DNA of 64,000 nucleotides from Dictyostelium discoideum (lineage: Eukaryota), in the NCBI GenBank assembly GCA_000004695.1, contig CM000155.2, forward strand, positions 992,001 to 1,056,000, read 5' to 3'. How positions within the stretch are numbered: position 1 is the stretch's first letter; the number at the start of each line of letters is the position of its first letter. The notes beneath the pieces were generated by a model that made no database searches, was not told where the DNA came from, and was given only the letters and a program-made list of their open reading frames with translations. A program made the position numbers and the translations under genes. Below are positions 1 to 64,000 of the stretch, piece by piece.

Positions 1-753
1 TTAATTCAAACTGCATTTGGTGAATCAACCACTCTCAATGAGGGTAGTAAAGGTTTTAATAAGATTCAAGATGAAAAGAATATGTTAAAGAAACAAAAAT
101 TAGCTCAAGAATTAGCATTGAGTGAGGAGGAGTATGTCGATTCCCTAACTTATATTTACAATGTTTTCTTACAACCAATTAAAAAATCAATCGATACTCC
201 AAATCAATTGGTAAGCTATCAAGAAAACTTGGAAATCAGTAGTAATTTTGAAACACTTTTCTCTTGTCATAAAACTTTCCTCATCGCTTTGAAAGAACGT
301 ATCGCCGAATGGGATTCTAAACCACTCATGAGTGATATCTTTATGGAGAAAGCTGGTTTCTTAAAATTGTACAATTATTACGTTCAAAATCATACTCGTT
401 CACTTCAAGTCTTGGAACATTGCATTGAAAAGTATCCTTTGTTTGCAATTCATCTCAAACGTATCGAATCCGATCAAAATACCGAACTTAAAGTATTGTT
501 AGCTCAACCATTACGTAGAGTCTCTAAATACTATTTGGTCCTTCGTGAAATTCTTCAATACACTCGTCCAAAACATGATGATTACGATGCTTTAAATCGT
601 GTAGTAGCTAATCTAAAAGATCAAACCGATAAATTTAATGCAAATTCAACCTCTCAAATGTCTGCTGAAGCTGGTTCAAAATCACCTTCCCAAAAATATA
701 AAACTATTAAATTAACTAAAAATTCTAAACAACCTTCACAATTCTTTGTTTAA
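1..753 (+). CDS. RhoGEF (Dbl-homology domain) protein, C-terminal part; the CDS enters from upstream of the window
   Basis: The frame is open from nt 1 with no stop before the first ATG at 82. It carries the DH-domain C-terminal signature '...LAQPLRRVSKYYLVLREILQYT...'. Stop TAA at 751-753. Confidence 0.6.
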   Translation, partial: LIQTAFGESTTLNEGSKGFNKIQDEKNMLKKQKLAQELALSEEEYVDSLTYIYNVFLQPIKKSIDTPNQLVSYQENLEISSNFETLFSCHKTFLIALKERIAEWDSKPLMSDIFMEKAGFLKLYNYYVQNHTRSLQVLEHCIEKYPLFAIHLKRIESDQNTELKVLLAQPLRRVSKYYLVLREILQYTRPKHDDYDALNRVVANLKDQTDKFNANSTSQMSAEAGSKSPSQKYKTIKLTKNSKQPSQFFV

Positions 754-954
754 ATAATTTTTAAAAAAATAAATTAAATAATTAAATAATAAAATAATAA
801 TAAAATTAAATAAAATAAAATAAAATAAATAAAAAAAAAAAAAAAAATCATATAATAATATATAATAAAATTTATCCATGTAATAATAAATAAAAAAATT
901 CTTTGTAAAATTAATTAATTATTCTATTTCTTTTATTATTTATTTTTTATTTAT

Positions 955-3071
<2,117 letters not shown>

Positions 3072-3093
3072 TTATTTTTTTTTTTAATTATTC

Positions 3094-3131
<38 letters not shown>

Positions 3132-3136
3132 AAATT

Positions 3137-3169
<33 letters not shown>

Positions 3170-3582
3170 CACTTATTAAATAATATTATTTTCGCTTTTC
3201 AAATATTATTTTTTTATTTTTTATTTTTTATTTTTTTGTTTTTTGATCTGATTTAGTATTGGTTATTTATTTATTTATTTATTTTAGATTTAATGTACAA
3301 CAATGACACAACAACTAAAAATACACCAATTATAGATTTGGTGATTTTTTTTTTTTTATTTTATTTTTGATCTTGTTTTTTTGAAGTTGATTCAGATTTA
3401 CGTTGTGTTTTATGTATAATTTATTCCACTAAAACAATTTTAATTTCAAAAATAAAAAAAAAAATGAAAAAAATGAAAAAAATTTTCATGAAATTTTTTT
3501 ATTTTTTTATTTTTTTTTTTTATTTTATTTATTTTTTACACATTAAAATTAATATTAATTTATATAAATTATAAAAGATAAA

Positions 3583-3745
3583 AAGAAATTCTTTATTTTT
3601 TTAATTTTTTTTAATTGGATTGGTGTATAATTTATAATATTTTTAATAATAATAATATTAATATTATTATTATAAAGAAATTCTTTATTTTTTTAATTTT
3701 TTTTGATTAGTGTATAATTTATAATATTTTTAATAATAATAATAA
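3583..3745. repeat. Two direct copies of an approximately 70-bp unit, period about 92 bp
   Basis: 'aaagaaattctttatttttttaattttttttaattggattggtgtataatttataatatttttaataataataat' at 3583 is repeated at 3675 with a few changes. Confidence 0.8.
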
Positions 3746-3753
3746 ATAATAAT

Positions 3754-3893
3754 CCATATAGGGAAATATCCTAAAAATAACTTTAAAATATCTAAATATT
3801 AAAATAAATGTTATTGTTTTTTTTTATTTATTTAAACATTTATTTTGATGCTTAGATGTTTTAAAGTTATTTTTTAAATATTTCCTTATATGG
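3754..3893. repeat. Long near-perfect inverted repeat (about 59-bp arms, about 21-bp AT spacer): a predicted hairpin or cruciform
   Basis: Left arm 3754-3812 'ccatatagggaaatatcctaaaaataactttaaaatatctaaatattaaaataaatgtt'. The reverse complement of the right arm 3834-3893 is 'ccatataaggaaatatttaaaaaataactttaaaacatctaagcatcaaaataaatgtt', about 52 of 59 identical. Confidence 0.85.
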
Positions 3894-3971
3894 ATATTTT
3901 CTATATTTTTTGTTTTTTTATTTTAATTCCTTAGTTTTGATTTAGTATACTAATAAACATTTATTTATATA

Positions 3972-4016
<45 letters not shown>

Positions 4017-4493
4017 GCTAATTATTATAAATATTAACATATTTATTTTTACTTATTTCACCTAAAATAATTCCTTTACATTTTTAATTTTTACTATTAG
4101 TAGATTTTTGTTCTGGTTTGAAGTAATAAATTGATTTTCTTATATCCACCAATTCTGATTTTCCGCTTTTAATTTTCAATAATGTTGGCACCTTAAGTAT
4201 TGGTTTAAACGTTAATGAAAATTAAAATGGAAAATTGTAACAAGGGGAAATTTTTAAATCAATTTATTTATTTCTTTTAACCAGAAATATTTTAAAATTG
4301 ATTAAAAAACAAAAAAAATAAAAAATAAAAAACAAAAAATAAAAAATAAAAACACTGTCTATTTATTCTATTTATTTATTTATTTTTAATATTTCATTTT
4401 ATTATTTGTTACTATTTTTATTACTATTATTGTTATTTTTATTATTATTATTAATAATTATTAATTATAATATTTATTAATTTTTTTTTTTTT

Positions 4494-5523
4494 TTAAAAG
4501 GTTTTACCTAAATCGATTTTCTTTTGAAGGTTCTTTGTCGAATAATAAATGAATGAATCAAAGATACCGAAAACAGTGAATACACCACCAATAATTGCAC
4601 AAACATTTGTTAAGAAAGAAGCAAATGATTTACCTCTTTCAGAGACTTTCATCATGATTGGTGAAAGATCATACATAAAAAATAAACCTGGTAAACCTGA
4701 TGGTTCTTCACCTTTTTTAGCTAATAGACGATAATGTTCAGTTACTGAATATTGATTGGTTGCGATTCTATTACCATTTAAACCTTCATAAATTGTTGGT
4801 ACAACTTTAACAAAATATTGGAACATACCAACTCCAACCACTAGAAAAAAAAAAAAAAAAAAAAAAAATCAAATTAATAATTGAATAATTAATTTAATTA
4901 ATTTAATTAATTTAATTAAATTTACTTACTTTCAGTTTTTGTAACATCATCTAATGGATTTTTAATACCAGGGAAATCATTACCAAATGAAAGTCTATTA
5001 ATTGTATGACTAACATTGAAAGAACCATCTTTAAATGGTTGAAGGTCGTGAACGTGCATATGATGTTGTTGGAATGATTTACCAGGTGCAAAATGGAAAT
5101 TACCAGCTACTTTATTGACGAGAATGAAACCATATACTTGACAACCTTCACCATTTTGTTCAACTAAATTCTTTGTGAAACCTTCTCTAATACATTGTGG
5201 AATACCACTTGGATCTAAACCCCAACCCTTTTTACTATATGCTACTCTTACCTCCTCACAAGTATTACAGCACCCTATACCTTTTGAAGGATCCTCAGCA
5301 CCATAACAACTACCACATCCAACAACATCATTATTATCCTTTACTGATTCTTTCTTATTAATCTCCTCCTCTCTAATTGGTGGTGCTTCAATAATTGGTT
5401 GTCCTGTTGGTGATAATCTTTTCTTAAATATATTATGTGCTACATCAAATTGATGTTCACCTGAAACATCCATTGCATCTAAACTTAAATCTATAAAATT
5501 ATAAAATTATAAAATTAATTAAT

Positions 5524-5558
<35 letters not shown>

Positions 5559-5917
5559 CCTATCTTTCTATCATAATTTGCTTACATGCACATGGTAAAT
5601 GGTGAAAAGTAATATCCATATTAATTTTTAATTTTTCACCACGAGTTGTATCTACAAATAATTCATGATGAATATCAGTTGAGAAATATAATGTAACTTG
5701 AGAAAAGAATAACCATAATATAAATACTCCCCCAATGATTGATACTATTTGATAATGAAATAAAATATTAGTATTGATTCTATAAAATTATTGAAATCTC
5801 TGTTTTTTTTTTTTTTTTTTTTTTTTTCTTACCAATTGCGCCTGTATATGTTTTTACTCTAAAATCATCGACTGTCTTTGGGTAAGCATCAAACTTTTTT
5901 AGTTGTGATATTAACAT
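4494..5917 (-). CDS. ERGIC3 / Erv46 family ER-Golgi intermediate compartment protein, 4 exons: join(5917..5833, 5744..5586, 5490..4930, 4840..4494)
   Basis: Colinear match to human ERGIC3 along the whole length: 'KKFDAYPKTVDDFRVKT', 'HELFVDTTRGEKLKINMDITFHHLPCA', 'YLSLDAMDVSGEHQFDVAHNIFKKRL', 'CGSCYGAE...CCNTCEEVR', 'GCQVYGFILVNKVAGNFHFAPGKSFQQHHMHVHDL', 'MFQYFVKVVPTIY', 'KKIDLGKT'. Donors are GTAAG, GTAAGC and GTAAGT; acceptors are (T)nAG; one start codon is split A|TG across a junction. The total is 1152 nt = 383 aa, the same length as human ERGIC3. Confidence 0.85.
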
Positions 5918-6508
5918 CTTTATTTATTATTTATATGGAATATATATATAAACTTGTGTTATTATTATTATTATTATTATTATTTTTATATGATATTATA
6001 TTATATTATTACAAGTTGAAAAAAAAAAGAGAAAAAAAAAAAAAAGAAACAGAGTTTATAACATCTATATATATATTGTTCAATAATTTCAAAAAAAAAA
6101 AAAAAAATAAAAAAAAATAAAAAAAAAAAAAAAACAAAAAATTTTTTTTTTTTTTTTTTTCATCACCCTTTTTTTTATTTTCAATTTTTTTCCTTTTTCT
6201 TGTTTTATTTTTATATTTCCCTATCTATTGTTTATTAATAAATAAATAAATAAATTCCTTTACCATAATTTTAAAATAAAATTAATGAATATAAAAAATA
6301 AAAAATAAATAAAATAAAATAAAATAAAATTAATAAATACTTTTTTTATAAAATTTTTATTTTTATTTTTATTTTTATTTTTTTGATTTAAAATAATTAT
6401 ATTTTAAATACATACATCATTTGTCTAAAAAAAGACAAACATTACCACAAATATTTTTTTTTATTTTAATTTTTTTTTTTATTTGAATATTTGGAATCTT
6501 TGCTTTTT

Positions 6509-6545
<37 letters not shown>

Positions 6546-7480
6546 AAAAATAAAAGTTATCAAATTCGCGCCCAAATTTAAAAAATATGAAATCACATTT
6601 TTAAATTTTTTAGTCCACTTTTTTTTTTTTTTTATATTTTTAATTTTTTTTTTTTTATTATTTTAATTTAACAATAAAATTTAGATTTATTTATAAACAC
6701 ACCTTTTTTTTTTTTTTTTTTTGGATTTCTTTGGTTTTTTTTTTTTTTTTTTTTCCATTTTAGGATAATGAAAAGAAGAATAAAAATATAAAATAAATAC
6801 CATAATTATTCATTTTTTTTTAATATATAATTTATCTAAATTAATTTAAATTCCCCTCGTTTTTTTTTTTTTATATATATTTTTTTTATTTTTATATATA
6901 TTTTTTTATTTTTATTTTTATTTTTTGTTTTTATTATTCAACCGCCTAATTATTTATTATTTTTTTTTAAAATTATTTGTTAATAATAATAAAAACTTGC
7001 ACACAAAAAAAATAAAAAAACACTGCACACTGTCTCATTATCATCCATCTATTATATATATAAATATATATTACACTAAAATAAAAAAAATAAAAAAAAA
7101 AATGTATGTATAAATTTTGTTTTTTTTTATATTTTAAAATTTCCCCACACCTAATAAATAAAAGATACTAATCTATGGATTTTTTTCTACACTCTCTCTT
7201 TATTTTTTTATTTTTTTATTTTTTTTTGTAAATTTTATGATTCAATTATTTTATTAACATTTTATTTTTATTATTATTTTATTTTATTTTATTTTATTTT
7301 TTTTTTAAAATCCAACTACAATTATATTTATTAATTATTAATTAATAAAACCACAAATAAAAAAAATAAAAATAAAATAAACATACACACACACACACAC
7401 TCTCACCTCACATTAATAACATTTTCCTTATATATATATATTTTTTTTTTCAATCATATTATATATATGTATATAAAGAA

Positions 7481-8151
7481 ATGATTGAAATTAAAAATAA
7501 AAATATGAAGAGTAGTATAGGTGATGATGATGATGATTATGGTGGAGGAGGTAATAATAATAATAATAATAATAATAACAATATATCATCATCAATAGTA
7601 GTATCATCATATCCTCATTCACCACCAAATACACCAAACAATAATAACAATAATAATAATACAAATGGTAATAAAAAACAACACCATATTCAAGGTGAAT
7701 TTGATTATTATGACGAAGAAGAGGAGGAAGAGGAAGAAAGTGATATTGGAATTCAAAATCGATTATTCTTAAATCCAAATTATAAACAACATCATCGTAG
7801 TAGATCAATAACAATATCAGGATCACCAACACCAAAGAATTATACTCAAAATCAAAGATACTCTGATGATACAGTTTTATTGAAATCATCAAATGGTTGT
7901 GGTGGTAATAATAATAATAGTAGTAGTAATACTGCAACCACACTATCAGTTGGCTCATATGAATCACCATGTCGATTATTATCAAGTAGTGGCGGTAGTA
8001 ATAGTAATGGAGTTATATTCTCACCAATCTCTGTTACACCAACTGCATCACCATTAAATACACCAGTTAGTTCACATACTCTTCAATCAGTTACCTTAAC
8101 ATTATCACCATTTTCAATTCAAAAAAGATCTGCAACTATACAATTACCTTC

Positions 8152-8195
<44 letters not shown>

Positions 8196-8563
8196 CTACT
8201 ACAACAGATCAAAATTTATTAACTCCACCTGCAACACCACAAACACCTCAACAAAAAGTATTCTCACCACCAAGAAGAAGAAATACTTGTGCAAATTTAA
8301 CAAATAAATTATATTCAGTTTATTCACCACATAAATCACCACCAGATAATAATAATAATAGTAATAATAGTAATGAAGTAATAGTTAATTCACCAATTTC
8401 AATATCACTATCGTCACAAAAATATTTATCAAATCATCATCATCAACAACATCAACATCACCAATCTGTATCATTATCCGATTATTTATGTAATAAAACA
8501 AGTACTGATAATGAAAATGATGATGTATCAACAACAACTACTACAACAAATACAAATAAATCA

Positions 8564-8615
<52 letters not shown>

Positions 8616-9361
8616 GTATGAATTTATTAAATAAAATTAAAAGTAAATTAAAAGAAGATAAAATTAAACATTATGAAACGATATTTTCAGCATATAATGA
8701 ATCTTATGAAACATTGAAAGAGGGTGGTATTTCAGTATTGAATGGTGAAGTGTTGGTATGTATTTTTCAATATTTAGATATAAAGGAAATTTGTTGTTTA
8801 GCACAAACTTGTAGTTGGTGGAGAATAGTTTCAGAACAAAATGTATTATGGTTAAAGAAATTCAATGAACGATTTCAAAGACCTAAGACCATCATAGATA
8901 GATTTTCACCAAACGAATCATGGAAAGAGCTCTATATTCAACATTATTTCTTGGACACATCATATATGGAGTTTGAAAGATTATTATCACTGTTTCCAGT
9001 CACTGTAGAGTATGAACTTGACATTACAATATTGTTAAGTAAAGTATTGAATTACTTAAAACATACAGAATGTAGATCAGAATACATCGATAAATTGGAA
9101 CATCTTAAAAATATTCATCTTACATTTTCAAATAAAATCGAAGCTGCCAATTGTTATATTAAACATAGTGAATTAATATCTTGGGATTCAAATCAATATT
9201 TTCAACAAGAATTTGGTTATCCTCGTGAATCTCATTCAGATAGAAAAGAACGTATTCTAAAAGCTGCAATTCATTTATTATTTGAAAGTAAATATTGGGA
9301 ACGTTGTTTAATTTTAATTAATCAATTAAGAAAGAAATATAAAAAAGAATTAAAAAAACAA

Positions 9362-9459
<98 letters not shown>

Positions 9460-10054
9460 AATTAATAATAATAATAATATTAATAATAATAATAATGAAA
9501 ATAATGAAAATAATGAAAATAATAATAATAATAATTGTAATATACCAATAAAGAATTTATTAGTACTAAAAATGATTGAAATTTCGAAATTAGAACATCA
9601 ATGTTATCAATCAATTGAAAGTAAAGAAAGATTTTTCGAAGAATATTTCTTTGTAGAATTTCGTGGTAAAGGATCTTTTCCAAAGAGTGTAGATGGTAAA
9701 GATTTTATATTTCGTGGTAAAGAATTGGAGAAATTAGGTTCATTCGTATCAAGATTAAAAAATAGATATCCAGGTGCTCAAGTGATTCCAAAACAACAAG
9801 GTGTTGATTTATCACAAACAAATGGTCAATTCATTCATATTAGACCATGTAAACCTGTTTTATTACCAAAAGATATTATTAGTAGTGGTAGTGGTAGAGG
9901 TGGTAATATTTGTAACAATAGTAGTAAAATTATAAGTGGTATTAGTGGTTATTCAAATAAAACACATTATAAATCATTAAAATCATTTATAAATAATAAT
10001 TCAAAAGTATTTTATTTCTCTGCACCATTTAAAAAGAATTTAAATAATAATAAT

Positions 10055-10110
<56 letters not shown>

Positions 10111-10587
10111 ATTTTTAATGTTATGGACAAGAGATACATATATAATTTCAAAATCAATATTTCCATCATTAATTAGAAATTCAATGATTAGTGAAATTGT
10201 AGAGATTGAAAAGAATCCATTAGAGAATGCGATTGAATCATTAAAGAGAAAGAATAAAGAATTGGATAAAATATTTAATCAATGTAAAAAGAGTATGCAA
10301 TGGAATAGTCATTTAACAATGTCATTGAATGGTGTAGTGGATGCAGTGGTTTCTGGTGGTATCAATATGTATAGAATGTTCTTTCAACAATCTTATTTAG
10401 ATTCAAATCCAATCACTCATTTGGATTTACTAATTAAATTGAAACAATTATTATTGGATCAAAAATCATTGTTAGAGTTTGGACTTGATATTCATTCTCA
10501 TTTATGTCCTGATAATATGAAAGCACTTCAACAAAATATGGAATTATGTTTTGAAAAATGGAAACAAATTGTAAATGAATTAATAAT

Positions 10588-10621
<34 letters not shown>

Positions 10622-12004
10622 GTCAATAATCAAGATAAAGATAAAGATAAAAGAGAATCAACTGAAATTTATGATAATCATGTTAAACAATTATCAAGAT
10701 CTCATTCTGATTTAGAATCAATATTAAAACAATTAGATGAAAATACATCTGGCAGTACTTGTACTACACCAACTAAACAACAACAACAGCAAACTTCATC
10801 AACACCTTCATCACCATTATCAACTATTAATCAAATTCAAAATCAATTAAATCAAAATCAAATTGAACAATTATTGAAATTACAAACTGAAAAATCAAAA
10901 GAACGTGAAAGAGAAAAAGAAAGAAAGAAAGAAATGGAAAGTTTGGCTTTATTAGCTTCTCTAGAATTGGATTCAACAATTAATGAAAATATATTTGAAA
11001 TGGTAAATACTAATAATAATAGTAATAATCATAGAAATAGTGGTAAATTAACTTCAAATAAACCACCAATTCAAATTAAATCAATTACTACACCAATAAA
11101 ACAATCAAATCAACAACCAAATCAACAATCAAATCAACAATCAAATCAACAACCATTACCAATTCAACCACAAAGACCATCTTCATCATTATCTAATAGT
11201 AGTTCAAATATAACTTCAAATACATTATCAATACCAAGACCATCTTCATCTCTATCAAATTCATCACCTTGTTTATCAAATTCACCACCAAAATTAACAC
11301 CAACTAAATCAACTTTAAATATCAACCCTTCACCACAAAAGAAACCAACTTCTCCAAAAACTCAAAATAAAATCACTACAAAACTATCATCATCATCATC
11401 AACAACATCGGCATCAACTTCAACTTCTAATACACCAAAGACAACTACTACAAATTCAACCATTACAAATACAACATCATCACAAACAAACTCAACTTTA
11501 ACATCCACAACAACCAAACAAACTCCAACCAAATCTTCAAATAATTATTTGAAACCACCATCAGTAGCAAGACCTTCAACAATCTCAAGATCACTTACTT
11601 CTATTTCAACACCACCATCAACATCTAAATCATCCTCATCGTCAACAACAAATAAATTGAATATAACAACACCAACAAAAACTAGACCAACTATTGGCTC
11701 AAATACAACATTTATAACCCCTAAAAAAGAATCATTACCAATTCCAATAACACCTTCTTCTACAAAGAAATCATCATCATATTCATTATCATCAACATCA
11801 GTACCATCAACTACAACTACAACTACAACTTCTTCTCATTCATCATTCACTAGACCAACTCAAAGTACTTTAGCGAGAAAATTAGAAGTTGAATCAAAGA
11901 AATCAACAACATTAAGAATAAAATCAAAAGATAGACCAGCCATTATTGAACCAAAAACCCCACAAGCTAAAAAACAATTCATTGTACCAACAACACCAAC
12001 AAAT

Positions 12005-12035
<31 letters not shown>

Positions 12036-12355
12036 AATCAACTGGTATCACATCAAGTAGTTTTAAAAAGAGTCTTTATGAAATTGGTGATCCATCATTA
12101 ATATCTCCAACAATGTCGACAACATCATCATCATCATCATCAACATCATCAACAACATCATCAACTACATCATCTTCAGTATACTCAAGTTCTATGTCGT
12201 CTTCATACTCTTCAAGAAGTAGTGGTGGAATTAAAACTTCTTCACTATCATCATCCAGTAGCCATATGTTTGGTGGTAGTGGAATTCAAATTAAACATGG
12301 TAACAATAATAGTAAACTTTCTCCCTCTTCATTTAATCCAAATATGATTCAAATG

Positions 12356-12389
<34 letters not shown>

Positions 12390-12684
12390 ATTCATCATCA
12401 TCATCATCAACTGCTTCTACAACAACTACACCATCACCACCACTTTCGACAATAAATTTAAATACAAATACAATTCCATCACTTGATATTAGTAAGCCAA
12501 TCGAAAAACCACCACAACCAATTGCCTCTAAAAAACGTCTTAGTATTACTGATTCAATTAAAAGTGTTGTTAACCTTTTAAATGTTGATGATTCAAAGAA
12601 AATTAAAACTTCAACTTTAAAATCATCATCAATCTCTATAAATAGTTCAGTTTCATCTACTTTAAAACCTTTACCAAAAAAGAG

Positions 12685-12691
<7 letters not shown>
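7481..12691 (+). CDS. Large low-complexity protein with an F-box-like motif and a DOCK-family DHR-2 (CZH2) GEF domain, followed by a long Ser/Thr-rich tail
   Basis: A single 1736-aa ORF. F-box-like segment 'LNGEVLVCIFQYLDIKEICCLAQTCSWWRIVSEQNVLWLKKF'. DHR-2 lobes: 'KAAIHLLFESKYWERCLILINQLRKKY', 'FVEFRGKGSFPKSVDGKDFIFRGKELEKLGSFVSRLKNRYPG..QFIHI', 'YFSAPFKK..', 'NPLENAIESLKRKNKEL', 'NGVVDAVVSGGINMYRMFF', 'LCPDNMKALQQNMELCFEKW'. It has poly-N, poly-T (Thr) and poly-S tracts. No DHR-1 domain is visible. Confidence 0.7.
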
Positions 12692-12719
<28 letters not shown>

Positions 12720-12991
12720 ACAAACATTTTAACCTTTAATAAAAATATCTATTTATTTGTAAAACAAACTTTAAAAAAAAAAAACTATTTTTTTGTAAAA
12801 GCACAAAAAATATCTTTTTTTTTTTTTTTTATTTTTTTTTTATTTTTTTTTGATTGTGTTATTTGAAATATCTGCCCAAAGGAATTGTTGTCTTTTCGAT
12901 TTTTTTTTTTTTTTTGATTTTTTTTTTCTTAAGCAGTTTTATTATACTATTATTTTATTTATTTAAATTATTTAAATTATTTTTTTTAAAA

Positions 12992-13957
12992 ATGAGTATA
13001 ATTAAATTAATAAATGATAATTCTAATATTAAAGAATTAACAAAAATATTTAATGATTCATTTGCAGATTATGTTTATCCATTATCAGTTACAGAATTAT
13101 CACTTCAACAAAAGATTCAAGGTGATAATGTATCGTTAGATTATTCGATTGGTTTATATAATAAAGAAACCAATGAATTGGAAGGATTTATTTTACATGG
13201 TGTTGATAATTTAGAGAATCCAAAAAGATTATATAATTCAGCAACGGGTGTAATACCAAGTGCAAGAGGGAAATCAGTCGAACGTTGTTATAATTCAATG
13301 ATACCATATTATATTGAAAAAGGTATTGAAAGTATTATATTAGAAGTTGTAACAACCAATAACCGTGCATCAAAAGTTTATGAAAGATGTGGATTTAAAA
13401 TAATTAGTACAATCAACTCTTATAAAGGTTTAATTAATAAAGATTTATTAAAACCATTTTTATATAATCATCAAAGTGGCGATAGTGGTAGCGTTGAAGT
13501 TGACGAAGCCATGAACAATAAAATCAATATTAAAAAATTGGATTGTATAAATGACGATGTGGTTGAATTTTTATCAAGTCAAAATAAAAACTACCCAATG
13601 ATGATACCAACTTGGTCAAATTCAATTAAAGCAATTAAAAGAGAATTTGATTTAGGTTTTAATAAATGTTGGATTGCAACCACAACAGAGAATGATAAAG
13701 TGAATATTATTGGATTTTTATCAGTCAATGATCAAACTTTTAGAATTAGACAATTATTTGTATCACCTGATTACAGAAATAAAAATGTAGCAACCAATTT
13801 AATTCATACAATGGCATTAGAGTTTAATGAAAGTACAACATTTAATTTTGGTATTGATTCAAAATTTGATAATACTATTAATTTCTTTACAAAAAGATTA
13901 GGTTTCGCTTATCTTTTATCAGTTTATGAAATGTTATTAAATTTTGAAAATAAATAA
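12992..13957 (+). CDS. Tandem GNAT-fold N-acetyltransferase domain protein
   Basis: It starts at ATG 12992 ('MSIIKLINDNSN'); the tracked ORF 12854.. is poly-T read-through. Two acetyl-CoA-binding-like segments: 'ARGKSVERCYNSMIPYYIEKGIESIILEVVTTNNRASKVYERCGFKI' and 'QLFVSPDYRNKNVATNLIHTMALEF..FFTKRLGF'. Confidence 0.6.
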   Translation: MSIIKLINDNSNIKELTKIFNDSFADYVYPLSVTELSLQQKIQGDNVSLDYSIGLYNKETNELEGFILHGVDNLENPKRLYNSATGVIPSARGKSVERCYNSMIPYYIEKGIESIILEVVTTNNRASKVYERCGFKIISTINSYKGLINKDLLKPFLYNHQSGDSGSVEVDEAMNNKINIKKLDCINDDVVEFLSSQNKNYPMMIPTWSNSIKAIKREFDLGFNKCWIATTTENDKVNIIGFLSVNDQTFRIRQLFVSPDYRNKNVATNLIHTMALEFNESTTFNFGIDSKFDNTINFFTKRLGFAYLLSVYEMLLNFENK

Positions 13958-14155
13958 AAATTATTACTTTTATTTTATAAATAATTTTTTTTTATTTTTT
14001 TTTATTTAGTTAATAATAATAATAATAATATATTTTATTTTAGTTTTGTTTTTTTTATTTTTATTTTTTTTATTTTTATTTTATCTTTTATTTTTATCTT
14101 TTATTTTTATCTTTATTTTTTTATTTTTTTATTTTTATTTTTAGAGAGAATAGTT

Positions 14156-16876
14156 TCAATATCCAATAGGAATTTCAATATCAATTAAATAACCTTTTGA
14201 AATGAAATAATTAACAAATTTGTGAATTTTTGTTATTTTGGTGTGTAATTGAATATTTCTAGTGACAACACTTTCAATTTTGAAATTTGGATATAAATTA
14301 TTTAAAAGTAATTCACAAAAGGGAATAACGGAATGATTTGATAAATCTAAACGTTTTGTGAGATTATCAACACAATTTAAATCGGTTAATTTTAATAAAC
14401 TGTCAATATTTGTGAATAAACTTTGATATTTGACAATTAAACTTTCATTTGCATTTAAAAGAGATTTATTCCAAAAATCTTTAATTTTAGTTTGAATATT
14501 TGATTTTTCTTCTTGACTATTATTATTTTTGTTATTGTTGTTGTGAAATATTAAAATATGATTAATTAAATTGAAATTTTTTAATAATGATTCTCGATTT
14601 GATACTTTATGGTTAACAATTAAATTTGCCACTGATTGACAAGAACAAAATTTAAAGAATTTTTCAAATGATTTAGAATCCATTGAGGAGTTTAGTGTAT
14701 TTTCAAAAACCTTTAAAGAATAATAAAATACTCTTCCATTTTCCAATTCTTTACAAGATGGACAATTATTATAACTACTACCACTAATACTACTACTATT
14801 ACTACTATTATTACTAATATTTGAAAAAGTTAATTGAATAACTGAACCAACTGTTTGATTTGAAGAATCATTTAATAATTGTTGAATTAATTCCAAATGT
14901 TTCAAAAATAAATCATATCTTTTAATATTAAGGAAATAAAGTAAGTTTGAATTTAATGAATCATTAATATTATAAACCAAATTTGAAAACAAAGCTTTTG
15001 AAGATGGTGGTAATAATGATAAAGTATTTGAAGGTAAAATTGAAATTCTTTCAATTAAACTATCCATTAATTCATTATGATTCATTCCTCTATTACCAAA
15101 AATTCCTTTGCCAAATATTAGATTAAATGTAAAATAGTTTGGATTTAAATATTTTCTAATATCATAACCATCAAATTTATAATCTTTATCTTCAAAGTAA
15201 TGCTTTTTATCGTTGACTGGTTGATCATTAAAAACTGAAGTAATAAATGGAAATTCCATTAAATATTTGGTAAAGTATTGTGATTTAATATTTAAATAAT
15301 GAATTGAATGATAGATAGTATGATGAATTGGTATATTTGCAATTTGAATTAATCTATAAATATATCTAACCCTTTCAATAACTATACCATCTTTTGAAAT
15401 TAATCTTTTAAACATAAAGTTTATAATATCTTCTAAAACCAATAGATAGTGTTCGCTATTGTTGTTACTTGATGTATAATTTCTTTTATAAAGATCAATG
15501 AAAATTTCAATGCATTCAATAAGAGGAATTATATTTGCTGATGATGATTTAAAAAGAATTGGTTTGGATCTTGTATTTTCAAAAACTATAAAATGATAAT
15601 TATTTTTAAATTCATTCCATTTCTCTTTGAATTTTTCTAAATTTGATTCAATTAAATTATATGAATTATGGAATACTAATTTAAATACATGCGAGAATCC
15701 AAAATCTATAGCTCTAACCAAACATTTAAATGTTTCATCAATATGTTGATTGAAATTAATTTTAACTTTTAAAATTTCTAAATAATCATTTGAAGAAGAT
15801 GACGATGATAAAGAAGATGATGAAGAAGATGATTCACTTAAACTACTTGAAGTTTTTGTAATATGATTAACATATCTAAAGAAGTTTTGTGGGGTACCAA
15901 TTTTTGTAAAATTTGTTTTTTCTAAATAATTTGAAAATTTAACAATTTGATTAGCAGTTTCTAAATAAAAATATGGTATTGAATTAATATCAACAATGGA
16001 ATCAATTTGAAAAACTGTTTCATAATCTTGAGTTTTAATGGCTTCATTATAAGGAAACTTATATAACCATTGGAGATATCTAATATATTCTTGATTGTTA
16101 ACAACATTGGGTGGTGGTGGTGATAAAAATTTAAATTTTGGATTATTAATTTCTAATGATCTCTCCATTGCATATTGAACCAATTGATAGGTTTGAAAGT
16201 GAAATGATGATGATCTTTCATTAAATTGATAGAATAGGTCATCCAATGATTGATTTTCAATATTATCAAAAAACCAATCAATAGTTTCTTTATCTTTTAT
16301 TAAGATTTGAAATGATTTTAAATTTAATAGATGATTCCATTTATTTGGCAATATATGTTTGAATCTATTATCCCAACGATTGGTTGATTTTAAAAGATTG
16401 ATTAATTTTTCATAACTCTCTGAATCTTTTACATTTGAAAATATAAAGCTCTTTATTGTATAATCTAAATCTTTGTTTGAAAAGTATCTTTCATCCAATG
16501 ATATATAAAATTCAACAAATTCATAAAATTCATTGAAACTTGTATCCCATTTAAATGTTTTATATCTTAATTCTAATTTTTTAAATAATAATTGATTCTT
16601 AATTAAATCATTAATACTTTTATAATCAATATCAATATTATTATTATTTTCATTATTATCGCCATTATTATATAATGATACTAATGATTTGAATGAATTT
16701 GTATTAAATGATAATAACATCCAATTAAGTAACATTAAAATTTGTGGATTATTTGATAATTCTTTAATTGGTTCTTTATATTGATCTAAATAATTTTGAT
16801 AAAATTTATTGAAATCTTGTTTTGCCAATTGTTTATGAATTTCTTTTATTTTATTTTCTTCATTATCAATAAAACA

Positions 16877-16957
<81 letters not shown>

Positions 16958-18307
16958 GAGATTGTTGTTATTATTATTATCATTAATTATATTTTCAACT
17001 ATATCAATTGATTGATTAGTTGATTGATCAGTGATTTGAGATTTCTTTTGATACTCTTTAAATAGTTTCAAAGAGATAAGAGTACTTTTTGATTTTATTG
17101 ATTTTAATTTTAATAGTGAATATAGTTCTAATTTATTATCTGGTGAAAAAGTTGATAAATCAAATATAGTAGAATTATTTGAAATTAATTCAAATAATTC
17201 TTGACAACTTTCAATCTTTTCATAGGCTAATCTAATTAATTCTTTCTTTATTTCAATTGAAATCATCGATAAATCCTTATTTTTCATTAAAAAATGTAAA
17301 GGTGATGGAATCGATATAATGGTATAAGATCTCATTTGTTTAATTAAAAATTCTATTTGTTTTTCTAATACTATTTTTTGTTGTTGATATTGATTTTCTT
17401 GTTGATTATCTTGTTCTTGTTGTTGTATTTGTTGAAGTACTATTTGTAGTTGCTCCTCCTGTAGAAATGGTTGTTGATTTTGTATTTGTTGTTCTTGTAG
17501 TTGTTGTATTAATTGTTCTTGTTCTTGTTGTTGTTTTTGTTGTGGCATTTTTTGTTGTTGTTGAAATTGTAGTTCTTGTTGTTCTAGTGGTAGTAGATTA
17601 TGATGATGATGCTGTTGTTGTTGTGGTTGATATTGTTTTTGAAGATAATTATATGCAGAAAGGAGAGCTAACAATGAGAATTGTGGTTTATAGCTATTAA
17701 TGGTTGGGTGATGAGTATTATTTAAATTTTCGAAAACTTTCAATAATAATGAATCGGACATAATAAATGAGAATGGTTCATTTATTAAAATATTAAGAAT
17801 CTCTAAATTTGGTTGAGGGTTGATTCTATTATTAAATACAATTGATAATAAATCAAACTCTATTAACTTGTTTCTCTTTAATGTACTAATAGTTTGTAAA
17901 ATTTCTTTAAACATAATACACTCTTCTACTGTATTAACACTAAGATTATCAAACACAGATATCATTTTATTTAAAAATTTACCAATGCCAATTCTATCGA
18001 TTTTAGTGCGTTCAAGTTTGTTTTTCTCTAATTCTAATTTAAATTCTTGTAAACCATTTTTCTTTTCTAAAAAATAGTTGATTGTATATAAATATTTCTT
18101 ATTGAAAGATTCGATATCATTGATATTATCGTCATCAAATTCATTATAATAATTATTATTATTATTATTTAAATAAATATTCTCTTTAACGGGTGTATGA
18201 TATCTATAATCGACCCATTGCGTTGTTTTTAAATCATCCAAAATATAAAGAAATAGAAATTTATTTTTGAATACTTTCCAAAAAAGGATTTCATTGTGAT
18301 CTTCCAT
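14156..18307 (-). CDS. Uncharacterised 1383-aa protein with an N-terminal 'EILFWKVFKN' motif; paralog of the adjacent divergent gene
   Basis: A long uninterrupted ORF with poly-N/poly-Q tracts and no recognisable domain. It shares 'EILFWKVF(K/R)N.FL' and a downstream 'KT(T/E)(Q/W)W' motif with the gene at 18717. Confidence 0.6.
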
Positions 18308-18314
18308 TTTTTTT

Positions 18315-18349
<35 letters not shown>

Positions 18350-18716
18350 TTATTTATTTGTTTATATATTTAAATGTTTATTATTTGTTATTTATTTGTT
18401 TATTTAAATGACACCAAAATATCAAAGTTTTTTTTTTTGTTTTTTTATGCAGAAAAAAAAAAAAATAAAAAAATAAAAAAATAAAAAAAAATAATAAAAA
18501 TAAATAAAATAAAAAAATTGGAAAAAAAAATGAAATTCAGAGAAAATAAAAATTTTTTATAAAAAAGATATTATTTTTTTTTAAAAAAATTTTTGATTTA
18601 AGATATTTTTTATTTTAACTCAAAAAAATAAAAAAAAATTTAAAAAAAAACCACCCCTTATTTTTTTTTTTTTTTTTCATCACATTAAACCACTGTTGCT
18701 GATTATAAAATATAAA

Positions 18717-18770
18717 ATGAAAGAAGATTTAAATAATAATAATAACAATATTAATAATAATAATAATATT

Positions 18771-18801
<31 letters not shown>

Positions 18802-21122
18802 GTAATGATAATAATAATGATAATAATAATAATGAAATACTATTTTGGAAAGTTTTTCGAAATATTTTTTTGAAATCTAAAATTTTTAAAATAATTATTA
18901 ATAATTCAAAATTTAAAATTGGTATTTATCATTATGATGAAATCAATAAAACAGAGTGGATGATTCAAAATGGTCATTTAAATTTATTATGGGATAAAGT
19001 TGTAATTAAAAAAGAAAAAAGTTTAGTATTTGATTGTACTTTTAAAAAATTAATTGATAAAGTAAATAGAAAATATAAATTAAAAAATGAAGAAATGAAT
19101 ATATATTATCAATATTCAATTTTCAGTGTATTTAAAGATAATTTAGAATTCTTTAGAAACTTATTTACAAACTATCCACAATACTATCAAATACCATACA
19201 CAACCCATGAAGATTTAGTAAGATTCTCTTTAGAATATGATAATATAGCGTTAATAACAATTTTAATTCAAGATTATAATTATAAACCATCATATGAAGT
19301 TCTACAACAATCAATTGAAATTGGGTCAATAAAAGTTGCCAATTATTTATTTAATTATTTTAATAGTAGTAATAATAGTAGTAGTGATATTATGAATGAT
19401 GAAAAACTTTGGAGGATTGTGTTAGACTATAATTCAATTGATGATATTAGAATTTTAAATAAAAGAGTGGATTTTTTTATAAATAAATTGGGATTAAAAG
19501 TACCACAAACATTAAAGATGTCTACATCATCATCATCATCAAAATCAATGATTAGATTATTCAAAATAGATATTTATAGAGAACCAATTGAAACGATAAT
19601 AGATTGTTGTAAAACTGTGATTTATTTAAGAGAATTATTGGAACCATTAATTTCAAATTATGAACCACGTGGGCGATTTAGAATGGTTGATAGTGAATTA
19701 TTGAAATCTTTTAAATGGTTATCAATTGAAGAAATAAATGAAATTAATGCAACGTTTTCAAGTAAAGATAAAGAAAAAATAAGTGGTAAAGTTAATATTG
19801 GCGATGACAGAATTAAAAGGTTATATAATTTATTAATATTATTTTCATCACCTTGTAAAATCCAAGGAAATTATTCATTTTATCGTGCTAAATATTTCAA
19901 ACAATTTAAATTACCCGATTTTCCATGTCATTATTTTGGAAATTTCTCAAACCCAATTGGAAATAACATTTTAATTAATTCAAGCTTTTTTTATTGTGAA
20001 AATGATAAGGAGTCAATATCAGATTATTGTGATAAAGCAATTGAATATATTAGACCATCTGTTAATATTTATTATTCTAGAAGTTTCTCAAGTGATCATT
20101 TAAAAGATATTTTTAAAAGAGAAAATCTATTTTGTAATTGTTTAATTCAAGACCTTCTTAAAGTTAAACAGGTTGAAATTGCTGAAAATTTTATAAGCAA
20201 TATTAACAAAATTTTTCAATTTGAGTTATCTTTCTCGATAAATGTGCAAACTAAAACAAATGTTTCAAAAGAGGTATTTGATTTTATTATTAAACATTAT
20301 TTTAAAGATAAAGATTGTGATTTCATTTTCGATAGTTTAATTGGCACTAAAAGTTTAGCAAAAAGTAATTTCTATTTACTATTTTATTTAAATGAAAACT
20401 ATTCAAATGAGTTTGGAAATTATTTAAAACAAAATTCACATCTACTTTTAGATATATGGTTAAAAATCCCATCAAATGTAAATATTACAGATATTAAATG
20501 GTTGATTGATATCACTAAAAATTCAAAAATCTCAAATTTAAATATTAGAACACCAAGTATTCTTTCAAATTCTTATTTAGAACTAATCGATTATTTAAAT
20601 AATGAAATGAATAAGCCACCAAGTATTCTTTCAAATAGTTCATTACCTTGCTTATTATCAGCTATTCAATATTTGAAAGCAAATGGTAAATTTGAATTTT
20701 CAAAAGAGATTTTAAATTCATTAATTATTGAAACTGGTAATTTTAATAATATTTTCAAATCATTATATAAAGAAATGGTAATTAGAAATGATTTCAATTC
20801 CATATCATTACTTATTGAAAATCAAGAATTTAGTAAAAACAACATTTTCAAAAAGAAATTATTATTGAAAATGGTTGAATATGGTAAAAATGAACTTTTG
20901 GAAAAGACAATTAATATTTTTGAAAAATCAATTAATCAAACTTCTATAATTGTTCTTTTAATGAATGCATTTAGAATTGGTAATATTGACCAACTATTAT
21001 TTTTATCAAAAACATTTAATTATAAAATTTCAAAAAATTTATTTGGTATGATTAAACTTGGTGATTATCTACCATTAACAAATAATAATCATTATTTATA
21101 TCAATATATTAATGATAAATAA
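18717..21122 (+). CDS. Uncharacterised about 801-aa protein with an N-terminal poly-N followed by 'EILFWKVFRN'; paralog of 14156..18307
   Basis: The ATG at 18717 (MKEDLNNNN..) is the real start; the track begins at an upstream TTG. It is transcribed divergently from the paralog across an approximately 410-bp intergenic region. Confidence 0.6.
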
Positions 21123-21212
21123 AAAGTATTTTTTTCAAAATCTTGATTTACATCTTTAGAATTTTAAATTTTTGTTTTATTTTCTTTTTTTTTTATGTTT
21201 TTTTTTTATATT

Positions 21213-21860
21213 GGTTAATCATAATTTATCCATTAAAGGAAATAAACAATAATTAATAGTTTTATTTATGAATTTTAATTTAAAAAATTTAATTTTTTTT
21301 TTTAAGAAACCATAATTATTTCGGTTATCTAAATAGAATTTTGGTTTGTTAAAATATGCAAATCCAGTTATTAATGCCATGATATCTCTATATGCGTAGG
21401 TCCTAGAAAGGTCATAGTTTACTCATTTATAACACCATTCGAAATATTCCTTGTGATTGTCGTTTGGATAATTAAATAATGGATAGTTTGGTTTTGTTTT
21501 GACTATTTTGGGGTCACATTAATTCCAAGAGCAGATAACCATAAAATGTAATGTATTACATTGTTTAATATTAATAAGTTTTTAATAATCATAATATTAA
21601 TAATAGTAATAAAAATAATAATTATTAACAATAATAATTAAAATAATAATTAATTTATTTAGTTTTTTATATATTTTAGAGTTTTCGTTCGAAACTCCTC
21701 GGTGGAATATAACGAAAACTCGAAATTTATAAAAACTGAAAAAAATGAAAAAATAAAGTAGTTTTGATTCACGCTTTACAGCATTTATATAATATTAATT
21801 GTGTGTTCCTTTATTTATTATGATCAATATTGGGGGAGGAGACAGGGGAAACCACAACAT
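21213..21860. mobile_element. Remnant of a tRNA-gene-associated repetitive element (TRE-like?) lying 3' of tRNA-Ile
   Basis: The composition differs from the flanking AT-rich DNA. The distal end carries the motif 'TAATCA.TAATTTATCCATTAAAGGAAATA..AATTAAT', which recurs at 50816 and 51660. It sits directly beyond the exB box of the tRNA. Confidence 0.35.
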
Positions 21861-21869
21861 TAAAAAAAG

Positions 21870-21880
21870 AGAATCGAACC
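21870..21880 (-). promoter_or_regulatory. External B box (exB) of tRNA-Ile: GGTTCGATTCT, about 33 nt downstream of the tRNA, followed by a T7 run
   Basis: The sequence matches the B-box consensus GGTTCGANTCC; duplicated downstream B boxes are a known feature of Dictyostelium tRNA genes. Confidence 0.6.
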
Positions 21881-21912
21881 GGTGATCCATTAAACTATTT
21901 TATAAAATTGCT

Positions 21913-21985
21913 TGCTCGATGCAGGGATCGAACCTGCGACCGTGGCGTTATTAGCACCACGCTCTGCCGACTGAGCTAATCGAGC
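21913..21985 (-). tRNA. tRNA-Ile (anticodon AAU), 73 nt
   Basis: GCTCGAT-TA-GCTC-AGTCGGCA-GAGC-G-TGGTG-CTAATAA-CGCCA-CGGTC-GCAGG-TTCGATC-CCTGC-ATCGAGC-A. The acceptor stem is 7 bp and perfect, and the D, anticodon and T arms are canonical. Confidence 0.9.
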
Positions 21986-22018
21986 TTTGCGATATTTTTT
22001 AAAAAGTTTACTGCATTT

Positions 22019-22055
<37 letters not shown>

Positions 22056-22320
22056 AAAAATTACAGAATTTTTTTTTTTTTTTTTTTATTTTTTTTTTTT
22101 TTATAAATTAATTTTTTTAAATTTTCTTGGAAAATAAAACAACTTGGAAAGTTTAAAAATTTTAAAAAATAATGATGAAACCCTTTTCTTTAAATAAAAA
22201 ATTAAAAAAATTAAAAAAAAATTAAAAAATTTGTTTCGTTCGTTTTTTATTTTTTTTTTTTTTTAAAATTTTATTTTTTTTTTTTTTTTTTTTTTATTAA
22301 TTTTATTTTTAACCACAAAG

Positions 22321-24654
22321 ATGAAAGGAAGAGCAAATCCAAAGAATGTTAAACCAACAAGTGGTAAAAAAGTTACAAAAAAGTTAGATAAAGGTGGAAA
22401 AGGAAATAATAAACAACAAAAATTAAAACAACAACAACAAAAACAACAACAACAATTACCAAAAACCAATAACCCAATTTTACATGCACAACAACAACAA
22501 ATTAAAAAAGATTATCAACATAGACCAATTAATATAAAGAAAAAACATGCAAATGATTATAGTAGAGTAAATTCAGATGAACGTTTAGAAGATGTAGATG
22601 ATATTTCATATGAAGAGTATAGACAATCTGAAATCAATACAAAGTTACGTGTTAAAGATCATGTTTTCGAAGGTGGTGATGAATTTGATAATTTTGATAT
22701 TTTAAATTCAGATGATGATTGCTTTGGTGATAATATTTTTGAATTTGATACAGCAGATTATGGAAGTACTGATTTCTTATCAGATGATCAAATCTCTCAA
22801 TTTAAAAGACAATTAAAAAAAGATAATATTTCAAAAGAGTATCATTTAAAAGATCAAAATGATAATAATAATAATAAAAATAAAAAAAAGAATAAAAATA
22901 ATAATGATGATGAAGACGATGATGAAGATGATGAAAATAATAATAAAAATCAAACTAAATTATCAAAAAAAGAAAAAGAAAGAATTAAACAAGAGAAAAG
23001 ATTACAAGAAGCTAAAGAAATTCAATTTAAAGAATTACCACCAATAAAGAAAAGATATTGGAAAGATACAATGAAACAGTTGACAAGTGAAGATCATCGT
23101 GAAATGCGTATTAAAATCAAAGCAAATGTTAGTACAAGTTTCGATGGTCAAGAGATACCAAGACCAATAATAACATTTGAAGATCAAGATTTACCATTGT
23201 CAATGAAAAAGTTTATTGGATTTCTTACAACTAAATATCCATCGATTACAGCACCAACACCAGTTCAATCACAATGTTGGCCAGGTATTTTAAGTGGTCA
23301 AGATATTTTATCGATTGCTCAAACTGGTTCAGGTAAAACATTGGGTTACCTATTACCAGCGATTCCAAACATTTTAGAACATTTACGTCAAAGGAAAATC
23401 AGACGTCAACAAATGACAATGCAAGAGAAATTAGAGAATAAAAAGAAATCAAAGTTATTAAAAAATACAAATATGGGACCAATGGTGTTAATTATCGTAC
23501 CAACTAGAGAATTGGCAAAACAAGTCGAATCATCATGTAAACCATTGCGTTCAAAGTTTAACATTCATTCAATCGCTATCTATGGTGGTGTTGATGCAAA
23601 TGAACAAAAAGATATTCTAGGTCAAGAACATAATGAAATCATCATTGCAACACCGGGTCGTTTGGTTGATTTAATTCAAAGATCAAAGGAAGTCGTTGGT
23701 TTATTGGGTGGTGTTGGTATGTTAATTCTTGATGAAGCCGATAGAATGTTACAATTGGGTTTCGGTGATCAACTTCAAAAGATCTCTGAACAAATTCGTC
23801 CAGATCGTCAAACTCTTATGTTTTCTGCAACTTTTCCACAAACTATGCAAGATGCCGCCAAAAAATGGTTAACAAATCCATTGAAAATTAGAGTTAAATC
23901 AAGTTCAACCAATCAAGGTAGCACCTCAATCATCTCTAAAAATGTTAAACAAGTGGTTAAACCAATCGCTGAAAAAGAGAAATCAAAATATTTAACAACT
24001 TTCATAAACTCAATTATGAAGAAAGAACTATTACTTAGAAATAGAAGTTTAATTTTAATCTTTGTAAATACTATTAAATCGGTTAAACCAATCCTAACTG
24101 TAATCGAGAAAATGTGTGACCAATTTCGTGAAAGAAAATATAAATGTGGTGCAATTCATGGTGATATGAAACAATTTGAAAGAGATTCAGTCATTGATAA
24201 CTTTAAATCTGGTAAAATCTCAATTTTGGTTGCAACTGATATCCTTGGTAGAGGTATTCATATTGGTGGTAATCTTAGATTCGTCATAAACTATGATTTC
24301 CCATCATCCTTGGAACAATATGTACATAGAGTTGGTAGAACTGGTAGACAAGGTAATAAAGGTCATGCTTTAACTCTATTCACTGATACTCCACAAAATA
24401 CTCCAATGGCAAGAGGTTTAATTAAAATTTTAGAAGAATGTAAACAACAAATCTCTCCTGATTTAATTAAATTGGCTGATAATTTTAATGGTATAGTTTC
24501 AAATGAATTTGATTCCATTAAAAAATTATTAGTAAATCAAGAGGATCAAGATGATGAAGAAGAAAATGTTGATCAAGAAATGAATGATATTAATCAAAAT
24601 GATGATGATGATGAAAATAATAATTTTAATTCTGATGATTCGGATAGAGATTAA
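22321..24654 (+). CDS. DEAD-box ATP-dependent RNA helicase with a Lys-rich N-terminus
   Basis: Motifs 'AQTGSGKTLGYLLPAI', 'PTRELA', 'TPGRLVDL', 'DEADRML', 'SAT', 'HRVGRTGR'. Confidence 0.9.
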   Translation: MKGRANPKNVKPTSGKKVTKKLDKGGKGNNKQQKLKQQQQKQQQQLPKTNNPILHAQQQQIKKDYQHRPINIKKKHANDYSRVNSDERLEDVDDISYEEYRQSEINTKLRVKDHVFEGGDEFDNFDILNSDDDCFGDNIFEFDTADYGSTDFLSDDQISQFKRQLKKDNISKEYHLKDQNDNNNNKNKKKNKNNNDDEDDDEDDENNNKNQTKLSKKEKERIKQEKRLQEAKEIQFKELPPIKKRYWKDTMKQLTSEDHREMRIKIKANVSTSFDGQEIPRPIITFEDQDLPLSMKKFIGFLTTKYPSITAPTPVQSQCWPGILSGQDILSIAQTGSGKTLGYLLPAIPNILEHLRQRKIRRQQMTMQEKLENKKKSKLLKNTNMGPMVLIIVPTRELAKQVESSCKPLRSKFNIHSIAIYGGVDANEQKDILGQEHNEIIIATPGRLVDLIQRSKEVVGLLGGVGMLILDEADRMLQLGFGDQLQKISEQIRPDRQTLMFSATFPQTMQDAAKKWLTNPLKIRVKSSSTNQGSTSIISKNVKQVVKPIAEKEKSKYLTTFINSIMKKELLLRNRSLILIFVNTIKSVKPILTVIEKMCDQFRERKYKCGAIHGDMKQFERDSVIDNFKSGKISILVATDILGRGIHIGGNLRFVINYDFPSSLEQYVHRVGRTGRQGNKGHALTLFTDTPQNTPMARGLIKILEECKQQISPDLIKLADNFNGIVSNEFDSIKKLLVNQEDQDDEEENVDQEMNDINQNDDDDENNNFNSDDSDRD

Positions 24655-24885
24655 AATAAATAAAATAAAAAAAAAGAATTATATGATATTTCAGAAAAAA
24701 AAAAAAGATTTTTTTTTTTTTTTTATTGAAATTCCTTTTAACAAAAAAAAAAAAATCATGATTGTTTTTCACGAGAGCTTTCGTCATTTTTTTTTTTTTT
24801 TTTTTTTTTTTTTGATTTTTTTTTTTTTTTTTAATTCATTCCGTTTTATAATTTTTCATTTATTTATTAAAAAAAAAAAAAAAAA

Positions 24886-26043
24886 ATGTTAGAATTAAGA
24901 TTAGGAACTTGGGAACAATTTAAATTAAATACTTATTCAAATTATCCAGAATGGGGTGATTCAATTAATATTGAACATTATTGGGAAAGAGAAAGAGTAT
25001 CAAAAGATTGTGTCACTGGACATAGACCATGGATTTTAGTTGATAGTGAACAACCTGATGAAATTTTAGCATCATGTGAATCATATACTCAAGAATCACC
25101 ATATTGTTTAAAAGGAACCAATGAAATTAAATATGGATTATCAGAATCAATAGCTAGTGTTTTCGTTGAACCAAAACATCGTAATAAAGGTTACGCAACA
25201 AAATTAATGAAACTTATTTATGATAGATTTAAAAATCAAGATAAAAGAATTTTTTGTGAACTCTATTCAGATATCAATCCAATAGTTTATGAGAAATGTG
25301 GTTGGATTCAAAATCCTCCAACTACTTTAAAAATTAATTTAAATGATAATACAACGGTTTCAAAATTTTTAAATTCAATTAATAATAATGACAATCAATT
25401 TGAATTTATAAATGAAAATAATTCAAAACCAGTTACAGAAAGTAATATTGAATTAGTTTTAAAAAAAGGTATTGAACATACTGAAAAAACATTGATTGAA
25501 ATTGCAAATCATAATGAAACTAATTCATCAATTGAATATGTTTTCTCAAAACAATTTACAAAATCCGAATTTTATTGGGAAATTTCTCAAGCTAAACTTT
25601 ATTCAACTATTATTGAAGGCTTTGAAGCTCCAACTGTATTTGGTCATTGTATTTTAAATAAAAAAGTTGATGAATTAAAAGATTTTAATGATGTAAAGAG
25701 TTTTATTGTTTGGACTTTTGATTATAGAGAAAAATGTTTAAAAATTTTAAAATTATTTGCAGATTCAGAATTAGATTTTAAATTTTTATTAAAGAAATCA
25801 TATGATCAAGCTTTAAAATCAAATCTCCAATCAATTTTAGCATGGTGGCCAAAATCTTCAAATGATAAATTTAAAAAAGAATTTGTTGATTCAATTAATC
25901 AAGAAATAATTATTAGAGATGGTTCAATTCCAATGGTTACATCTTGGATTAATTTAAATGGTAATAATAATAATAATAATAATAGCTCAACTGATATTAA
26001 TAAAGGTATTTGGATAAATGTTGAAAAATTTGGTTGGGTATAA
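24886..26043 (+). CDS. GNAT-like acetyltransferase-domain protein
   Basis: 'FVEPKHRNKGYATKLMKLIYDRF' matches GNAT motif A (R/Q-x-x-G-x-A). Single ORF of 385 aa. Confidence 0.5.
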   Translation: MLELRLGTWEQFKLNTYSNYPEWGDSINIEHYWERERVSKDCVTGHRPWILVDSEQPDEILASCESYTQESPYCLKGTNEIKYGLSESIASVFVEPKHRNKGYATKLMKLIYDRFKNQDKRIFCELYSDINPIVYEKCGWIQNPPTTLKINLNDNTTVSKFLNSINNNDNQFEFINENNSKPVTESNIELVLKKGIEHTEKTLIEIANHNETNSSIEYVFSKQFTKSEFYWEISQAKLYSTIIEGFEAPTVFGHCILNKKVDELKDFNDVKSFIVWTFDYREKCLKILKLFADSELDFKFLLKKSYDQALKSNLQSILAWWPKSSNDKFKKEFVDSINQEIIIRDGSIPMVTSWINLNGNNNNNNNSSTDINKGIWINVEKFGWV

Positions 26044-26380
26044 AATAAAATTTATAAATAAAACATATTTAAAACCTGTTTTTTTGTTTTTTTTTTTTTT
26101 TTTTTTTTTTCAAAATTATATATATTTATTTAAAAAAATTTTATAATATTTATTTATTTCGTGTAAATATAAATATAAATAAGTTGTTATTATGAATTAG
26201 GAATTAAGAATTAAGAATTAAAAAACATTTTTTTTTTTTTTTTTTTTGTATTTTTTTTTTTTGTATTTTAGTTTTTTTTTTGTTGTTACAAAAGCTTTTT
26301 TAAAAAAAAAAAGGTTAAAGAATAAGTTAGAGAGTGGGTTTGAGTTGGGGGTTTTTATGGATTTTCAAAAGTTATTACTG

Positions 26381-28982
26381 CTAATTGGGGCTAGTATAAA
26401 TTGGATTTTCACCACCTGATGGATTGCTTTCATAAAGTGGATTGGCATTTGATGTGGCCATTGTAACACCTTGACTTGCTTTCCAGTAGTCATAACCTTT
26501 CTTACCAGCAAACTAATTAAAGAAAAAAAAAAAAAAAAAAATTTTAATTAATAAAACTGTTTTAATAAAAAAATAAAAAAAAAAAAAAAAAATTAAGACA
26601 TACAATAAAGACACCAAGTGCAATTGCACCACCAACAGCAACACCAACAGCAACACCAACTGAAACAACAGCAGCAGTTTTACAAATGAATGGTTTTGGA
26701 TCGAAATCAACAGACTCACAAGTACCTTCTTCAGTTGCAGTTGCATTCTTACAAATACCAGCTTGACATCTACCATTATCAGCAGCACATTTCTTTTCAA
26801 ATTGAATACAACCAACTATTTCATCACATTCAGCAACTAAACAGAAAGCATCAGCTTTACAAACACGTGGTTCATATTTACAACCAACACCTGGAACACA
26901 TTTACCAACTTGACATTTACCTTTGGATGGACAAACACGTGGAGTTTCAACACAACCTTTTTCAGTATCACAAGAATAAACCATACAAACATCACCTTTA
27001 TCACATTCTGTGGTTGGTTTTGATGAACAATTACCATTGTTAGTGGCTTTATCAAGAAGACAAACTTCAGTGGTACATCTATTACCATCATCACATTTCT
27101 TGTCAACTGGATCACAATCACCAGTTACACCATTACAAATAGAACAACCACCACATTTATTTGAAAGAGTGTGGGTAATAACACCGGTTGTTTCATCACA
27201 TGCATCAATGGTACATGGATTTTTATCATCAATTTCAAGACTTGGTAATGGTTTACATGAACCATCTGCATTACATGATTTAATTTGACATTTGTTAAGT
27301 TTACCATCACATTGACAATCACATAGATTAGGTGGGATGGTTGTATTCTTACATTCTCCAGTTGAGACTTCACAGAATGAATTTAAACATGGATTGTAAT
27401 TTTCAGATTTTTGTAGACATCTTGGTTTCTTGGTACAACCAACATTTGGATCACAAGAGTATTCATAACATTTATCTTCAACACCTTTATCCAATTCATC
27501 AATACAAATTTTACTATTCTTGGTTTCACATTTTCCATCAACACATGCACCAGTTGAACAAACATCAGTACAAAGATTCTTAAAGATACAACCCAATCCT
27601 GAATCACAATGATCTTCTGCTTTACATGAATTTTGTGGAATACATTTTGTAATATTTGTTACAAAGATACCAGTTGAAACATTACATTTACCAGTATTAC
27701 ATTTATCAGTAACACTCCAGTCAGTTGGTGTTCTATCTTGATGACGACAATTTGCTGAAATATCTTTTAGATCAAATACAGCGGTTGGCTCTGGACAGCT
27801 AAAATTAATAAATTATTAATTAAAATTAATATTTATTATTAATTAAAAAAAGAAGAAATGTTAAATTTTTTAAAAAAAAAAAACTTACAGATCAATTGTA
27901 CATGGATTACCATCATCACAATCTCTTGTAACATTACAACAACTTAAACCATTACCAGTACATACACCACAGAAATCATACCATGGACATTGAAGTTCAA
28001 TTGTTGTTTCAATACGAATTGTTGATCTTGAAGTATGTCTTTCACAATAGAAGAAATCAATTACATAGAGTTTATTAACAACAAGACCAAGTTTAGTAAG
28101 ATCAATAGTTTTCTCTTGAGCAATATGTAAACCACCCAAATCTACAACCAACTTTCTATCAATGAATACCCAAACATCATCATCACCTACGAATCTAAAT
28201 GTTTCAAAACCTTTGTATGTGAAACGACTATTGGTAATTTTGGCACAGAAGTGATAATTATGATATGGTTTTGGATTTGCTTTACTTTCATCATCATAAT
28301 AGTTACGGAATTGTTGATCTACATCAAATCCTCTTCCATCAACTAATTTAAAATAAAAATAAAAATAAAGTAAAATATTAATATTAAAATAAAATTATTT
28401 AAAAATATTAATATTTTTATAAAAAAAAAAAAACAAATGATTTAAAAACTTACTTGGGAAAAATTCTTGATTATCATAAAAATAATTTGATTTATCATCT
28501 AAATTCATTGTAAGAGTAATATCTAATGGATAATTTTTACCACTATTGTTTCTATCTGGAGCATCAGAATTATCAGCGAAAAAGTATTTAAATAATTCTG
28601 GTGAATAAATACGACCTTGTTTATTGACAGTTGTAAGATTTGACATTGTGGTTAACTCTGGAATACCAGTGGTTTCATTTAGAATTGATTTTACAAGATT
28701 TACTGTTAAAACACCATTTTCAGGTTCAAAATTGTTATTATATTTTGGATGTTGATCGAAAATTCTTAAATTAAAATCTTGAGTTTCTATAATTTGAAAA
28801 AAATTAAAAAATAAAATAAAATAAAATAATTAGTAAGTTTCTGACTTTGATTTTTTTTTTTTTTATTAGATCAATGATTTTATATAATTATTTAATTTTG
28901 ATTTCATACTTTTCATTTCAACTGCTAGAGTGGTAGAAATAAAAAGAACCACACAGTATAAAAATATGAAAGTCTTTTTCAT
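26381..28982 (-). CDS. PA14-domain, Cys-rich type-I membrane glycoprotein (psi-family-like) with a cytoplasmic tail bearing two NPxY motifs; 5 exons: join(28982..28910, 28786..28454, 28342..27889, 27798..26604, 26512..26381)
   Basis: Signal peptide 'MKKTFIFLYCVVLFISTTLAV'. PA14 segment '..GDDDVWVFIDRKLVVDLGGLHIAQEKTIDLTKLGLVVNKLYVIDFFYCERHTSRSTIRIET'. Many CxxC / EGF-like Cys repeats. TM 'VVSVGVAVGVAVGGAIALGVFIVC' followed by GTATGT. The last exon reads 'FAGKKGYDYWKASQGVTMATSNANPLYESNPSGGENPIYTSPN*'. Donors are GTATGA, GTAAGT, GTAAGT and GTATGT. The total is 2187 nt. Confidence 0.7.
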
Positions 28983-29121
28983 TTTATTATTATTTTTGTG
29001 TGTGTACGTTTTTTTGGTGTGATTTATTAATTTCAATTTGTTATTATTATTTTTATTATTATTAATTATTATTTTTATTATTTAAATGATTGAAATTTTT
29101 TTTTTTTTTTTTTTTTTTTAT

Positions 29122-29156
<35 letters not shown>

Positions 29157-29933
29157 CTTAATAAATAAAATTGTTTTTTTTTGGTTTATTTTTAGATGTT
29201 AATTATATTTTTAAATAAAAAAAAAAAATTAATTGGTTTTTATTATTGTTTTTTTTTTTTTTTCTTTCATGTAAATAAATTAAAAATAATAAAAAAAAAA
29301 ATTAAAAAGTTAAATAGAAAAAAAGAAAAAATAATGATAAAAAGCGTTTTAAATTGATGATATGGTACATAATTATCACAATAAAAAAAAGAAATATTTA
29401 TTAAAATAGAAAAAAAACACACATTTAAAATAACCCCACTTTCAACCACCACCATCTTATTTTTTTTTTTACATATAAATATTTTTTTTTTCTGCAACAA
29501 TGATCATATCATTTTTGTTTGGGGGTTATTTTTATTGTGTGAGTGGGGTGAAATGTTTTTTTTTTTTTTTTTTTTTTTTTTTTTCTTTGTACAGAAAGAA
29601 AAAACAAAATTGGGTATTTAATATTAAAGAGTGTGGCATGGATGTTTATTATATTAATTCCGATAATTGAAAATTTAAATTAACACACACTCTCTCACTC
29701 ACACAAAAAATAACAACAAACAACAATAACAAAATAAAAAATAATAAAAATAATGATATTAAAAATACCAATATTTGCCAACCCCCACTGAAATAACAAC
29801 AACCCACACCTTTCTATATTAGATAGAAAGGTTCTATTTTTATCTACATCATAGAATCGAGATTTAAATATGATAAGAATAATCATATTGGTAATTTTTC
29901 TTTCCAACCGACATATAATCCACCAAATTAACC

Positions 29934-29964
<31 letters not shown>

Positions 29965-31223
29965 ATAATAAAAATAATAAAAAAAAATAGAAAAATATAA
30001 AATATAAATAAACAAAAAATATTTTAAATTAATAAGGACAAAGTACATTGGGGTATTTATTTGAATTTTTTTTTTTTTTTTATTATTTTTTTTTTTTGAT
30101 AATTTAAATATAGAAATGATAGAGAGGTTAAATAATGTTTTGCAATCTGGATTTATGGTGAGATATTGTGCATGTGTGTTTAAAATTATATATATTTATT
30201 TATATATTTTTTTTATTTTTTTTTTTATTTTTTTTATTTTTTATTTTTTCATTTTTGAATGGGTGGTGAAAACGCATCTTCACAAAACCAAACATTACAA
30301 AATTGTAATTCAAATAATATAAATCTATATTTTTTTTTTTTTTTAATTATTATTTTTAATTTTTATTAATAAATTAACAAAAAAAGTAATGATAATATTT
30401 TTTAAAAAAAAAAAGTCAATTTAAAAGATGGCGATGGTAATATTTTTTGTAAAATTCAAATAAAAAAAACAAAAAAAAAAAAATATTATTGAAAATATAA
30501 AAAATAAATAATATTTTTTTTATGTTAATTAACAACCAACCATAATATCGACTTTTTTTTTTTTTTATTATTTTTTATAATCCGATTTTTATTTTTTTTA
30601 TTTTATTTTCTTAATTGATTTTCTGAATATTTGTTTTTTTTTTTTTTTTAATTATTTATAAATGAATTAAATTTTATGCCTATATTTAGAATTGTTTTTG
30701 AAACCATTGAAAATTATTAAAAAAATTTATTCGAATAGATATTTTCAAATTTAAATTACGATTTTTTATTTTAGTTTAAAAATTGTAAACAATTATTTTT
30801 AACTAAATTAATAATTGTAATTTTATAACGTTATAAATTATTAATTATATACAAACACTTCAAAAAAAAAAAAAAAAAATATCAACAACAAGTTATTTTT
30901 TTTTATATTTAATTAAAGTTTTTGTAATATTGAAAAAGTAATTTTTTTAATTTTAATATAACTATTATAATTATTTTCTTTTTATTTATTTATTTTTTTA
31001 TTTATTTATTTATTTATTTATTTTGTGGTTTTATTTTTTAATTTAAATTAATAAAAAAAATAAAAAAATAAAAAAATAAAAAAAAAATTATTACCCATTG
31101 AAATTAATTTGTAAAAATACAATTATGTTTATTTAAATTATTTATTTAGGAAATTTTTTATTTTAAAAAAAAAAATAGTTATGATAACAAATTTGTTATT
31201 ATACATTTAATGATTTTGGTTGG

Positions 31224-33099
31224 TTAAGCATTAATACCGATTCCAATACCTAAACCAAAACCTTTTTTACCTTTATCATCACATTTACATTTATCACTAA
31301 CTACTCTTTCTTGACTGCAGAAACCTGTATATTGATTACAAACTGGTTTAAGACATGGGTCATTACCTTGTTTACATTTATCAGTTTTTATACAACCTTT
31401 GATTGGATCACAACTATAGGTTTTACATCTATCAAATTTATAACCATCAAGTTCTCTTTGACAATCATCACAATCCTTCTTTTCACAATAAGTTTTACAT
31501 GAACTTAATTTTTCACATTTTCCACATTGTGGTACTTTTGGAGTTTGTGTTGGTTTTGGTGTTGGTGTTGGTTTTAGTGTTTTTGTTGGTTTTGGTGTTT
31601 TAGTATGTTCAGTGCATGTTGGTGTTGGTTTTGGATGTTTTGTACATGTTGGAGTTGGTGTTGGTTTTGGTGTTTTGATATGTTCAGTACAAGTTGGTGT
31701 TGGTGTTGGATGTTGAGTACAAGTTGGAGTTTGTGATGGAGTTTCGGTTGGGGTTTGTGATGGTGTTTCAGTTGGGGTTTGTGATGGTGTTTCAGTTGGT
31801 GTTTGAGTTGGTGTTTCAGTTGGTGTTTGAGTTGGAGGTTCATAAATACAACCTGTATTTCCGTCACAGCCAGTATTAATTAATCCCTCTTTTTCAACAC
31901 AAATTGTTGCATTTAAAAACCAACTACCAGTGGTTGAATTACAAACACTTTCAAAACATTTATCACTTACTAATGGATCTGGAGTTGGGTGATGTTGACA
32001 ATAGAAACTAATTGGAAGACTTGGGTCAATGACAGTGTCTGATGGTGGGCAAACATCATTTGTGCATAAATCATCATCATTACAATCTGTTATTGGATTG
32101 CAACATGTACTACCATCACCATTACAAACACCACAATAATCATACTTATCACAATATAACTCTAATGAAGTTTCAATACGAATTGTTGATCTTGATGTAT
32201 GTCTTTCACAATAAAAGAAATTGAATGGATAAACTTTACCAACTGTTAAACCGAGTGTTGAAAGATCGACAGATGAAGATGCAGCTGGATGTGTACCACC
32301 CAAATCAACGACTAATTGTTTATTAATAAATACCCATACATCATCATCACCAGTGAATTTAAATGTTTCATTACCTTTAAATAAAAAACGATTATCAAAT
32401 TGAAAGCAAAAATGATAATTATGATATGTCTTATTTGTACTTTCATCATCTTTATAAATACGATTTGCTGGATCTGTATCAAAACCTTCATAATCAACTA
32501 TAGTTTAATAAAAAATAGTGTTTTTAAAAATTAGTTTTTTTTAAATAGAAAATATTCTTTTAAATAAAAAACAACTTTTAATTTTTAATAATTTACTTAC
32601 TTGGGAAAAAGAAATCATTATCATAAATATAATTACCACTTGCGGTTCTTAGTAATTTAAGTTGTTTTTTAATTGGAAAATTTCTACCACAATTGAAAGT
32701 TGTATTTGAAATTTGATTTGGAGCAAAGAAATATTTAAATAACTCTGGTGAATACATTCTACCATTTTTGTTTGAATATGTTAAATTTGAATATGAATTT
32801 AAAACTGGTAAACCATCAGATCCCAATGTTGTTTGAACTAAATTCTTTGTTAATGACCCAGTTTCTGGTTCAAAATTATTATTATACAATGGAAGTTGAT
32901 CATAAATTGTAATGTCAACATCAAGATGTGCTATTATTAAAAAAAAAAATGAAAAAAATAAAAAAAAAAAAAATTAGTTTTACAATATTAATTTTTTAAA
33001 AAATATAATTGAATAATAAAAAAACATACTTGATGGGGTTTGTGTTAATACAATAGTTTTATAAAATGTTAAAATAAATAAATAAATTAATAATTTCAT
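31224..33099 (-). CDS. PA14-domain Cys-rich secreted or surface protein with a Thr/Pro-rich linker, paralog of 26381..28982; 3 exons: join(33099..33030, 32930..32601, 32497..31224)
   Basis: Signal peptide 'MKLLIYLFILTFYKTIVLTQTPS'. Exon 2 '..NKNGRMYSPELFKYFFAPNQ..' and PA14 '..GDDDVWVFINKQLVVDLGG..VYPFNFFYCERHTSRSTIRIETS' parallel the neighbouring gene. Linker repeats '(PTETPSQT)n'. There is no TM; the C-terminus is 'GFGLGIGIGINA'. Confidence 0.7.
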
Positions 33100-35244
33100 T
33101 TTTTTTTTTTTTTTTTTTTTTTTTATTATATATTTCAAATGTTTTTTAAAAATTAATAAATAACCAAAAAATAAAAAAATGTTTTTAAATATTTATAATT
33201 ATTATTACTATTATTATTATTTGTTTAAAAAAAATATGGAATTTGAAAAAAAAAAAAATTCTTTTTATAAATAATTTTTTTATATTATCCAATAGAATTT
33301 TATTTAAAATAAAAAAAAAATATTTTAATTCTAAAATCGGCTCAATTGATAATTTATTGAATATTTTGATTTTTTTTTTAAAAGTACCAACCCACATACA
33401 TTAATTTGGGATTTATTATAAAAATAGTTTTTTTTTTTTTTTTTTATTTATTTTTATCTGCCTCTATATATAAAATATGTGGATTATCAATATGTTTATA
33501 CTTTAATTTTTTTAAAAAAAATCAATTTAAATCTCAATCAATTTGAACCACAAACCCTCTCTCTCCTTTCCTACTCTAAGAAATTGGTTTTAGAATGAAA
33601 AATTATATTGTAATTGAGCACACACACTCACTCTATATTGTAGGTGGTATAAAATAATAATATTATTTCATTTTTGATGTTTTTTATAAATTAATAAAAA
33701 AATTTTGTATAGTGTTTTTATAATTTTTATCTTAGTAATGTGGTAATAGAAAAAGAAAAAATGTGTGTGTGTTTTTTTGTTTTTTTTTTTTAAAAAGTAA
33801 AAACATAACAAAATTGTGTGTTGTTTTTAAATTTTTTGATTTTTATTGTTATTGTTTTCTTATTGTTATCATAATTTAAAATTATTTTTAAGGTGGGAGG
33901 TTTTTTCACCTCTAAAAAAAAATTATCCCTTATTATTAAATAAAGAAACCTTTTAAAACCGTTTAGCCCCTAATTTAAAAAAAAAAAAAAAATCCAAAAA
34001 AAAAAAAAAAAAAAAAAACCCCTTAAATCGTGTTATTGGTTGGTAATTGAATTATATTATATTTAAAAAAAAAAAAAAAAAAAAAATATTAATATAAAGC
34101 AAAGATTCAATTAAGATTTGATTATTCCTTTCGTTTTATAAAATTTAATAGATTAACAATGTGTTTTTTTATAACCCTACCCCCAAGAAAAAAAAAACAA
34201 GGAAATTAATCACACACATACACAATGCTTGTTTAAATTATCTTTGTGATTATTAAATCTTTTGTAATCTAAAACCTTTTATTTAATAGATAATTTTTTA
34301 TAAAAATCTAAAATATTATTAAATATTTTCAATCGATTTTGATCATCGATCATTATTAGATTTTGGGTCTTTATTTTTATTATTAATTTTTGTTTCTTTT
34401 TATTTAATTTAATTTAATATTTATTTTATTTTATTTTAAAAGCCAGTGATTTAAAGAAATTATTTCAAAAAAAAAAGATAAAAAATTAATAAAAAAAAAA
34501 AAAAAACTATATTAACAACTTCATGAAATTAGTAAAGATAAAGGTTTTTTTCATTGAAAATTTTAATTTTAAATTTTTTTTTATTTTTACTTTCAATTCA
34601 AATAAATCAATTTTATCTAGAAATATTTTTTTAAAAATTATTTTATTTTAATTTGACAAGATAAAATAATAATAAAAAAAAAAAAAAAAAAAAAAAAAAT
34701 TATAATTTAATAAAAAAAAGAAAATAAAAGAAAATTAAATTAAAAAAAATAAAAGAAAATAAAAGAAAAATAAATAGTATAAGATAATTCATTAATACTT
34801 GAGAGAATGAACAATTGGTTGTTTTTTTTTTTTTTCTCTAAATCAACAATGATAACAATTTAAAAAAAAAAAAATAAAGAATTTAAAATTTATTTTATTT
34901 TGTATCTTAATAAATTAATTTAGTATTTTTTTTTTGCTATAAAGAAATTTAAAGATGTAACTATCATTTCCAAAAAAATTTGAAAGTATAAACACAATCA
35001 AAGAAAAACAATTTTTTTTTTTTTTTTTTTTTTCAAGGAAATTTTTTCAAAAAATAAAAAATATCTTTTTAATGAGCTCGAAATTTATTTCAAGCATTTT
35101 CTTTTTTTTTTCCCATCTAATTTTTTATTTAAAATCAAAAATAATTTTTTTTTTTTTTTTTTTTATAATCTCATTTTTTTTATTTTTTTTTAAAAACAAA
35201 TAAAAAACAAATATATAAATATAAAAAAAAAAAAAAAAAAAAAA

Positions 35245-38001
35245 ATGTTTAGTAGTATAACAAGTAAATTATCAGCAATTTCAGGTGGATCAAGTAAAAA
35301 TGATTATAAAGAAGCAAATTATTATAATTATTTTAGAATTTTAGAAAAGAAACAAACTGAAGAGATTGCAAGAAAAAGATGTGGTTTATATAGTTTAAAA
35401 AATCATAATAATGTATTTGTTTTAAAAGAGTTTTCAATTGAAACTGAAATTAATGATTGTAGTTCAACATCAATTTGGACACAAAGCTATTCAAATGATT
35501 CAAATACACCAGTCGAGGCAAAGTATCAATTACCATTACATCCAACATCGGTTGTATCAAATTTTCAAATTGAATATCAAGGTAAAGTAATTCAAGGTAA
35601 AATCAAAGAGAAAGAGAAAGCATTAGAGAAATACAATGATGCAATTGCAAGTGGTGGTCAAGCATTTATGGCAACAAAATCAGATGACGGTTATTTCAAT
35701 TTAACACTTGGTAATTTACCACCAAAAGAGAATGTTAAAGTTAGAGTTGTAATCTCATCAGAGTTGGGTACACATACCGATGGTCAATTACATTATTGTC
35801 TTCATCGTTATATGTTCCCATCTTATGCATTCAATTTCAACTATAATGTAGTTTTAAAATTTTCAATTCCAATTAAATCGATTGATTGTGATGGTTTTGA
35901 TGTAAATGTAAATTATAAAGAGAATTCAAGTAAAAAAGAAGCAAAAATCACATCAAAATCACAGCATACAAGTGGTGTTAAAAAGAATATAATTTTAATT
36001 ATTCAACCTGTTGAGCTAAATGAACCAAAATCCATGATTGAATATATTGGTGGTGGCGATGATAAATCTTATGCAACAGCAATTAATTTTTATCCATCAT
36101 TCAAGAATGTTAATCCAGATGAAGTTTATCAAAAGAGTGAATTTATTTTCTTAATTGATTGTTCTGGTTCAATGAGTGGTCAATCGATTAATAAAGCTAG
36201 ACGTGCTATGGAAATTATTATTAGATCATTGAATGAACAACATAAAGTAAATATCTATTGTTTTGGTTCATCTTTTAATAAGGTATTCGATAAATCAAGA
36301 GTTTACAATGATGAAACCTTAGAGATTGCAGGTTCATTTGTTGAGAAAATTTCAGCAAATTTGGGTGGCACAGAATTATTACCACCAATGGTTGATATTC
36401 TTTCCTCTCCAAATGATCCAGAGTATCCAAGACAAGTTTTCATTCTAACCGACGGTGAAATCTCTGAAAGGGATAAATTAATTGATTATGTAGCAAAGGA
36501 AGCAAATACAACTCGTATCTTCACCTATGGTATTGGTGCTAGTGTCGATCAAGAATTGGTTATTGGTCTTTCAAAAGCATGTAAAGGTTATTATGAAATG
36601 ATCAAAGAGACTACCAATATGGAGAAACAAGTAATGAAGTTATTAAATGTTGCATTTGAACCAATGCTTTCAAATATTAAATTGGATTGGTCATCATGTG
36701 GTCTTGTTGATGTCATTCAAGCACCTTCTCACATTAGACCACTTTTCAATCAAGAGAGAATGATGATCTATTCAATGATACCATCAAATCAAACCAATCA
36801 AGATATCATCAATGCCTCTATTGAGACTTCAAAACCATTAATAATCACTTTAACTGGTGATGGTCCAAAAGGTAATGTTTTATCATTCCCAATCACTTTA
36901 GATTTTAAAAATGATCTTTCTACAAATTCAAATCAAATTCATACTCTAGCTGCTTTTAAACATATTCAAGATCTTGAAGAAAGTGAAAGAAAAGAAAAGA
37001 AGGATAATAAAGATAAAATCGTTGAATTGGGTAAGAAATATGGTTTAGTTTCAAAACATACCTCTTATATTGTTACCGCTGATTCTGATAATGTCACTGA
37101 AGAAACAATGAAAACTGTTGACATTATGAATCAATCACCTCCTATTCGTCCTGGTGGTCGTATTGTTTCTAGAGGTGGTGGTAGAAGTGGTGCTAGTGGT
37201 GCTTTATCTTCAAGTATTTTGTCAAGAAAACGTTCATCCTCCCCATCTACTGCTACTAAACGATCTTCTTCATCTTCATTTTCATCTTCATATTTATCTT
37301 TATCATCTTCATCCCAAAAGAAGAAAAAAGAAGTTAGTAGAAGTGATGATGATGACGATGATGAAAAAATAGAAAATTGTGTTGAAAGTTATGAAAGTGA
37401 CGGAGGTGATCAATCAAGTGAACAAGATGAAGAAGAAGAAGACGATTGTGATGATTTCCATGAAGATCTAGACGAAGATTTAGGTGCTACCGCAATGGAT
37501 GTTGATAAAAAAGAATGTGAAAAAGAATGTAAAAAGAAAGATTCTTCAAAAGTTGACCTTAAAGTCAAACCTTCAAAAGTACCTCTACCATCAAGATCAC
37601 CTTCAGTTTCAAAACCAACAACAACATCACTACTTTCTCCATCTCCAAAATCAGCACCATCAGCACCATCACAACAAAAATCAGTTAAAAGTACTGGTGA
37701 TTTATTAATTGATTTATTAAAAATTCAAAAATCAAATGGTTCTTGGACAAAATCTTCTATTGATCAATTGAAAATCCCAACTGACAAAGCACCTGCCGAA
37801 TTATCAACTACTGAATTAAATGACATTTGGGTAACCATTATCGTTATTGCAAAGATTGTAAAATTCTTCTCATCTGAAAAAGCTCAATATGAACTTGCAA
37901 TTCAAAAATCAACAAGATGGGTAAAACTTCAATTATCGAAATTAAATCTTCCTGAAAATACTTTTGATAAATTTTTATCAAACGCTAAATCATTAGTTTA
38001 A
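35245..38001 (+). CDS. VIT + von Willebrand factor A domain protein (VWA5A / ITI-heavy-chain-like)
   Basis: VIT N-terminus ('..NYFRILEKK..VEAKYQLPLHPTSVVSNFQIEYQGKVIQGKIKEKEKALEKYNDAIASGGQAF..'). VWA MIDAS 'FIFLIDCSGSMSG'. Acidic/Ser-rich linker. Conserved C-terminal block shared with 54109..56990. Confidence 0.8.
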   Translation: MFSSITSKLSAISGGSSKNDYKEANYYNYFRILEKKQTEEIARKRCGLYSLKNHNNVFVLKEFSIETEINDCSSTSIWTQSYSNDSNTPVEAKYQLPLHPTSVVSNFQIEYQGKVIQGKIKEKEKALEKYNDAIASGGQAFMATKSDDGYFNLTLGNLPPKENVKVRVVISSELGTHTDGQLHYCLHRYMFPSYAFNFNYNVVLKFSIPIKSIDCDGFDVNVNYKENSSKKEAKITSKSQHTSGVKKNIILIIQPVELNEPKSMIEYIGGGDDKSYATAINFYPSFKNVNPDEVYQKSEFIFLIDCSGSMSGQSINKARRAMEIIIRSLNEQHKVNIYCFGSSFNKVFDKSRVYNDETLEIAGSFVEKISANLGGTELLPPMVDILSSPNDPEYPRQVFILTDGEISERDKLIDYVAKEANTTRIFTYGIGASVDQELVIGLSKACKGYYEMIKETTNMEKQVMKLLNVAFEPMLSNIKLDWSSCGLVDVIQAPSHIRPLFNQERMMIYSMIPSNQTNQDIINASIETSKPLIITLTGDGPKGNVLSFPITLDFKNDLSTNSNQIHTLAAFKHIQDLEESERKEKKDNKDKIVELGKKYGLVSKHTSYIVTADSDNVTEETMKTVDIMNQSPPIRPGGRIVSRGGGRSGASGALSSSILSRKRSSSPSTATKRSSSSSFSSSYLSLSSSSQKKKKEVSRSDDDDDDEKIENCVESYESDGGDQSSEQDEEEEDDCDDFHEDLDEDLGATAMDVDKKECEKECKKKDSSKVDLKVKPSKVPLPSRSPSVSKPTTTSLLSPSPKSAPSAPSQQKSVKSTGDLLIDLLKIQKSNGSWTKSSIDQLKIPTDKAPAELSTTELNDIWVTIIVIAKIVKFFSSEKAQYELAIQKSTRWVKLQLSKLNLPENTFDKFLSNAKSLV

Positions 38002-38029
38002 AAAAAAAAATTAATAAAAAAAAAAAAAT

Positions 38030-38076
<47 letters not shown>

Positions 38077-38927
38077 AAAGATTAAATAAAAAATTAATAT
38101 GTAACAAGACTCTATTCTTTTATTAATGAGAAAGATTGAATTTTGAAAAACATGTGTCATTTTTATTTTATTAATAATTAAATTAATGTTTTTTTTTTTT
38201 TTTATTTTTTAAATTTTTATTTTTAAACTTTAATTCTAATATAAAATCTTTTTTTTTTTTTTTTTTTTTATTATTATTATTGTAATTTTATTTGTTTTCT
38301 TTTTAATATTTATTATAAATAATAATTCAGTTTATGAAAAAGAAAAGGTAGAAACAGATTTAGATAATAGAATTCCTTCACTTGATGTTTTTAATATGGA
38401 TGGTTCAAGATATGTTGATATTTCTAAAATGAGTTCCAATGAAGAGAAATTAGCTTTTATTAGAAATGTAAGTCGTTGTCGGTGTTGTTGTTCACTTGAA
38501 AATATTTTTAATTTTAATCATAATTTTTAAAATAATTGGTAATAATTAAATCTCTCTATAATTTTTAATAATTATTTTTATATATTTAAAATATTGAACT
38601 TTTAACCAATGGTTATAGTGGATTCGTAATTGAAAAGTGAACTCTAAATCATTTGTAAATGATTATAGTTATAATAAAAATGAATTCTTATTAAATGGAT
38701 TGGTTATCATTAGTGAATAAAGATTTAATGGAACAGTTGTAATGGAAATGAATAGAATAATTTTAAATTGTTTCAATACATATGGTTATATTGATTCTTC
38801 AGGTAGTTCAGATGTTATTAATGAGAATACAGTTTAAACGAGGTTCTTTTAAAATTTTACCACCAATTTTTACCTAATTAATACCATAACAACCCGAGCA
38901 TTTATAGAATTCTTTTTTTTTACTTTA

Positions 38928-39039
38928 TTATTTATAATTTACTTCATATATTAATAATACACGTGTTGGAAGATGGTTCTTTTGAAATTATACCACTTCC
39001 AACACATGTTTATTAGTATATGAAGTAAATTTATAAATA
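38928..39039. repeat. Near-perfect inverted repeat (about 44-bp arms, 24-bp loop): predicted hairpin inside a compositionally atypical island (38290-39370)
   Basis: Arm 38928-38971 'tatttataatttacttcatatattaataatacacgtgttggaag'. The reverse complement of arm 38996-39039 is 'tatttataaatttacttcatatactaataaacatgtgttggaag'. Confidence 0.85.
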
Positions 39040-39784
39040 TCAAAGTTGAAAAAGCATTCGGTAAATGTACAAATTATTTTGGTAATTCTATAAACCTTGT
39101 TATTTAACTTGGTTCTCAAAGACTTACTGCGAGTGATATCAATTAATATCAAGTAACCTACCAAATATTAAATACCAATTGCAGGTTCATTATTTGATAA
39201 TAATAATAATAATGTTAATAATAAACCAAATAATCCAATCTACACCATCACCATCCAACCAAACTCACTATTCTTTCAAGATCCACCATTTCCAAATAAT
39301 CCTACTGCATTATTGAACTTTTTACAGTCAAATAAAAGATTGATTCAATTCCATTTCAATATTTAAATTAATTAAATTTTAATTCTGTTTATAATTTAAT
39401 GAATACAATATATACATAATAATATATTTAAAATAAAAAATCAAAATTATAAAATAATAAAAAAGAATATCTTTTTTTTTTTTTTTTTTTTTTACTATTA
39501 TATATTACATTTATCTTTTGTTTTTGTCTTTTATGAATCACTTGATTTCCTAATGATATAAATGACCCCTCACCATTTTTGAATTCACAAAATTTGTATT
39601 TTTTTTAGTTTTTTTGACTAATTATTCATCTTTGACAGAAATCAAAATTACCATTTTTTTAGTGATTAGACTACATCAAATAAGAAGGAAATTTGATCAT
39701 AGCGTGGAATCCAAAAAAAGAAAAAAAAAATAAACTTTAACCAAACACAACTTTGGGTGTGAGTTAACCAATATATTGTGTTTT

Positions 39785-39785
<1 letters not shown>

Positions 39786-39846
<61 letters not shown>
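39786..39846. repeat. Poly(dA) homopolymer of about 60 nt
   Basis: Direct read of the sequence. Confidence 0.95.
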
Positions 39847-39852
<6 letters not shown>

Positions 39853-40622
39853 TTCAATTACCAATTTGGTTTTTTTGAAAGAAATAAAACAATAAAAGAT
39901 TAATTTAAATTATTTAAAAATAGCTTAAAAATCGATATAATTTTATTTTTTTTATCTTTCCAATTTTTTCCAATATTTTCCAAGATTTTAAAAAATTAAT
40001 GGATTTTTACTATCTGAAAAAAAAAAATAGAAAACAAATAAAATCGATATATTCTTTATTTTTATTTTCATTTTTTATTTTTTACAGGATTTCCCAATAT
40101 TTTCCAAGATTTTAATGAATTTTACTAAAAGATTAATGGGTTTTACTGAAAAAAATAAAAATAAAAAAATTATTTATATAGAGGTAGTTGTGGTAGTGGT
40201 GAATATAAATAAAAACTTTATTTATTTTAAAAATGCAACAAACTCTGGAATTTAACCAAGCATTATAATTTGATTGAATGAATTACAAAATACCATTTCC
40301 TTTACAGATCTTGGAATTGTATTAAACTCTAAAAGATTATTATATGAACAACCCTGAATGAAGTATCTTTTCTGATGATGAAGGTAGAACCAGGCTATAA
40401 TGCCCTTATCAAATGAATCTCCAAATTTAATATTTCTAACACCTATTCAAAGAATTAGACCTGGTAGTATTGTTAAACTATCCATCAATAATGTTGTATC
40501 AGTTGTTGGTATTTTTGGTAGTTTTTCTTCATTTAATTGTAATGATTGGTTTGATATTATATTTGTGTTTGTTTTAGTAGTAGTGGTAGAAGTAGTTATT
40601 GTTGTTGTTGTTGTTGTTGTGA

Positions 40623-40696
40623 TTACAATAGTTGTGCTGTTGAAGTTGGTGATAATGGAATTGTTGGTGTATTTGATGTTGAAACTCCATCATCAC

Positions 40697-40760
<64 letters not shown>

Positions 40761-42397
40761 TTGTTGATTAAATTGATTAATTAATTGATTATGATCAGAT
40801 TGTTTTAAAGATTCGTATCTTATTTCAGCTTCAGCTTGTTCAAAGAAAGAATTTTCTTCACTGATTGCAGGAGTATGAAAAGATAAAAATTCCACCCACA
40901 ACTTTAGTAAACCAACACTTGAAGCACGTAAACAAAATATTCTTTCATGTGTAACGATTTCAAAACATTCGAAACCGCCACCACATTCACATTCTCTAAT
41001 GTAGGCATTAGATAATCTAATACCATTGATTGGAGAAGGATCTCTTGGTGAATCGTAATACCAAAGGACATGTTCGTTGGTGTCTCTAATTGCAAACCAT
41101 TTATAATTCCACTCTGGTTTACTTTTACTCTTTTTACCTAAATATCCACTGAATGTAATATTTCTAAAAATGTAAAATGTACCATCATCCTTGAAGAAAT
41201 CCTTTGCACCATTTGCTGTTGTTATATAACCCTTATTAAATATCTCTTGACATAGAGTCAATGATTCCATTCTAGTAATTGCAAATTTTTGACAATTTGC
41301 CAGCATCCAATCAACAGTTTCACAACCAAGAAAACAATCTTTAAATTTTTTTAAATAACTACTTCTATCCATTCTCTTTAATCCATTAATATCATTTTTC
41401 ATTGAATCGACAATTGAAAAAATCTATAAAAATAATAATATTGTTAATATATTTTAATTTTATATATTATTTATATATATCAATTATATTATATTACCTC
41501 ATCATCAGTAGCAATTGTATCTTTAAAACAATAAATGAAACTAGCTCCATCTCTAAATGGCTGATCACCCCAATAATGTCTAATTAATGATTGATCTAAT
41601 ATGTATTGACCTAACTGAACTGCTAATTGTCTATTTATACAAATACCATTATTAATTAACCAATCCACCATCTCTGTACCTGTAAATGATTGTTTATATG
41701 TATGAAATTTATAATATCTATCACGAACTGGTAATCCACTATTTGAATCCTTTAAAAATTGCATTAAATTATTAATCTAAAAAGAAAAAAAAAAATTATT
41801 TTGAAATAGATAATCAATTAATACCAATTTTTTTTTTTTTCTTTAACTTTAAAGTTTAAAATAAAACATACAGTTAATTTTTTTTGACTATAAGCTGCAA
41901 ATATAATAGTTTTATCATGTGATTGTAAAATTGAAGATAACCTTCTTATAAAAGAAAAACTATTCTTATTGAAATCCATTCTTGTTGGATCAAAATTTCT
42001 ACTATTAAAAGATGAAAAACTATTACTACTATTATTAAAATTATTATTATTATTACAATGGTTTTGGTAATCAAAGTCTGATTGTGGGTAAGATATTAAT
42101 TGTTGTTGATGTTGGTGTTGTTGGTGTTGTTGGTGTTGTTGGTGTTGTTGGTGTTGTTGGTGTTGGTGTTGTTTTTGCGGTATATCCAAATCTGGAATTT
42201 CATCATTTAAAATATTATCAATACTTTCAATTTCAGGTGGAGTATAAGGTAATCTAGCATCTCCAACGATATCATCTATATCCCCAATCTCATTATCATT
42301 TAAGATATTACCATCTAATAAATCCTTTAATTGATTGAATAATAAAACTGTCTCTTTATACTGCTCTTCATCCAATCCAAGTAGTGGTGATATAGGT

Positions 42398-42462
<65 letters not shown>

Positions 42463-43057
42463 TTCTTTATCATGTTTGATTAAATTTTCGCTATAAATTT
42501 CATTTCCATTTTCATGTTGAATTCGAATGGCTGGTTCCTCTTTATTTTCCTCTTTTTCTTTTTCTTCATAATCCAATTGCATTTCTATTTCTTTTTCTTT
42601 TTGTTTTTGTTTTTCCATTTGATACTCTGCTTGTTCTAAAGTTTCTTCTTCTAAATCATCTTCTATTTCTTGTTCTACAAGTATTTCCTTTTGATCATCG
42701 TTATTGTTAATATTATTATTTTCTTCATCTTCTGCATTGTATTCATTTTCAATTTCTTCTTCACTATAAATTGTTTCAATCTCTAAATTATTTTTTTGAT
42801 TATTATTATTGACATCATTCATATTATTATTATTACCATTACCATTTATAAAATTATTATTATTATGGTTGTTTAAAATTTCTGTTTCTTTGTGCTTTAT
42901 TTTAAAATGAGATTCATTTTCACTATCTGTACTTTTTTCATTCGCTATATCTTTATTATAACAATAACTTTCTTCATCTTTTTCCTCCTCTTCTTCATTA
43001 TCCTTTGCTATTTTACAATTTTCTATTGTTTCTCTATTTACCAAGATACCATTGTAA

Positions 43058-43101
<44 letters not shown>

Positions 43102-43332
43102 GTTATTATTATTATTATTATTACCATTGTTATTATTATTTTCTATTTTATTTGCAGGTCCTAATGATTTTGAATCTTCATCACTATTATTGTCAGTGGT
43201 ATTGGCTATTGCTATTGGTTGTATTGTGCCAGTTTCACCAGGAAATTGAGAATTTAATGCCTCTGTTAATTTTCTGTCCTCTTCTAGCTCATCATCAAAT
43301 ATTAATATGTTGCTTGTATTTCTAAAATTCAT
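40623..43332 (-). CDS. DEP-DEP-PH domain protein with a long poly-N / poly-QH N-terminal region; 3 exons: join(43332..41872, 41776..41498, 41423..40623)
   Basis: Exon 2 'INNLMQFLKDSNSGLPVRDRYYKFHTYKQSFTGTEMVDWLINNGICINRQLAVQLGQYILD' is a DEP domain. Exon 3 'LKRMDRSSYLKKFKDCFLGCETVDWMLANCQ..' is a second DEP domain plus a PH-like segment ('GYLGKKSKSKPEWNYKWFAIRDTNEHVLWYYDSP..'). Donors are GTATGT and GTAATA; acceptors are (T)nAG; all exons are phase 0. Confidence 0.7.
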
Positions 43333-43336
43333 TATT

Positions 43337-43369
<33 letters not shown>

Positions 43370-43871
43370 CAACTATTTAAATAATTTTTACTGATTTATT
43401 CATTTAGGTTTTATTTTTATTTTTATAATTATTATTATATTTATTATTAACTATGTTTAAATGTTTGTTATTGTTAAACCGCTATTATTTTCCAATATTT
43501 TTTTTTTTTTTGTTATTACTATAATTTTTTAAAAAAAAAAAAGAAAAAAAAAAAAAAAAAAAATATTATAAAAAAAAAATAATTTAAAAAATAATTAAAA
43601 AAAATAAAAAAATTTAAAAAAAAAATTAATTTGGATCACCCTTTTAAATTTTTTTTTTTTTTTTCAATACTAAAAATAAGCAATGATATTTTTTTTAAAA
43701 TTGAACAAGCAATATTTCTAGAATTTCCTTTAAAAGCAACAAACAGAAAAAAATAAAAAAAAAAAAAATTTATTGAGTTTTTAATTTATTGTAAACTAAT
43801 TAGTTTCCTAAAGAATTTGTTATTAATTTCTTGGCATTATTTTTTTTTTTTTTTTTTATTTCTTAAATTTT

Positions 43872-44746
43872 TTATTTACATTCAAGTCCACAAAAAATGA
43901 TTGAATATCCTGCAAATATTGAAAAAATAAAAATGGAAAAAAAAAAAAAAAAAAAAAAAAAGTAGAATATTAATATTATTATTTTTATTACTATTAAAAA
44001 AAAATAATAAAAATAACTTACTTGTTTTGTAATTACTTGATTTTTATCTAATTTCTTTGAGAATAACTCTTTTAATTTCTCTTTCATATCACTAAAACCT
44101 TCTATTAGAGCTCTTTGTTGAGTTGGTGGTAATGTTTTACTAAATACATCTTGACCCATTTCAAAAACATTAACAGGTTTATTATCAAGATTTTCATCTA
44201 CAGTTTTATTCTTTTTTTTTAAAGAGTTTTCATCTTTTTCAAATAAGAACTCAACTTTTTTATCTTTATAAATTTCTTTACACTTTAAACAACTACATAA
44301 CTCATCTTTCCATAACTCTTTACAAAATAAATCATACTTTTTGTTTGGAGTTATAACTCCACCTTCAACTTTACAAATACTATTACTATTATTACTATTA
44401 TTGTTATTATTATTATTATCACCAATTATGATATGATCATTTTCAATATAACATCTAATCTGTGGATATAATAAAAGGAATTGATTTTTTGATAAACAAT
44501 CAGCACAAATTAAATCTGAAAATTCACCAGGACTTGGAATATCTGTAACGTTTGAATTTAATTTTAAACAATTCTCGTGGAACCAATCTTCACAAAATAT
44601 ACATTGAATCATATCTTCTTTATAGTCATAAGGACTATCACAATAACAATATTTTCCTTTAAAATTATGATTATAATGATTTCTTTCATTTAAAATTTGA
44701 CTTTTATCATATGATCCAATATCAATATCATTTAAATGGTTATTAT

Positions 44747-44780
<34 letters not shown>

Positions 44781-45445
44781 AGTTGTAGTTGTATTATTAC
44801 TATTATTAATATTATTAACATTATTATTATCATCTTCTTTAAGAATTCCTGATAATTGACATTTAAAACTATTATTAGGTTCTTGAATTTTTGTACCACA
44901 ATCACATCTAAAATTCCTTTTATTAAATAACTCATAAACGTCATGATATAAATGACAATGCATTGAACATCCATAGCAAAATCCAAACTTTTAAAAAAAA
45001 AAAAAAAAATTAGATGATGATGATGATGATGATAATAATAACAATAATTGAATATTAAAATAGTTACTAATTTATCATTTGATAATTGACAAGTTTTACA
45101 AGCAAATACAGATTGATTAATATAACCTTTATCAAAAGTACAAATACTTTCATCACCCCAATCCTCTTGTTCTTGTTCTTTTGCTTCCTCTAATAAATTC
45201 TTTTCCTCTTCTAATTGATCATTCAATGCTTCTTGAATTGATATAATCTCATCATCTTTTCTACTTCTTTTACCTCCAATTATATTTGCTTGTGGTTGTG
45301 AAGTTGTGATAGTTGTAGTTGCGTTTGTGGTAGTTGAAGTTGTTGTTGATGGTGGTGGTGAAGGTGTTACTTCTGATGTTGTAATGATAGATTCAACATT
45401 TGAAGGTTCTTTTGGATTTGTATCTGTCACTTTCTCATTGTCCAT
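43872..45445 (-). CDS. UBR7-like putative E3 ubiquitin ligase (UBR-type zinc finger + PHD), 2 exons: join(45445..45068, 44987..43872)
   Basis: 'SVFACKTCQLSNDKL | FGFCYGCSMHCHLYHDVYELFNKRNFRCDCGTKI' and 'YCYCDSPYDYKEDMIQCIFCEDWFHENCL' are colinear with human UBR7 ('ALYACSTC..ICLACSYECHGSHKLFELYTKRNFRCDCG', 'YCICKRPYPDPEDEIPDEMIQCVVCEDWFH'). The donor GTAACT is atypical, so the exact junction is uncertain. Confidence 0.7.
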
Positions 45446-47002
45446 TTTTGTATCATTAATCCAAAAAAATAAATAAAAAAAAAAATGGAAAAATAAAAAA
45501 AAAATTAAAAAAAAATGAAAAAAAAAAAAAAAAAAAAAAATTCAAAATTAAAAAATTTCAAGGTGCAAATTAAAAGAATAAAAAATAATAATTAATTAAA
45601 AAGGATGAAAATCAAATTTGGTATGGATAAAAAAGGAAAATCAACATAAAAAAAAATAATAATAATAATAACAATTTTATTTTTTTAATTTGTATTATTT
45701 TTAAGTTATAAATAAAAACAAGAAAAAAAATTTTTTTAATATAAAAATAAATATTAATCTTTTTTTTTTTTTTTAAGTTGTAATCTAGATCGATTTTAAT
45801 ACCGGTAAGATTTTTATTTAGAAATTTTCGAATGGATCTAACTCACAACTTAGAAAAAAAAAAAGAGATAAAAAAAAAAAAAATAATAATAATAAATTTT
45901 ATAAAAAAAAAAAAAAAAAAAAGAGATAAAAAAAAAGAAATTAATTTCTTATTCCCAGTTTTATTTGATTTTTGATTTAAATCAAAAATTAAAAAAATAA
46001 AAAAAAATATCAAAGCATCCTTGTTTTTCAAACCTTTTTTTATTTTTGTTTTTAATTTTTTTTTTTTTTTTTTTTTTTATTTTTTTTTGAATTTTTTTGA
46101 ATTTTTTTTTTTTCACGCAAATTTTTTTTTTTTTTATTTATCAATTTAACCACACAAATAAATAAATAACATAAATAGATATAAAAAAAAAGTAAGATAA
46201 TCAACACCACATTCATTATTTAATTAAAAAACAATGTTATTTTGCTATAAATATAAGATAAATAAATAAAAAAAAAAATAATAATAATAAAATAATAATA
46301 TAAATAATAATTATAAAATAATAATAAAAGAATAATATTACTATTAAAATAATAATTATGTTATGTTAAATAAACTTTTTTTTTTATAAAACTTAAATTT
46401 TTAATAATTTCATCATTATTTTGATATACACAAACATGTGTACCTTTTATTTTTTTTTTATTTTTTTTTTTTTTTAGAAACACGATAGTGTAAACTTTAA
46501 ATAAAAAAAAAAAATTTTATAAAATATTTACAAAAAAACACCCCCACTAAATAAATATAAGAGGCAATTATAATTTAAATCACATGTATGTGAATACCAA
46601 TAATTACAAAGTTTGGGAAAAAAAATAAAATAAATAAAAATAAAAAATAAAATAAAAAAAAAAAAACAATAATAAAAACAACCACCTTTTCTTTTTCTCT
46701 CTTTTGTGTGGTTTTTTTTTTTTTTTATAAAAAATAAATAAATAATAAATAATAATAATAATAAAAATTTATTATTTATAAACACACATTATTCTTTTTT
46801 TTAATTTTATTTTTATTTATTTTTTTTTCTTTTTTTTTTTCTTTTTTTTTTTAATTAATTTTTTCAAAAATAAAAATAATTAAACACACCATATCTTAGT
46901 TTTTAAAATAATATATTACAAAACATGATTAATATTCTAACTAAATTTATTTACAACATTTATTAAATTATAAATCAAATCACAACTTTCATTGTTTCAT
47001 TT

Positions 47003-47036
<34 letters not shown>

Positions 47037-47809
47037 GGTTTTTATATTTTATATTTATCGATAAACCTGCATGGATAATAGTATCGTACATAATAGCAAA
47101 GTAATTCCATTCGACCTCAACTTCTATTAAACAAGAAAAAAAAAAACCAAACCACCAGAGAAAAAAAAAAAAAACCACCAAAAAAAAAAAAAACCCACCA
47201 AAAAAAAAAAAAAACAACTATCAGCACCTTACAATTATACATTCCCCATTTTTTTTTTTTAATTTCAAAAAAAGAATTTAGAACCATAAATTATAGTGTT
47301 TTATTCTTTTATAATCAAATTTTCAACAAAATCAAATTTATAAAGTACTCAGCCTAAAACGTAAGTTTAAAATTATTTCAATCACCAGTAAAAAAATAAA
47401 AAAAACTTATTTTTTTTTTTTGGTCAAAAAGTTTTTTCTGTTTTTTTTTTCATACATTCACACATTCACAAAAAAAAGAAAAAAAAGAAAAAAAAAAAAA
47501 AAAGTTTTTTAGAATTCACAATAATTTTGATTCGATTGTTATGTTAAAACAAATTTCTCAATTTTTTTCATTATTTTAATTTTTTTTTTTTTTTTAAATT
47601 TTTTTTTTTTTCATTTTTAATTAAATACCACGCAAACAAACAACACAAAATTTTTTTTTTTTTTTTATTTCATTTCATTTCATTTTTTTTTTTTTTTTTT
47701 AATTTACACAAACACAAACAAACCAGCAAATAAATAATTAATATATTTTTTTTTATATAAATAATACTTTTACATGGTATAAAAGAGATGTAATTAGGAC
47801 CAGGTAAAA

Positions 47810-48028
47810 ATGACAGGAATTCGAAGCGCACTACCAAATCCAGCCTCATTGGTTGAAAGTTCAACTCACAGATTTCTCATTTTCGATGCACCAAATGATG
47901 ATAATCTACCTTTATATATAAATGAATTAAAAAAATATAACGTCTCTCATTTAGTTAGAGCATGTGATCCAACATATTCAACTGAACCACTTCAAGCAAT
48001 TGGTATCCAAGTGCATGTAAGTTATTAA

Positions 48029-48076
<48 letters not shown>

Positions 48077-48608
48077 TATAGCTTTAGGATTATTATCAGC
48101 AAAAATTTAGCGGAGAAATGAATAAAATTTAGAGAAAAAGAAAAATAAAAAAATTATAAAATAGGGATAAATATTAATTAAAAATTTATTATAACATAAA
48201 ATATAAATAATAGGATATGCCATTTGCAGATGGTGGTTCTCCTCCTGATGCGGTTGTAAATAATTGGATTAAAATACTTGGGGAATCTTACAAGTAAGTT
48301 TTGTATTTTTATTTTTTTTTTTTTTTTTTTTTTTTTTTGTGTAATTTTAGAAATTGGATTTTAACATATTAACTTTTTTTATGAACATAATTAGAAAAGA
48401 TTCAAAAGAAACTATTGGTATTCATTGTGTTGCAGGACTTGGTAGAGCACCAGTTTTAGTGGCAATTGCATTGATTGAGGGTGGAATGAATCCACTTCAA
48501 GCAGTTGAATACATTCGTGAAAGAAGAAGAGGTTCAATTAATATTAAACAAATTCAATATCTTAAAAATTATAAAAGCAAAAAGAAATCTTCATGCAGAA
48601 TCATGTAA
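47810..48608 (+). CDS. PRL (PTP4A) family protein tyrosine phosphatase with a C-terminal CAAX box; join(47810..48016, 48214..48293, 48395..48608)
   Basis: '..RFLIFDAPNDDNLPLYINELKKYNVSHLVRACDPTY', 'DMPFADGGSPPD', 'IGIHCVAGLGRAPVLVAIALIEGGM...YIRERRRGSINIKQIQYL', ending '..SCRIM' (prenylation CAAX). Both donors are GTAAGT. The total is 501 nt = 166 aa, a typical PRL size. Confidence 0.85.
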
Positions 48609-49340
48609 ACGAATCTTTTATTTTATATATAATTTGAATGTTGAAAATAAATGCAATTTAATTTAAATGTGGAAAAAAAAAAAAAATAAAAAAATAAAAA
48701 AAAACCCAACAAAAATAAAAAAAAAACAGAAATAACGTAAATAAGATAATAAAAAAAATTTATTTTTAACTTTTTTTTAAAAAAAATATGTTATCACCTT
48801 TTCCTTTTATTTTCTTTGTTTTTTTTTTTACCATACATCATCTGTGATTATTTTTTTTTTAATCTTATTTTCTTATTTATTATTTATTTTTTATATTTTT
48901 TATATTTTTTAGTTATTATTTAAATTTTTAAGACACACAAAATATTAATATCATCCAATTCAATTTAGAAATTTCCATCTACCCAACATTATTTTATTTT
49001 TTTTTTTTAACTTTTTTTTTTTTTAATTTTTATTTTTTTTTTTAAATTATTTTTATTTTTTTATTTTTATTATTTTTTTTATTTTATTATTTTTTTATTT
49101 ATTTTATTATTATAATTGGTATTATTATTATTTTTTTTTTTTGGAAATATGGTTTATTTTAAAAAAAGTTAATTAAAATTAAAAAAATTAAAATTTAGGT
49201 AAATAAAAACAGGATATATAATAAATATGGACTTTTCACGAATACAATTATTTTTATTTTTATTTTTTTGTTTTTTTTTTTTTTTTTTAAAAATTTTTTT
49301 TCATTTTTTTTTTTTTTTTTTCAACTTTTTTTAAAAAATT

Positions 49341-49375
<35 letters not shown>

Positions 49376-49750
49376 CCTAAAAATCTAATTAACAGCTTTT
49401 TTTTTAACACCTTTTGTTATATAATAAATATTCATTGTATATAATAACTTTTTTTTTGTTTATTTAATAACAATTTCAAAAAAAAAAAAAAAAAAAAAAG
49501 AAAACATTTTTATTTTTAAAGAGCGAAGCATTAAAAAAAAAAATATAATAGAAAATATCATTTTTTTTTTTTTTTACACATTCAGTCATAATTTTAGTTA
49601 TATAACATAATACATATATATCAGTATTTCAATATATATATATAAAGACTTTAATAGAAATAAAAATTTTAGTTTTTTCAAAACATCAACACACCTTTTC
49701 AAAAGAACAACAACAACAATAACAGTATTTTAAATATAGTTAAAAGAAAA

Positions 49751-50111
49751 ATGTCAACAACAAGAGCAATTCCAGTATCTTTAAAGGATAGATCAGATAT
49801 CGATTTTTCAACATCATTAGGTGGCACTTTATATGGTACTACTCCAGGTGGCACAAAGATTGTTTATGATCGTAATGCCTTATTACAATATCGTAATTCA
49901 CCACTCTCAAAAACTCCACCACCACAATTAGCTCATATTACAAATACTGAATTAAACAAGAAAGTTGAAAAATCCACTACAACTCCAACTACTACAACTC
50001 CACCAACTACCACCGCTAAACCAAAACCAACTAACGACGATGGTAAGTTCATTTCATATTATTATTATTATTATATCTTTTTTTCTAAATTAATGGTTTT
50101 GTGTCATTCGA

Positions 50112-50153
<42 letters not shown>

Positions 50154-50269
50154 TTTTTTTCAATTTTTTTCAATTTTCTTTCCCTGGGCAACTAACTTTT
50201 TTTTTTATTATTTAAAAAAAATATTTAACTTGATTTTAAAAACCCATAGATATTTTCCCCATGGAATAA
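49751..50269 (+). CDS. eIF4E-binding protein (4E-BP) homolog; exon 1 49751..50042 is secure; a terminal micro-exon 50250..50269 is tentative
   Basis: 'RAIP..[37 protein letters not shown]' matches the 4E-BP family including the eIF4E-binding YxRxxLLxxR motif. Donor GTAAGT at 50043. The only downstream AG acceptors give a C-terminal '..DIFPME*'. Confidence 0.65.
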
Positions 50270-50307
50270 GGGGGGAAAAAAAAAAAAAAAAAGTAGTATT
50301 GTATAAA

Positions 50308-50354
<47 letters not shown>

Positions 50355-50473
50355 AATAAATAAATAAATAATACAAACAGACAATACAATGTAAATAATT
50401 AGTGTTATTATAATATTTTTAATAATAATAATAATAATAATACTAATATAATAATAATAAATAATAATAATAA

Positions 50474-50525
<52 letters not shown>

Positions 50526-50815
50526 TTATAATAATAAATAGTAACAATAGCATTGATACGATAAAATTATTTTCATCTTTATTTTTTTTATTTATTTTCT
50601 ATTTATTCTATTTCTTTTTTTTTGAGTTTCTCCCAAGTCTATTGATTTTCCAAACCTATTAGGTTTTTGTTTTTTTTTTTTTTTAATAAAATTATTTACA
50701 GTTCTTTATTATCAACTAATAACCTTTTTAGTTTTTTTTTTTAAGGTTACCTTTATTTAGTTTTTTTTTCCGCCCACATTTTTACGGATTTTAAATTTTT
50801 TTTTTATTGATATTG

Positions 50816-51690
50816 ATTAATCAGTGTTTATCCATTAAAGGAAATAGGCGATAATTAATTTTTATTTTTGAATTTTAAAATATAGTGTTGACATTATTAT
50901 ATATTTTTTTTTTTTTTTTTTTTTTTAAACATATCTCCAGTTTTAAATATGTTGATATTTAAAATTAAATAAATTAAAGAAATAAATCAAATAATAAAAT
51001 CGTAATTGGTTAGACCAAATGGTCAAAGGAGACTCTAAATACTCGGTAGATAGTTATCATATCTTTGGACTTATCGAGTACAAAAACCATGATGGCATGA
51101 AATCATAAAAATCCAGACCACCTGATGCAGACTTCTCCATCAGAAAGGCGACCAATTTCATGGTAGTAAAGACGAAATCAAAAGCAATGAATCAAAAATA
51201 AACAAACAAGGAGACAACAAGAAAAAGACCGACAGGCAACCTGACATCTGTTCCAAAGACACCTAATCTAACGCTGATGGTAGTACATCAAATGCAAAGG
51301 ATAAGAACGAGGAATAAAATAAACCCGATTAGCCAAAACAAAAAACAAAAAAATAAAATATCAACTTCAAAAAAATCTAAACCACAACAAACCAAATCAA
51401 ATGTGGACAGCGGATCCACATACAATCCAGATACTTCAAACAAAGACAACATTAATAAATCTAAAGCAACTTCAGAGGTATAAACCACAACTAAGGACAC
51501 TCTAACTGCGGTCACAGAAAAAAACAAAAGGAAAAAGCTCCAACTCAATCGCCTGCATACAACGATCCGATCTCACTGGTGACTGATAAGATTTGTTCTC
51601 GTTTTTGGTCAAGGTTGGGTCAGAGTGAAGATTGTTCTTGCTTACACATATATATATATAATCAATGTTTATCCATTAAAGGAAATATAC
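50816..51690. repeat. Direct copies of the motif 'TAATCA(G/A)TGTTTATCCATTAAAGGAAATA' at 50819 and 51661, bounding a GC-richer (about 40%) block
   Basis: The motif is shared with 21219-21260 (the element 3' of tRNA-Ile). The internal block 50990-51660 has a non-local composition. Only short ORFs are present (51277-51483 +) and they have no recognisable homology. Confidence 0.5.
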
Positions 51691-52126
51691 ATACGTTTCT
51701 ATATGGGAGGGTTTTGGATATGTAATATTTTACACATTTACATACACATTTAAAGTGTTCTTTGTGAATATAAGAATAGGTGTAATTCTGTTAAAAAATC
51801 TATTGTTTTTGTATCTAGTTCTTTGTTGACACCAATGTGTTCCATGATCTGTTTCAATGAATATTAGGGTTTTCAATTTGCTCGGTTTATAAATTCTAGT
51901 GTTTTCTTACAATTAAAGAAGGATGGACATAATCATCATTCCTTGCAAAGAGTGCAATGTTTATAATGGAGATAGTTTAATGGTAAGCATCTTGGGTGAA
52001 TCTAAACATTGTGTCTTTTGATTTTTGGATCTTTTTCGAACAATCCTTTAAAATATTTTATCAAATACAGAGCCTCCGAACATAGATGACAACAATAAAT
52101 CTAAAAAAACATCTTTCATTTTAAAC

Positions 52127-52137
52127 GGGAATCGAAC
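52127..52137 (-). promoter_or_regulatory. B-box consensus sequence GTTCGATTCCC: the displaced external B box of tRNA-Leu
   Basis: It matches GGTTCGANTCC. If the 18-bp-flanked 620-bp insert is removed, it lies about 33 nt downstream of the tRNA-Leu 3' end, the same spacing as at tRNA-Ile. Confidence 0.5.
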
Positions 52138-52143
52138 ATGCGA

Positions 52144-52161
52144 TTTATTCGGTTTTTATTC
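52144..52161. repeat. 18-bp direct repeat TTTATTCGGTTTTTATTC, copy 1 (candidate target-site duplication)
   Basis: Identical to 52782-52799; it abuts a T9 run (A9 on the gene strand). Confidence 0.8.
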
Positions 52162-52287
52162 TTTTTTTTTAGAAAATACAGATTATTTTATTAAATTATA
52201 TGTATGAGGATTTTTTTTTTTGAATTGGTATTATATGTATGAGGAGATTTATTACTATTTATAAATATTGAATTCGTTCCTCGGGAG

Positions 52288-52319
<32 letters not shown>

Positions 52320-52781
52320 AAATTATTTAGATTTTGGTACATTTTTCATAGAAACATGAATCTTTGACTTCAGAGGCATCGGTACCTTGGATTTCAACTT
52401 GGATACCAACACAGGCTTTACGTAAAGAGTCTTTTGATGAGGTGGCCATCATTTTCTTTTTAATGTTGGCGGTATCTGGGCACCAGGCAACAAAACAGAT
52501 TTTGCTCTTTTGGGCACCTTCTTCTTTGTATTGATAGTCGAGGACAACGTATCTACATTCGTTTTCTGGGAGACATTTGGTGAATTCATCGAATGAACAA
52601 CCAGCTGGTAAGGTGGAGTCAACAATGATTTCTTTTGAATCGTCAGAGATTCTGTAGATGATACCACCATATTTACGACCTAACTTTAAATCGTTGAAGG
52701 TTGAAACGCAGTTTGGAGCTAAAGCAATACCTGAAGACATTTTTTATATATAGTTTTTTATTTAGTTGAGTAAGTTCGGTT
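52162..52781 (-). mobile_element. Candidate retrotransposed gene copy: intronless cofilin with a 41-nt 5' leader and a 3' A-tail, bracketed by an 18-bp direct repeat
   Basis: Gene-strand order: TSD - 41 nt - ATG..cofilin CDS..TAA - A20 - about 120 nt with a duplicated 'TCCTCATACATATAAT'+A-run - A9 - TSD. Confidence 0.5.
52327..52740 (-). CDS. Cofilin (ADF-H family actin-depolymerising protein), 137 aa, intronless; corresponds to a Dictyostelium cofilin-1 (cofA/cofB type)
   Basis: 'MSSGIALAPNCVSTFNDLKLGRKYGGIIYRISDDSKEIIVDS...VKDSCFYEKCTKI' is a full-length ADF-H fold with the actin-binding helix 'KMMATSSKDSLRKA'. Confidence 0.9.
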   Translation of the reverse strand: MSSGIALAPNCVSTFNDLKLGRKYGGIIYRISDDSKEIIVDSTLPAGCSFDEFTKCLPENECRYVVLDYQYKEEGAQKSKICFVAWCPDTANIKKKMMATSSKDSLRKACVGIQVEIQGTDASEVKDSCFYEKCTKI

Positions 52782-52799
52782 TTTATTCGGTTTTTATTC
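52782..52799. repeat. 18-bp direct repeat TTTATTCGGTTTTTATTC, copy 2, immediately beyond the tRNA-Leu terminator
   Basis: Part of a local '(TTCGGTTTTTAT)x2' tandem. Confidence 0.8.
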
Positions 52800-52805
52800 A
52801 AAAAA
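52800..52805 (-). terminator. Pol III terminator T-run (TTTTTT) 3 nt after tRNA-Leu
   Basis: The gene strand reads ..tRNA-A-TG-TTTTTT-GAATAAAAACC.. Confidence 0.5.
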
Positions 52806-52808
52806 CAT

Positions 52809-52891
52809 TGCAAGAGGCGAGATTCGAACTCGCGAACCGAATGGATGAGATCTTAAGTCACACGGATTTAACCAGACTTTCCTACCCTTGC
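52809..52891 (-). tRNA. tRNA-Leu (anticodon UAA), type II, about 83 nt
   Basis: GCAAGGG-TA-GGA-AAGTCTGGTTAAA-TCC-G-TGTGA-CTTAAGA-TCTCA-(long variable arm TCCATTCGGTTC)-GCGAG-TTCGAAT-CTCGC-CTCTTGC-A. The acceptor stem pairs at 7 of 7 (one G-U), the T arm is canonical, and the anticodon stem has one U-U mismatch. Confidence 0.75.
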
Positions 52892-53924
52892 TTTGATGAA
52901 AATAAAAATTTATAGCCAAATAATTATGGATATAAAATTTGCTAAAATATTGAGGGTTATTTTTTTTTTAATAAATTTTTAATAAAAAATAAAGACCATA
53001 GTATTCTGGAATTTTATCATCTAAAAAATTCCTAATAATAGATTATTCAAAAAAATAAACCTTCAATTTTTTATTTTAAAAACAAAACATTATACACTCT
53101 TTTTTTATTAAAAATAAAAAACATGAAAAAAAAAAGAGGATAGTTCTTTAAATAAACCTTTTATTTTTTTTATTAGAAAAAAAAAAAAAAAAAAAAAAAA
53201 AAATAGGTTCTCAACATCCATTTTTTTTTTATATTTTTTTATATCATTTTGTGTATTTTTGAATGTTAAATTTATTTATACTAAATCAATATTAAAAATA
53301 AATAAAAATAAACGGAATTAATTTCTAAACGAAAAAAAATATTATGTATTATTTTTAATTTTTTTTTTTTTTTTTTTTTATCATTTCACAAAGGATAATA
53401 ATATTCTTTTTTATTTTTTTATTTAAAAATTCTTTTATTGTTATTATAATTAAATATTATTAGTAATGATAAACAAAGAAATCGAAAATAAATTAATTAA
53501 AAAAATAACAATTATTAATTTGTGGCCATTTCAAAATACTGGGCTCAAGCCGTTAATATACCTATTTTTTTTTCCTTTTTAACTAATATATAAAAAAAAA
53601 AAAAAAAAAAAAATTAAAAAATAATATTTTCATCGAAAATCGTTTGTAAAATGAAAAAAATCTAATCGATCACCCCACTTTTGGAATGAAACTTTATTTT
53701 AATATTAATAAAAAAATTTTTTTTTTTTTTTTTCAAAAGATATTTTTCAAAAAATTTTTTTAAAACTTTTTTTTAGAATACACAGAATGGTGATTAATTT
53801 TCAAATCAAAAAAAAAAAAAAAATTAAAACCCTATAAAAACAATTTTTATTTTTTATTTTCAGTTTAAAAATTTAAAACATTGTATAATAAATTAAATAA
53901 TTTAATTTTTATAAATAATAATAA

Positions 53925-54058
<134 letters not shown>

Positions 54059-54108
54059 ATAATTAAAATAATAATTAAAATAATTAAATTAATATAAATA
54101 ATAAAAAG

Positions 54109-56990
54109 ATGAATTTTATTAAAAAAGTAATTGGTGGTGGTAGTAGTAAAAGTAAAACCGATATTAAAATTGAAGATGAACAACATGAACAACAACATGA
54201 ACAACAACATGAAAAACAACAAATTCCAGATAAAATATCAACAAGTAAAGTAAATTCACCATGTGTTCCACCAACTTGTACATACATTTCAAAAGAAAAT
54301 GTTAGATCAGATTTATCATTAATTAAAGATTTCAATTCAGCCTATTACTATAACTATTATAGAACATTGGAAAAGAATTCCACTAATTTATTAACAAGTC
54401 CAGGTTTAAATACTAAAGTTGTTAGTAACCAATTTACATTAAAAGAATTTAATATTGTTTCAGAGATGACAGATTCATGCATTGTTTCAGTATGGACTCA
54501 GAAATACTCTAATCTATCATTGACACCAGTTGAGGCAGTCTATCAAATCCCATTAGCACCATATGCTACAGTTTCAGATTTTTCTGTAATCTTGAAGGAT
54601 AAAGTATTAAAAGGCAAAATCAAGGAGAACGAAAAGGCCAAAGAGAAATACAACGATGCCATCGCAAGTGGCGGCCAAGCATTCCTTGCTGAAAAAGTTG
54701 AAGGTTTCTTTAAATTACAAATTGGTAATTTACCACCACAAGAAGATGTAACTGTAAATATCACAATTACCTCTGAAATCGGTACACATTTAGAATCATT
54801 ACATTTCTGTTTACATAGATTCATTTTCCCAAAAAGTGCATTCAAATTCAATTATACATTGAATGCATCCCTTTCAACTCCAATCGAAACCATTGAAATG
54901 GATCATTTCCAACCAACCATAACCTACAAAGATGAATCAAAAACAAATGCAACCGTTACAATTTCAACAGAAAATGGTGTTTCAAATAATATCATTGCAA
55001 TTATTGTTCCAAAATATTCTGAAAAACCTGAATCTTTTATTGAATATTCACCAATTGATAAATCATATGCTCTTGCTATTAACTTTTATCCAAAATTCAG
55101 TGTTGGTCTTGATGAAGTTGATCAAAAATCTGAATTTATTTTCGTATTAGATTGTTCAGGTTCAATGTCTGGTAAACCAATTGAAAAATCAAAAATGTAA
55201 TTATTATTATTATTAAAAATATAAATATATCAATTTTAAATTAATTATTAATATTTTTAAATTTTTATTTTTTTTATAGGGCATTAGAAATTTGTATGAG
55301 AAGTTTAAATGAAAATTCTAAATTTAATATTGTTTGCTTTGGTAGTAATTTTAATAAATTATTTGAAACTTCAAAACATTATAATGATGAAACATTACAA
55401 AAAGCAAGTGAATATATTAATAGAATTGATGCAAATTTAGGTGGTACAGAATTATTAGAACCAATTGTTGACATTTTATCAAAAGAAAGTGATCCAGAAT
55501 TCCCAAGACAAGTTTTCATTTTAACTGATGGTGAAATTTCAAATAGAGATAAATTAATTGATTATGTTGGAAAGGAAGCAAATACAACTCGTATCTTTAC
55601 CTATGGTATTGGTTCTTATGTTGATAAAGAGCTTATTGTTGGTGTTTCAAAAGCATGTAAAGGTTATTATGAAATGATTGTTGATAACTCTGATATGGAA
55701 GAAAAAGTTATGAAATTAATTAGTATTGCAATGCAACCAACTCTATCAAATATTAAAGTTGATTGGGGTGTTCTTTCAAATGTAGTTCAATCACCTGCTC
55801 AAATTAGACCATTATTCAATCAAGAAAGAATGATGATTTATGCAACCCTTGATAAAGAGCCAACTGAAAAACAAGTAACTGTCATTCTAAGTGGTAATGG
55901 TCCATTGTCTGAAAGAATTTCATTCCCAGTGGATTTGGATTTCAGTAAAGCAAATCAATCAACTAGTCATATTCATACTTTATCAGCTTTCAAACATATT
56001 CAAGATCTTGAAGAAAGTGAAAGAAAAGAAAAGAAGGATAATAAAGATAAAATCGTTAAATTGGGTAAGAGATTTGGTTTAGTTTCAAAACATACCTCTT
56101 ATATTGTCACTGCTGATTCTGATAAAGTAACTGAAGAAACAATGAAAACTGTTCAAGTTTTAGAACCAACTCAACAAATCAATACCAGTCCTGGTAGTGG
56201 TAGTGGTTTTATTCCAACAACAAGAGTTCAAGGATCATCATCAGTTTTCCCATCCTCACCAACACCTTTGTCAGGCCCATCACCATACACAGTCTGTGCA
56301 CCACCACCACCACCACCAACATCATCACCATACACAAACTGTGCACCACCTCCACCACAATTTTCCAGATGTATTGCACCACAACCATATCAAAGTGCAC
56401 CAGCACCACCAGCACCACCAGCACCATCAAGACTTTCTCAAGCACAATCACAAATGGATTATTGTGATCAAGAATTATTATGTGAAAGTTTAGAGGGTGA
56501 TTTATTAGTTGAAGAAGAGGAGCTAGAATGTAAGGAAATAGAATGTTCACCACCACAAAAATTAAGTTATATTACACCATTTGCACCAACATCACAAATT
56601 AGTCAATCATCAAGAGAATGTAGATCTAAAAAATCCTCTTCTCCAACAATACAAAAATCATCATCATTACCATCAAGACCATCAACATCATCTTCATCAT
56701 TAATTGAAATTATTCGTCAACAAAAAGCAAATGGTTCATTCACAAAATCATCAGTTTCAAGCTTTATTAATGTTGATACACCACCACCATCATCAGATAT
56801 TCCAGAAGATGTTTGGACAACTCTTTTAATCATTGCAAACTTTATCTTAAACTTTGATTCACAAAAGAGTCAATGGGAATTAGTTTCACAAAAAGCTACT
56901 AAATTTGTTAAACAACAAATTATTAAATCTTCAATCGCTTCAACTTTTGAAACCCTTTTAGAATCTGCTAAAAAATCAATTTCAAATTAA
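54109..56990 (+). CDS. VIT + VWA domain protein, paralog of 35245..38001; join(54109..55196, 55280..56990)
   Basis: Same architecture: '..AVYQIPLAPYATVSDFSVILKDKVLKGKIKENEKAKEKYNDAIASGGQAF..', MIDAS 'FIFVLDCSGSMSG', then the intron (GTAATT..TTTATAG) splitting 'KSKM|ALEICMRSLNE' (compare 'KARRAMEIIIRSLNE'). Pro-rich linker; conserved C-terminal block. Confidence 0.8.
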
Positions 56991-57057
56991 AAAAAATAAA
57001 ATAGAATTAAAAAATGTATTAAAAAAACAAATTTGTTTTATTTATTTATTTATTTAT

Positions 57058-57867
57058 TTAATAATATTTTGACATTAAATGACGATTATGAGATTCATTT
57101 AACCATTGTAAATCTGGACCAATTGGAACTATTTTTAAAGGATTTACATTTTCAAAAAATGTAAATAACCAATATTTTATATGATGAAAATTAATAGTTG
57201 AATTAATTTCTTTAATTTGATAAAGTTCACGAACATAATTTGATAACATTGGATATTCTTTAATTTGTTTTTTATTACATTTAAATAATTGTAAATAGGC
57301 AGCATCGAATCTAATTAGAGTTGAAAATAATTTTATATCAGATTCTGTGATTTTGTCACTACCAACTACTAAATATCTATCCCTTTTTAATGTATCTTCA
57401 ATTCTATCCAATGCATTGAAAAGTATGTTAAACTTGTCTGTGTACTCTTGTTGAGTATTTGCTAAACCACATTTATAAACACCAAGATTAATAGTTGGTA
57501 ATATGAATTCATTTATTTCATTTATACTATCTTGATATTCCATTGGGTATAAATCATAGTAATCCTTATCTCCTGGTTTTTTATTTGAAAATTCATTAAA
57601 TTCTTTATTTAACATTCTCATAATCTCTGAAGAATCATTATTTACAATGACATTGGTTTTCTTATCAAATAAAATTGGTAATGTTATTTTTCCATTATAA
57701 TTCTTATCATTTAATTGATAAATCTCTTTTACACTTTTAAAATTATTAACTTTATCAATTGTACATCCTTCAGTTGTCTTTGTAAATGCCCATCCAATTG
57801 ATTTATCAACAATATAATCTGCAACTGAATTATCTATACAATTATTTAATCCTTTTAATCTATTATA

Positions 57868-57899
<32 letters not shown>

Positions 57900-57909
57900 A
57901 CATCTTATA

Positions 57910-57955
<46 letters not shown>

Positions 57956-58190
57956 CCAATGTAATTAAAACTCTTGTTGAAAATGGACATCCATAACTAT
58001 GATAAATATGGTATCTATTATTTTCTGGTTTAAAAACTGGATGGTTATTTGAAATAATTTCCCTTAATGAACTTTTTTTATAATTTCCTTGTTTGTCAAT
58101 GTATTTTGAATTTAAATCATTTGTGGATGCCATTGTAAATTCAATTAAAATAATAAAAACAAAAAAAACAAAGAAATAATTAAATTTCAT
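57058..58190 (-). CDS. Xi-class glutathione S-transferase / glutathionyl-hydroquinone reductase (ECM4/YqjG-like); join(58190..57955, 57859..57058)
   Basis: The active-site region 'RYHIYHSYGCPFSTRVLITLE' spans an intron (donor GTAAAA.., containing a T43 run, acceptor ATAATAG). The C-terminal half '..DRYLVVGSDKITESDIKLFSTLIRFDAAYLQLFKCNKKQIKEYPMLSNYVRELYQ..INFHHIKYWLFTFFENVNPLKIVPIGP' matches GST-Xi. The true start may be the internal Met at 58136 ('MASTNDL..'). Confidence 0.75.
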
Positions 58191-59055
58191 TTTTTTTTAT
58201 TTTTTTTTATTTTTTTATTATTTTTTTTTAATTGTTTTATTAACTTAACCCCAATTTTGGAATTTTTTTTTTTTTTTTTTTGTAATTTGTATTGTTGTAG
58301 GAGTTTTAAGCAAAAATTAATTTAATTAATAAAAAAATTTTAAAAAATAATATCATTAATTCTCCACTAAATAAAATAAAAATCTATTATGGAAGTTGTT
58401 ATATCTTGAAAAAAATTTAATATTTGAAATAGAAAAATAAATTAAATTAAAGAATTTTTTTTTTAAATATATTTTTTTAAATATATTAATTTTTTTTCTT
58501 TTTTTAATTTTAATTTAATTTTAATTTTATTTTAATTAATTAAAATATGAGTTGGATTTTAAATTGTATTTGTAAATAATTGGTAAAATTTCTATTGTTA
58601 TTTATTTTATTTGCTTTTTTTTAAAAAATTTAAATTAATTAATTTTTTTTTGATTTTTTTATTGTTATTATTGTTGAAGTATTAATATTTATTAAAGCAT
58701 TACTAATGCCATAGTACATAGATAGATTTATAATCTCTCCAATCTCTGACACTGGAACCAAATAATTGGCATTATCCAAATGTTGTAAATTAATTGATTA
58801 TTATTATTATTAGAATTATTTGAAAATACATAAAATTAAAATGATGATTTGAGCCATTTTCAAAAAAAATAATTGGCTCTATTTATACCAAAATAATAAT
58901 AAACAGATAAAAAGGGTTTTTTAAATAAAATTTTTTTTTTTTTATTATTATTTTTTTTTTTTCCCTTTTTTTGCATTTTCAATTTCATTTTTTTTTTTTT
59001 ATTTTTTTATTTATTTTTTTTTATTTTGTTTGTTTTAATAATAATATTAACACAA

Positions 59056-60655
59056 ATGAACAGATATAAAATTCAATGGTTATTTATAATAGTATTAATA
59101 TTAATAATTATAAGTGACACTTGTTTTAGCATAGAGAATAATAATAATAATTATAATGCTATTAATGACGATAATGATAGTTTTAAAGATGGTGGATTTA
59201 CAAGTTGTGGAGGATATATAAAGAATAATTTCAAGTATACTCAAAATAATTTCAATTACAGTAAAATAGTAATGAAATTAATAGATATAAGAACTAAAAA
59301 AGTCGTTGAAACTTCAGAATGTTCACCAATTGATGGTTATTACTTTTTACCAGTTTACGAGAGAGGTTCTTATAAAATTCAATTTGATTCACCATCTGAT
59401 TGGATATTTGGTATGTGTTTCATTCTTTTTCATTTTATTATATTTTTAATTATATATTAACTATTTATATATATATATATATATATATTCAAACTAAATA
59501 ATAAAGATATAAATTCATATAAAATTACGGATTTAAGACAATGTAAAAATAAAGATATAAATTTCGAATTATTAGGATTTAAAGTTGAAGGTTATATAAA
59601 AAGTGATAAATCATGTAAAGTAAATAAAAATAATGATAAAGATACTGATGATGCTCATGATGATGATGGTCCAGCTTTATTTGCAATTAATTCATATAAT
59701 ATAAATTATCAGTCAATAAAATTAGAATTACTATTAAAAAAAAATAAAAAAAAACAAATTAATAAAGAAAAAGAAGAAAAAGAAGAAGAAGAAAAAGAAG
59801 AAGAAATAGTTGATACAGTATTAACAAGTTTAAATGGTTATTATAGATTTGATGGTGTTAAACCAATTTCAAAATCATCTAATCACTATTATATTATTAG
59901 AATATCAAATGATCAAGTAGCACCAATATCATATTGGAGTTTTTTAAAAGATAAAATTGAATTTCAATTTGATTGGGATAATGTAATAATTGATAAACCA
60001 TTAATTATAAATGGTTTCGATGTTTCTGGTACAGTTTTAAATGATAATGAACCATTAGATTCTGTCATATTAACTTTATATTCAAAATCTTTAACTTCAA
60101 TTAAACATTGTAAACCATTAACAAGTAAGTGCACGCATACCATCCCCTTCTCTTACTTTTTTTAAAAATATTAACTTTTTTTTTTTTTTTTTTTTTTTAT
60201 TATTTTAGATACTATTATTAAAGGATTTAGTTCAATTTGTTCAATTGAATCAAATAGTGATGGTAAATTTATATTTAAAAAAATACCATGTGGAAATGAA
60301 TATAAAATCATAGCACAATATAAAAAAGATAATGTGAAATATGATATTGAACCGGAGGAATATATATTCGATGTTGATGGTAGTGGTAGTTTATCATTGG
60401 ATACTGATAAACAAATCATATTTAAATTGAATGGGTTTAGTGTAACTGGTTTGGTTTTAGATGATAGAGGTTTACCATTCACTCAAGAGATTGTAAACAT
60501 TTATGTAAATGGTCAAATTAAATCTCAAACTCATAAATCTGATGGTTTATATATTTTAGATTCAATAAAACCTGGTACTTATAAAATTGAAGCAAAATTA
60601 AATAATTATAAATTTAATTTACCATCATTAGGTGGTAATAATAATAATAAAAATG

Positions 60656-60709
<54 letters not shown>

Positions 60710-61406
60710 TTTTAATTGAACCACCAAATAATTTAATTATACCAAATATTACATTAAAATCATATCAAATAACTGGTAAATTAAAATTAAGTCAAAAAAT
60801 TGAACTAAATTTAATTCCTTCACTTGGTCTTTATAATCGTAATGATAATTTAGAGAATGGTAATCAAGCAAAATTTATTTATGAAGAAATTGAAGTTTTA
60901 CTAATTGAAAAAATTAAAATTCAATCAACATTTGATTTTAATAATGATATCAATATGAATTTAAATCAAGAGAATGATGAATCATTTGAATATATTCAAG
61001 TTTCAACTTGTAAATTAAATAAACAAGGTTCATTTGAATTTGATGTTATTAAATCTGCAAATTATATTGTTAAAATTAAAGATAGTACTAAAAATCAATT
61101 AATAAACAATAATATTCAATTGGAAAGAGATGAATTTCACGTAACTTTAAATCATAAATCAATTGGTGGTTTAGAATTTAGACAAATCACTACCCAAATT
61201 AATGGTAAAATTAAACCAATAACAAAATCAAATGATATTAGAATACCTTCTGGTTTATTAGTTGAATTAATTAAATTAATTGAAGTTGATTCACCACTAA
61301 ATCCAGATCAACAACAACAACAACAACAACAAGCATAACAATGAAAATCAAGATAATAATCCTAATCATAATAATAATAATAATAATAATAATAGTAATA
61401 ATAATG

Positions 61407-61449
<43 letters not shown>

Positions 61450-64000
61450 AATTAAAAGAATAATTAAAATTGAATCAACAGAACAATCTATATTTATTCA
61501 GCCATATGTTAATAATCAAGGTGAAGCTATATTTACATTTGATGATTTATTAATTGGTTATTATAGATTAAGAATTGATTACGATGATTGGTATTGGGAA
61601 GAGAAAGAAATTGAATTATTTGATATACCACCACCATTATAATTAATCTTTGATAATGATAATGATAGTGAAACAAAAAGAAATGAAAAAATTCAATCAC
61701 TATTGGAATCTGTTAATATCGTTGAATTCAAACAAACTGGTTTTAAATACATAATTGAATCAAAAAATATTGAACAAGAAGATTCAGTTATAATATCACA
61801 TAGATTAAATGGTGAAATTATTGATAATGTACAATTAAAGAAATTAATTTCACCAGAACAACAACAACAACAACAAGATGATGATAATAATAATAATAAT
61901 AATGAAGAAAATAATAATAATAAAAAGATAACAACAGCAACATTAAATAATTTTATTTTAAAAGAAGGTGGATCACATGAATTTATAGTTAAATCATGTT
62001 TTCAATTTCCAAATGGTGAATCATATACTTTTGATACGAATAATGATTCAAATAAACCAAGTTGGTTAGTAAGTAATAAGATTAAATTAGAGATTGAAAA
62101 ATATTTAATTGAAGGATCAATTGATTTAACAATGCTAATCAATCAATTTCCATCATTAAAAAGACAACAATCAAATCAACAAGGTGGTTTAACAATTAGA
62201 ATTAAATTAATTAATCCAAAAACTAATCAATTACTTGATCAATTAGATACTTCAATCTCTGATTCTTCAATGATTTATCAATTTAATTTCATGTCTTCCT
62301 TAAATGATGACCAAATTCAATTAATACCAATTATCAATTTTAATAATTTTATTAATGATAATGGTAATGGTGATGATTTAATAATAATAACTAAAGATGA
62401 TATTTTATTTTATCCATCTTCAAGAGTTTTTAAAATCGATCCAAAAGATAAAGGTAAATGTCAATTACCAATTGAACCATTTATTGGTAAATTTGGTAAA
62501 TTTATAAATGGTAAAATTGATCCACCACCAACTGGTGGAATGGTAAAGGTTATTGCTACTGCACAATCTTTAAATGATGTTGGTTCAATTAAGAGTGCTG
62601 AAATCTCTACAATTTCAAATGAAAATGGTGAATATAGAATTGGACCACTTTATGAAAATGTTAAATATGAATTTTATCCAATTAAAGAAGGTTTTCATTT
62701 TAAACAAATTTTTCATAATAATAATAATAATGGTGAAACATCATCATCGTCGTTTATTAATTTTAAATCAATTAAACATGGTTCAATTAAAGTTTTCATT
62801 AAAGATAGTAAAACAAATTTACCTGTTCCTGATGTTTTATTATCATTAAGTGGTGCTATTAATTCTCCAATTTTAAATAATAATGGTCAACAACAACAAC
62901 AACAACAACAACAACATGACGATGATGGTAAAAATCAAGAAATTCCACCATATCGTAAAAATGTTCAATTATCAGATAATGGTTCAATTATATTTGATTC
63001 ATTATATCCAAATAGATATTACTTAAGATCTGTATTAAGAGAATATTCAATTACACCAAGCTCACAAATTGTTCAAGTTTTGGAGGGTAAAGAAGAATTG
63101 ATTGAATTGGTTGCAACTAAAGTATTGTTTTCAGCAAGTGGTAATGTTTGTTCATTAAATAATGTTCCATTTTCAAATATTTATGTATTTTCATACAAAG
63201 TTATAGAATTAAAAGATTTTGATGGTAATTTAATTTCAACATCATTGGAATTATTTAAAGAATGTAAAACTGATGAAAATGGTAATTTTAAATTAAAAGA
63301 TTTTACAATTTCTTCAAAATATAAAATTAAAATTTCAACTGATAATAATGATACTAATAATAATGAAAAAAGTGCACCAATAATTTATGATATTAAATAA
63401 AAATGAAAATGATATTAAAGACTTAAATTTCATTTTAATAGTTCAACCAACAACACCATCAATTAATACTTTTCAATTGGTTGGTAATATTGTAATGAAT
63501 GGTAATTTAAATAATTATAAAAGACAAAATCAATTTATGCATTCATCAATTAATAATAATAATAATCATTATTATTATTATTATTATAAACAAAATATCA
63601 ATAATAGTAATAATAATAATAATATATTACCAAAAGGATTAAAAGTACATATTTATACAAAAAGTAGAAGTGGTAATCAATTACTATTGGTAAAATCATT
63701 AGATATATCAATGTTTAATATGTTTACAAGTTTATTAGATAAAACTAAACTATCATCAAAACCATATTTAATTAGAATTGAAAAAGAATCAACTAGATCA
63801 ACGAATAATAACAATATTAATAATAATAATAACTTATACCAAATTGAACCAAAAGAAATTGAAATTCCAATGGAATGCTCAAATTTTAAAGAACAATGTA
63901 ATGTCACTTTTCAATTTAATTTTAAGACATCCAGCAGTGGTTTACTTGATGACAATAATGGTGGTGGTGATGATGATCATCAATTCGATTTAGTATCAAT
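59056..64000 (+). CDS. NOMO (nodal modulator)-like protein made of repeated carboxypeptidase-regulatory-like beta-sandwich domains; it runs off the 3' edge of the window; exons 59056..59410, 59507..60124, 60209..61338 are supported, after which the reading frame is disrupted
   Basis: Signal peptide 'MNRYKIQWLFIIVLILIII'. Repeated 'GF.V.G.V......P......V.L.....G.Y.F..V.PG.YKI.' units. Donors are GTATGT and GTAAGT. Downstream coding continues in a second frame (61340-63400, with an in-frame TAA at 61640-61642) and a third frame (63384 to beyond 64000). Confidence 0.55.

Follow-up and report, generated by a model that had tools for sequence, protein, structure and literature searches.

The analysed window comprises 64,000 nucleotides of the Dictyostelium discoideum genome (contig CM000155.2, positions 992,001 to 1,056,000 of the forward strand), and all nucleotide coordinates given here refer to this window. 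A single uninterrupted open reading frame (ORF) of 1736 amino acids plus stop codon, found exactly as a preceding sequence-only reading had described it, occupies positions 7481..12691 of the plus strand and, judged by its sequence, is D. discoideum docC, a gene of the DOCK family. The locus contains the following features:

4494-5473, minus strand: ERV41/46 homologue, the next gene upstream of docC
7481..12691, plus strand: docC, single ORF (ORF listing)
7481..8719, plus strand: N-terminal low-complexity region, presumably disordered (aa 1-413; 54% S/T/N/Q/P, no Pfam match)
7790..7840, plus strand: conserved island HHRSRSITISGSPTPKN (aa 104-120; five-ortholog conservation scan and alignment)
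8252..8305, plus strand: conserved island QKVFSPPRRRNTCANLTN (aa 258-275; same scan and alignment)
8729..8863, plus strand: F-box ISVLNGEVLVCIFQYLDIKEICCLAQTCSWWRIVSEQNVLWLKKF (aa 417-461; Pfam, likeness to FBXW7)
8864..9040, plus strand: conserved helical linker between F-box and lobe A (aa 462-520; FBXW7 alignment, ortholog identity)
9041..9364, plus strand: DHR-2 lobe A, TPR-like helical (aa 521-628; DOCK2 DHR-2 chain residues 15-121)
9365..9559, plus strand: poly-Asn loop insert between lobes A and B (aa 629-693; pLDDT <50)
9560..10213, plus strand: DHR-2 lobe B, beta-sheet (aa 694-911; DOCK2 chain residues 136-224 and from 264)
10214..10591, plus strand: DHR-2 lobe C, helical bundle with the alpha10 nucleotide sensor (aa 912-1037; Pfam, DOCK2 alignment)
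10349..10351, plus strand: codon of V957, counterpart of the catalytic valine, in LNGVVDAVV(957)SGG
10592..12688, plus strand: C-terminal Ser/Thr-rich low-complexity tail (aa 1038-1736; 26% Ser, 16% Thr, no Pfam match)

The ORF was named docC on the basis of its F-box string, which is that of the 'docC' entry in Fig. S3 of Boland et al. (2022); the entry reads QY, as does the window, where D. firmibasis has QH. The naming is supported by the identity of 87-89% between DocC and its D. firmibasis ortholog, and both termini match the annotated D. firmibasis protein P0001 (MIEI...; ...KPL.KK.I). The region between docC and the upstream gene (5474-7480) is AT-rich and contains no ORF of more than 80 amino acids. 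Upstream exons supplying a DHR-1 domain, evidence for which would have counted against the sequence-only reading, were ruled out on this ground and by the opposite orientation of the upstream gene; the gene model of D. firmibasis also begins at the same start codon. The novelty that this reading had implied was not supported, as docC is a named gene whose F-box is annotated in UniProt and which Boland et al. (2022) listed among F-box candidates, so that the combination of F-box and DHR-2 is already known. As this architecture is present in databases, the contribution made here is one of context and not of discovery; what is added is the conservation of the cassette, the FBXW7-type linker, and the completeness of DHR-2. 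No assay of GEF activity was found for DocC in the searchable literature, and no report of its GTPase partner, localisation, or phenotype.

The F-box proposed from the sequence was recovered by the Pfam profile F-box-like (PF12937) with 35.1 bits against a cut-off of 24.3 (E 1.2e-8, aa 423-461), whereas PF00646 (F-box) scored 20.5 bits, equal to its cut-off of 20.5. Comparison of aa 416-497 to PDB sequences retrieved FBXW7 (E 4.9e-9), with 40% identity in the F-box and a match that runs on into the FBXW7 linker helix; FBXW8, FBXW11, beta-TrCP, and the F-box region of ECT2L (E 0.003) were further matches. All hydrophobic core positions and the C-x-x-W-R motif are kept. A model based on orthologs only (8-sequence alignment) contained three predicted F-box helices at a pLDDT of about 83, and a 41-sequence model had low pLDDT for F-box and linker (37-70; F-box helices 53-70). 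Foldseek matched the F-box to Fbw7 and FBXW8 with a probability of 0.99-1.0, the E-value for Fbw7 being weak (0.05). The sequence-only reading was right in placing the F-box ahead of DHR-2, but the gap, given as about 40 residues, amounts to about 45-60, and what fills it is a helical linker under strong conservation rather than a spacer. The linker segment ESWKELYIQHYFLDTSY aligns with the FBXW7 linker helix SPWKSAYIRQHRIDTNW. The order in DocC of F-box (aa 417-461), conserved linker, and GTPase-binding DHR-2 corresponds to the canonical substrate-receptor layout of F-box, linker, and protein-binding domain. DocC thereby resembles FBXW7/Cdc4, which consists of F-box, alpha-helical linker, and WD40 domain, in its F-box and matched linker helix, but has DHR-2 in place of the substrate-binding WD40 propeller, and its binding to Skp1 is a prediction.

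Where helix 1 begins, F-boxes canonically have a Leu-Pro that contacts Skp1; D. discoideum, D. firmibasis, and Tieghemostelium have LN instead. Leu-Pro is kept in Heterostelium, Acytostelium, Synstelium, and the metagenomic protein P0046, and Mastigella has VP. In the data of Boland et al. (2022), the only evidence classes given for DocC are 'a' and 'b', which stand for prediction from databases and by BLAST, and DocC is absent from all four Skp1 co-IP sets; this absence carries little weight, since the sets contained no more than 7 of the 54 predicted F-box proteins. The exchange of LP for LN in the D. discoideum clade, the absence of DocC from the Skp1 interactomes, and the position of the F-box directly beside lobe A, through which DOCK proteins dimerise (PMC10152721), would all agree with F-box-like helices that act outside SCF by capping lobe A, by interacting there, or by binding Skp1 without cullin. 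Such a role appears unlikely given the proline in three dictyostelids, Mastigella, and P0046, the retained hydrophobic core and C-x-x-W-R motif together with the identity to FBXW7, and the recovery in Skp1 co-IPs of other F-box proteins without the proline, for example JcdI and DDB_G0276383 (Boland et al. 2022). The coupling to SCF ligases that the sequence-only reading had considered appears plausible.

The DHR-2 region of DocC (aa ~521-1037) is complete and consists of three lobes, in agreement with the earlier description. Only lobe C exceeded the Pfam cut-off (DHR-2_Lobe_C; 39.7 bits versus 26), and with F-box-like it places both proposed domains above threshold; lobe A scored 11.5 bits, below threshold, and lobe B was unreported. 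Parts of DHR-2 are missed by Pfam because of divergence and poly-Asn loop inserts. A phmmer search against the PDB aligned three collinear stretches of DocC to the DOCK2 DHR-2 (3b13; residues 15-121, 136-224, and 264-422) with an E-value of 1.1e-31. In the AF2 model pLDDT exceeded 90 across lobes A, B, and C, and Foldseek superimposed the AlphaFold model on the whole DOCK2 DHR-2 with an E-value of 2.5e-27 and a TM-score of 0.75 (target-normalised). For lobe A alone the match to DOCK2 lobe A had an rmsd of 3.7 A over 116 columns. In lobe B, which holds two more low-complexity loop inserts (about aa 801-832 and 857-873), the strands are predicted, and the EFxxLW and FxSxPFxK motifs are (nearly) invariant in alignments of 7 and 41 sequences. 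The insert between lobes A and B is species-specific, being missing in Tieghemostelium, Heterostelium, Acytostelium, Synstelium, and Mastigella. DHR-2 of DocC is nearer to DOCK1-5 (DOCK-A/B) than to DOCK6-11: phmmer ranked DOCK2 (E 1.1e-31) and DOCK5 (2.4e-27) ahead of DOCK10 (2e-5), with DOCK9, DOCK7, and DOCK8 at 0.009 or weaker, and Foldseek ranked the DOCK proteins alike.

DOCK catalysis depends on the valine nucleotide sensor, and no lobe other than B and C is required for GEF activity (PMC10152721). V957 in LNGVVDAVVSGG aligned with the sensor valine of DOCK2 LNGIVDPAVMGG and is the counterpart of Val1951 in DOCK9. Together with G951, A955, G959, and G960 it is invariant across 41 DOCK sequences, and it is also invariant in the 7-sequence alignment. 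As the sensor valine and the alpha10 motif are intact and, among solved structures, the Rac-specific DOCK2 and DOCK5 come closest, the DHR-2 of DocC is most likely catalytically competent on Rac-type GTPases. A DHR-2 that has lost catalysis and acts as a scaffold only could be suspected from lobes A and B falling below the Pfam threshold, from the large low-complexity inserts in lobe B, and from the DOCK180 'ISP' motif, which reads KNP in DocC. We consider this reading very unlikely, since neither the catalytic valine nor the alpha10 GG motif varies, the inserts lie in low-confidence loops of an otherwise confidently predicted DOCK2-like fold, and the orthologs without inserts keep the same DHR-2 core.

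DOCK GEFs are textbook two-domain enzymes in which DHR-1 serves membrane targeting and DHR-2 catalysis. On DocC no Pfam match to DHR-1/DOCK-C2, C2, or SH3 was obtained even at E<=10, and none was found in six homologues of the same layout, so that the absence of DHR-1 noted in the sequence-only reading was borne out. The Pfam domain for the ELMO-binding N-terminus of DOCK proteins likewise had no match on DocC, and an ARM region is absent. Little room for DHR-1 exists before the F-box in Heterostelium (119 aa) and Mastigella (7 aa). Among the paralogues, DockA, DockB, and DockD were set apart as combining DHR1 with DHR2 (Pakes 2013), from which, with the present Pfam scans, we infer that DockC is without DHR-1. 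DocC thus shares the three-lobe DHR-2 and the sensor valine with the DOCK-A/B Rac GEFs (human DOCK1/2/5; DockA, DockB, and DockD) but differs from them in lacking DHR-1/C2, the N-terminal SH3/ELMO-binding region, and the ARM/TPR solenoid, in carrying F-box and linker directly before lobe A, and in its low-complexity flanks of 413 and 699 aa.

The cassette of F-box, linker, and DHR-2 is kept in the five other dictyostelids compared (D. firmibasis, Tieghemostelium, Heterostelium, Acytostelium, and Synstelium). It is collinear in the archamoeba Mastigella eilhardi (P0006; F-box at aa 8-47) and in P0046, which has 4373 aa. The F-box was above the Pfam cut-off in six homologues and its motif is kept in seven; its retention in other amoebozoa, a check suggested with the sequence-only reading, extends over five dictyostelids and Mastigella. 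Among dictyostelids the identity is 47-69% for the F-box and 49-71% for the DHR-2 lobes, and the linker is 69-76% identical in three orthologs. F-box and linker are accordingly as conserved as the catalytic lobes. DocC shows that a DHR-2 that seems active can persist in a lineage for hundreds of millions of years in combination with an F-box instead of DHR-1.

These features suggest that DocC is an atypical DOCK-A/B-like GEF cut down to F-box, helical linker, and DHR-2 (aa 414-1037) between disordered arms, in which an FBXW7-type F-box with helical linker would have replaced the N-terminal SH3, C2/DHR-1, and ARM modules; PIP3-driven membrane targeting and regulation by ELMO would therefore presumably be lost. 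The F-box would most likely dock Skp1, and thereby Cul1/Rbx1, beside lobe A. We consider it moderately probable that DocC acts as a Rac GEF with a link to Skp1/SCF, with its own turnover or the ubiquitination of Rac as the outcome. In the former case F-box-dependent auto-ubiquitination would set the abundance of DocC, and in the latter DHR-2 would be the substrate-binding domain through which the ligase receives Rac, in the manner of FBX8 and ARF6.

Taken to its limit, the turnover option would make DHR-2 an ordinary Rac GEF whose abundance is regulated by the F-box via SCF/Skp1, Rac being no substrate. Some F-box proteins indeed seem to be independent proteins in which the F-box merely regulates their own turnover (Boland et al. 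2022), and the conservation of the catalytic valine and the alpha10 motif indicates selection for GEF activity and not for binding alone. A degron for DocC itself, however, needs neither an FBXW7-like linker of fixed length conserved at 69-76% nor the layout of a substrate receptor, and this restricted reading is somewhat doubtful.

The layout and the FBXW7-like F-box and linker fit instead an SCF(DocC) complex in which DHR-2 captures GDP-bound or nucleotide-free Rac for ubiquitination, a DOCK analogue of FBX8. This protein, with F-box and Sec7 GEF domain, is reported to belong to an SCF ligase whose substrate is ARF6 (PMC6727740). The retention of the cassette over a long evolutionary span would also agree with this. 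DHR-2/GTPase complexes are, however, transient in cells containing GTP, and DocC did not appear in the Skp1 co-IPs, which renders a dedicated substrate receptor improbable. Its most specific form, a DOCK-based ligase with a catalytically competent DHR-2 that is dimerised through lobe A, rigidly tied to Skp1 by the FBXW7-type linker, and captures Rac during exchange for ubiquitination, is quite unlikely. If it were true, one ancient cassette would both activate and mark its GTPase in Dictyostelia, Archamoebae, and at least one other eukaryote.

For the favoured coupling of a Rac GEF to Skp1/SCF, several known proteins offer comparisons. FBX8/FBXO8 likewise has an F-box N-terminal of a small-GTPase GEF domain, but its GEF fold (Sec7) and GTPase family (ARF) are unrelated and it is metazoan-restricted and of independent origin. 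ECT2L, a metazoan protein with F-box and Dbl-homology RhoGEF domain, and the Dictyostelium proteins GefG and GacFF also fuse an F-box to a regulator of Rho/Ras-family GTPases; their catalytic domains, in contrast, are DH, RasGEF, and RhoGAP, and none is a DOCK domain. Fusions of the F-box in Dictyostelium include RasGEF (gefG), RhoGAP (gacFF), RabGAP, and ARF proteins (Boland et al. 2022, Fig. S3). Provided that its F-box binds Skp1, DocC would be the first DOCK protein with a direct connection to an SCF ubiquitin ligase. It would then be for Rho-family GTPases what FBX8 is for ARF6, in an organism that is amenable to genetic work.

The two arms flanking the cassette contain 54-62% S/T/N/Q/P and have no Pfam match, and with an identity of 5-23% to the orthologs from dictyostelids outside Dictyostelium (12-20% for the C-terminal tail) a hidden folded domain was ruled out. 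A Pfam match to 'rRNA_processing' (aa 607-682) was below cut-off and is a Lys/Asn-rich low-complexity artefact; an NCBIfam search of DocC returned no match, as expected for a eukaryotic protein. The C-terminal tail is Ser/Thr-rich as described in the sequence-only reading (42% Ser plus Thr) but has a length of 699 aa instead of the 800 given there, and its conservation is limited to short motifs such as ...LKPLPKK at the extreme end. In the N-terminal arm, the conserved island HHRSRSITISGSPTPKN fits the RxRxxS/T consensus and may be a site for basophilic (AKT/PKB-type) kinases, and QKVFSPPRRRNTCANLTN fits the RRxT consensus of AGC kinases, for which it would be a candidate target.

The window has a G + C content of ~16–32% and is rich in poly-Asn and poly-Thr tracts, both of which are typical of Dictyostelium. 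According to the ORF listing, docC is encoded here by a single, uninterrupted ORF, and no functional tie between it and its neighbors is visible:

955–3071, minus strand: SAGA-Tad1-like protein containing a long poly-Asn/Gln stretch
4494–5473, minus strand: ERV41/46 (COPII-coated ER vesicle transporter) homologue with two exons, next gene upstream of docC
7481–12691, plus strand: docC, 1736 amino acids
12992–13957, plus strand: GNAT acetyltransferase

The start (MIEI...) and end (...KPLPKKRI) of DocC coincide with those of the annotated D. firmibasis ortholog. The conserved portion of the protein forms one block (aa 414–1037), flanked by an N-terminal arm of 413 amino acids and a C-terminal arm of 699 amino acids, which consist of 54 and 62% S/T/N/Q/P, respectively, and are just 5–23% identical to orthologs outside the genus.

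A sequence-only reading had described DocC as an F-box fused to a complete DOCK DHR-2 domain, lacking DHR-1. This observation was borne out, with minor corrections, by Pfam, PDB, and fold evidence, and the accompanying interpretation is plausible. No Pfam match to C2, DOCK-C2, or SH3 was obtained in DocC even at E ≤ 10, and a folded domain hidden in the arms was ruled out by their low complexity and poor conservation. Upstream exons do not supply a DHR-1 either, since the 2 kb preceding the gene (5474–7480) contain no ORF of >80 amino acids, and the gene upstream of them, the ERV41/46 homologue, is on the minus strand. Together with the start and end shared with the D. firmibasis ortholog, these results argue that DHR-1 is genuinely absent.

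By Pfam alone, a complete DHR-2 would be unproven because only Lobe C passes its threshold (39.7 bits; cut-off 26), with Lobe A sub-threshold at 11.5 bits and Lobe B unreported. A phmmer comparison of aa 381–1060 with all PDB sequences retrieved the DHR-2 of DOCK2 (3b13, 2yin; E = 1e-31) in three collinear stretches on DOCK2 chain residues 15–121, 136–224, and 264–422, which represent lobes A, B, and C. It was followed by DOCK5 (E = 2e-27) and by DOCK10, DOCK9, DOCK7, and DOCK8 (E = 2e-5 or weaker). An AlphaFold2 model of aa 411–1040, built on a 41-sequence alignment, had a pLDDT >90 throughout the DHR-2 lobes, the low-confidence segments being the F-box/linker region and low-complexity (poly-Asn) loop inserts. 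Foldseek placed this model on the DOCK2 DHR-2 (E = 2.5e-27; TM 0.75 normalized to the target), followed by DOCK5, DOCK10, DOCK9, DOCK7, and DOCK8. We conclude that the DHR-2 of DocC is complete and of the DOCK-A/B type, with a probable specificity for Rac; its completeness despite sub-threshold Pfam lobes is an addition of this analysis. The Pfam models of lobes A and B remain below threshold because the domain is interrupted by inserts, which are absent from non-Dictyostelium orthologs and were modeled as low-confidence loops:

9365–9559, plus strand: poly-Asn/low-complexity insert between lobes A and B
~9881–9976 and ~10049–10099, plus strand: low-complexity inserts within lobe B

The “nucleotide sensor” in alpha10 is intact, with LNGVVDAVV(957)SGG of DocC aligning with LNGIVDPAVMGG of DOCK2, and the 41-sequence alignment shows no variation at V957, G951, A955, G959, and G960. 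The sensor valine is shared by all DOCKs as the essential catalytic residue, and lobes B and C are enough for DOCK catalysis (PMC10152721). Judged from these residues the DHR-2 of DocC is probably active, and the rival explanation that it is a pseudo-GEF has to be weighed against the intact sensor.

The F-box scored 35.1 bits with the Pfam F-box-like model (cut-off 24.3) and exactly at the cut-off (20.5) with PF00646. Among PDB sequences, aa 416–497 matched FBXW7 (E = 4.9e-9), then FBXW8, FBXW11, beta-TrCP, ECT2L, and FBXL5. The F-box is 40% identical to that of FBXW7 across 45 residues, and the match runs on into the helical linker of FBXW7 (ESWKELYIQHYFLDTSY versus SPWKSAYIRQHRIDTNW). In a second AlphaFold2 model, derived from F-box-bearing homologues only, the three F-box helices reached a pLDDT of ~83 and the linker 59–87; Foldseek found Fbw7 and FBXW8 with a probability of 0.99–1.0, the E-values being weak (0.05–0.3) because the matched piece is short. 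Helix 1 of the DocC F-box opens with Leu-Asn where the canonical motif has Leu-Pro. On sequence grounds the F-box, with its linker, is of the FBXW7 type, which adds to the earlier description.

When 1.84 billion representative proteins were searched exhaustively with phmmer, 1065 matches were obtained, the top six of which share F-box and DHR-2 without DHR-1 according to Pfam:

D. firmibasis, 87% identity
Tieghemostelium lacteum, 63% identity
Heterostelium album, 58% identity
Acytostelium subglobosum, 58% identity
Synstelium polycarpum, 54% identity
Mastigella eilhardi (archamoeba), 33% identity, F-box at aa 8–47

A custom HMM covering the F-box and the linker start detected one further carrier among its best 150 matches. 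This eukaryotic protein of 4373 amino acids (P0046; 27.9-kb contig of a JGI/IMG metagenome) contains WW, F-box-like, DHR-2, and C-terminal CAP-Gly domains, and its alignment with DocC is collinear over the stretch spanning F-box to lobe C (E = 2e-13 and 6e-30). Including a sub-threshold DH RhoGEF match (26.9 bits versus 27.6), it may combine two different RhoGEF types and an F-box in one chain. Among dictyostelids, identity amounts to 47–69% in the F-box, 69–76% in the linker, and 49–71% in the catalytic lobes, and by this measure F-box and linker are constrained as much as the catalytic lobes. Leu-Pro is kept in Heterostelium, Acytostelium, Synstelium, and P0046, and Mastigella has Val-Pro, which makes Leu-Asn the derived state, found in the D. 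discoideum/Tieghemostelium clade. As a further addition of this analysis, the F-box-linker-DHR-2 cassette is, judging from its carriers, older than the split of Dictyostelia and Archamoebae.

The best-supported reading, and a plausible one, is that DocC couples a Rac-GEF module to Skp1/SCF. The succession of F-box, conserved FBXW7-like linker, and protein-binding domain corresponds to a substrate-receptor layout, and the degree of linker conservation far exceeds what a flexible tether would require. The rival explanation assigns the F-box a Skp1-independent structural role. Boland et al. (2022; PMC9485057) list the DocC F-box string as docC in their Fig. S3 under class “ab” (UniProt annotation plus BLASTp prediction), without any of the four classes assigned to proteins recovered in Skp1 co-immunoprecipitations; little weight attaches to this, since no more than 7 of the 54 predicted F-box proteins were recovered. 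If DocC is coupled to Skp1/SCF, its own turnover could be controlled through the F-box, a role proposed by the same authors for F-box proteins without receptor domains. Alternatively, DocC could present Rac to the ligase, in parallel to FBX8 (F-box and Sec7), which was reported to present ARF6 (PMC6727740). The kept catalytic valine indicates that exchange activity would be retained under either output. Because DHR-1 and the ELMO-binding region are gone, DocC must be targeted to membranes and regulated by other means; candidates would be the basic C-terminus and two conserved motifs of the basophilic-kinase type in the N-terminal arm, RSRSITISGSP and PPRRRNT. Two short islands kept across dictyostelids in this otherwise unconserved arm may represent regulatory phosphosites or 14-3-3 sites:

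7790–7840, plus strand: HHRSRSITISGSPTPKN, RxRxxS/T, AKT/PKB-type
8252–8305, plus strand: QKVFSPPRRRNTCANLTN, RRxT, PKA/AGC-type

D. discoideum has eight Dock-like genes, DockA–D and ZizA–D (PMC6548286). DockA, B, and D were described as the three Dock paralogues with both DHR1 and DHR2 (PMC3620097), which implicitly makes DockC the exception. No paper on DocC itself was found in the searchable literature; the architecture of this annotated gene is already catalogued. Boland et al. (2022; Fig. S3) also list other regulators of small GTPases among the F-box candidates, namely gefG (RasGEF), gacFF (RhoGAP), a RabGAP, and an ARF-domain protein, and it seems that F-boxes have repeatedly been fused to GTPase-cycle proteins in the Dictyostelium lineage. 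The window itself starts within a further gene for a Rho-family activator, whose ORF (82–753, plus strand) encodes a RhoGEF domain of the Dbl-homology type (123 bits with the Pfam RhoGEF model), and two unrelated kinds of RhoGEF genes are thus located ≤7 kb apart.

Follow-up and report, generated by a model that had tools for sequence, protein, structure and literature searches.

The divergently transcribed genes H and I of Dictyostelium discoideum, analysed here within a window of 64,000 nucleotides (the whole stretch of DNA under study), encode proteins that probably (at roughly 0.7) belong to separate, anciently diverged subfamilies of a large family restricted to dictyostelids, whose members are all-alpha solenoids of degenerate ankyrin type with a conserved module as N-terminal cap. 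The pair is a case of an ordinary multigene family with one undescribed conserved module. The most likely role predicted for both proteins is that of a protein-interaction scaffold, again with the module as N-terminal cap.

Gene H lies on the minus strand (14156-18307) as an uninterrupted open reading frame of 1383 amino acids with poly-N, poly-Q and poly-S tracts. Gene I lies on the plus strand (18717-21122), where the first ATG, at 18717, opens a frame of 801 amino acids (808 if counted from the TTG at 18696). The original prediction described the genes as head to head around an AT-rich spacer of approximately 410 bp, and the region between the two start codons (18308-18716, without strand) indeed measures 409 bp at 10 % GC; it presumably houses both promoters and both 5′ UTRs. 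The same divergent arrangement is found for the orthologues in a related genome, with a spacer of 375 bp. Identity to the orthologue is 93 % across the aligned codons for H (dN/dS 0.36) and 90 % for I (dN/dS 0.44); both genes are under purifying selection. In the N-terminal module, dN/dS is ∼0.56, estimated from very few sites, and is not below that of the rest of the protein. The two orthologous spacers are ∼90 % identical, and the neutral expectation from a dS of ∼0.09 is no less; since identity equals this expectation, conservation of the spacer is uninformative about a shared promoter.

Both proteins carry the predicted N-terminal motif EILFWKVF(K/R)N. Its core occupies residues 6-18 of H (EILFWKVFKNKFL; 18254-18292, minus strand) and residues 40-52 of I (EILFWKVFRNIFL; 18834-18872, plus strand), the latter after a poly-N-rich leader upstream of the module (residues 6-39; 18732-18833, plus strand), and 11 of the 13 residues are identical (BLASTP E 0.006). 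In a genome of ∼22 % GC, the codons of F, K, N, I and L abound, and the resemblance might be attributed to chance or to low complexity in AT-rich coding sequence. This explanation has practically no chance of being correct and is effectively refuted by the scores: a six-frame scan of the 64 kb, with a regular expression and a profile HMM, returns just the two sites in H and I; the HMM E-values are of the order of 1e-15 and 1e-24; the 114 significant matches among 1.84e9 proteins conserve W, V and M; and the controls give zero decoy matches.

The similarity was also expected to continue beyond the motif. Homology does extend further, but in another register, as H ‘LDDLKTTQWVDYRYH’ had been mispaired with I ‘YHYDEINKTEWM’. 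Profile alignment places I ‘INKTEWMIQNGHLNLLWDKV’ opposite H ‘LYTINYFLEKK..KLELEKNKL’ (residues 72-98), and ‘TTQWVDY’ of H is a linker element confined to the H-type subfamily, whose other members read ‘TEWVEY’. The homologous unit is a module of ∼60 residues, with 62 homologous columns between the H and I families (hhalign 94.4 %, E 9e-8). An HMM built from nine sequences, together with hhalign for H, locates it at residues 4-98 of H (18014-18298, minus strand; 51.8 bits, E 3.4e-15); the same HMM locates it at residues 36-95 of I (18822-19001, plus strand; 81.3 bits, E 2e-24). Homology thus covers the N-terminal ∼60-95 residues, beyond the ∼12 residues that had been set beforehand as the limit below which kinship would be abandoned.

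The module begins with a hairpin of two helices, E-LFWKVFR and -YL---IF--I, broken at a near-invariant Asn that lies between them; the core motif of H covers helix 1 and the beginning of helix 2. A linker whose length varies leads to the second half, which consists of the first pair of ankyrin-like helices, [KR][FY]--I-S-EWMI-N----LLK-K[LIV]. In I, the hairpin is joined to the first ankyrin-like repeat by a short linker, whereas in H the linker is long, contains TTQWVDY and a poly-N insert, and precedes a degenerate first repeat, YTINYFLEKK..KLELEKNKL. The positions closest to invariance are N14 (96 %), I21 (99 %), K59 (99 %) and F8 (91 %), and K10, R/K/H13 and K57 are conserved as basic residues.

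A search of 1.84 billion proteins with the module profile yields 114 cluster representatives at E≤1e-3. In nearly every case the module stands at the N-terminus, in proteins of 650-1600 amino acids, an architecture to which H (module at 4-98 of 1383) and I (36-95 of 801) conform. The 26 named matches that were looked up or reported all come from dictyostelids (Dictyostelium spp., Polysphondylium, Heterostelium, Tieghemostelium and Cavenderia), and several are entered in UniRef as ‘Ankyrin repeat-containing protein’, entries that share the N-terminal module with H and I. The module is also present in D. discoideum AX4 DDB_G0289603, DDB_G0270810, DDB_G0268326 and DDB_G0282547, uncharacterised entries for which no function is described. 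The first of these is paralogous to H along its full length (27-30 % identity, E 4e-32, or E 3.6e-40 when the module is left out), and the literature searched mentions neither the motif nor DDB_G0289603. The LFWKVFRN module is a feature of this dictyostelid family that has no Pfam model and is undescribed.

An aromatic and basic motif lying within the first 30 residues of most members could also be read as an N-terminal sorting signal or an amphipathic membrane-binding helix. Such a role is very improbable given the position and context of the motif: it is internal in several members (at residue 168 in P0018, 183 in P0045, 385 in P0070 and 394 in P0072) and comes after a 39-residue poly-N leader in I, it is always followed by the conserved repeat block, and the AF2 model places it in a folded domain with pLDDT ∼90.

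The relationship between H and I is that of distant family members. Their BLASTP alignment is confined to 13 residues; outside the module, over the remaining ∼90 % of each protein, nothing aligns, and deeper profiles stay below 1 %. Without the module, H and I fall into separate clusters that no path joins, and profile-profile comparison of these clusters (26 and 28 members, module removed) gives a probability below 1 %. H belongs to an H-type subfamily with a long linker and I to an I-type subfamily with a short one. Their 11/13 identity in the core is matched or beaten by 24 of 89 unrelated family representatives for H and by 9 of 89 for I. In a comparison of the N-terminal 100 residues, I stands 57th among the 79 matches of H, and H is missing from the 109 matches of I.

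These results bear on the local inverted duplication that was originally proposed, from which H and I would have been kept as a co-regulated pair on one putative bidirectional promoter. In its favour, the two genes adjoin divergently 409 bp apart, belong to one superfamily and keep their arrangement in the related genome; at neither of the two other loci examined does a family member have another beside it, so that clustering is not the rule and the adjacency of H and I may be meaningful. Against this, similarity is limited to the module even with profiles of 26 and 28 sequences, paralogues far nearer to each protein exist elsewhere and in other species, 6 of the 11 residues that agree within the 13-codon motif are encoded by different synonymous codons, and with what are probably dozens of members per genome a single chance adjacency is not improbable. 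At the DNA level, the inverted repeats consist solely of low-complexity poly-A/T and AAT arms. The proposal did not survive on three counts, namely alignment past the module, reciprocal closest kinship and an inverted repeat in the DNA; as H and I are not closest relatives and no such repeat is present, a recent local inverted duplication is unsupported, and the pair as originally conceived is unlikely. The two genes are neighbours either through an ancient local duplication or by chance within so large a family, and not through an inverted duplication of recent date.

The link of the family to ankyrin repeats comes from profiles and from a structural model. In Pfam scans, neither H nor I has a recognisable domain, as the original prediction had stated, and the ankyrin models give no match for either even at E≤1; the G-x-TPLH signature is absent from both, with a lone SPLH at residue 335 of H. 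By profile-profile comparison (hhalign), ankyrin-like repeats are detected in I at the N-terminal end (residues 78-215; 18948-19361, plus strand; 92.6 %, E 4.7e-7) and at the C-terminal end (residues 682-766, ...MVEYGKNELLEKTI...AFRIGNIDQLLFL...; 20760-21014, plus strand; 95 %, E 3.9e-8; jackhmmer 685-763). In H, the H-family profile matches the ANK profile moderately at residues 74-179 (17771-18088, minus strand; 75 %, E 2.5e-5; reversed control 0.1 %), and a possible C-terminal segment is weak (residues 1318-1374, ...KFVNYFISKGYLIDIE...; 14186-14356, minus strand; 26 %, E 7e-4). In both proteins the N-terminal match begins in the second half of the module. Reversed controls of the comparisons between family and ANK profiles remain below 0.5 % (0.4 % for I), and the link is a transitive one, as the ANK profile used already holds segments of family members.

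Starting from a designed ANK consensus, jackhmmer reaches 60 real members, including I (a domain at residues 167-247, E 1.7e-5) and not H, and none of 250 decoys made by reversal or shuffling. Pfam ankyrin repeats occur downstream of the module in 5 of 51 family members, right after it in some. The AF2 model of I, from a 110-sequence alignment, is all-alpha (pLDDT 76.5, pTM 0.69), with pLDDT ∼90 over both conserved blocks of the module. Sequence ties I to ankyrin repeats, and its predicted structure appears to do so too, while H appears weakly tied to them through its subfamily profile, at the 75 % given above.

Comparison with known ankyrin-repeat proteins (Pfam clan Ank: PF00023, PF12796, PF13637) reveals common traits and differences. 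The model of I appears to have stacked antiparallel pairs of short helices with a period of ∼30-35 residues, and I and many family members show homology to the ANK consensus at the profile level. However, repeats are recognisable only at the two ends of H and I, with a long, unassigned alpha-helical centre of ∼400-900 residues between them, and the family-specific two-helix N-terminal hairpin is an addition to canonical ANK domains. The ankyrin families of giant viruses (mimivirus, pandoravirus, pithovirus) and of ASFV (MGF 505) likewise consist of long, degenerate ANK-like solenoids in large, fast-diverging and lineage-specific expansions. In a viral library they rank first as structural neighbours, with matches that are not significant (E≥0.014, TM 0.1-0.28), and differ from H and I in that no sequence homology is shown; no viral protein with the LFWKVFRN module was found, all named matches being dictyostelid.

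EILFWKVF(K/R)N is the first helix of the conserved module of ∼60 residues, which stands at the start of the repeat stack. In the mechanism we propose, the module would cap the solenoid at its N-terminus and nucleate its folding, and may also offer a docking surface common to the family; specific protein binding would fall to the divergent repeat body, and proteins of the H and I family would work as protein-protein interaction scaffolds or adaptors.

An adaptor of the F-box or SOCS-box kind would assign the module another task, that of docking all members on one common partner such as a ubiquitin-ligase core, with the hypervariable ankyrin-like body picking the targets. The family has an architecture typical of substrate receptors, with a short terminal module that is strongly conserved and a repeat body that diverges fast, the near-invariant polar N14 and K59 and the basic K10, R/K/H13 and K57 are not needed for plain hydrophobic capping, and ankyrin/F-box fusions of giant viruses and Legionella are among the weak structural neighbours. 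FNIP/F-box fusions are among the F-box substrate-receptor families (PMC9525666), and F-box receptors with LRR, WD40 or ANK repeats (for example Legionella AnkB and the F-box-ankyrin or F-box-FNIP proteins of giant viruses) also form large families in which a short conserved N-terminal helical module precedes variable repeats. Yet the module has no F-box sequence similarity, and its second half is the first repeat itself. Scans of H, I and 55 other members give no Pfam F-box match, with a library that detects the F-box-like domain of a neighbouring gene (7481-12691) at E 1.2e-8; the module profile scores 0.2 % against the F-box of that neighbour (hhalign), and a PDB sequence search is without match and returns no F-box protein. 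AF2 sets the hairpin directly before the first repeat, as a cap would be, and the location of N14 at the helix-helix break suggests a structural role for this residue. On balance, such an adaptor is quite unlikely. A broader version drawn by analogy, still more doubtful, would make the module an undescribed dictyostelid adaptor joining a hypervariable ankyrin-like array to one effector (a ubiquitin-ligase core or a signalling hub), with a lineage-specific substrate-receptor or surveillance repertoire of more than 100 representatives in which H and I would be co-regulated receptors of differing specificities.

Whether cap or adaptor, the module has consequences for annotation. A single N-terminal module that lacks a Pfam model allows more than 100 representative ‘hypothetical proteins’ of dictyostelids to be brought together and described as degenerate ankyrin-type solenoids. 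The short N-terminal motif common to two neighbours is, as a correction, the signature of a superfamily and not the trace of a local duplication. If the module merely caps the repeats, the family is an ordinary multigene family; if it binds one partner throughout the family, this would amount to a new adaptor or receptor system. The module gives a handle on one uncharacterised, lineage-specific expansion in the social amoebae.

The divergent genes H and I share an N-terminal motif, as the original prediction held. H is an uninterrupted ORF of 1383 aa on the minus strand (14156-18307), and I lies on the plus strand (18717-21122), where the ORF encodes 808 aa if read from a TTG at 18696 and 801 aa, the length initially assigned to it, from the first ATG at 18717. 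Their start codons are separated by a 409-bp spacer (18308-18716) of 10 % GC, in a window of ~22 % GC where coding tracts of poly-N, poly-Q and poly-T/S are abundant. The N-terminus of H reads MEDHN-EILFWKVFKNKFL, and that of I consists of a 39-residue leader rich in poly-N followed by EILFWKVFRNIFL. Eleven of the 13 motif residues are identical by BLASTP, and six-frame regex and profile-HMM scans of the whole window detect no third copy, which confirms a sharing of the motif far beyond chance.

How far the similarity extends depends on the method. The BLASTP alignment of H and I is restricted to the 13 motif residues (E 0.006), while hhalign of the H-family and I-family alignments gives 94.4 % probability (E 9e-8), confined to 62 N-terminal columns, in a register that places INKTEWMIQNGHLNLLWDKV of I opposite LYTINYFLEKK..KLELEKNKL of H. 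A continuation past the motif had been proposed and is found at the profile level, over ~60-95 residues, but not through the segments then aligned: because of this pairing, TTQWVDYRYH of H and YHYDEINKTEWM of I are out of register, and TTQWVDY represents a 'TEWVEY' linker element characteristic of H-type relatives. The shared region is a module comprising a helix hairpin with the motif, a linker and a first ankyrin-like repeat. When it is stripped from 109 family representatives and the remainders are compared all-against-all (linkage at E<=1e-5), I falls into a 28-member cluster and H into a 26-member cluster, with no path between the two at this threshold, and hhalign of the two cluster alignments yields <1 % probability. 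The short BLASTP match, the 62 hhalign columns and the unlinked remainders together argue for a homology that is demonstrable in this N-terminal stretch and nowhere else. Whole-protein paralogy of H and I is rejected by BLASTP, by remainder clustering and by hhalign on the deep cluster profiles.

The module defines a large family. With the short module profile, a word-indexed homology search gave a single match, so that an exhaustive HMMER search of 1.84 billion cluster representatives with the 59-position profile was required; it retrieved 114 proteins at E<=1e-3, eight of them at E<=1e-10. One unnamed match, P0028, is probably spurious. All named matches are dictyostelid: D. discoideum AX4 and other strains, D. 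purpureum, D. citrinum, D. firmibasis, D. dimigraforme, Polysphondylium violaceum, Heterostelium album, Tieghemostelium lacteum and Cavenderia fasciculata. In nearly all of these proteins, 650-1600 aa long, the module is N-terminal; it follows the consensus E-LFWKVFRN-YL---IF--I, a linker of ~5-25 residues, then [KR][FY]--I-S-EWMI-N----LLK-K[LIV]. Conservation in the 110-sequence alignment reaches 99 % for I21 and K59, 96 % for N14, which is the Asn at the hairpin break, 92 % for L56, 91 % for F8 and ~83 % for W46 and M47. K59 (K94 of I, codon 18998-19000) is a lysine of the LLK-K stretch, on helix two of the first repeat; as an invariant residue of exposed type in a repeat cap, retained among highly divergent paralogues, it is the most promising candidate for a functional site. 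No Pfam model covers the module in H, I or the members scanned, a literature search found neither the motif strings nor DDB_G0289603, and a paper on dictyostelid lineage-specific expansions mentions neither ankyrin nor this family.

Several lines of evidence connect this family with ankyrin repeats. Pfam-significant repeats occur in five of the 51 members scanned (best E 2.5e-30) and lie downstream of the module, as in P0072 (module 394-443, repeats 528-738) and similarly in P0064 and P0074; several distant members are named 'Ankyrin repeat-containing protein' in UniRef. A five-round jackhmmer search, started from a consensus ankyrin repeat in three copies, patterned on published designs, and run against the family together with 250 reversed and shuffled decoys, reached 60 real members and none of the decoys. 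I is among the matches (E 1.7e-5, residues 167-247 and 685-763), as are nine members of the H-type cluster; H itself was not reached within the five rounds, and in short members the second half of the module was matched too. Profile-profile comparison with an ankyrin profile gives 95 % (I 682-766) and 93 % (I 78-215) for the I family, 75 % (H 74-179) and 26 % (H 1318-1374) for the H family and 0.1-0.4 % for reversed-profile controls, but this profile already includes segments of family members, so that the ankyrin argument is one of transitive homology. A TPLH-type signature is absent from both H and I. A link to the Dictyostelium FNIP/IP22 repeats was rejected, as none of the 51 scanned members has an FNIP match and this motif is not described in the FNIP structure paper.

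Structure prediction is compatible with such repeats in I. AlphaFold2 gave an unusable model of I on a 5-sequence alignment (pLDDT 50) and a pLDDT of 76.5 with a pTM of 0.69 on a 110-row alignment combining full-length I-type members with the N-terminal regions of all others. The latter model is all-alpha with many paired helices of 8-14 residues; its module comprises helix 2-13 (…EILFWKVFR), a break at the invariant Asn, helix 15-27, a lower-confidence linker and helices 44-49 and 53-62 (TEWMIQ / HLNLLWDKV), both conserved blocks having a pLDDT of ~90. Foldseek matches in the PDB are weak and of a generic alpha-solenoid kind, and in the viral library BFVD the best are giant-virus ankyrin proteins and ASFV MGF 505, none of them significant in either library; the module profile has no match among PDB sequences. 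The fold evidence fits a degenerate ankyrin-type solenoid, without being decisive. The module stands at the start of an ankyrin-like array, of which it partly forms the first repeat, and the body attached to it is all-alpha and highly divergent.

The main rival to a presumed capping role of the module is that of an F-box-like adaptor, an idea that comes from F-box-repeat architectures and that suits the build of conserved head and variable body as well as the near-invariant polar residues of the module. It is rejected at the sequence level: Pfam F-box models match neither H, I nor 55 other members scanned, yet the same models do find the F-box of the neighbouring gene at 7481-12691, a positive control to which the module profile aligns with a probability of only 0.2 % (hhalign). 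This plus-strand neighbour encodes a low-complexity-rich protein of 1736 aa in which an F-box (F-box-like, E 1.2e-8, residues 423-461) occurs together with a DOCK-type DHR-2 lobe C match (E 4.9e-10, residues 940-1032); such a fusion of an F-box with part of a DOCK GEF domain is architecturally unusual. An N-terminal targeting signal is also an unlikely role for the module, since it is internal in several members and sits behind the poly-N leader in I.

Relatives of both genes retain the motif (e.g. EPIFWKVIHNVYLLKLILERV, EILFWKVFRNKYLQKFILDRL), both in H orthologues at 85-93 % identity and in an H paralogue group that includes AX4 DDB_G0289603 (27-30 % identity, E 4e-32), and likewise in I relatives at 38 % and 28 % identity. 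All homologues recovered come from social amoebae, so the window derives from Dictyostelium discoideum or a species very near it. An exact-sequence look-up finds no copy of H or I in the protein collection searched, which does contain AX4 members of the family (e.g. DDB_G0289603, DDB_G0270810); the nearest entries, 85-93 % identical, belong to other 'D. discoideum / cf. discoideum' assemblies at dS ~0.09. For assemblies labelled 'D. discoideum', this divergence is far above what is expected within a species: either the collection lacks the entries for the window itself, or cryptic species stand behind those assemblies. Two deposited models are probably faulty. The H orthologue P0005 (10001-14075 of L001, a related locus with H and I orthologues in the same arrangement) was deposited as 1333 aa ending in ...KIESVVI; its continuous ORF extends to ...IRNIQLHTKITKIHKFVNYFISKGYLIDIEIPIGY, an ending shared by the window and P0006, and the 3' intron of the annotation is probably an error of the gene model. 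In P0006 the N-terminal motif is missing and the protein begins at MQWVGYRY, probably through truncation of the 5' gene model.

The pair had been read as an inverted local duplication sharing a bidirectional promoter. As a recent event, this is not borne out. Of 89 other representatives, 24 reach or surpass the 11/13 core identity for H and nine do so for I; when 100 N-terminal residues are compared, I is 57th of 79 among the matches of H, and H is not among the 109 matches of I, so the two are not mutual nearest relatives. At the DNA level, 29 of the 39 motif nucleotides are identical, with synonymous differences in six codons, and inverted repeats in 14000-21300 are limited to poly-A/T and AAT tracts. 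Given these ranks, codons and low-complexity repeats, neither recent inverted duplication nor gene conversion is supported. The adjacency may stem from an ancient local duplication or from chance within a large family.

The divergent arrangement itself is real and is kept in GCA_054859385.1, where the H orthologue stands head-to-head with an 822-aa gene 90 % identical to I, flanked as in the window by a DEAD-box helicase and a GNAT gene on one side and by a GNAT gene and a 1760-aa gene on the other. Both H and I are under purifying selection (dN/dS 0.36 and 0.44, at dS 0.08-0.10). Their spacer is ~90 % identical to the orthologous spacer, no more than the neutral (synonymous) expectation, and is therefore uninformative on shared regulatory elements. 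As divergent neighbours of lncRNAs in Dictyostelium are generally not co-expressed (PMC5295588), a shared promoter is not to be assumed.

In the window, two distinct GNAT acetyltransferase genes, both on the plus strand (12992-13957 and 24886-26043, the second LYC1-like), lie one on each side of the pair, with the DEAD-box helicase gene (22321-24654) between I and the second. The block from GNAT to GNAT is wholly collinear with L001, whose 1760-aa gene is syntenic with the gene at 7481-12691. A tRNA-Ile(AAT) gene (21913-21985, minus strand) lies in the 1.2 kb that separate the 3' end of I from the helicase gene, and a tRNA-Leu(TAA) gene is found at 52809-52891 (minus strand); Dictyostelium retroelements are known to integrate at tRNA genes.

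Overall, the shared motif and the divergent pair stand, and the duplication reading in its recent form does not, so that the original interpretation is supported in part. H and I fall into two different subfamilies of one large family that is specific to dictyostelids, has proteins of degenerate ankyrin type and is defined by a previously undescribed N-terminal module. This module may cap and nucleate the solenoid, and the family proteins may act as scaffolds for protein-protein interaction. For annotation of the family the result is a modest gain, and no surprise.

Follow-up and report, generated by a model that had tools for sequence, protein, structure and literature searches.

The two tRNA genes in a 64-kb window of the Dictyostelium discoideum genome (the whole stretch analyzed, 64,000 nucleotides from contig CM000155.2; positions below count from its first letter) are both followed by DNA that bears copies of a ~30-nt terminal motif in tRNA orientation, just beyond an external B box (exB) or exB-like box. 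Our preferred reading, to which we assign a probability of roughly 0.55, is that these motif-bearing segments are decayed, 5′-truncated remnants of TRE3-type retrotransposons and that the motif is their conserved 3′ tail. The TRE3 name rests on position, orientation and the elimination of other candidates rather than on sequence comparison with TRE3 itself.

TRE3 elements fall into subfamilies TRE3-A, TRE3-B, TRE3-C and TRE3-D, the first of which was formerly called Tdd-3, and their ORF2 encodes APE endonuclease, reverse transcriptase and zinc-finger domains. [quoted passage not shown] Approximately 61% of D. discoideum tRNA genes bear at least one TRE element (PMC5006619), and a single tRNA gene can be struck repeatedly, which results in tandems (PMC5006619, supplement). 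For the related case of TRE5-A, 5′ truncation and trans-mobilization are typical, retrotransposition requires the 3′ UTR, and the ORF2 protein presumably binds the C-module (PMC3159450).

The tRNA-Ile locus contains the following features, from the tRNA gene outward:

21913-21985, minus strand: tRNA-Ile, anticodon AAT (AAU in RNA), identified by ARAGORN and by Rfam (RF00005, 64.1 bits)
21925-21934, minus strand: internal B box of tRNA-Ile, from a B-box match
21869-21880, minus strand: exB, GGTTCGATTCTC, with a T7 run next to it at 21862-21868, from the sequence
21210-21861, minus strand: remnant A, ~650 bp of putative decayed element DNA, supported by the GC content of sub-blocks and by blocks collinear with remnant C
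21216-21248, minus strand: motif copy A, which in minus-strand reading ends ...TATTTCCTTTAATGGATAAATTATGATTAA
21198-21278, minus strand: ~80-nt 3′-terminal unit common to remnant A and copy B, from blastn and alignment
21185-21209, minus strand: A-rich run beyond motif copy A, taken as the tail of remnant A and reading A10-CAT-A10 in the minus-strand sequence; weak evidence by itself

An initial annotation had proposed that a B box and T7 run lie 3′ of tRNA-Ile. This was confirmed: GGTTCGATTC plus T7 is an exact B-box copy 32 nt downstream of the gene, and GGTTCGANTC is matched exactly once in the whole window, at this exB. On the tRNA strand, the 5′ edge of remnant A adjoins the exB and T7 run, with its inner edge (~21861) lying ~52 nt past tRNA-Ile and less than 10 nt from the exB, and its 3′ end consists of the motif plus TGATTAACCAATAT. 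The description of these ~650 bp as compositionally distinct holds against the flanking spacer, as GC content is 22–36% in sub-blocks 21300-21599 and 21700-21899 and 5–14% in the adjacent spacer, but not against the window as a whole, whose mean is 22%. One minus-strand frame of remnant A contains 5 stops in 200 codons (P ~0.0015 with mononucleotide shuffling), a value that is inflated by AAT-type simple repeats within the frame and is weak evidence. The ~80-nt unit is preceded by an A11 run on the minus strand (plus-strand positions 21293-21303); given this run, the unit may be a separate, extremely 5′-truncated insertion.

At the tRNA-Leu locus, the arrangement is more complex. Again from the tRNA gene outward, the features are:

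52809-52891, minus strand: tRNA-Leu, anticodon TAA, identified by ARAGORN and by Rfam (49.1 bits)
52821-52830, minus strand: internal B box of tRNA-Leu, from a B-box match
52782-52799 and 52144-52161: the two copies of the cofilin target-site duplication (TSD), TTTATTCGGTTTTTATTC on the plus strand, an exact 18-bp direct repeat
52162-52781, minus strand: processed cofilin retrocopy, 620 bp, identified from its ORF and from a PF00241 annotation at the identical locus of assembly GCA_054883475.1
52128-52138, minus strand: exB-like box of tRNA-Leu, TGTTCGATTCC, ~50 nt past tRNA-Leu if the cofilin insert is not counted
51659-52127, minus strand: remnant C, ~470 bp, which starts right after the exB-like box and was recognized by motif similarity
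51659-51691, minus strand: motif copy C, followed by (TA)n in place of oligo(A)
50905-51658, no strand assigned: B core, ~750 bp with a GC content of 35%, distinguished by its composition and lying between motif copies B and C
50796-50904, minus strand: copy B, a 3′-terminal fragment only, with the motif at 50818-50846 and an extension to 50878

The exB-like box was found as a match to TGTTCGATTC at 52129-52138, on the same strand as the tRNA. Together with the two internal B boxes, it makes up the same-strand B-box matches other than the tRNA-Ile exB. Across the window, six B-box-type matches were found where 2.6 are expected, which is not significant; each of the two tRNA genes nonetheless has a box of this kind downstream, and the argument is carried by the positions of the boxes, not by the window-wide count. 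Rfam matched only the two tRNAs.

With the cofilin retrocopy removed, the inner edge of remnant C (~52127) lies ~60–65 nt past tRNA-Leu. Thus, the edges of A and C, at ~52 and ~60–65 nt from their respective tRNA ends, both fall inside the published 40–150 bp window for TRE3. Motif C itself sits 437–469 bp beyond the exB-like box; the figure of ~510 bp given for this distance in the initial annotation is instead the distance from the end of tRNA-Leu, with the cofilin insert removed. Moving outward from the exB-like box, one encounters remnant C, the B core and, most distally, the B tail fragment, a short piece that ends in an A10 tail (plus-strand positions 50796-50805). The motifs of B and C are direct repeats 841 bp apart. 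Although 50816-51690 had been taken as one copy of an element, it is better described as a 3′-terminal fragment (50800-50904) plus an unrelated block (50905-51658).

That block, the B core, has TATATAT-T24 at its left border and (TA)n at its right. Its stop-codon depletion is not significant (P = 0.10), and searches against proteins, Pfam and Rfam gave no match to it. One possibility is a retroposed sequence in minus sense that ends in an A24 tail; an equally possible one is a plus-strand transcription unit driven by a TATA/oligo-T promoter of the Dictyostelium type. The B core is A-rich on the plus strand (A 0.44, T 0.22), a bias opposite to that of A and C, and the TRE3-remnant model does not account for this block.

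The recurrence of the terminal motif is well beyond chance. Searching with TAATTTATCCATTAAAGGAAATA and allowing up to three mismatches gave matches at 21222, 50824 and 51665, all on the plus strand, where 0.01 are expected, and none of 100 shuffles reached three; the claim that the motif recurs twice near tRNA-Leu was therefore upheld. In search form, the motif is TTTATCCATTAAAGGAAATA. On the minus strand it is TATTTCCTTTAATGGATAAAnnnTGATTA, and the minus-strand terminus reads ...TATTTCCTTTAATGGATAAA-nnn-TGATTA(AYCAATAT). All three copies are in tRNA-gene orientation, with the motif forming the 3′ end on the tRNA strand, and next on that strand comes A10 in A and in B but (TA)n in C. The A-run tails are only modest evidence, as a run of this kind occurs within 30 nt of ~17% of low-GC positions.

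To compare the copies, we used masked blastn, since unmasked repeat finding over the whole window was swamped by simple-sequence repeats. A and B are 85% identical over 81 bp (21198-21278 and 50800-50878; E = 4e-20), which means that the shared segment is longer than the 30 nt originally described. B and C share 29 nt at 96.6% identity (50818-50846 and 51659-51687), with nothing beyond. A and C are 88% identical over the 33 bp of the motif and share two further blocks, one of 70 bp at 70% (21387-21456 and 51698-51767; E = 5e-9) and one of 34 bp at 73.5% (21802-21835 and 51836-51869; E = 0.003). Both blocks are collinear with the motif, with A containing additional AT-rich DNA. By these alignments A and C have distantly related bodies, which qualifies the initial impression that the bodies of the two copies are not obviously alike. 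Homology that is collinear and anchored at the 3′ end (A/B, A/C and B/C) is what LINE copies with a common tail show when they are 5′-truncated or have diverged.

How might these structures have arisen? Drawing on established knowledge of TREs and LINEs, we propose that the endonuclease and reverse transcriptase of an element, guided by Pol III factors at the internal or external B box, would nick DNA a few tens of nucleotides downstream and would then prime reverse transcription on the 3′ end of the element's RNA. The outcome would usually be a 5′-truncated copy in tRNA orientation with its oligo(A) pointing away from the tRNA gene. Remnants A (21210-21861) and C (51659-52127) would then be truncated, heavily decayed copies, and the ~80-nt units at 21198-21278 and 50800-50878 would be very short 3′-terminal copies. 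The ~30-nt motif would correspond to a conserved 3′ end of this RNA and is probably the recognition sequence of the element's reverse transcriptase; such a role would explain why the motif is 88–97% identical among copies whose bodies are ~70% alike or cannot be aligned. At tRNA-Leu, repeated insertions may have built a stack in which the oldest layer is distal and the youngest, a trans-copied cofilin mRNA, is proximal.

The cofilin insert separates tRNA-Leu from the exB-like box and has the orientation of the tRNA gene. It has every mark of a clean processed retrocopy, with a leader of 41 nt, an intact, uninterrupted ORF of 137 codons (52327-52740), an AATAAA ~20 nt ahead of an A9 tail, and the 18-bp TSD. 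Its presence here, in the same orientation as the tRNA, indicates that target-primed retroposition machinery has acted at this site. As the motif is absent from the cofilin copy, the motif is not strictly required for mobilization at the tRNA-Leu site.

Searches for coding, family or empty-site evidence returned little. The order of tRNA, exB, element and motif had been read as a TRE3 integration pattern, and while the geometry matches the published rule (PMC5911963), no remnant of a reverse transcriptase, APE or zinc-finger domain was detected in A, B or C; 3′ remnants of 0.1–0.65 kb need not contain them. Translated searches with X-masked frames of A, the B core and C returned nothing, and Pfam gave no match in any of the three. 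Strings resembling zinc knuckles, at ~21540 in A and ~51950 in C, were discounted as homologous features, as they are not collinear with the A/C similarity blocks. The motif can be read in one frame in all three copies as ...(L/I)FPLMDK(L/H)-TGA, with the frames upstream of FPLMDK broken in B and C. A translated search that included the ...FPLMDK tails found nothing among 5.8 billion proteins, a search with little power for matches of ~13 residues, and the sole match of a three-tail profile to 1.84 billion representatives was spurious, a repeat protein with INYQVFPLGVG units. At the RNA level, the predicted folding of the 3′ ends is not significant (z-scores of −0.4 to −1.4), and the ends contain an invariant stem of only 3 bp and no covariation.

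At the nucleotide level, scans of metagenome and prokaryote collections with exact 20-mers gave only chance matches, mostly of 20–23 nt, the longest being 31 nt at 90% identity to an unrelated contig. Nothing similar to A, B or C was present in three dictyostelid repeat-rich loci containing DIRS and gypsy-type elements, which were found using OCR-derived DGLT-A/Skipper-2 seeds (the gypsy-type loci are from D. discoideum, D. citrinum and D. dimigraforme), and a text search of the literature for the motif gave no relevant match. Around A, B and C we found no direct repeat of at least 8 nt other than T runs that could represent a TSD. This absence weighs little, since erasure is expected for old copies within AT-rich spacer. 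No empty site was found: assembly GCA_054883475.1, which is 99.5% identical to the window over 20 kb, is identical across both tRNA loci.

Several other explanations can be envisioned. One is that the units are undescribed short, non-autonomous, poly(A)-tailed retroposons, SINE-like in nature or tail-sharing parasites, that use the TRE3 machinery through the ~30-nt tail and are not themselves truncated TRE3 copies. Identity that is concentrated in the terminal 29–33 nt of units with differing bodies is classic LINE/SINE tail-sharing, no coding remnant was detected in any copy, the units are short (80–650 bp), and trans-mobilization of non-autonomous TRE5-A copies is on record (PMC3159450). We nevertheless consider this explanation unlikely, as there are only three copies, neither a conserved 5′ end nor an internal promoter for Pol III is common to them, and heavy decay of 5′-truncated autonomous elements is a simpler account of the same facts. 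We know of no report of a SINE from D. discoideum. We are likewise doubtful of a broader version, in which an undescribed SINE-like, tail-sharing family is mobilized to tRNA genes by way of a ~30-nt sequence recognized at the 3′ end and the same machinery also copies mRNAs such as cofilin to tRNA genes. Solo-LTR or internal remnants of the LTR retrotransposon Skipper-2 (formerly DGLT-P) would account for the two direct motif copies 841 bp apart at tRNA-Leu, and highly degenerate Skipper-2 copies do occur downstream of D. discoideum tRNA genes (PMC5006619). However, Skipper-2 lies 8–23 bp from tRNA genes (PMC5006619; PMC5911963), compared to ~52–65 nt here; the copies spaced by 841 bp share just 29 nt at 96.6% identity, unlike an LTR pair; the boundary of the three-way homology is AATCA, with no TG...CA terminus; and no copy contains a long direct repeat resembling an LTR. 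The lack of any likeness to the sampled gypsy-type loci points the same way, with the proviso that this small sample may exclude Skipper-2 LTRs. Overall, a Skipper-2 origin seems improbable.

Two further alternatives would dissociate the motif from tRNA-targeted retrotransposition. If the segments were remnants of TIR DNA transposons or MITEs, for example of the DDT-S or thug type, their adjacency to tRNA genes would be a coincidence. A gapped inverted match does exist in A, between 21208-21258 and 21793-21830, scoring 29 where the best of 1000 shuffles reached 28.5, but it came from a post hoc test limited to the two ends, and the unrestricted inverted-repeat scores of A, B and C all lie within the shuffle range. 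Moreover, C lacks an inverted arm, the motif has no inverted copy in the window, and a single orientation of all three motif copies with respect to the tRNA genes is not expected of a cut-and-paste element with symmetric ends. We regard this origin as quite improbable. We give still less credence to the idea that the motif is a host element, such as a 3′-end or terminator sequence, a promoter-proximal element, or the C terminus of a small host ORF. The occurrence of the motif only downstream of tRNA genes and only on the tRNA strand would be left without explanation, the reading frames upstream are broken in B and C, and the tails have no match among 5.8 billion or 1.84 billion proteins, a result of low power given that only ~13 residues can be compared. 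In its favor, ...(L/I)FPLMDK(L/H)-TGA is readable in one frame in all three copies, and the plus strand near copy B has TATATAT and then T24 ahead of the B core, which resembles a Dictyostelium promoter.

If A and C are indeed TRE3-type remnants, what do these loci tell us? Retroelement debris beside tRNA genes is an ordinary, already documented feature of the D. discoideum genome, and TRE remnants such as these belong to standard repeat annotation. The cofilin retrocopy and the conservation of the tail alone are the only mildly interesting aspects. The ~30-nt terminus is a candidate cis-element for recognition by the TRE3 reverse transcriptase; to our knowledge, TRE3 recognition has not been studied in the manner of the TRE5-A C-module. 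The tRNA-Leu locus provides a natural example of a cellular mRNA, that of cofilin, whose retrocopy occupies a TRE3-type target and has the orientation of TRE3, which implies trans-mobilization with retained target specificity.

Among known systems, the segments described here most resemble TRE3 elements in their location and tRNA orientation, and in what may be A-rich distal tails (in A and B) and truncated copies stacked at one tRNA gene. They differ from TRE3 in that no ORF1 or ORF2 domain or TSD was detected and in that C ends in (TA)n. Skipper-2 is a poorer fit, since the direct repeats here are not LTR-like (29–81 nt), there are no TG/CA termini, and A and B are followed by A-rich runs. 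As in LINE/SINE pairs that share tails, high conservation between A, B and C is confined to the last ~30 nt. The motif may also be likened to the TRE5-A C-module as a site of 3′ recognition, although no conserved stem-loop or covariation accompanies it. In contrast to LINE recognition of the stringent type, this site also received a copy of a cellular mRNA, that of cofilin, which lacks the motif. That copy shares with L1-type processed retrocopies its uninterrupted ORF, AATAAA, poly(A) and TSD, which in the cofilin copy is 18 bp. Unlike L1-type retrocopies, however, it lies not at a random location but at a tRNA gene, in a TRE3-like position and orientation, and its ORF is intact.

The cofilin gene adjoining tRNA-Leu is a processed retrocopy. 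It and the other features considered here, in window coordinates, are as follows.

52144-52799, minus strand: cofilin processed retrocopy including its flanking target-site duplications (ORF, AATAAA, A9 tail, 18-bp duplication)
50905-51658: B core, the stretch of ~750 bp between motif copies B and C (GC 35%; plus strand strongly A-rich)
about 49781-51117, plus strand: gene model whose protein product is eIF4E-BP-like (PF05456), placed at 11633-12969 of locus L001 in the other assembly, GCA_054883475.1
21678-21722: inverted repeat of remnant A (the element remnant beyond tRNA-Ile), its perfectly matching 11-bp arms, GAGTTTTCGTT...AACGAAAACTC, separated by 21 nt of spacer

The cofilin ORF is intact, comprises 137 codons and contains no introns; it is accompanied by AATAAA and the A9 tail, and the 18-bp target-site duplication is exact. 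The insertion point lies ~10 nt past the tRNA-Leu terminator, such that the retrocopy, in the same orientation as the tRNA, separates the tRNA gene from its external B box. These features, together with the position and orientation of the insertion, suggest that a cellular mRNA was mobilized in trans by the machinery of tRNA-targeted retroelements.

The B core is bounded on the left by TATATAT followed by T24 and on the right by (TA)n, and searches of this sequence against protein, Pfam and Rfam collections returned no match. The block represents either retroposed DNA carrying an A24 tail or a plus-strand transcription unit that has escaped annotation. The last exon of the eIF4E-BP-like model extends through motif copy B into the start of the B core, with its stop codon at about 51115-51117; this terminal exon is probably mis-called.

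Near tRNA-Ile, the motif-core 10-mer TTTAATGGAT occurs again at 21884-21893 (minus strand), within the 32-nt spacer between the tRNA gene and its external B box, probably as a chance match in AT-rich DNA. The inverted repeat of remnant A has no counterpart in copy B or in remnant C, the remnant beyond tRNA-Leu. When both loci were compared with GCA_054883475.1, the sole differences fell at 22021-22088 (10 gap positions, 0 substitutions), where long T runs upstream of tRNA-Ile have changed in length.

Follow-up and report, generated by a model that had tools for sequence, protein, structure and literature searches.

The psiK-psiA locus of Dictyostelium discoideum: a membrane-anchored PA14 protein with a paired-NPxY tail and its secreted tandem paralogue

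The Sib proteins of Dictyostelium (SibA-E, "similar to integrin beta") are type I proteins with a glycine-rich transmembrane (TM) helix and a short cytosolic domain carrying two NPxY motifs (PMC9197732, PMC3279395), an arrangement which they share with psiK, the protein considered here. In SibA both NPxY motifs bind talin, with the membrane-proximal one being essential (PMC9197732), and talin A carries no tension in sibA-null cells (PMC12686525), which implies that in vegetative cells no other NPxY receptor obviously takes the place of SibA. No psi protein is mentioned in the supplementary files of the latter study (PMC12686525), which may not include its mass-spectrometry tables. The heads of the Sib proteins, which are considered here by their published description only, consist of a VWA domain and bacterial-type repeats, whereas psiK and its neighbor psiA have a PA14 domain and no VWA. 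The Sib proteins have been reported in Dictyostelia only (bioRxiv 10.1101/2020.04.29.069435), in contrast to the psi-type tail, which is found across Amoebozoa, and they are not among the matches listed in the searches with the psi tail and profile. With respect to surface delivery, at least five glycines in the TM segment were sufficient in reporter proteins for dependence on Phg1A (PMC4510845); the TM segment of SibA has five and that of psiK, TAAVVSVGVAVGVAVGGAIALGVFIFAG, has six.

Integrin beta chains share with psiK a type I single-pass topology and a short tail with two NPxY motifs (in psiK 40 residues, with NPLY and NPIY 12 residues apart), but their betaI/VWA head and their hybrid, PSI and I-EGF domains are absent from psiK, which has no known alpha partner. 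A further comparison is offered by the Gal/GalNAc lectin heavy chain Hgl of Entamoeba histolytica, also an amoebozoan. This type I lectin has an ectodomain rich in Cys, a TM segment of 26 residues and a 41-residue cytoplasmic tail reported to share identity with beta-2 integrin tails (PMC6272351).

The window, i.e. the whole stretch of DNA analyzed, comprises 64,000 nt of D. discoideum (GCA_000004695.1 CM000155.2:992001-1056000), in which the feature under study occupies positions 26381-33099. It holds two tandem paralogues on the minus strand, with all introns of the GT..AG type, and their spliced products are identical over the full length to Protein psiK of D. discoideum AX4 (P0001; 100% identity, 728 aa) and to Protein psiA, the prespore-cell-inducing factor (P0044; 100% identity, 557 aa). 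The pair is therefore the known, annotated psiK (membrane-anchored) and psiA (secreted PSI factor) and not a set of new gene models, and both genes with their models, the tail mini-exon of psiK included, are already present in public databases. The two proteins are 50% identical across their first ~358 residues and have in common a signal peptide, a PA14/fibro-slime head, a CGxCxGxGxxCC motif and Cys-rich repeats. Pfam PA14 (PF07691) matches both (E 3.8e-16 for psiK, 8.1e-35 for psiA), as does the fibro-slime domain TIGR02148 (1.6e-37 and 2.4e-41, respectively). What the first-pass annotation had observed at this locus is borne out in full, namely a same-strand tandem pair about 2.2 kb apart (the gap is 2241 bp), a shared N-terminal hydrophobic signal segment, pre-PA14 exon, PA14 domain and Cys-rich repeats, and a tail mini-exon with a TM segment and paired NPxY in one of the two genes, all exons being in frame once spliced; its remark that the ORF track omits the short first exons and the psiK tail exon agrees with the mechanical ORF list.

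The psiK gene (26381..28982, ATG to stop) has five exons with a 2187-nt coding sequence for a type I membrane protein of 728 residues. Exon 1 (28910..28982, GT donor at 28909) encodes the signal peptide MKKTFIFLYCVVLFISTTLAVEMK, with a hydropathy peak at residues 3-24 and an AF2 helix at 2-18. Exon 2 (28454..28786), the "pre-PA14" exon conserved with psiA exon 2, encodes the N-terminal half of the head, which is modeled by AF2 at pLDDT >90 and is continuous with the PA14 core. That PA14/fibro-slime core (GDDDVWVF...) and a CGVCTGNGLSCC motif are encoded by exon 3 (27889..28342), which is separated from exon 4 by an intron in the Cys-rich region (27888-27799) that is absent from psiA, just as had been described. 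The Cys-rich region of psiK starts with CGVCTGNGLSC, of the CGxCxGxGxxCC type, at residue 260. Exon 4 (26604..27798) encodes the Cys-rich stalk, matched by Pfam Dicty_CTDC (PF00526), and the greater part of the glycine-rich TM helix (the exon 4 part being encoded at 26604-26678). The hydrophobic segment spans residues ~661-688 (hydropathy peak from 656; AF2 helix 668-697) and has no counterpart in psiA. The predicted GTATGT intron and 132-nt exon downstream of it were likewise recovered: intron 4 (26513..26603; 91 nt, GTATGT...TTAATTAG) is in phase 0 between I685 and F686, and is spliced in frame to exon 5 (26381..26512; 132 nt), which encodes the last three TM residues and the 40-residue cytoplasmic tail, FAGKKGYDYWKASQGVTMATSNANPLYESNPSGGENPIYTSPN. 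The tail is laid out as KKGYDYWK...NPLY...NPIY..., with NPLY at 26432-26443 and NPIY at 26396-26407.

It could be argued that this tail exon is an artefact of prediction and that the GTATGT site is read through to the stop at 26562, giving a TM protein with a short tail ...VCLNFFFFFLFFY, and an ORF that would allow it is indeed present (26562..27596). That reading is nevertheless hardly credible in the light of the comparative evidence. In the D. citrinum orthologue, the exons of psiK are 90-98% identical without gaps and the introns 53-79% identical with indels; intron 4 in particular has diverged to 52.7% identity with 16 gap columns, between flanking exons of 89.7% and 97.7% identity without gaps, and the 132-nt tail exon, with 97.7% nucleotide identity and no indels, is the best conserved exon of all. 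Furthermore, the spliced psiK junction ...FI/FAGKKGYDYWK (the slash marking the splice) reproduces the contiguous sequence of homologues that have no intron at this point, ...AAIFAGKKGYDYWK in D. purpureum and ...VFGGKKGYDAWK in Heterostelium, where the junction ...IFAGKKGYDYWK... lies within one uninterrupted exon. The psiM-type gene is interrupted by an intron at the position of psiK intron 4, and homologues whose sequences derive from transcripts, from Physarum and further amoebae, also carry the tail; both observations speak against the artefact. By this comparison the psiK tail exon is real and its splicing supported. Its encoding by a separate mini-exon, as the first-pass annotation had it, thus stands for psiK and does not extend to a general trait: in D. 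purpureum, Heterostelium and psiF-type genes the stalk, TM and tail are encoded by one exon with no intron there, and the separate mini-exon is a feature of the psiK/psiM genes of the D. discoideum group only.

A further correction concerns the TM segment and NPxY tail: within the pair psiK alone has them, as the first-pass annotation stated, but they are not a peculiarity of psiK, as PsiF, PsiG, PsiM and PsiO also carry a TM segment followed by an NPxY-NPxY tail. Conservation of the tail extends to about 60 homologues in dictyostelids, Physarum and Planoprotostelium, and an exhaustive profile search returned 778 proteins at E<=1e-3, with 273 at E<=1e-10. The spacing between the two NPxY motifs is 12 residues in 204 of 222 tails. 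Across 38 diverse tails there is no variation at N49, P50 and N61, and conservation reaches at least 90% at K29, Y32 and L51; mean identity rises from 40.6% for the whole protein to 53.4% for the tail and 89.7% for the KKGYDYWK box. Both in the psi family and in related amoebozoan proteins, the TM segment with the NPxY tail is the commonest condition and the ancestral one, which makes psiA, and not psiK, the exception.

The psiA gene (31224..33099, ATG to stop) has three exons (33099-33030, 32930-32601 and 32497-31224) with a 1674-nt coding sequence for a secreted protein of 557 residues. Its PA14/fibro-slime coding region (32121..32643) spans intron 2 and corresponds to residues 120-259, and its Cys-rich region starts with CGVCNGDGSTC at residue 255; the Cys-rich repeats of psiA gave no Pfam CTDC match at E<=0.01. 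As anticipated from the first reading of the DNA, psiA has a Thr/Pro-rich mucin-like linker (31538..31842; translation PTQTPTETPTQTPTETPSQTPTE...), built of tandem DNA repeats (TRF arrays of period 12, 18, 24 and 75), and no hydrophobic segment like that of psiK. Among the AX4 paralogues it is psiK that matches the psiA head best (322 bits, versus 256 for psiM). Against the same head, a score of 372 bits is reached by the psiK-type gene of D. purpureum, and the psiK-psiA pair is syntenic in D. citrinum. These relationships suggest that psiA is a derived, truncated, mucin-linked secreted paralogue within the psi family, which probably arose from a copy of a psiK-like gene that kept its head, had most of its stalk replaced by the Thr/Pro linker, and also lost the TM segment and tail. 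Lacking these, its product is constitutively secreted. It is the known PSI factor, a glycoprotein that cells secrete and that favors their differentiation into prespore cells (PMC11574339).

The membrane-proximal part of psiK is also found beneath other heads. Proteins combining VWA and Dicty_CTDC domains with a psiK-type tail exist, including PROFUN_10995 of Planoprotostelium fungivorum and many metatranscriptome sequences, and their alignment to psiK is collinear over the stalk and all that follows it, up to the C-terminus (E 1e-19 to 6e-26). They have in common with psiK the Cys-rich stalk, the glycine-rich TM helix, the GGKKGYD box and the double NPxY tail, and differ in the head: where psiK has PA14, they have a VWA domain whose MIDAS motif reads DxSGS and which belongs to the generic alphaI, anthrax-toxin-receptor or collagen VI type. 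No dictyostelid member with VWA, Dicty_CTDC and NPxY tail occurs among the 120 best matches listed. The stalk-TM-tail unit, which carries either PA14 or VWA heads, probably represents an old amoebozoan chassis.

The psiK head itself is a PA14 beta-sandwich with a lectin-like fold, and its structural neighbors are PA14 lectins. Identity to the PA14 adhesins and sensors (RTX-adhesin/MpIBP PA14, Flo1/Flo5, Epa1/6/9, Cea1A, RsgI3) is only 10-18%, and the psi head is carried by a eukaryotic TM receptor as opposed to the cell-wall or RTX adhesins that bear the microbial PA14 lectins. The residues D190 and D191, at which 46 family members show no variation, may correspond, by reference to the Flo5 sequence, to the DcisD Ca2+-binding motif. 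In a Foldseek search against the PDB the top match was Hgl (9gjc_H, E 9.1e-8, 378 columns). Neither head, that of psiK or of psiA, has a VWA or PSI match in Pfam, with PA14 standing in the place of the integrin betaI head.

At the other end of the protein, a profile of the TM segment and tail was compared with all PDB sequences, and the top five of 24 matches at E<=10 were integrin beta tails, namely beta-1 (0.0044 and 0.0051), beta-1D (0.014) and beta-3 (0.044 and 0.051); metazoan integrin beta tails (beta-1, beta-1D, beta-3, beta-7 and beta-2) are its best matches, with the TM segment and both NPxY motifs aligned in register and the two motifs spaced by 12 residues when counted from start to start. 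No LDLR- or APP-type NPxY tail was among the matches at E<=10. The likeness of the psiK tail to an integrin beta tail, as asserted in the first-pass annotation, therefore has some computed support, although the match is marginal (E 0.004-0.05), and since it rests on a TM helix and two four-residue motifs, convergence is possible. The integrin membrane-proximal HDR(R/K)E motif is absent from psiK, whose juxtamembrane segment is KKGYDYWK, and which also lacks, at the corresponding distance, the tryptophan that precedes the first NPxY of integrin beta tails. A description of the integrin-like character of the psi family tail was not found in the literature searched; psiK and psiA being ordinary, known genes, this reading of the tail is a modest, testable lead.

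Taken together, we would give a probability of roughly 0.6 to an explanation in which psiK is a PA14 receptor with an NPxY-read tail on an old chassis, and psiA its derived secreted copy. In such a model, psiK would be a type I surface glycoprotein with a PA14 lectin-like head, a rigid Cys-rich Dicty_CTDC stalk, a glycine-rich TM helix and the 40-residue tail, in which the stalk-TM-tail unit most likely forms the link from a ligand outside the cell, probably a glycan, to proteins of the cytoplasm that read NPxY. Candidate readers are FERM/PTB-type modules, e.g. talin A/B, myosin VII and the Frm proteins, and it may also be through the tail that the endocytic recycling of psiK and its level at the surface are regulated. 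Binding of glycans and of talin or adaptors, TM9/Phg1-dependent surface delivery and an adhesion function are all inferred, as is a possible shedding of the ectodomain.

NPxY is also the classic LDLR-type internalization motif, a generic endocytic and recycling signal, and it is conceivable, if on balance unlikely, that the pair serves mainly in trafficking, determining how much of a lectin-type receptor is at the surface and how fast it turns over, through clathrin-adaptor endocytosis or recycling from endosomes to the surface, with no mechanical link to talin or actin. Consistent with that, a csA-SibA chimera with the SibA TM segment and tail moves back and forth between the cell surface and early endocytic compartments (PMC3279395), and the loss of talin tension in sibA-null cells occurs despite intact psi genes (PMC12686525). 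The strict 12-residue spacing argues instead for an integrin-type reader, the profile match is specific to integrin beta and not to LDLR or APP tails, and the two roles are in any case not exclusive. Considerably more doubtful is the view that psiK serves above all as the membrane-bound form from which a soluble psi-type signal is released, with its ectodomain shed and the TM segment and tail only a temporary anchor. PsiF, which has the same TM segment and tail, is DicA1, a PA14 protein reportedly described as extracellular in a quorum-sensing study, which would fit a precursor. PsiF has also been listed as an "exposed signal" (PMC4931340), members of the family can be active signals in soluble form, as the case of PsiA shows, and the unrelated Dictyostelium single-pass protein DPF (DDB_G0289949; 1483 aa, with no evidence here of homology with psiK) is released by ectodomain shedding (PMC6889452). 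If the tail were a mere anchor, however, its 40 residues and their nearly invariant motifs would not be expected to persist in dictyostelids, Physarum and Variosea alike. Shedding and tail signaling can moreover coexist: the TM/cytoplasmic stub retained by DPF affects adhesion and growth cell-autonomously (PMC6889452), which makes DPF a possible parallel for the TM members of the psi family, whose ectodomain might act as a signal and whose stub might act on adhesion and growth.

Between the two genes, the 2241 bp from the psiA stop to the psiK ATG (28983..31223, minus strand), comprising the psiA 3' end and the psiK promoter, hold no ORF of note on the mechanical ORF list and read as extremely AT-rich sequence with a few GT/CA-rich islands.

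What may matter at this locus is the tail of psiK rather than the psiK and psiA genes, which are annotated with exactly the products described here and in themselves add nothing new. The minus strand of 26200-33300 was read, and joining of exons at the implied donors and acceptors, in DNA that is extremely AT-rich and has short GT..AG introns, gave two in-frame coding sequences. That of psiK is carried by exons 28982-28910, 28786-28454, 28342-27889, 27798-26604 and 26512-26381 (minus strand; 2187 nt, 728 aa) and that of psiA by exons 33099-33030, 32930-32601 and 32497-31224 (minus strand; 1674 nt, 557 aa). When a large protein collection was searched and the strings compared, the translations proved identical to P0001 ("Protein psiK", D. 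discoideum AX4, 728 aa) and P0044 ("Protein psiA", prespore-cell-inducing factor, 557 aa), respectively, which means that the genes, their exact models and the family they are assigned to were public already. The first-pass annotation, which had described the region as a tandem pair of PA14 and Cys-rich surface-protein genes, was borne out in each of its stated features. The PA14 domain that it placed in both genes is matched by Pfam PF07691 (E 3.8e-16 in psiK, 8.1e-35 in psiA), with psiK also matching Dicty_CTDC and both proteins containing the NCBIfam fibro-slime domain. The common N-terminal part comprises the first ~358 residues (signal peptide, head and first Cys-rich module; 50% identity), beyond which only isolated Cys-rich repeats are held in common. 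The extra intron in the Cys-rich region of psiK lies at 27888-27799 and is absent from psiA, and a strongly hydrophobic TM segment is found at residues ~661-688 of psiK and nowhere in psiA past the signal peptide, the latter having instead a Thr/Pro-rich linker that is encoded by tandem DNA repeats at 31538-31842. The final psiK exon is 132 nt long and codes for F686 to N728: FAGKKGYDYWKASQGVTMATSNANPLYESNPSGGENPIYTSPN.

Comparison with other species argues strongly that this tail exon is spliced. Nucleotide identity to the D. citrinum orthologue (locus L003) is 89.7-97.7% in the five psiK exons, which show zero gap columns, and 52.7-78.6% in the four introns, which have indels; the tail exon is the best-conserved segment of the gene (97.7%) and intron 4 the least conserved (52.7%, 16 gap columns), with its GTATGT...TTTAG kept. 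Stalk, TM and tail are encoded by a single uninterrupted exon both in a psiK-type gene of D. purpureum (L001; junction sequence ...AAIFAGKKGYDYWK) and in a Heterostelium album homologue (L002; ...VFGGKKGYDAWK), and both sequences match the spliced D. discoideum junction, ...VFI/FAGKKGYDYWK, at the point of the intron. A psiM-type gene of D. cf. discoideum (L004, 3019/3117) has an intron at the exact psiK codon boundary (window 26604/26512; ...AAI/FAGKKGYD), and a psiF-type gene (L005) has none at the psiK TM/tail boundary, so the intron is common to the psiK/psiM subgroup. It is very unlikely that intron 4 is read through so that the protein ends at the 26562 stop, and a false splice was rejected on the grounds of the conservation in D. 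citrinum, the junctions of the intron-less homologues and the position of the psiM-type intron. Given those homologues and the intron shared with the psiM-type gene, the "mini-exon" of psiK/psiM-type genes would represent a lineage-specific intron insertion and not a separate functional module.

As judged from its distribution, the TM and tail are an old, family-wide feature of the psi proteins. About 60 among the first 100 homologues have a Gly/Ala-rich TM helix followed by GGKKGYDYWK, ~12 variable residues, NPLY, 8 residues and a second NPLY at the end; their sources span all the major dictyostelid groups (Dictyostelium, Polysphondylium, Tieghemostelium, Heterostelium, Acytostelium and Cavenderia) and, outside those genera, Physarum transcripts, Clastostelium, Planoprotostelium and many environmental sequences. 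Across 38 diverse tails that were aligned, N49, P50 and N61 never vary and conservation of K29, Y32 and L51 is at least 90%; the mean identity to psiK is highest in the KKGYDYWK box (89.7%), followed by the tail (53.4%), the TM (50.5%), the whole protein (40.6%) and the stalk (38.8%). A TM-plus-tail profile, searched exhaustively with HMMER against 1.84 billion representative proteins, matched 778 of them at E<=1e-3 and 273 at E<=1e-10; its use in a word-indexed search gave only 38 matches, all of them short unnamed fragments. Cluster look-ups found the tail in PsiM, PsiG, PsiO and PsiF and not in PsiA, PsiQ and PsiR. The earlier statement that only one of the two genes carries a TM and tail is true of the psiK/psiA pair, but it is psiA that is the exception, since the module is family-wide.

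Many of the profile matches from metagenomes and metatranscriptomes are predicted proteins of 60-130 aa, barely more than a TM and tail, which are probably terminal exons or fragmentary contigs of environmental amoebae and which indicate that the module is abundant in eukaryote data from soil and water. Tandem arrays of psiK-type TM genes were also seen, with three genes in D. purpureum (L001 6001-8471, 10156-12590 and 13094-14471) and two in Heterostelium album (L002 1-2779 and 3001-5676); in the one gene mapped in each array (P0003 and P0025, respectively) one exon codes for stalk, TM and tail, with no TM/tail intron.

Among all 177,635 distinct PDB sequences, the five that the TM-plus-tail profile matched best were integrin beta-1 (E 0.0044 and 0.0051), beta-1D (0.014) and beta-3 (0.044 and 0.051). 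Integrin beta chains account for 14 of the 24 matches at E<=10, the beta-7 and beta-2 tails coming lower down, and no NPxY tail of the LDLR or APP type occurs among them. The alignment with integrin beta-1 has the TM helix and both motifs in register, NPIY of beta-1 standing at the first NPxY and NPKY at the second, and the spacing of the two motifs in the aligned integrin equals the 12 residues, start to start, that are found in 204 of 222 tail-bearing proteins (13 residues in 15, 11 in 3). As the E-values are marginal and the similarity comes from short motifs plus a TM helix, the psi tail is treated as one that looks, and may work, like an integrin beta tail, and not as a proven homologue. 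No paper combining "PA14 domain", "NPXY" and amoebae was found in the literature searched, so this likeness appears to have gone unremarked; it offers a lead that is modest but testable and does not amount to a discovery.

In PsiK, a type I protein, a Cys-rich stalk bears a head of the PA14 lectin fold. An AlphaFold2 model built from a 46-sequence alignment has a mean pLDDT of 80.4 (>90 over residues ~30-300), a helix at 668-697 and a disordered tail. The pair D190-D191 is invariant in that alignment and is presumably at the place of the Ca2+-binding DcisD motif of Flo5-type lectins. The top Foldseek match in the PDB is Hgl, the Gal/GalNAc lectin heavy chain from Entamoeba histolytica; phmmer with psiK and a full-length family profile found no meaningful relative in the PDB and no Hgl, so it is Foldseek only that provides this link. 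Hgl, too, is a type I lectin from an amoebozoan, and its 41-aa tail is reported to be similar to that of beta-2 integrin (PMC6272351).

The same chassis is also found under other heads. The longer matches to the tail profile contain Dicty_CTDC repeats in 23 of 36 cases, PA14 in 9 and VWA in 5, and proteins of ~740 aa from Planoprotostelium and environmental transcripts (P0230, P0241, P0275, P0278, P0279 and P0307, all from outside the window) combine a VWA domain bearing a DxSGS MIDAS motif with a CTDC stalk and a psi-type TM and GGKKGYD...NPLY...NPLY tail. PsiK is collinear with them from the stalk to the C-terminus (E 1e-19 to 6e-26). Amoebozoan "integrin beta homologues" have been described in a preprint as combining a VWA head with an NPxY tail and a Cys-rich stalk of the CGxCGG type (10.1101/2020.04.29.069435). 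A profile of the VWA-headed set recovered a family with Planoprotostelium fungivorum PROFUN_10995 and transcript-derived sequences; bacterial Dicty_CTDC proteins dominate, and neither a dictyostelid protein nor a Sib is among the matches listed. The VWA domain of the set is of the generic alphaI/anthrax-toxin-receptor/collagen VI kind, so these proteins are not called integrin beta orthologues, a status that was considered and rejected.

To our knowledge Dictyostelium has no integrins, and talin-coupled adhesion in this organism is currently credited to the five Sib proteins. The tail of psiK, in which the juxtamembrane box is near-invariant and two NPxY motifs are spaced as in integrins, would probably be read by FERM/PTB-type modules; in SibA of Dictyostelium, talin A is bound by both NPxY motifs, of which the membrane-proximal one is indispensable (PMC9197732). 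The psiK TM contains six glycines, and surface delivery may likewise be Phg1A/TM9-dependent, as it is for SibA through a glycine-rich TM (PMC4510845). The head would bind a glycan, and the ectodomain may be shed by analogy with DPF, an unrelated single-pass protein that is released in this way and whose TM/cytoplasmic stub still affects adhesion (PMC6889452); PsiF, which has the same tail as psiK, has been treated as an exposed signal (PMC4931340).

We give a chance of about one in four to a broader reading, in which the TM psi proteins (PsiK, PsiM, PsiG, PsiO, PsiF/DicA1 and relatives throughout Amoebozoa) would constitute a second, unrecognised class of talin/FERM-coupled receptor, with a PA14 lectin head on an integrin-beta-type stalk/TM/tail chassis used elsewhere with VWA heads, and in which PsiA and any shed ectodomains, as soluble psi factors, would have been cut loose from such receptors. 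The main rival to a psiK tail read by FERM/PTB modules sees in the NPxY pair chiefly a signal for endocytosis or recycling, and the two roles are compatible. Tension on talin A is lost in sibA-null cells (PMC12686525), which counts against a major mechanical role of psiK in vegetative cells, and psi names are absent from those supplements of the same talin A study that were examined, which may lack the mass-spectrometry tables. If the receptor reading is true, prespore-inducing and quorum signals descend from a lectin-adhesion system and might act through it. The tail finding itself makes the PA14-headed receptors whose nearest solved tail relatives are integrin beta tails, at least five of them in D. 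discoideum (PsiF, PsiG, PsiK, PsiM and PsiO), concrete candidates for further NPxY-read receptors in development, and it also suggests that the integrin-beta-style TM/tail module was a mobile chassis in Amoebozoa under varied ligand-binding heads.

The simplest account of psiA is that it is a tandem duplicate of a psiK-type receptor gene, one copy having been stripped of its TM, its tail and most of its stalk. Its head has psiK as best AX4 paralogue (322 bits vs 256 for psiM) and scores still higher against the D. purpureum psiK-type gene (372 bits), and D. citrinum has a 551-aa gene upstream of psiK at the psiA position, with the downstream GNAT neighbour also kept (L003 9841-11055). The psiA copy would then have gained the repeat-encoded mucin linker and become the secreted PSI factor, so that evolution could have led by a simple path from adhesion receptor to differentiation factor. 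PSI factor is a glycoprotein promoting prespore differentiation (PMC11574339), and PsiA is listed as a secreted signal (PMC4931340). A hidden downstream TM exon of psiA was considered and rejected, as the annotated product has its ...GIGIGI(NA/TL) C-terminus in common with its close relatives P0045, from D. dimigraforme, and P0047, from another D. discoideum strain, and reading of the minus strand of 26200-33300 revealed no coding-looking sequence downstream of psiA. At the C-terminus (31224-31270) psiA finishes with KGKKGFGLGIGIGINA; this short stretch rich in Gly and Ile, which D. dimigraforme keeps as well (KGKKGLGIGIGITL), is too weakly hydrophobic and too short for a TM helix, and might be a remnant of the glycine-rich TM or a processing signal.

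Upstream of psiK, in intergenic DNA that is otherwise ~90% AT, GT/CA-rich islands occur at 29450-29830 (e.g. GTGTGAGTGAGAGAGTGTGTG and CACCCCACTCACACA), which look similar to the G-box/CAE elements that GBF binds in post-aggregative Dictyostelium promoters, and a palindrome with a 10-bp stem lies at 29808-29832. A bacterial promoter/terminator scan of the psiK-psiA intergenic region was set aside as not meaningful in a eukaryote. Downstream of psiK are a GNAT/LYC1-like acetyltransferase ORF (24886-26043, plus strand) and a DEAD-box helicase ORF (22321-24654, plus strand). VWA_3 domains occur in two ORFs of the window, at 35245-38001 and 55296-56990 (both plus strand), the first also with a VIT domain (inter-alpha-trypsin/vault-type), and these appear to be unrelated to the psi genes. 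The minus strand also carries tRNA-Ile(AAU) at 21913-21985 and tRNA-Leu(UAA) at 52809-52891.

Follow-up and report, generated by a model that had tools for sequence, protein, structure and literature searches.

The DNA analyzed here (the window) is a 64,000-nucleotide stretch of chromosome 6 of Dictyostelium discoideum AX4, in which three neighboring proteins exactly match DDB_G0292010, DDB_G0292012, and DDB_G0292016. From 59056 to beyond 64000 lies a gene that we identify as an ortholog of NOMO with two canonical introns. NOMO, one of the subunits of the BOS complex in the ER membrane, is a type I membrane protein in which beta-sandwich domains follow one another in a string. The main comparison was with assembly GCA_054883475.1, designated here by its locus-tag prefix, ACTFIT, which was built independently from Nanopore and Illumina data for the same lineage as AX4. 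The exons and introns of the gene, and the sites at which the AX4 reference departs from ACTFIT, are as follows.

59056..59410, forward strand: NOMO exon 1, with the ATG at 59056; signal-peptide-like N-terminus and first NOMO beta-sandwich
59411..59506, forward strand: intron 1, 96 nt, GTATGT..AG, phase 1, read from the sequence
59507..60124, forward strand: NOMO exon 2, open in frame 1 and collinear with exon 2 of D. firmibasis and D. dimigraforme
60125..60208, forward strand: intron 2, 84 nt, GTAAGT..AG, phase 1, fitting the 1649-aa ACTFIT model
60209..64000, forward strand: NOMO exon 3, the last exon, with ~184 nt more past the window end as judged by comparison with ACTFIT
61334, forward strand: extra C in the reference (CAAGCATAAC, versus CAAGATAAC), giving the first +1 frameshift; absent from ACTFIT
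61361..61641, forward strand: patch of 10 reference-private substitutions, at 61361, 61362, 61367, 61395, 61406, 61461, 61501, 61582, 61623, and 61641
63397..63402, forward strand: garbled stretch (junction 3), AAAT--AAAA in the reference versus AATTTTGATG in four D. discoideum/cf. discoideum genomes

A sequence-only reading of this DNA had called the gene NOMO-like, and domain matches bear this out. Exon 1 matches Pfam NOMO1-like_1st at 53 bits (cut-off 27, E = 3.7e-14), and matches above the gathering cut-offs were also obtained in exon 3 for NOMO_3rd (31.8 to 32.7 bits, cut-off 27), Ig_NOMO (27.7 to 31.4 bits, cut-off 27.5), and NOMO1-like_9th (38.7 to 40 bits, cut-off 27), along with a weak match to NOMO_8th (16.6 bits). 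In the PDB, exon 3 of the gene has a match in human NOMO2 (chain 9c7v_B, E = 8e-36). In an exhaustive search of representative proteins, the best matches were 1100- to 1400-aa proteins with the same collinear domain order; these orthologs are 36 to 39% identical, and their protein sequence runs on across junction 3.

The corrected protein of 1649 aa has, by inspection rather than by predictor, the topology of a type I membrane protein: a hydrophobic, signal-peptide-like N-terminus (WLFIIVLILIIISDTCFS), a large luminal domain, a single C-terminal transmembrane segment encoded past window position 64000, and a C-terminus reading ISYSSLIIGLVVVLLIFYP followed by a Lys/Ser-rich tail. It thus resembles human NOMO1/2/3 in its hydrophobic N-terminus, long beta-sandwich chain, single C-terminal hydrophobic segment, and short basic tail, as well as in carrying the NOMO-specific 1st, 3rd, Ig_NOMO, and 9th Pfam domains. 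It is longer than human NOMO2 (1649 aa versus the 1267-residue PDB chain), and the extra length consists partly of Asn-, Gln-, and Glu/Lys-rich low-complexity stretches, which differ in length among strains.

Exon 1 is identical in ACTFIT, whose gene model begins at the same ATG, and removal of intron 1 there leaves an open frame and the annotated product length of 1649 aa. An equivalent of intron 1 is found in both D. firmibasis and D. dimigraforme, and the equivalents of intron 2 are 88 and 75 nt long, respectively. In all three of these genomes the two introns alone give the annotated protein lengths. Exon 3 should read as one open frame, and it does so, over 1336 to 1397 codons, in seven other Dictyostelium genomes, while in the AX4 reference it falls into four frame segments of 387, 100, 585, and 205+ codons.

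The breaks between these segments lie exactly where the sequence-only reading had put them. With frames defined by coordinate modulo 3, frame 1 runs without a stop from the beginning of exon 3 (60209) to a TAA at 61336-61338, and frame 2 opens at 61301, after a TAA at 61298-61300, which confirms the +1 shift proposed within 61301-61335. Frame 2 contains the in-frame TAA noted at 61640-61642 and ends at a TAA at 63398-63400. From 63384 through the window end, frame 0 contains no stop, in agreement with the second +1 shift proposed within 63384-63400. The 9-mer GATATTAAA does recur 22 nt apart, at 63389 and 63411, as that reading had observed.

Over the 4945-bp gene, ACTFIT and the window are identical except at 61334, at the 10 positions within 61361-61641, and at 63397-63402. 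Deletion of C61334 joins frame 1 to frame 2, and the protein then reads ..QQQQQQQQDNNENQD.. across the join. The substitution at 61641 turns TTA (Leu) into TAA in the reference. At junction 3, where the reference reads AAATAAAAATG at 63395-63405, 4 substitutions and 2 missing bases shift the frame by +1 a second time and create the TAA at 63398-63400. With the ACTFIT bases and the two canonical introns, the gene becomes a single uninterrupted ORF of 1649 aa, the annotated product length. The corrected protein at junction 3, ..APIIYDINFDDENDIKDLNF.., agrees with that of D. firmibasis (YDINFDEEND) and that of D. dimigraforme (YDINFNDEND).

The proteins of ACTFIT are identical to AX4 proteins, its NOMO gene is 99.66% identical with all differences confined to the patches, and its place in the accession order corresponds to that in Table 1 of Holland et al. 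2025 (PMC12745789), where AX2-214, sequenced with Nanopore plus Illumina, is the only laboratory strain. On these grounds we infer that GCA_054883475.1 is AX2-214. Six further genomes were compared, namely, ACTFIR, ACTFIW, and ACTFIY, D. citrinum, D. firmibasis, and D. dimigraforme, three of the six being wild D. discoideum or cf. discoideum isolates. All six have the ACTFIT and not the reference sequence at every non-repeat site apart from 61582, including the stop and junction 3, and at 61461, 61501, 61623, and 61641 the seven genomes agree with one another against the reference. In an alignment with ACTFIT, D. firmibasis, and D. dimigraforme, the reference has I for K and D for A at conserved positions. 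The comparison with dictyostelid NOMO orthologs that the sequence-only reading had called for finds all three lesions absent from ACTFIT and the six other genomes, with the last exon uninterrupted (over 1345 to 1397 codons in the six). The dN/dS values of 0.32 to 0.48 for the gene indicate that it is under purifying selection. The possibility that the errors reside in the new assembly instead of the reference was rejected, as its sequence is supported by six further, independent genomes.

Since seven other Dictyostelium genomes carry an intact gene, the frameshifts and stop in the AX4 reference are almost certainly base-calling errors, so that of the three readings offered from the sequence alone (pseudogene, sequence error, or unrecognized introns), sequence error is the one favored. 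The apparent use of three frames and the in-frame TAA would have arisen from low-quality patches in the 2005 Sanger sequence of AX4 chromosome 6: a single base inserted at 61334; a stretch of ~280 bp with 10 miscalled bases, one of which would have made the TAA at 61640-61642; and a garbled stretch of 6 to 8 bases at 63397-63402 from which two bases would have been lost. The corrected gene has three exons and two introns and encodes 1649 aa. We infer that the actual AX4 DNA is also free of the lesions, with GATATTAATTTTGATGATGAAAATG expected at junction 3 in place of the reference sequence. We consider it very probable that the gene is a normal, functional NOMO ortholog broken in the reference by low-quality patches.

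The distribution of the differences over a wider region points the same way. When 21.7 kb of the AX4 reference was compared with ACTFIT, 44 of 45 substitutions fell within five patches of 5 to 346 bp, and the 17 kb of flanking sequence contains three patches, likewise private to the reference. The substitution spectrum is transversion rich (A>C 13, T>A 10) and runs mainly toward GC (AT>GC 24, GC>AT 7). The wild isolates likewise agree with ACTFIT in two intergenic patches, where the base calls of the reference appear smeared (for example, GGGGGGAAAAAAAAAAAAAAAAAG versus GGGGAGAAAGAAAGAAAGAGAAAG in the others). The AX4 reference is the sole outlier with respect to near and distant genomes, its differences are clustered, and their spectrum is nonbiological. 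Among AX4-derived lines, Saxer et al. 2012 (PMC3466296) reported 1916 shared differences from the reference, which they ascribed to reference errors or clone differences. The NOMO lesions resemble such Sanger-era errors in being private to one assembly, in being clustered in short patches beside simple repeats, and in consisting of transversion-rich changes with smeared-looking base calls; they differ in that error is deduced from other assemblies and not from re-read AX4 DNA. A look-up of the reference-specific 565-aa ORF by sequence returned no contig carrying it, which is weak negative evidence. Two features sit less comfortably with error: junction 3 is a complex multibase replacement and not a simple miscall, and two of the five non-repeat substitutions in 61361-61641 are synonymous, which is not as random error predicts but proves nothing.

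The most serious competing explanation is that the lesions are real and occur only in the AX4 (or AX3/AX4) laboratory lineage, with NOMO recently inactivated there and intact in AX2 and wild strains. AX4 DNA is the source of the reference, the comparison rests on other assemblies, and no AX4 protein for this gene was found in protein collections. Moreover, AX3 was derived by chemical mutagenesis. If this explanation were true, AX4 would be a natural NOMO null, and the most widely used reference strain would be without a subunit of the ER BOS complex. It would, however, mean that a 308-bp interval acquired 11 changes and that a complex change of 6 to 8 bp arose as well, with the remaining 4.6 kb of the gene unaltered, and that three similar clusters formed in the 17-kb flank. 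Saxer et al. 2012 (PMC3466296) measured 2.9e-11 mutations per site per generation, a rate far too low to generate such clusters between sister laboratory strains. The transversion-rich, AT>GC spectrum is opposite to the GC>AT expected of nitrosoguanidine or of natural mutational bias, so that clustered mutagenesis of the nitrosoguanidine type is rejected by the direction of the base changes, and the reference patches resemble smeared base calls. The clustering of the differences and the base changes involved thus make real AX4-only lesions very unlikely.

Far less probable still is that unrecognized spliceosomal introns restore a single frame, through removal of 61285-61501, of 61591-61668, or of a GT..AG pair across 63384-63400. 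GT..AG pairs in the right length class that could bridge the frames with no intervening stop do exist: the 217-nt GTTGAT..CAG candidate at 61285-61501 had been correctly located by the sequence-only reading, while the GTATTG..TAG candidate, which it had given as 83 nt at 61589-61671, actually spans 61591-61668 and is 78 nt long. Each candidate would, however, excise coding sequence that is conserved in orthologs (EIKRKIKIESTEQSIF, WYWEEKEIELFA, and YDINFDDEND). The donors are weak (GTTGAT, GTATTG, and GTGCAC), and no candidate combines a GTAAGT or GTATGT donor with an AT-rich body as the two real introns do. The AG acceptor of the 217-nt candidate requires the reference-private G61501, which is A in all other genomes, and two introns already suffice for the annotated lengths in ACTFIT, D. 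firmibasis, and D. dimigraforme. The continuous coding of the disputed stretches in seven other genomes refutes the intron explanation.

Programmed recoding, in which +1 ribosomal frameshifting and stop-codon readthrough would yield full-length NOMO, and an old species-wide pseudogene have as their sole support the fact that domain-like sequence carries on past the breaks, and both can be dismissed: the shift sites and stop are absent from the sister laboratory strain and six other genomes, so there is no conserved candidate recoding signal, and an evolutionary pseudogene is refuted by a last exon that is intact in every other genome and by dN/dS values below 0.5. AX4 NOMO does share with unitary or strain-specific pseudogenes frameshifts and a premature stop in an otherwise recognizable gene, but its lesions are common to no other genome, there is no scattered decay elsewhere in the gene, and its orthologs are under purifying selection.

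The reference errors seem to have kept NOMO out of the AX4 protein set. Searches of protein collections returned no D. discoideum protein for the gene, and neither the 585-aa middle segment nor the low-complexity-masked conceptual protein gave dictyostelid matches there, owing either to saturation by Asn/Gln-rich words or to absence of the protein. Look-ups of a 564-aa vWA ORF and of the AX4 GST protein P0286 returned no record, and we found nothing relevant in the literature on NOMO in Dictyostelium or in dictyBase notes on the locus. The DDB_G numbering itself has no slot for the gene: the GST-like neighbor carries DDB_G0292030 and ric8 carries DDB_G0292036, and the numbers in between are taken up by two other genes that lie between NOMO and ric8.

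The value of the finding is practical and not conceptual. Comparative studies based on the AX4 annotation could conclude in error that the model dictyostelid lacks NOMO, and the corrected model (three exons, 1649 aa) can be obtained directly from GCA_054883475.1. The 21.7-kb reference stretch holds at least five short error-like patches, which counsel caution when frameshifts, pseudogenes, and strain differences are read against the AX4 reference.

The gene that starts at the ATG at 59056 is a NOMO ortholog: it exceeds the cut-offs of the Pfam families NOMO1-like_1st, NOMO_3rd, Ig_NOMO, and NOMO1-like_9th, and it matches human NOMO2 (PDB chain 9c7v_B) with an E value of 8e-36. Two canonical introns precede its last exon.

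NOMO introns in the AX4 reference
59411-59506, + strand: intron 1, 96 nt, phase 1, GTATGT..AG
60125-60208, + strand: intron 2, 84 nt, phase 1, GTAAGT..AG

The sequence-only reading had described two +1 shifts in this exon, within 61301-61335 and 63384-63400, with a stop codon between them. Translating the gene frame by frame bears this out: frame 1 is open from 60209 until a TAA at 61336-61338; frame 2, which begins at 61301, is interrupted by an in-frame TAA at 61640-61642 and ended by another TAA at 63398-63400; and frame 0 is open from 63384. The repeated 9-mer noted at the second shift, GATATTAAA, does occur there, at 63389 and 63411.

Direct protein searches with the window NOMO gave no dictyostelid match, and the locus was located in other assemblies by synteny, the first via the intronless cofilin open reading frame (ORF) at 52327-52740 and the others via the GST-like gene directly upstream of NOMO and its relatives. 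The seven loci comprise ACTFIT (the locus tag of GCA_054883475.1, an independent assembly of the AX4 lineage), two wild D. discoideum isolates (ACTFIR and ACTFIW), D. cf. discoideum (ACTFIY), D. citrinum, D. firmibasis (GCA_036169595.1), and D. dimigraforme. Judging by their accession series, all but D. firmibasis were apparently sequenced by Holland et al. 2025 (PMC12745789), who combined Nanopore and Illumina sequencing and included one laboratory strain, AX2-214. We infer that ACTFIT is that strain because its proteins are identical to those of AX4, because its NOMO gene is 99.66% identical to the AX4 reference (versus only about 90-93% in the wild isolates), and because the accessions follow the order of Table 1 of PMC12745789, with that of ACTFIT at the head.

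In the comparison with other dictyostelids that the sequence-only reading had suggested, the last exon is a single ORF of 1336-1397 codons in all seven other genomes and is broken only in the AX4 reference. Over the 4945 bp of NOMO in the window, the reference and ACTFIT differ at only three places, which coincide exactly with the three frame break points.

Differences between the AX4 reference and ACTFIT in NOMO
61334, + strand: extra C in the reference
61361-61641, + strand: ten differing positions, including 61641 (TAA in the reference, TTA, Leu, in ACTFIT)
63397-63402, + strand: second shift; reference AAAT--AAAA, ACTFIT AATTTTGATG; four substitutions and two missing bases

At 61461, 61501, 61623, and 61641, all six more distant genomes carry the ACTFIT base. 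At the second shift, the three wild isolates are identical to ACTFIT, and D. citrinum, D. firmibasis, and D. dimigraforme retain the two extra bases and an open frame. When the protein is aligned with those of ACTFIT, D. firmibasis, and D. dimigraforme, the reference-specific residues occupy conserved positions, with I in place of K, D in place of A, a stop in place of L, and K-stop in place of NFDDEN. Given the ACTFIT bases and just the two canonical introns, NOMO becomes an unbroken ORF of 1649 aa, the annotated product length; the D. firmibasis and D. dimigraforme genes also reach their annotated lengths with exactly two introns, at equivalent positions. The dN/dS of ACTFIT against the other genomes is 0.32-0.48. 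The corrected protein is hydrophobic at its N-terminus and in a C-terminal segment (ISYSSLIIGLVVVLLIFYP), and it has a short basic tail. Human NOMO is shorter, part of the surplus in Dictyostelium being poly-Gln and poly-Asn tracts. These linkers are encoded by (CAA)n and (AAT)n tracts at 61290-61450 and 60645-60710, whose length and composition vary greatly among strains and species.

Among the explanations that had been offered (pseudogene, sequence error, or unrecognized introns), error is the one that stands: because the lesions are unique to the reference, the frame breaks are very probably errors in it. Errors would also account for the wider pattern, since all but one of the 45 substitutions that separate the reference from ACTFIT in 21.7 kb of comparable sequence lie in five patches of 5-346 bp.

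Substitution patches, reference versus ACTFIT
46853-47198: substitution patch
49119-49237: substitution patch, intergenic
50152-50289: substitution patch, intergenic
61361-61641: substitution patch, in NOMO
63397-63401: substitution patch, in NOMO

The first three patches hold 9-12 substitutions each; outside the five, there are one singleton substitution and homopolymer-length changes. From ACTFIT to the reference, the changes are transversion-rich (A>C 13, T>A 10, A>G 7), with 24 AT>GC versus 7 GC>AT, a spectrum that fits neither natural bias nor an alkylating mutagen. The wild isolates, about 10% diverged, were examined at the two intergenic patches; they side with ACTFIT, and the reference is the sole outlier, its sequence there resembling smeared base calls (CACAA to CCCCA; GGGGAGAAAGAAAGAAAGAGAAAG to GGGGGGAAAAAAAAAAAAAAAAAG).

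The lesions could instead be genuine and private to AX4, but we consider this highly improbable. AX2 and AX4 both descend from strain NC4. In AX4-derived lines, Saxer et al. 2012 (PMC3466296) found 1916 shared differences from the reference; the mutation rate they reported is 2.9e-11 per site per generation. For two NC4 descendants, five clusters of multiple substitutions within 21.7 kb are therefore not credible as real mutations. As for introns, GT..AG pairs that formally join the frames are present; every candidate deletes conserved coding sequence, and none is like the two real NOMO introns. The proposed 217-nt intron (61285-61501, GTTGAT..CAG) was correctly positioned, and its acceptor is made by G61501, a base private to the reference. 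The proposed 83-nt intron (61589-61671) was misplaced; its GTATTG begins at 61591 and its TAG ends at 61668, a span of 78 nt. The absence of the lesions from every relative rules out both an old pseudogene and programmed recoding. On this comparative evidence, the frame breaks are very probably an artefact of the reference sequence and no biological feature, with an ordinary, intact NOMO ortholog underneath.

At eight long poly-A/poly-T runs the reference exceeds ACTFIT by 3-14 bases, and either assembly may be the correct one there.

Longer poly-A/poly-T runs in the reference
43339-43344: longer run
43937-43941: longer run
45518-45521: longer run
45870-45872: longer run
47005-47007: longer run
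50114-50120: longer run
50311-50324: longer run
57914-57920: longer run

Searches of protein collections retrieved no D. discoideum protein for NOMO. The window lies on AX4 chromosome 6, and three single-exon neighbors in it have translations identical to DDB_G0292010, DDB_G0292012, and DDB_G0292016. The GST-like gene is DDB_G0292030 and ric8 is DDB_G0292036 (PMC8369479), with only two numbers between them. At the ACTFIT locus, NOMO and ric8 are separated by two other genes that fit those numbers, one a 299-aa ORF and the other a mitochondrial carrier, so NOMO was probably never assigned a protein-coding model in AX4.

The cofilin gene (52327-52740, - strand, 137 aa) is at the same position in AX4 and ACTFIT, but tblastn detected no cofilin in the ~21-kb syntenic locus of any wild isolate, nor in those of D. 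citrinum, D. firmibasis, and D. dimigraforme, which suggests a lineage-specific copy, inserted or duplicated. The gene lies between the von Willebrand A (vWA) and 4E-BP genes, where ACTFIR has a 501-aa ORF (locus positions 15319-16824) with a weak match to RVT_1 (reverse transcriptase), so a retroelement may have been active in this interval. The window also holds two paralogs with VIT and vWA domains, on the same strand and 16 kb apart: DDB_G0292016 at 35245-38001 and a two-exon gene at 54109-56990 with a 932-aa product in ACTFIT.
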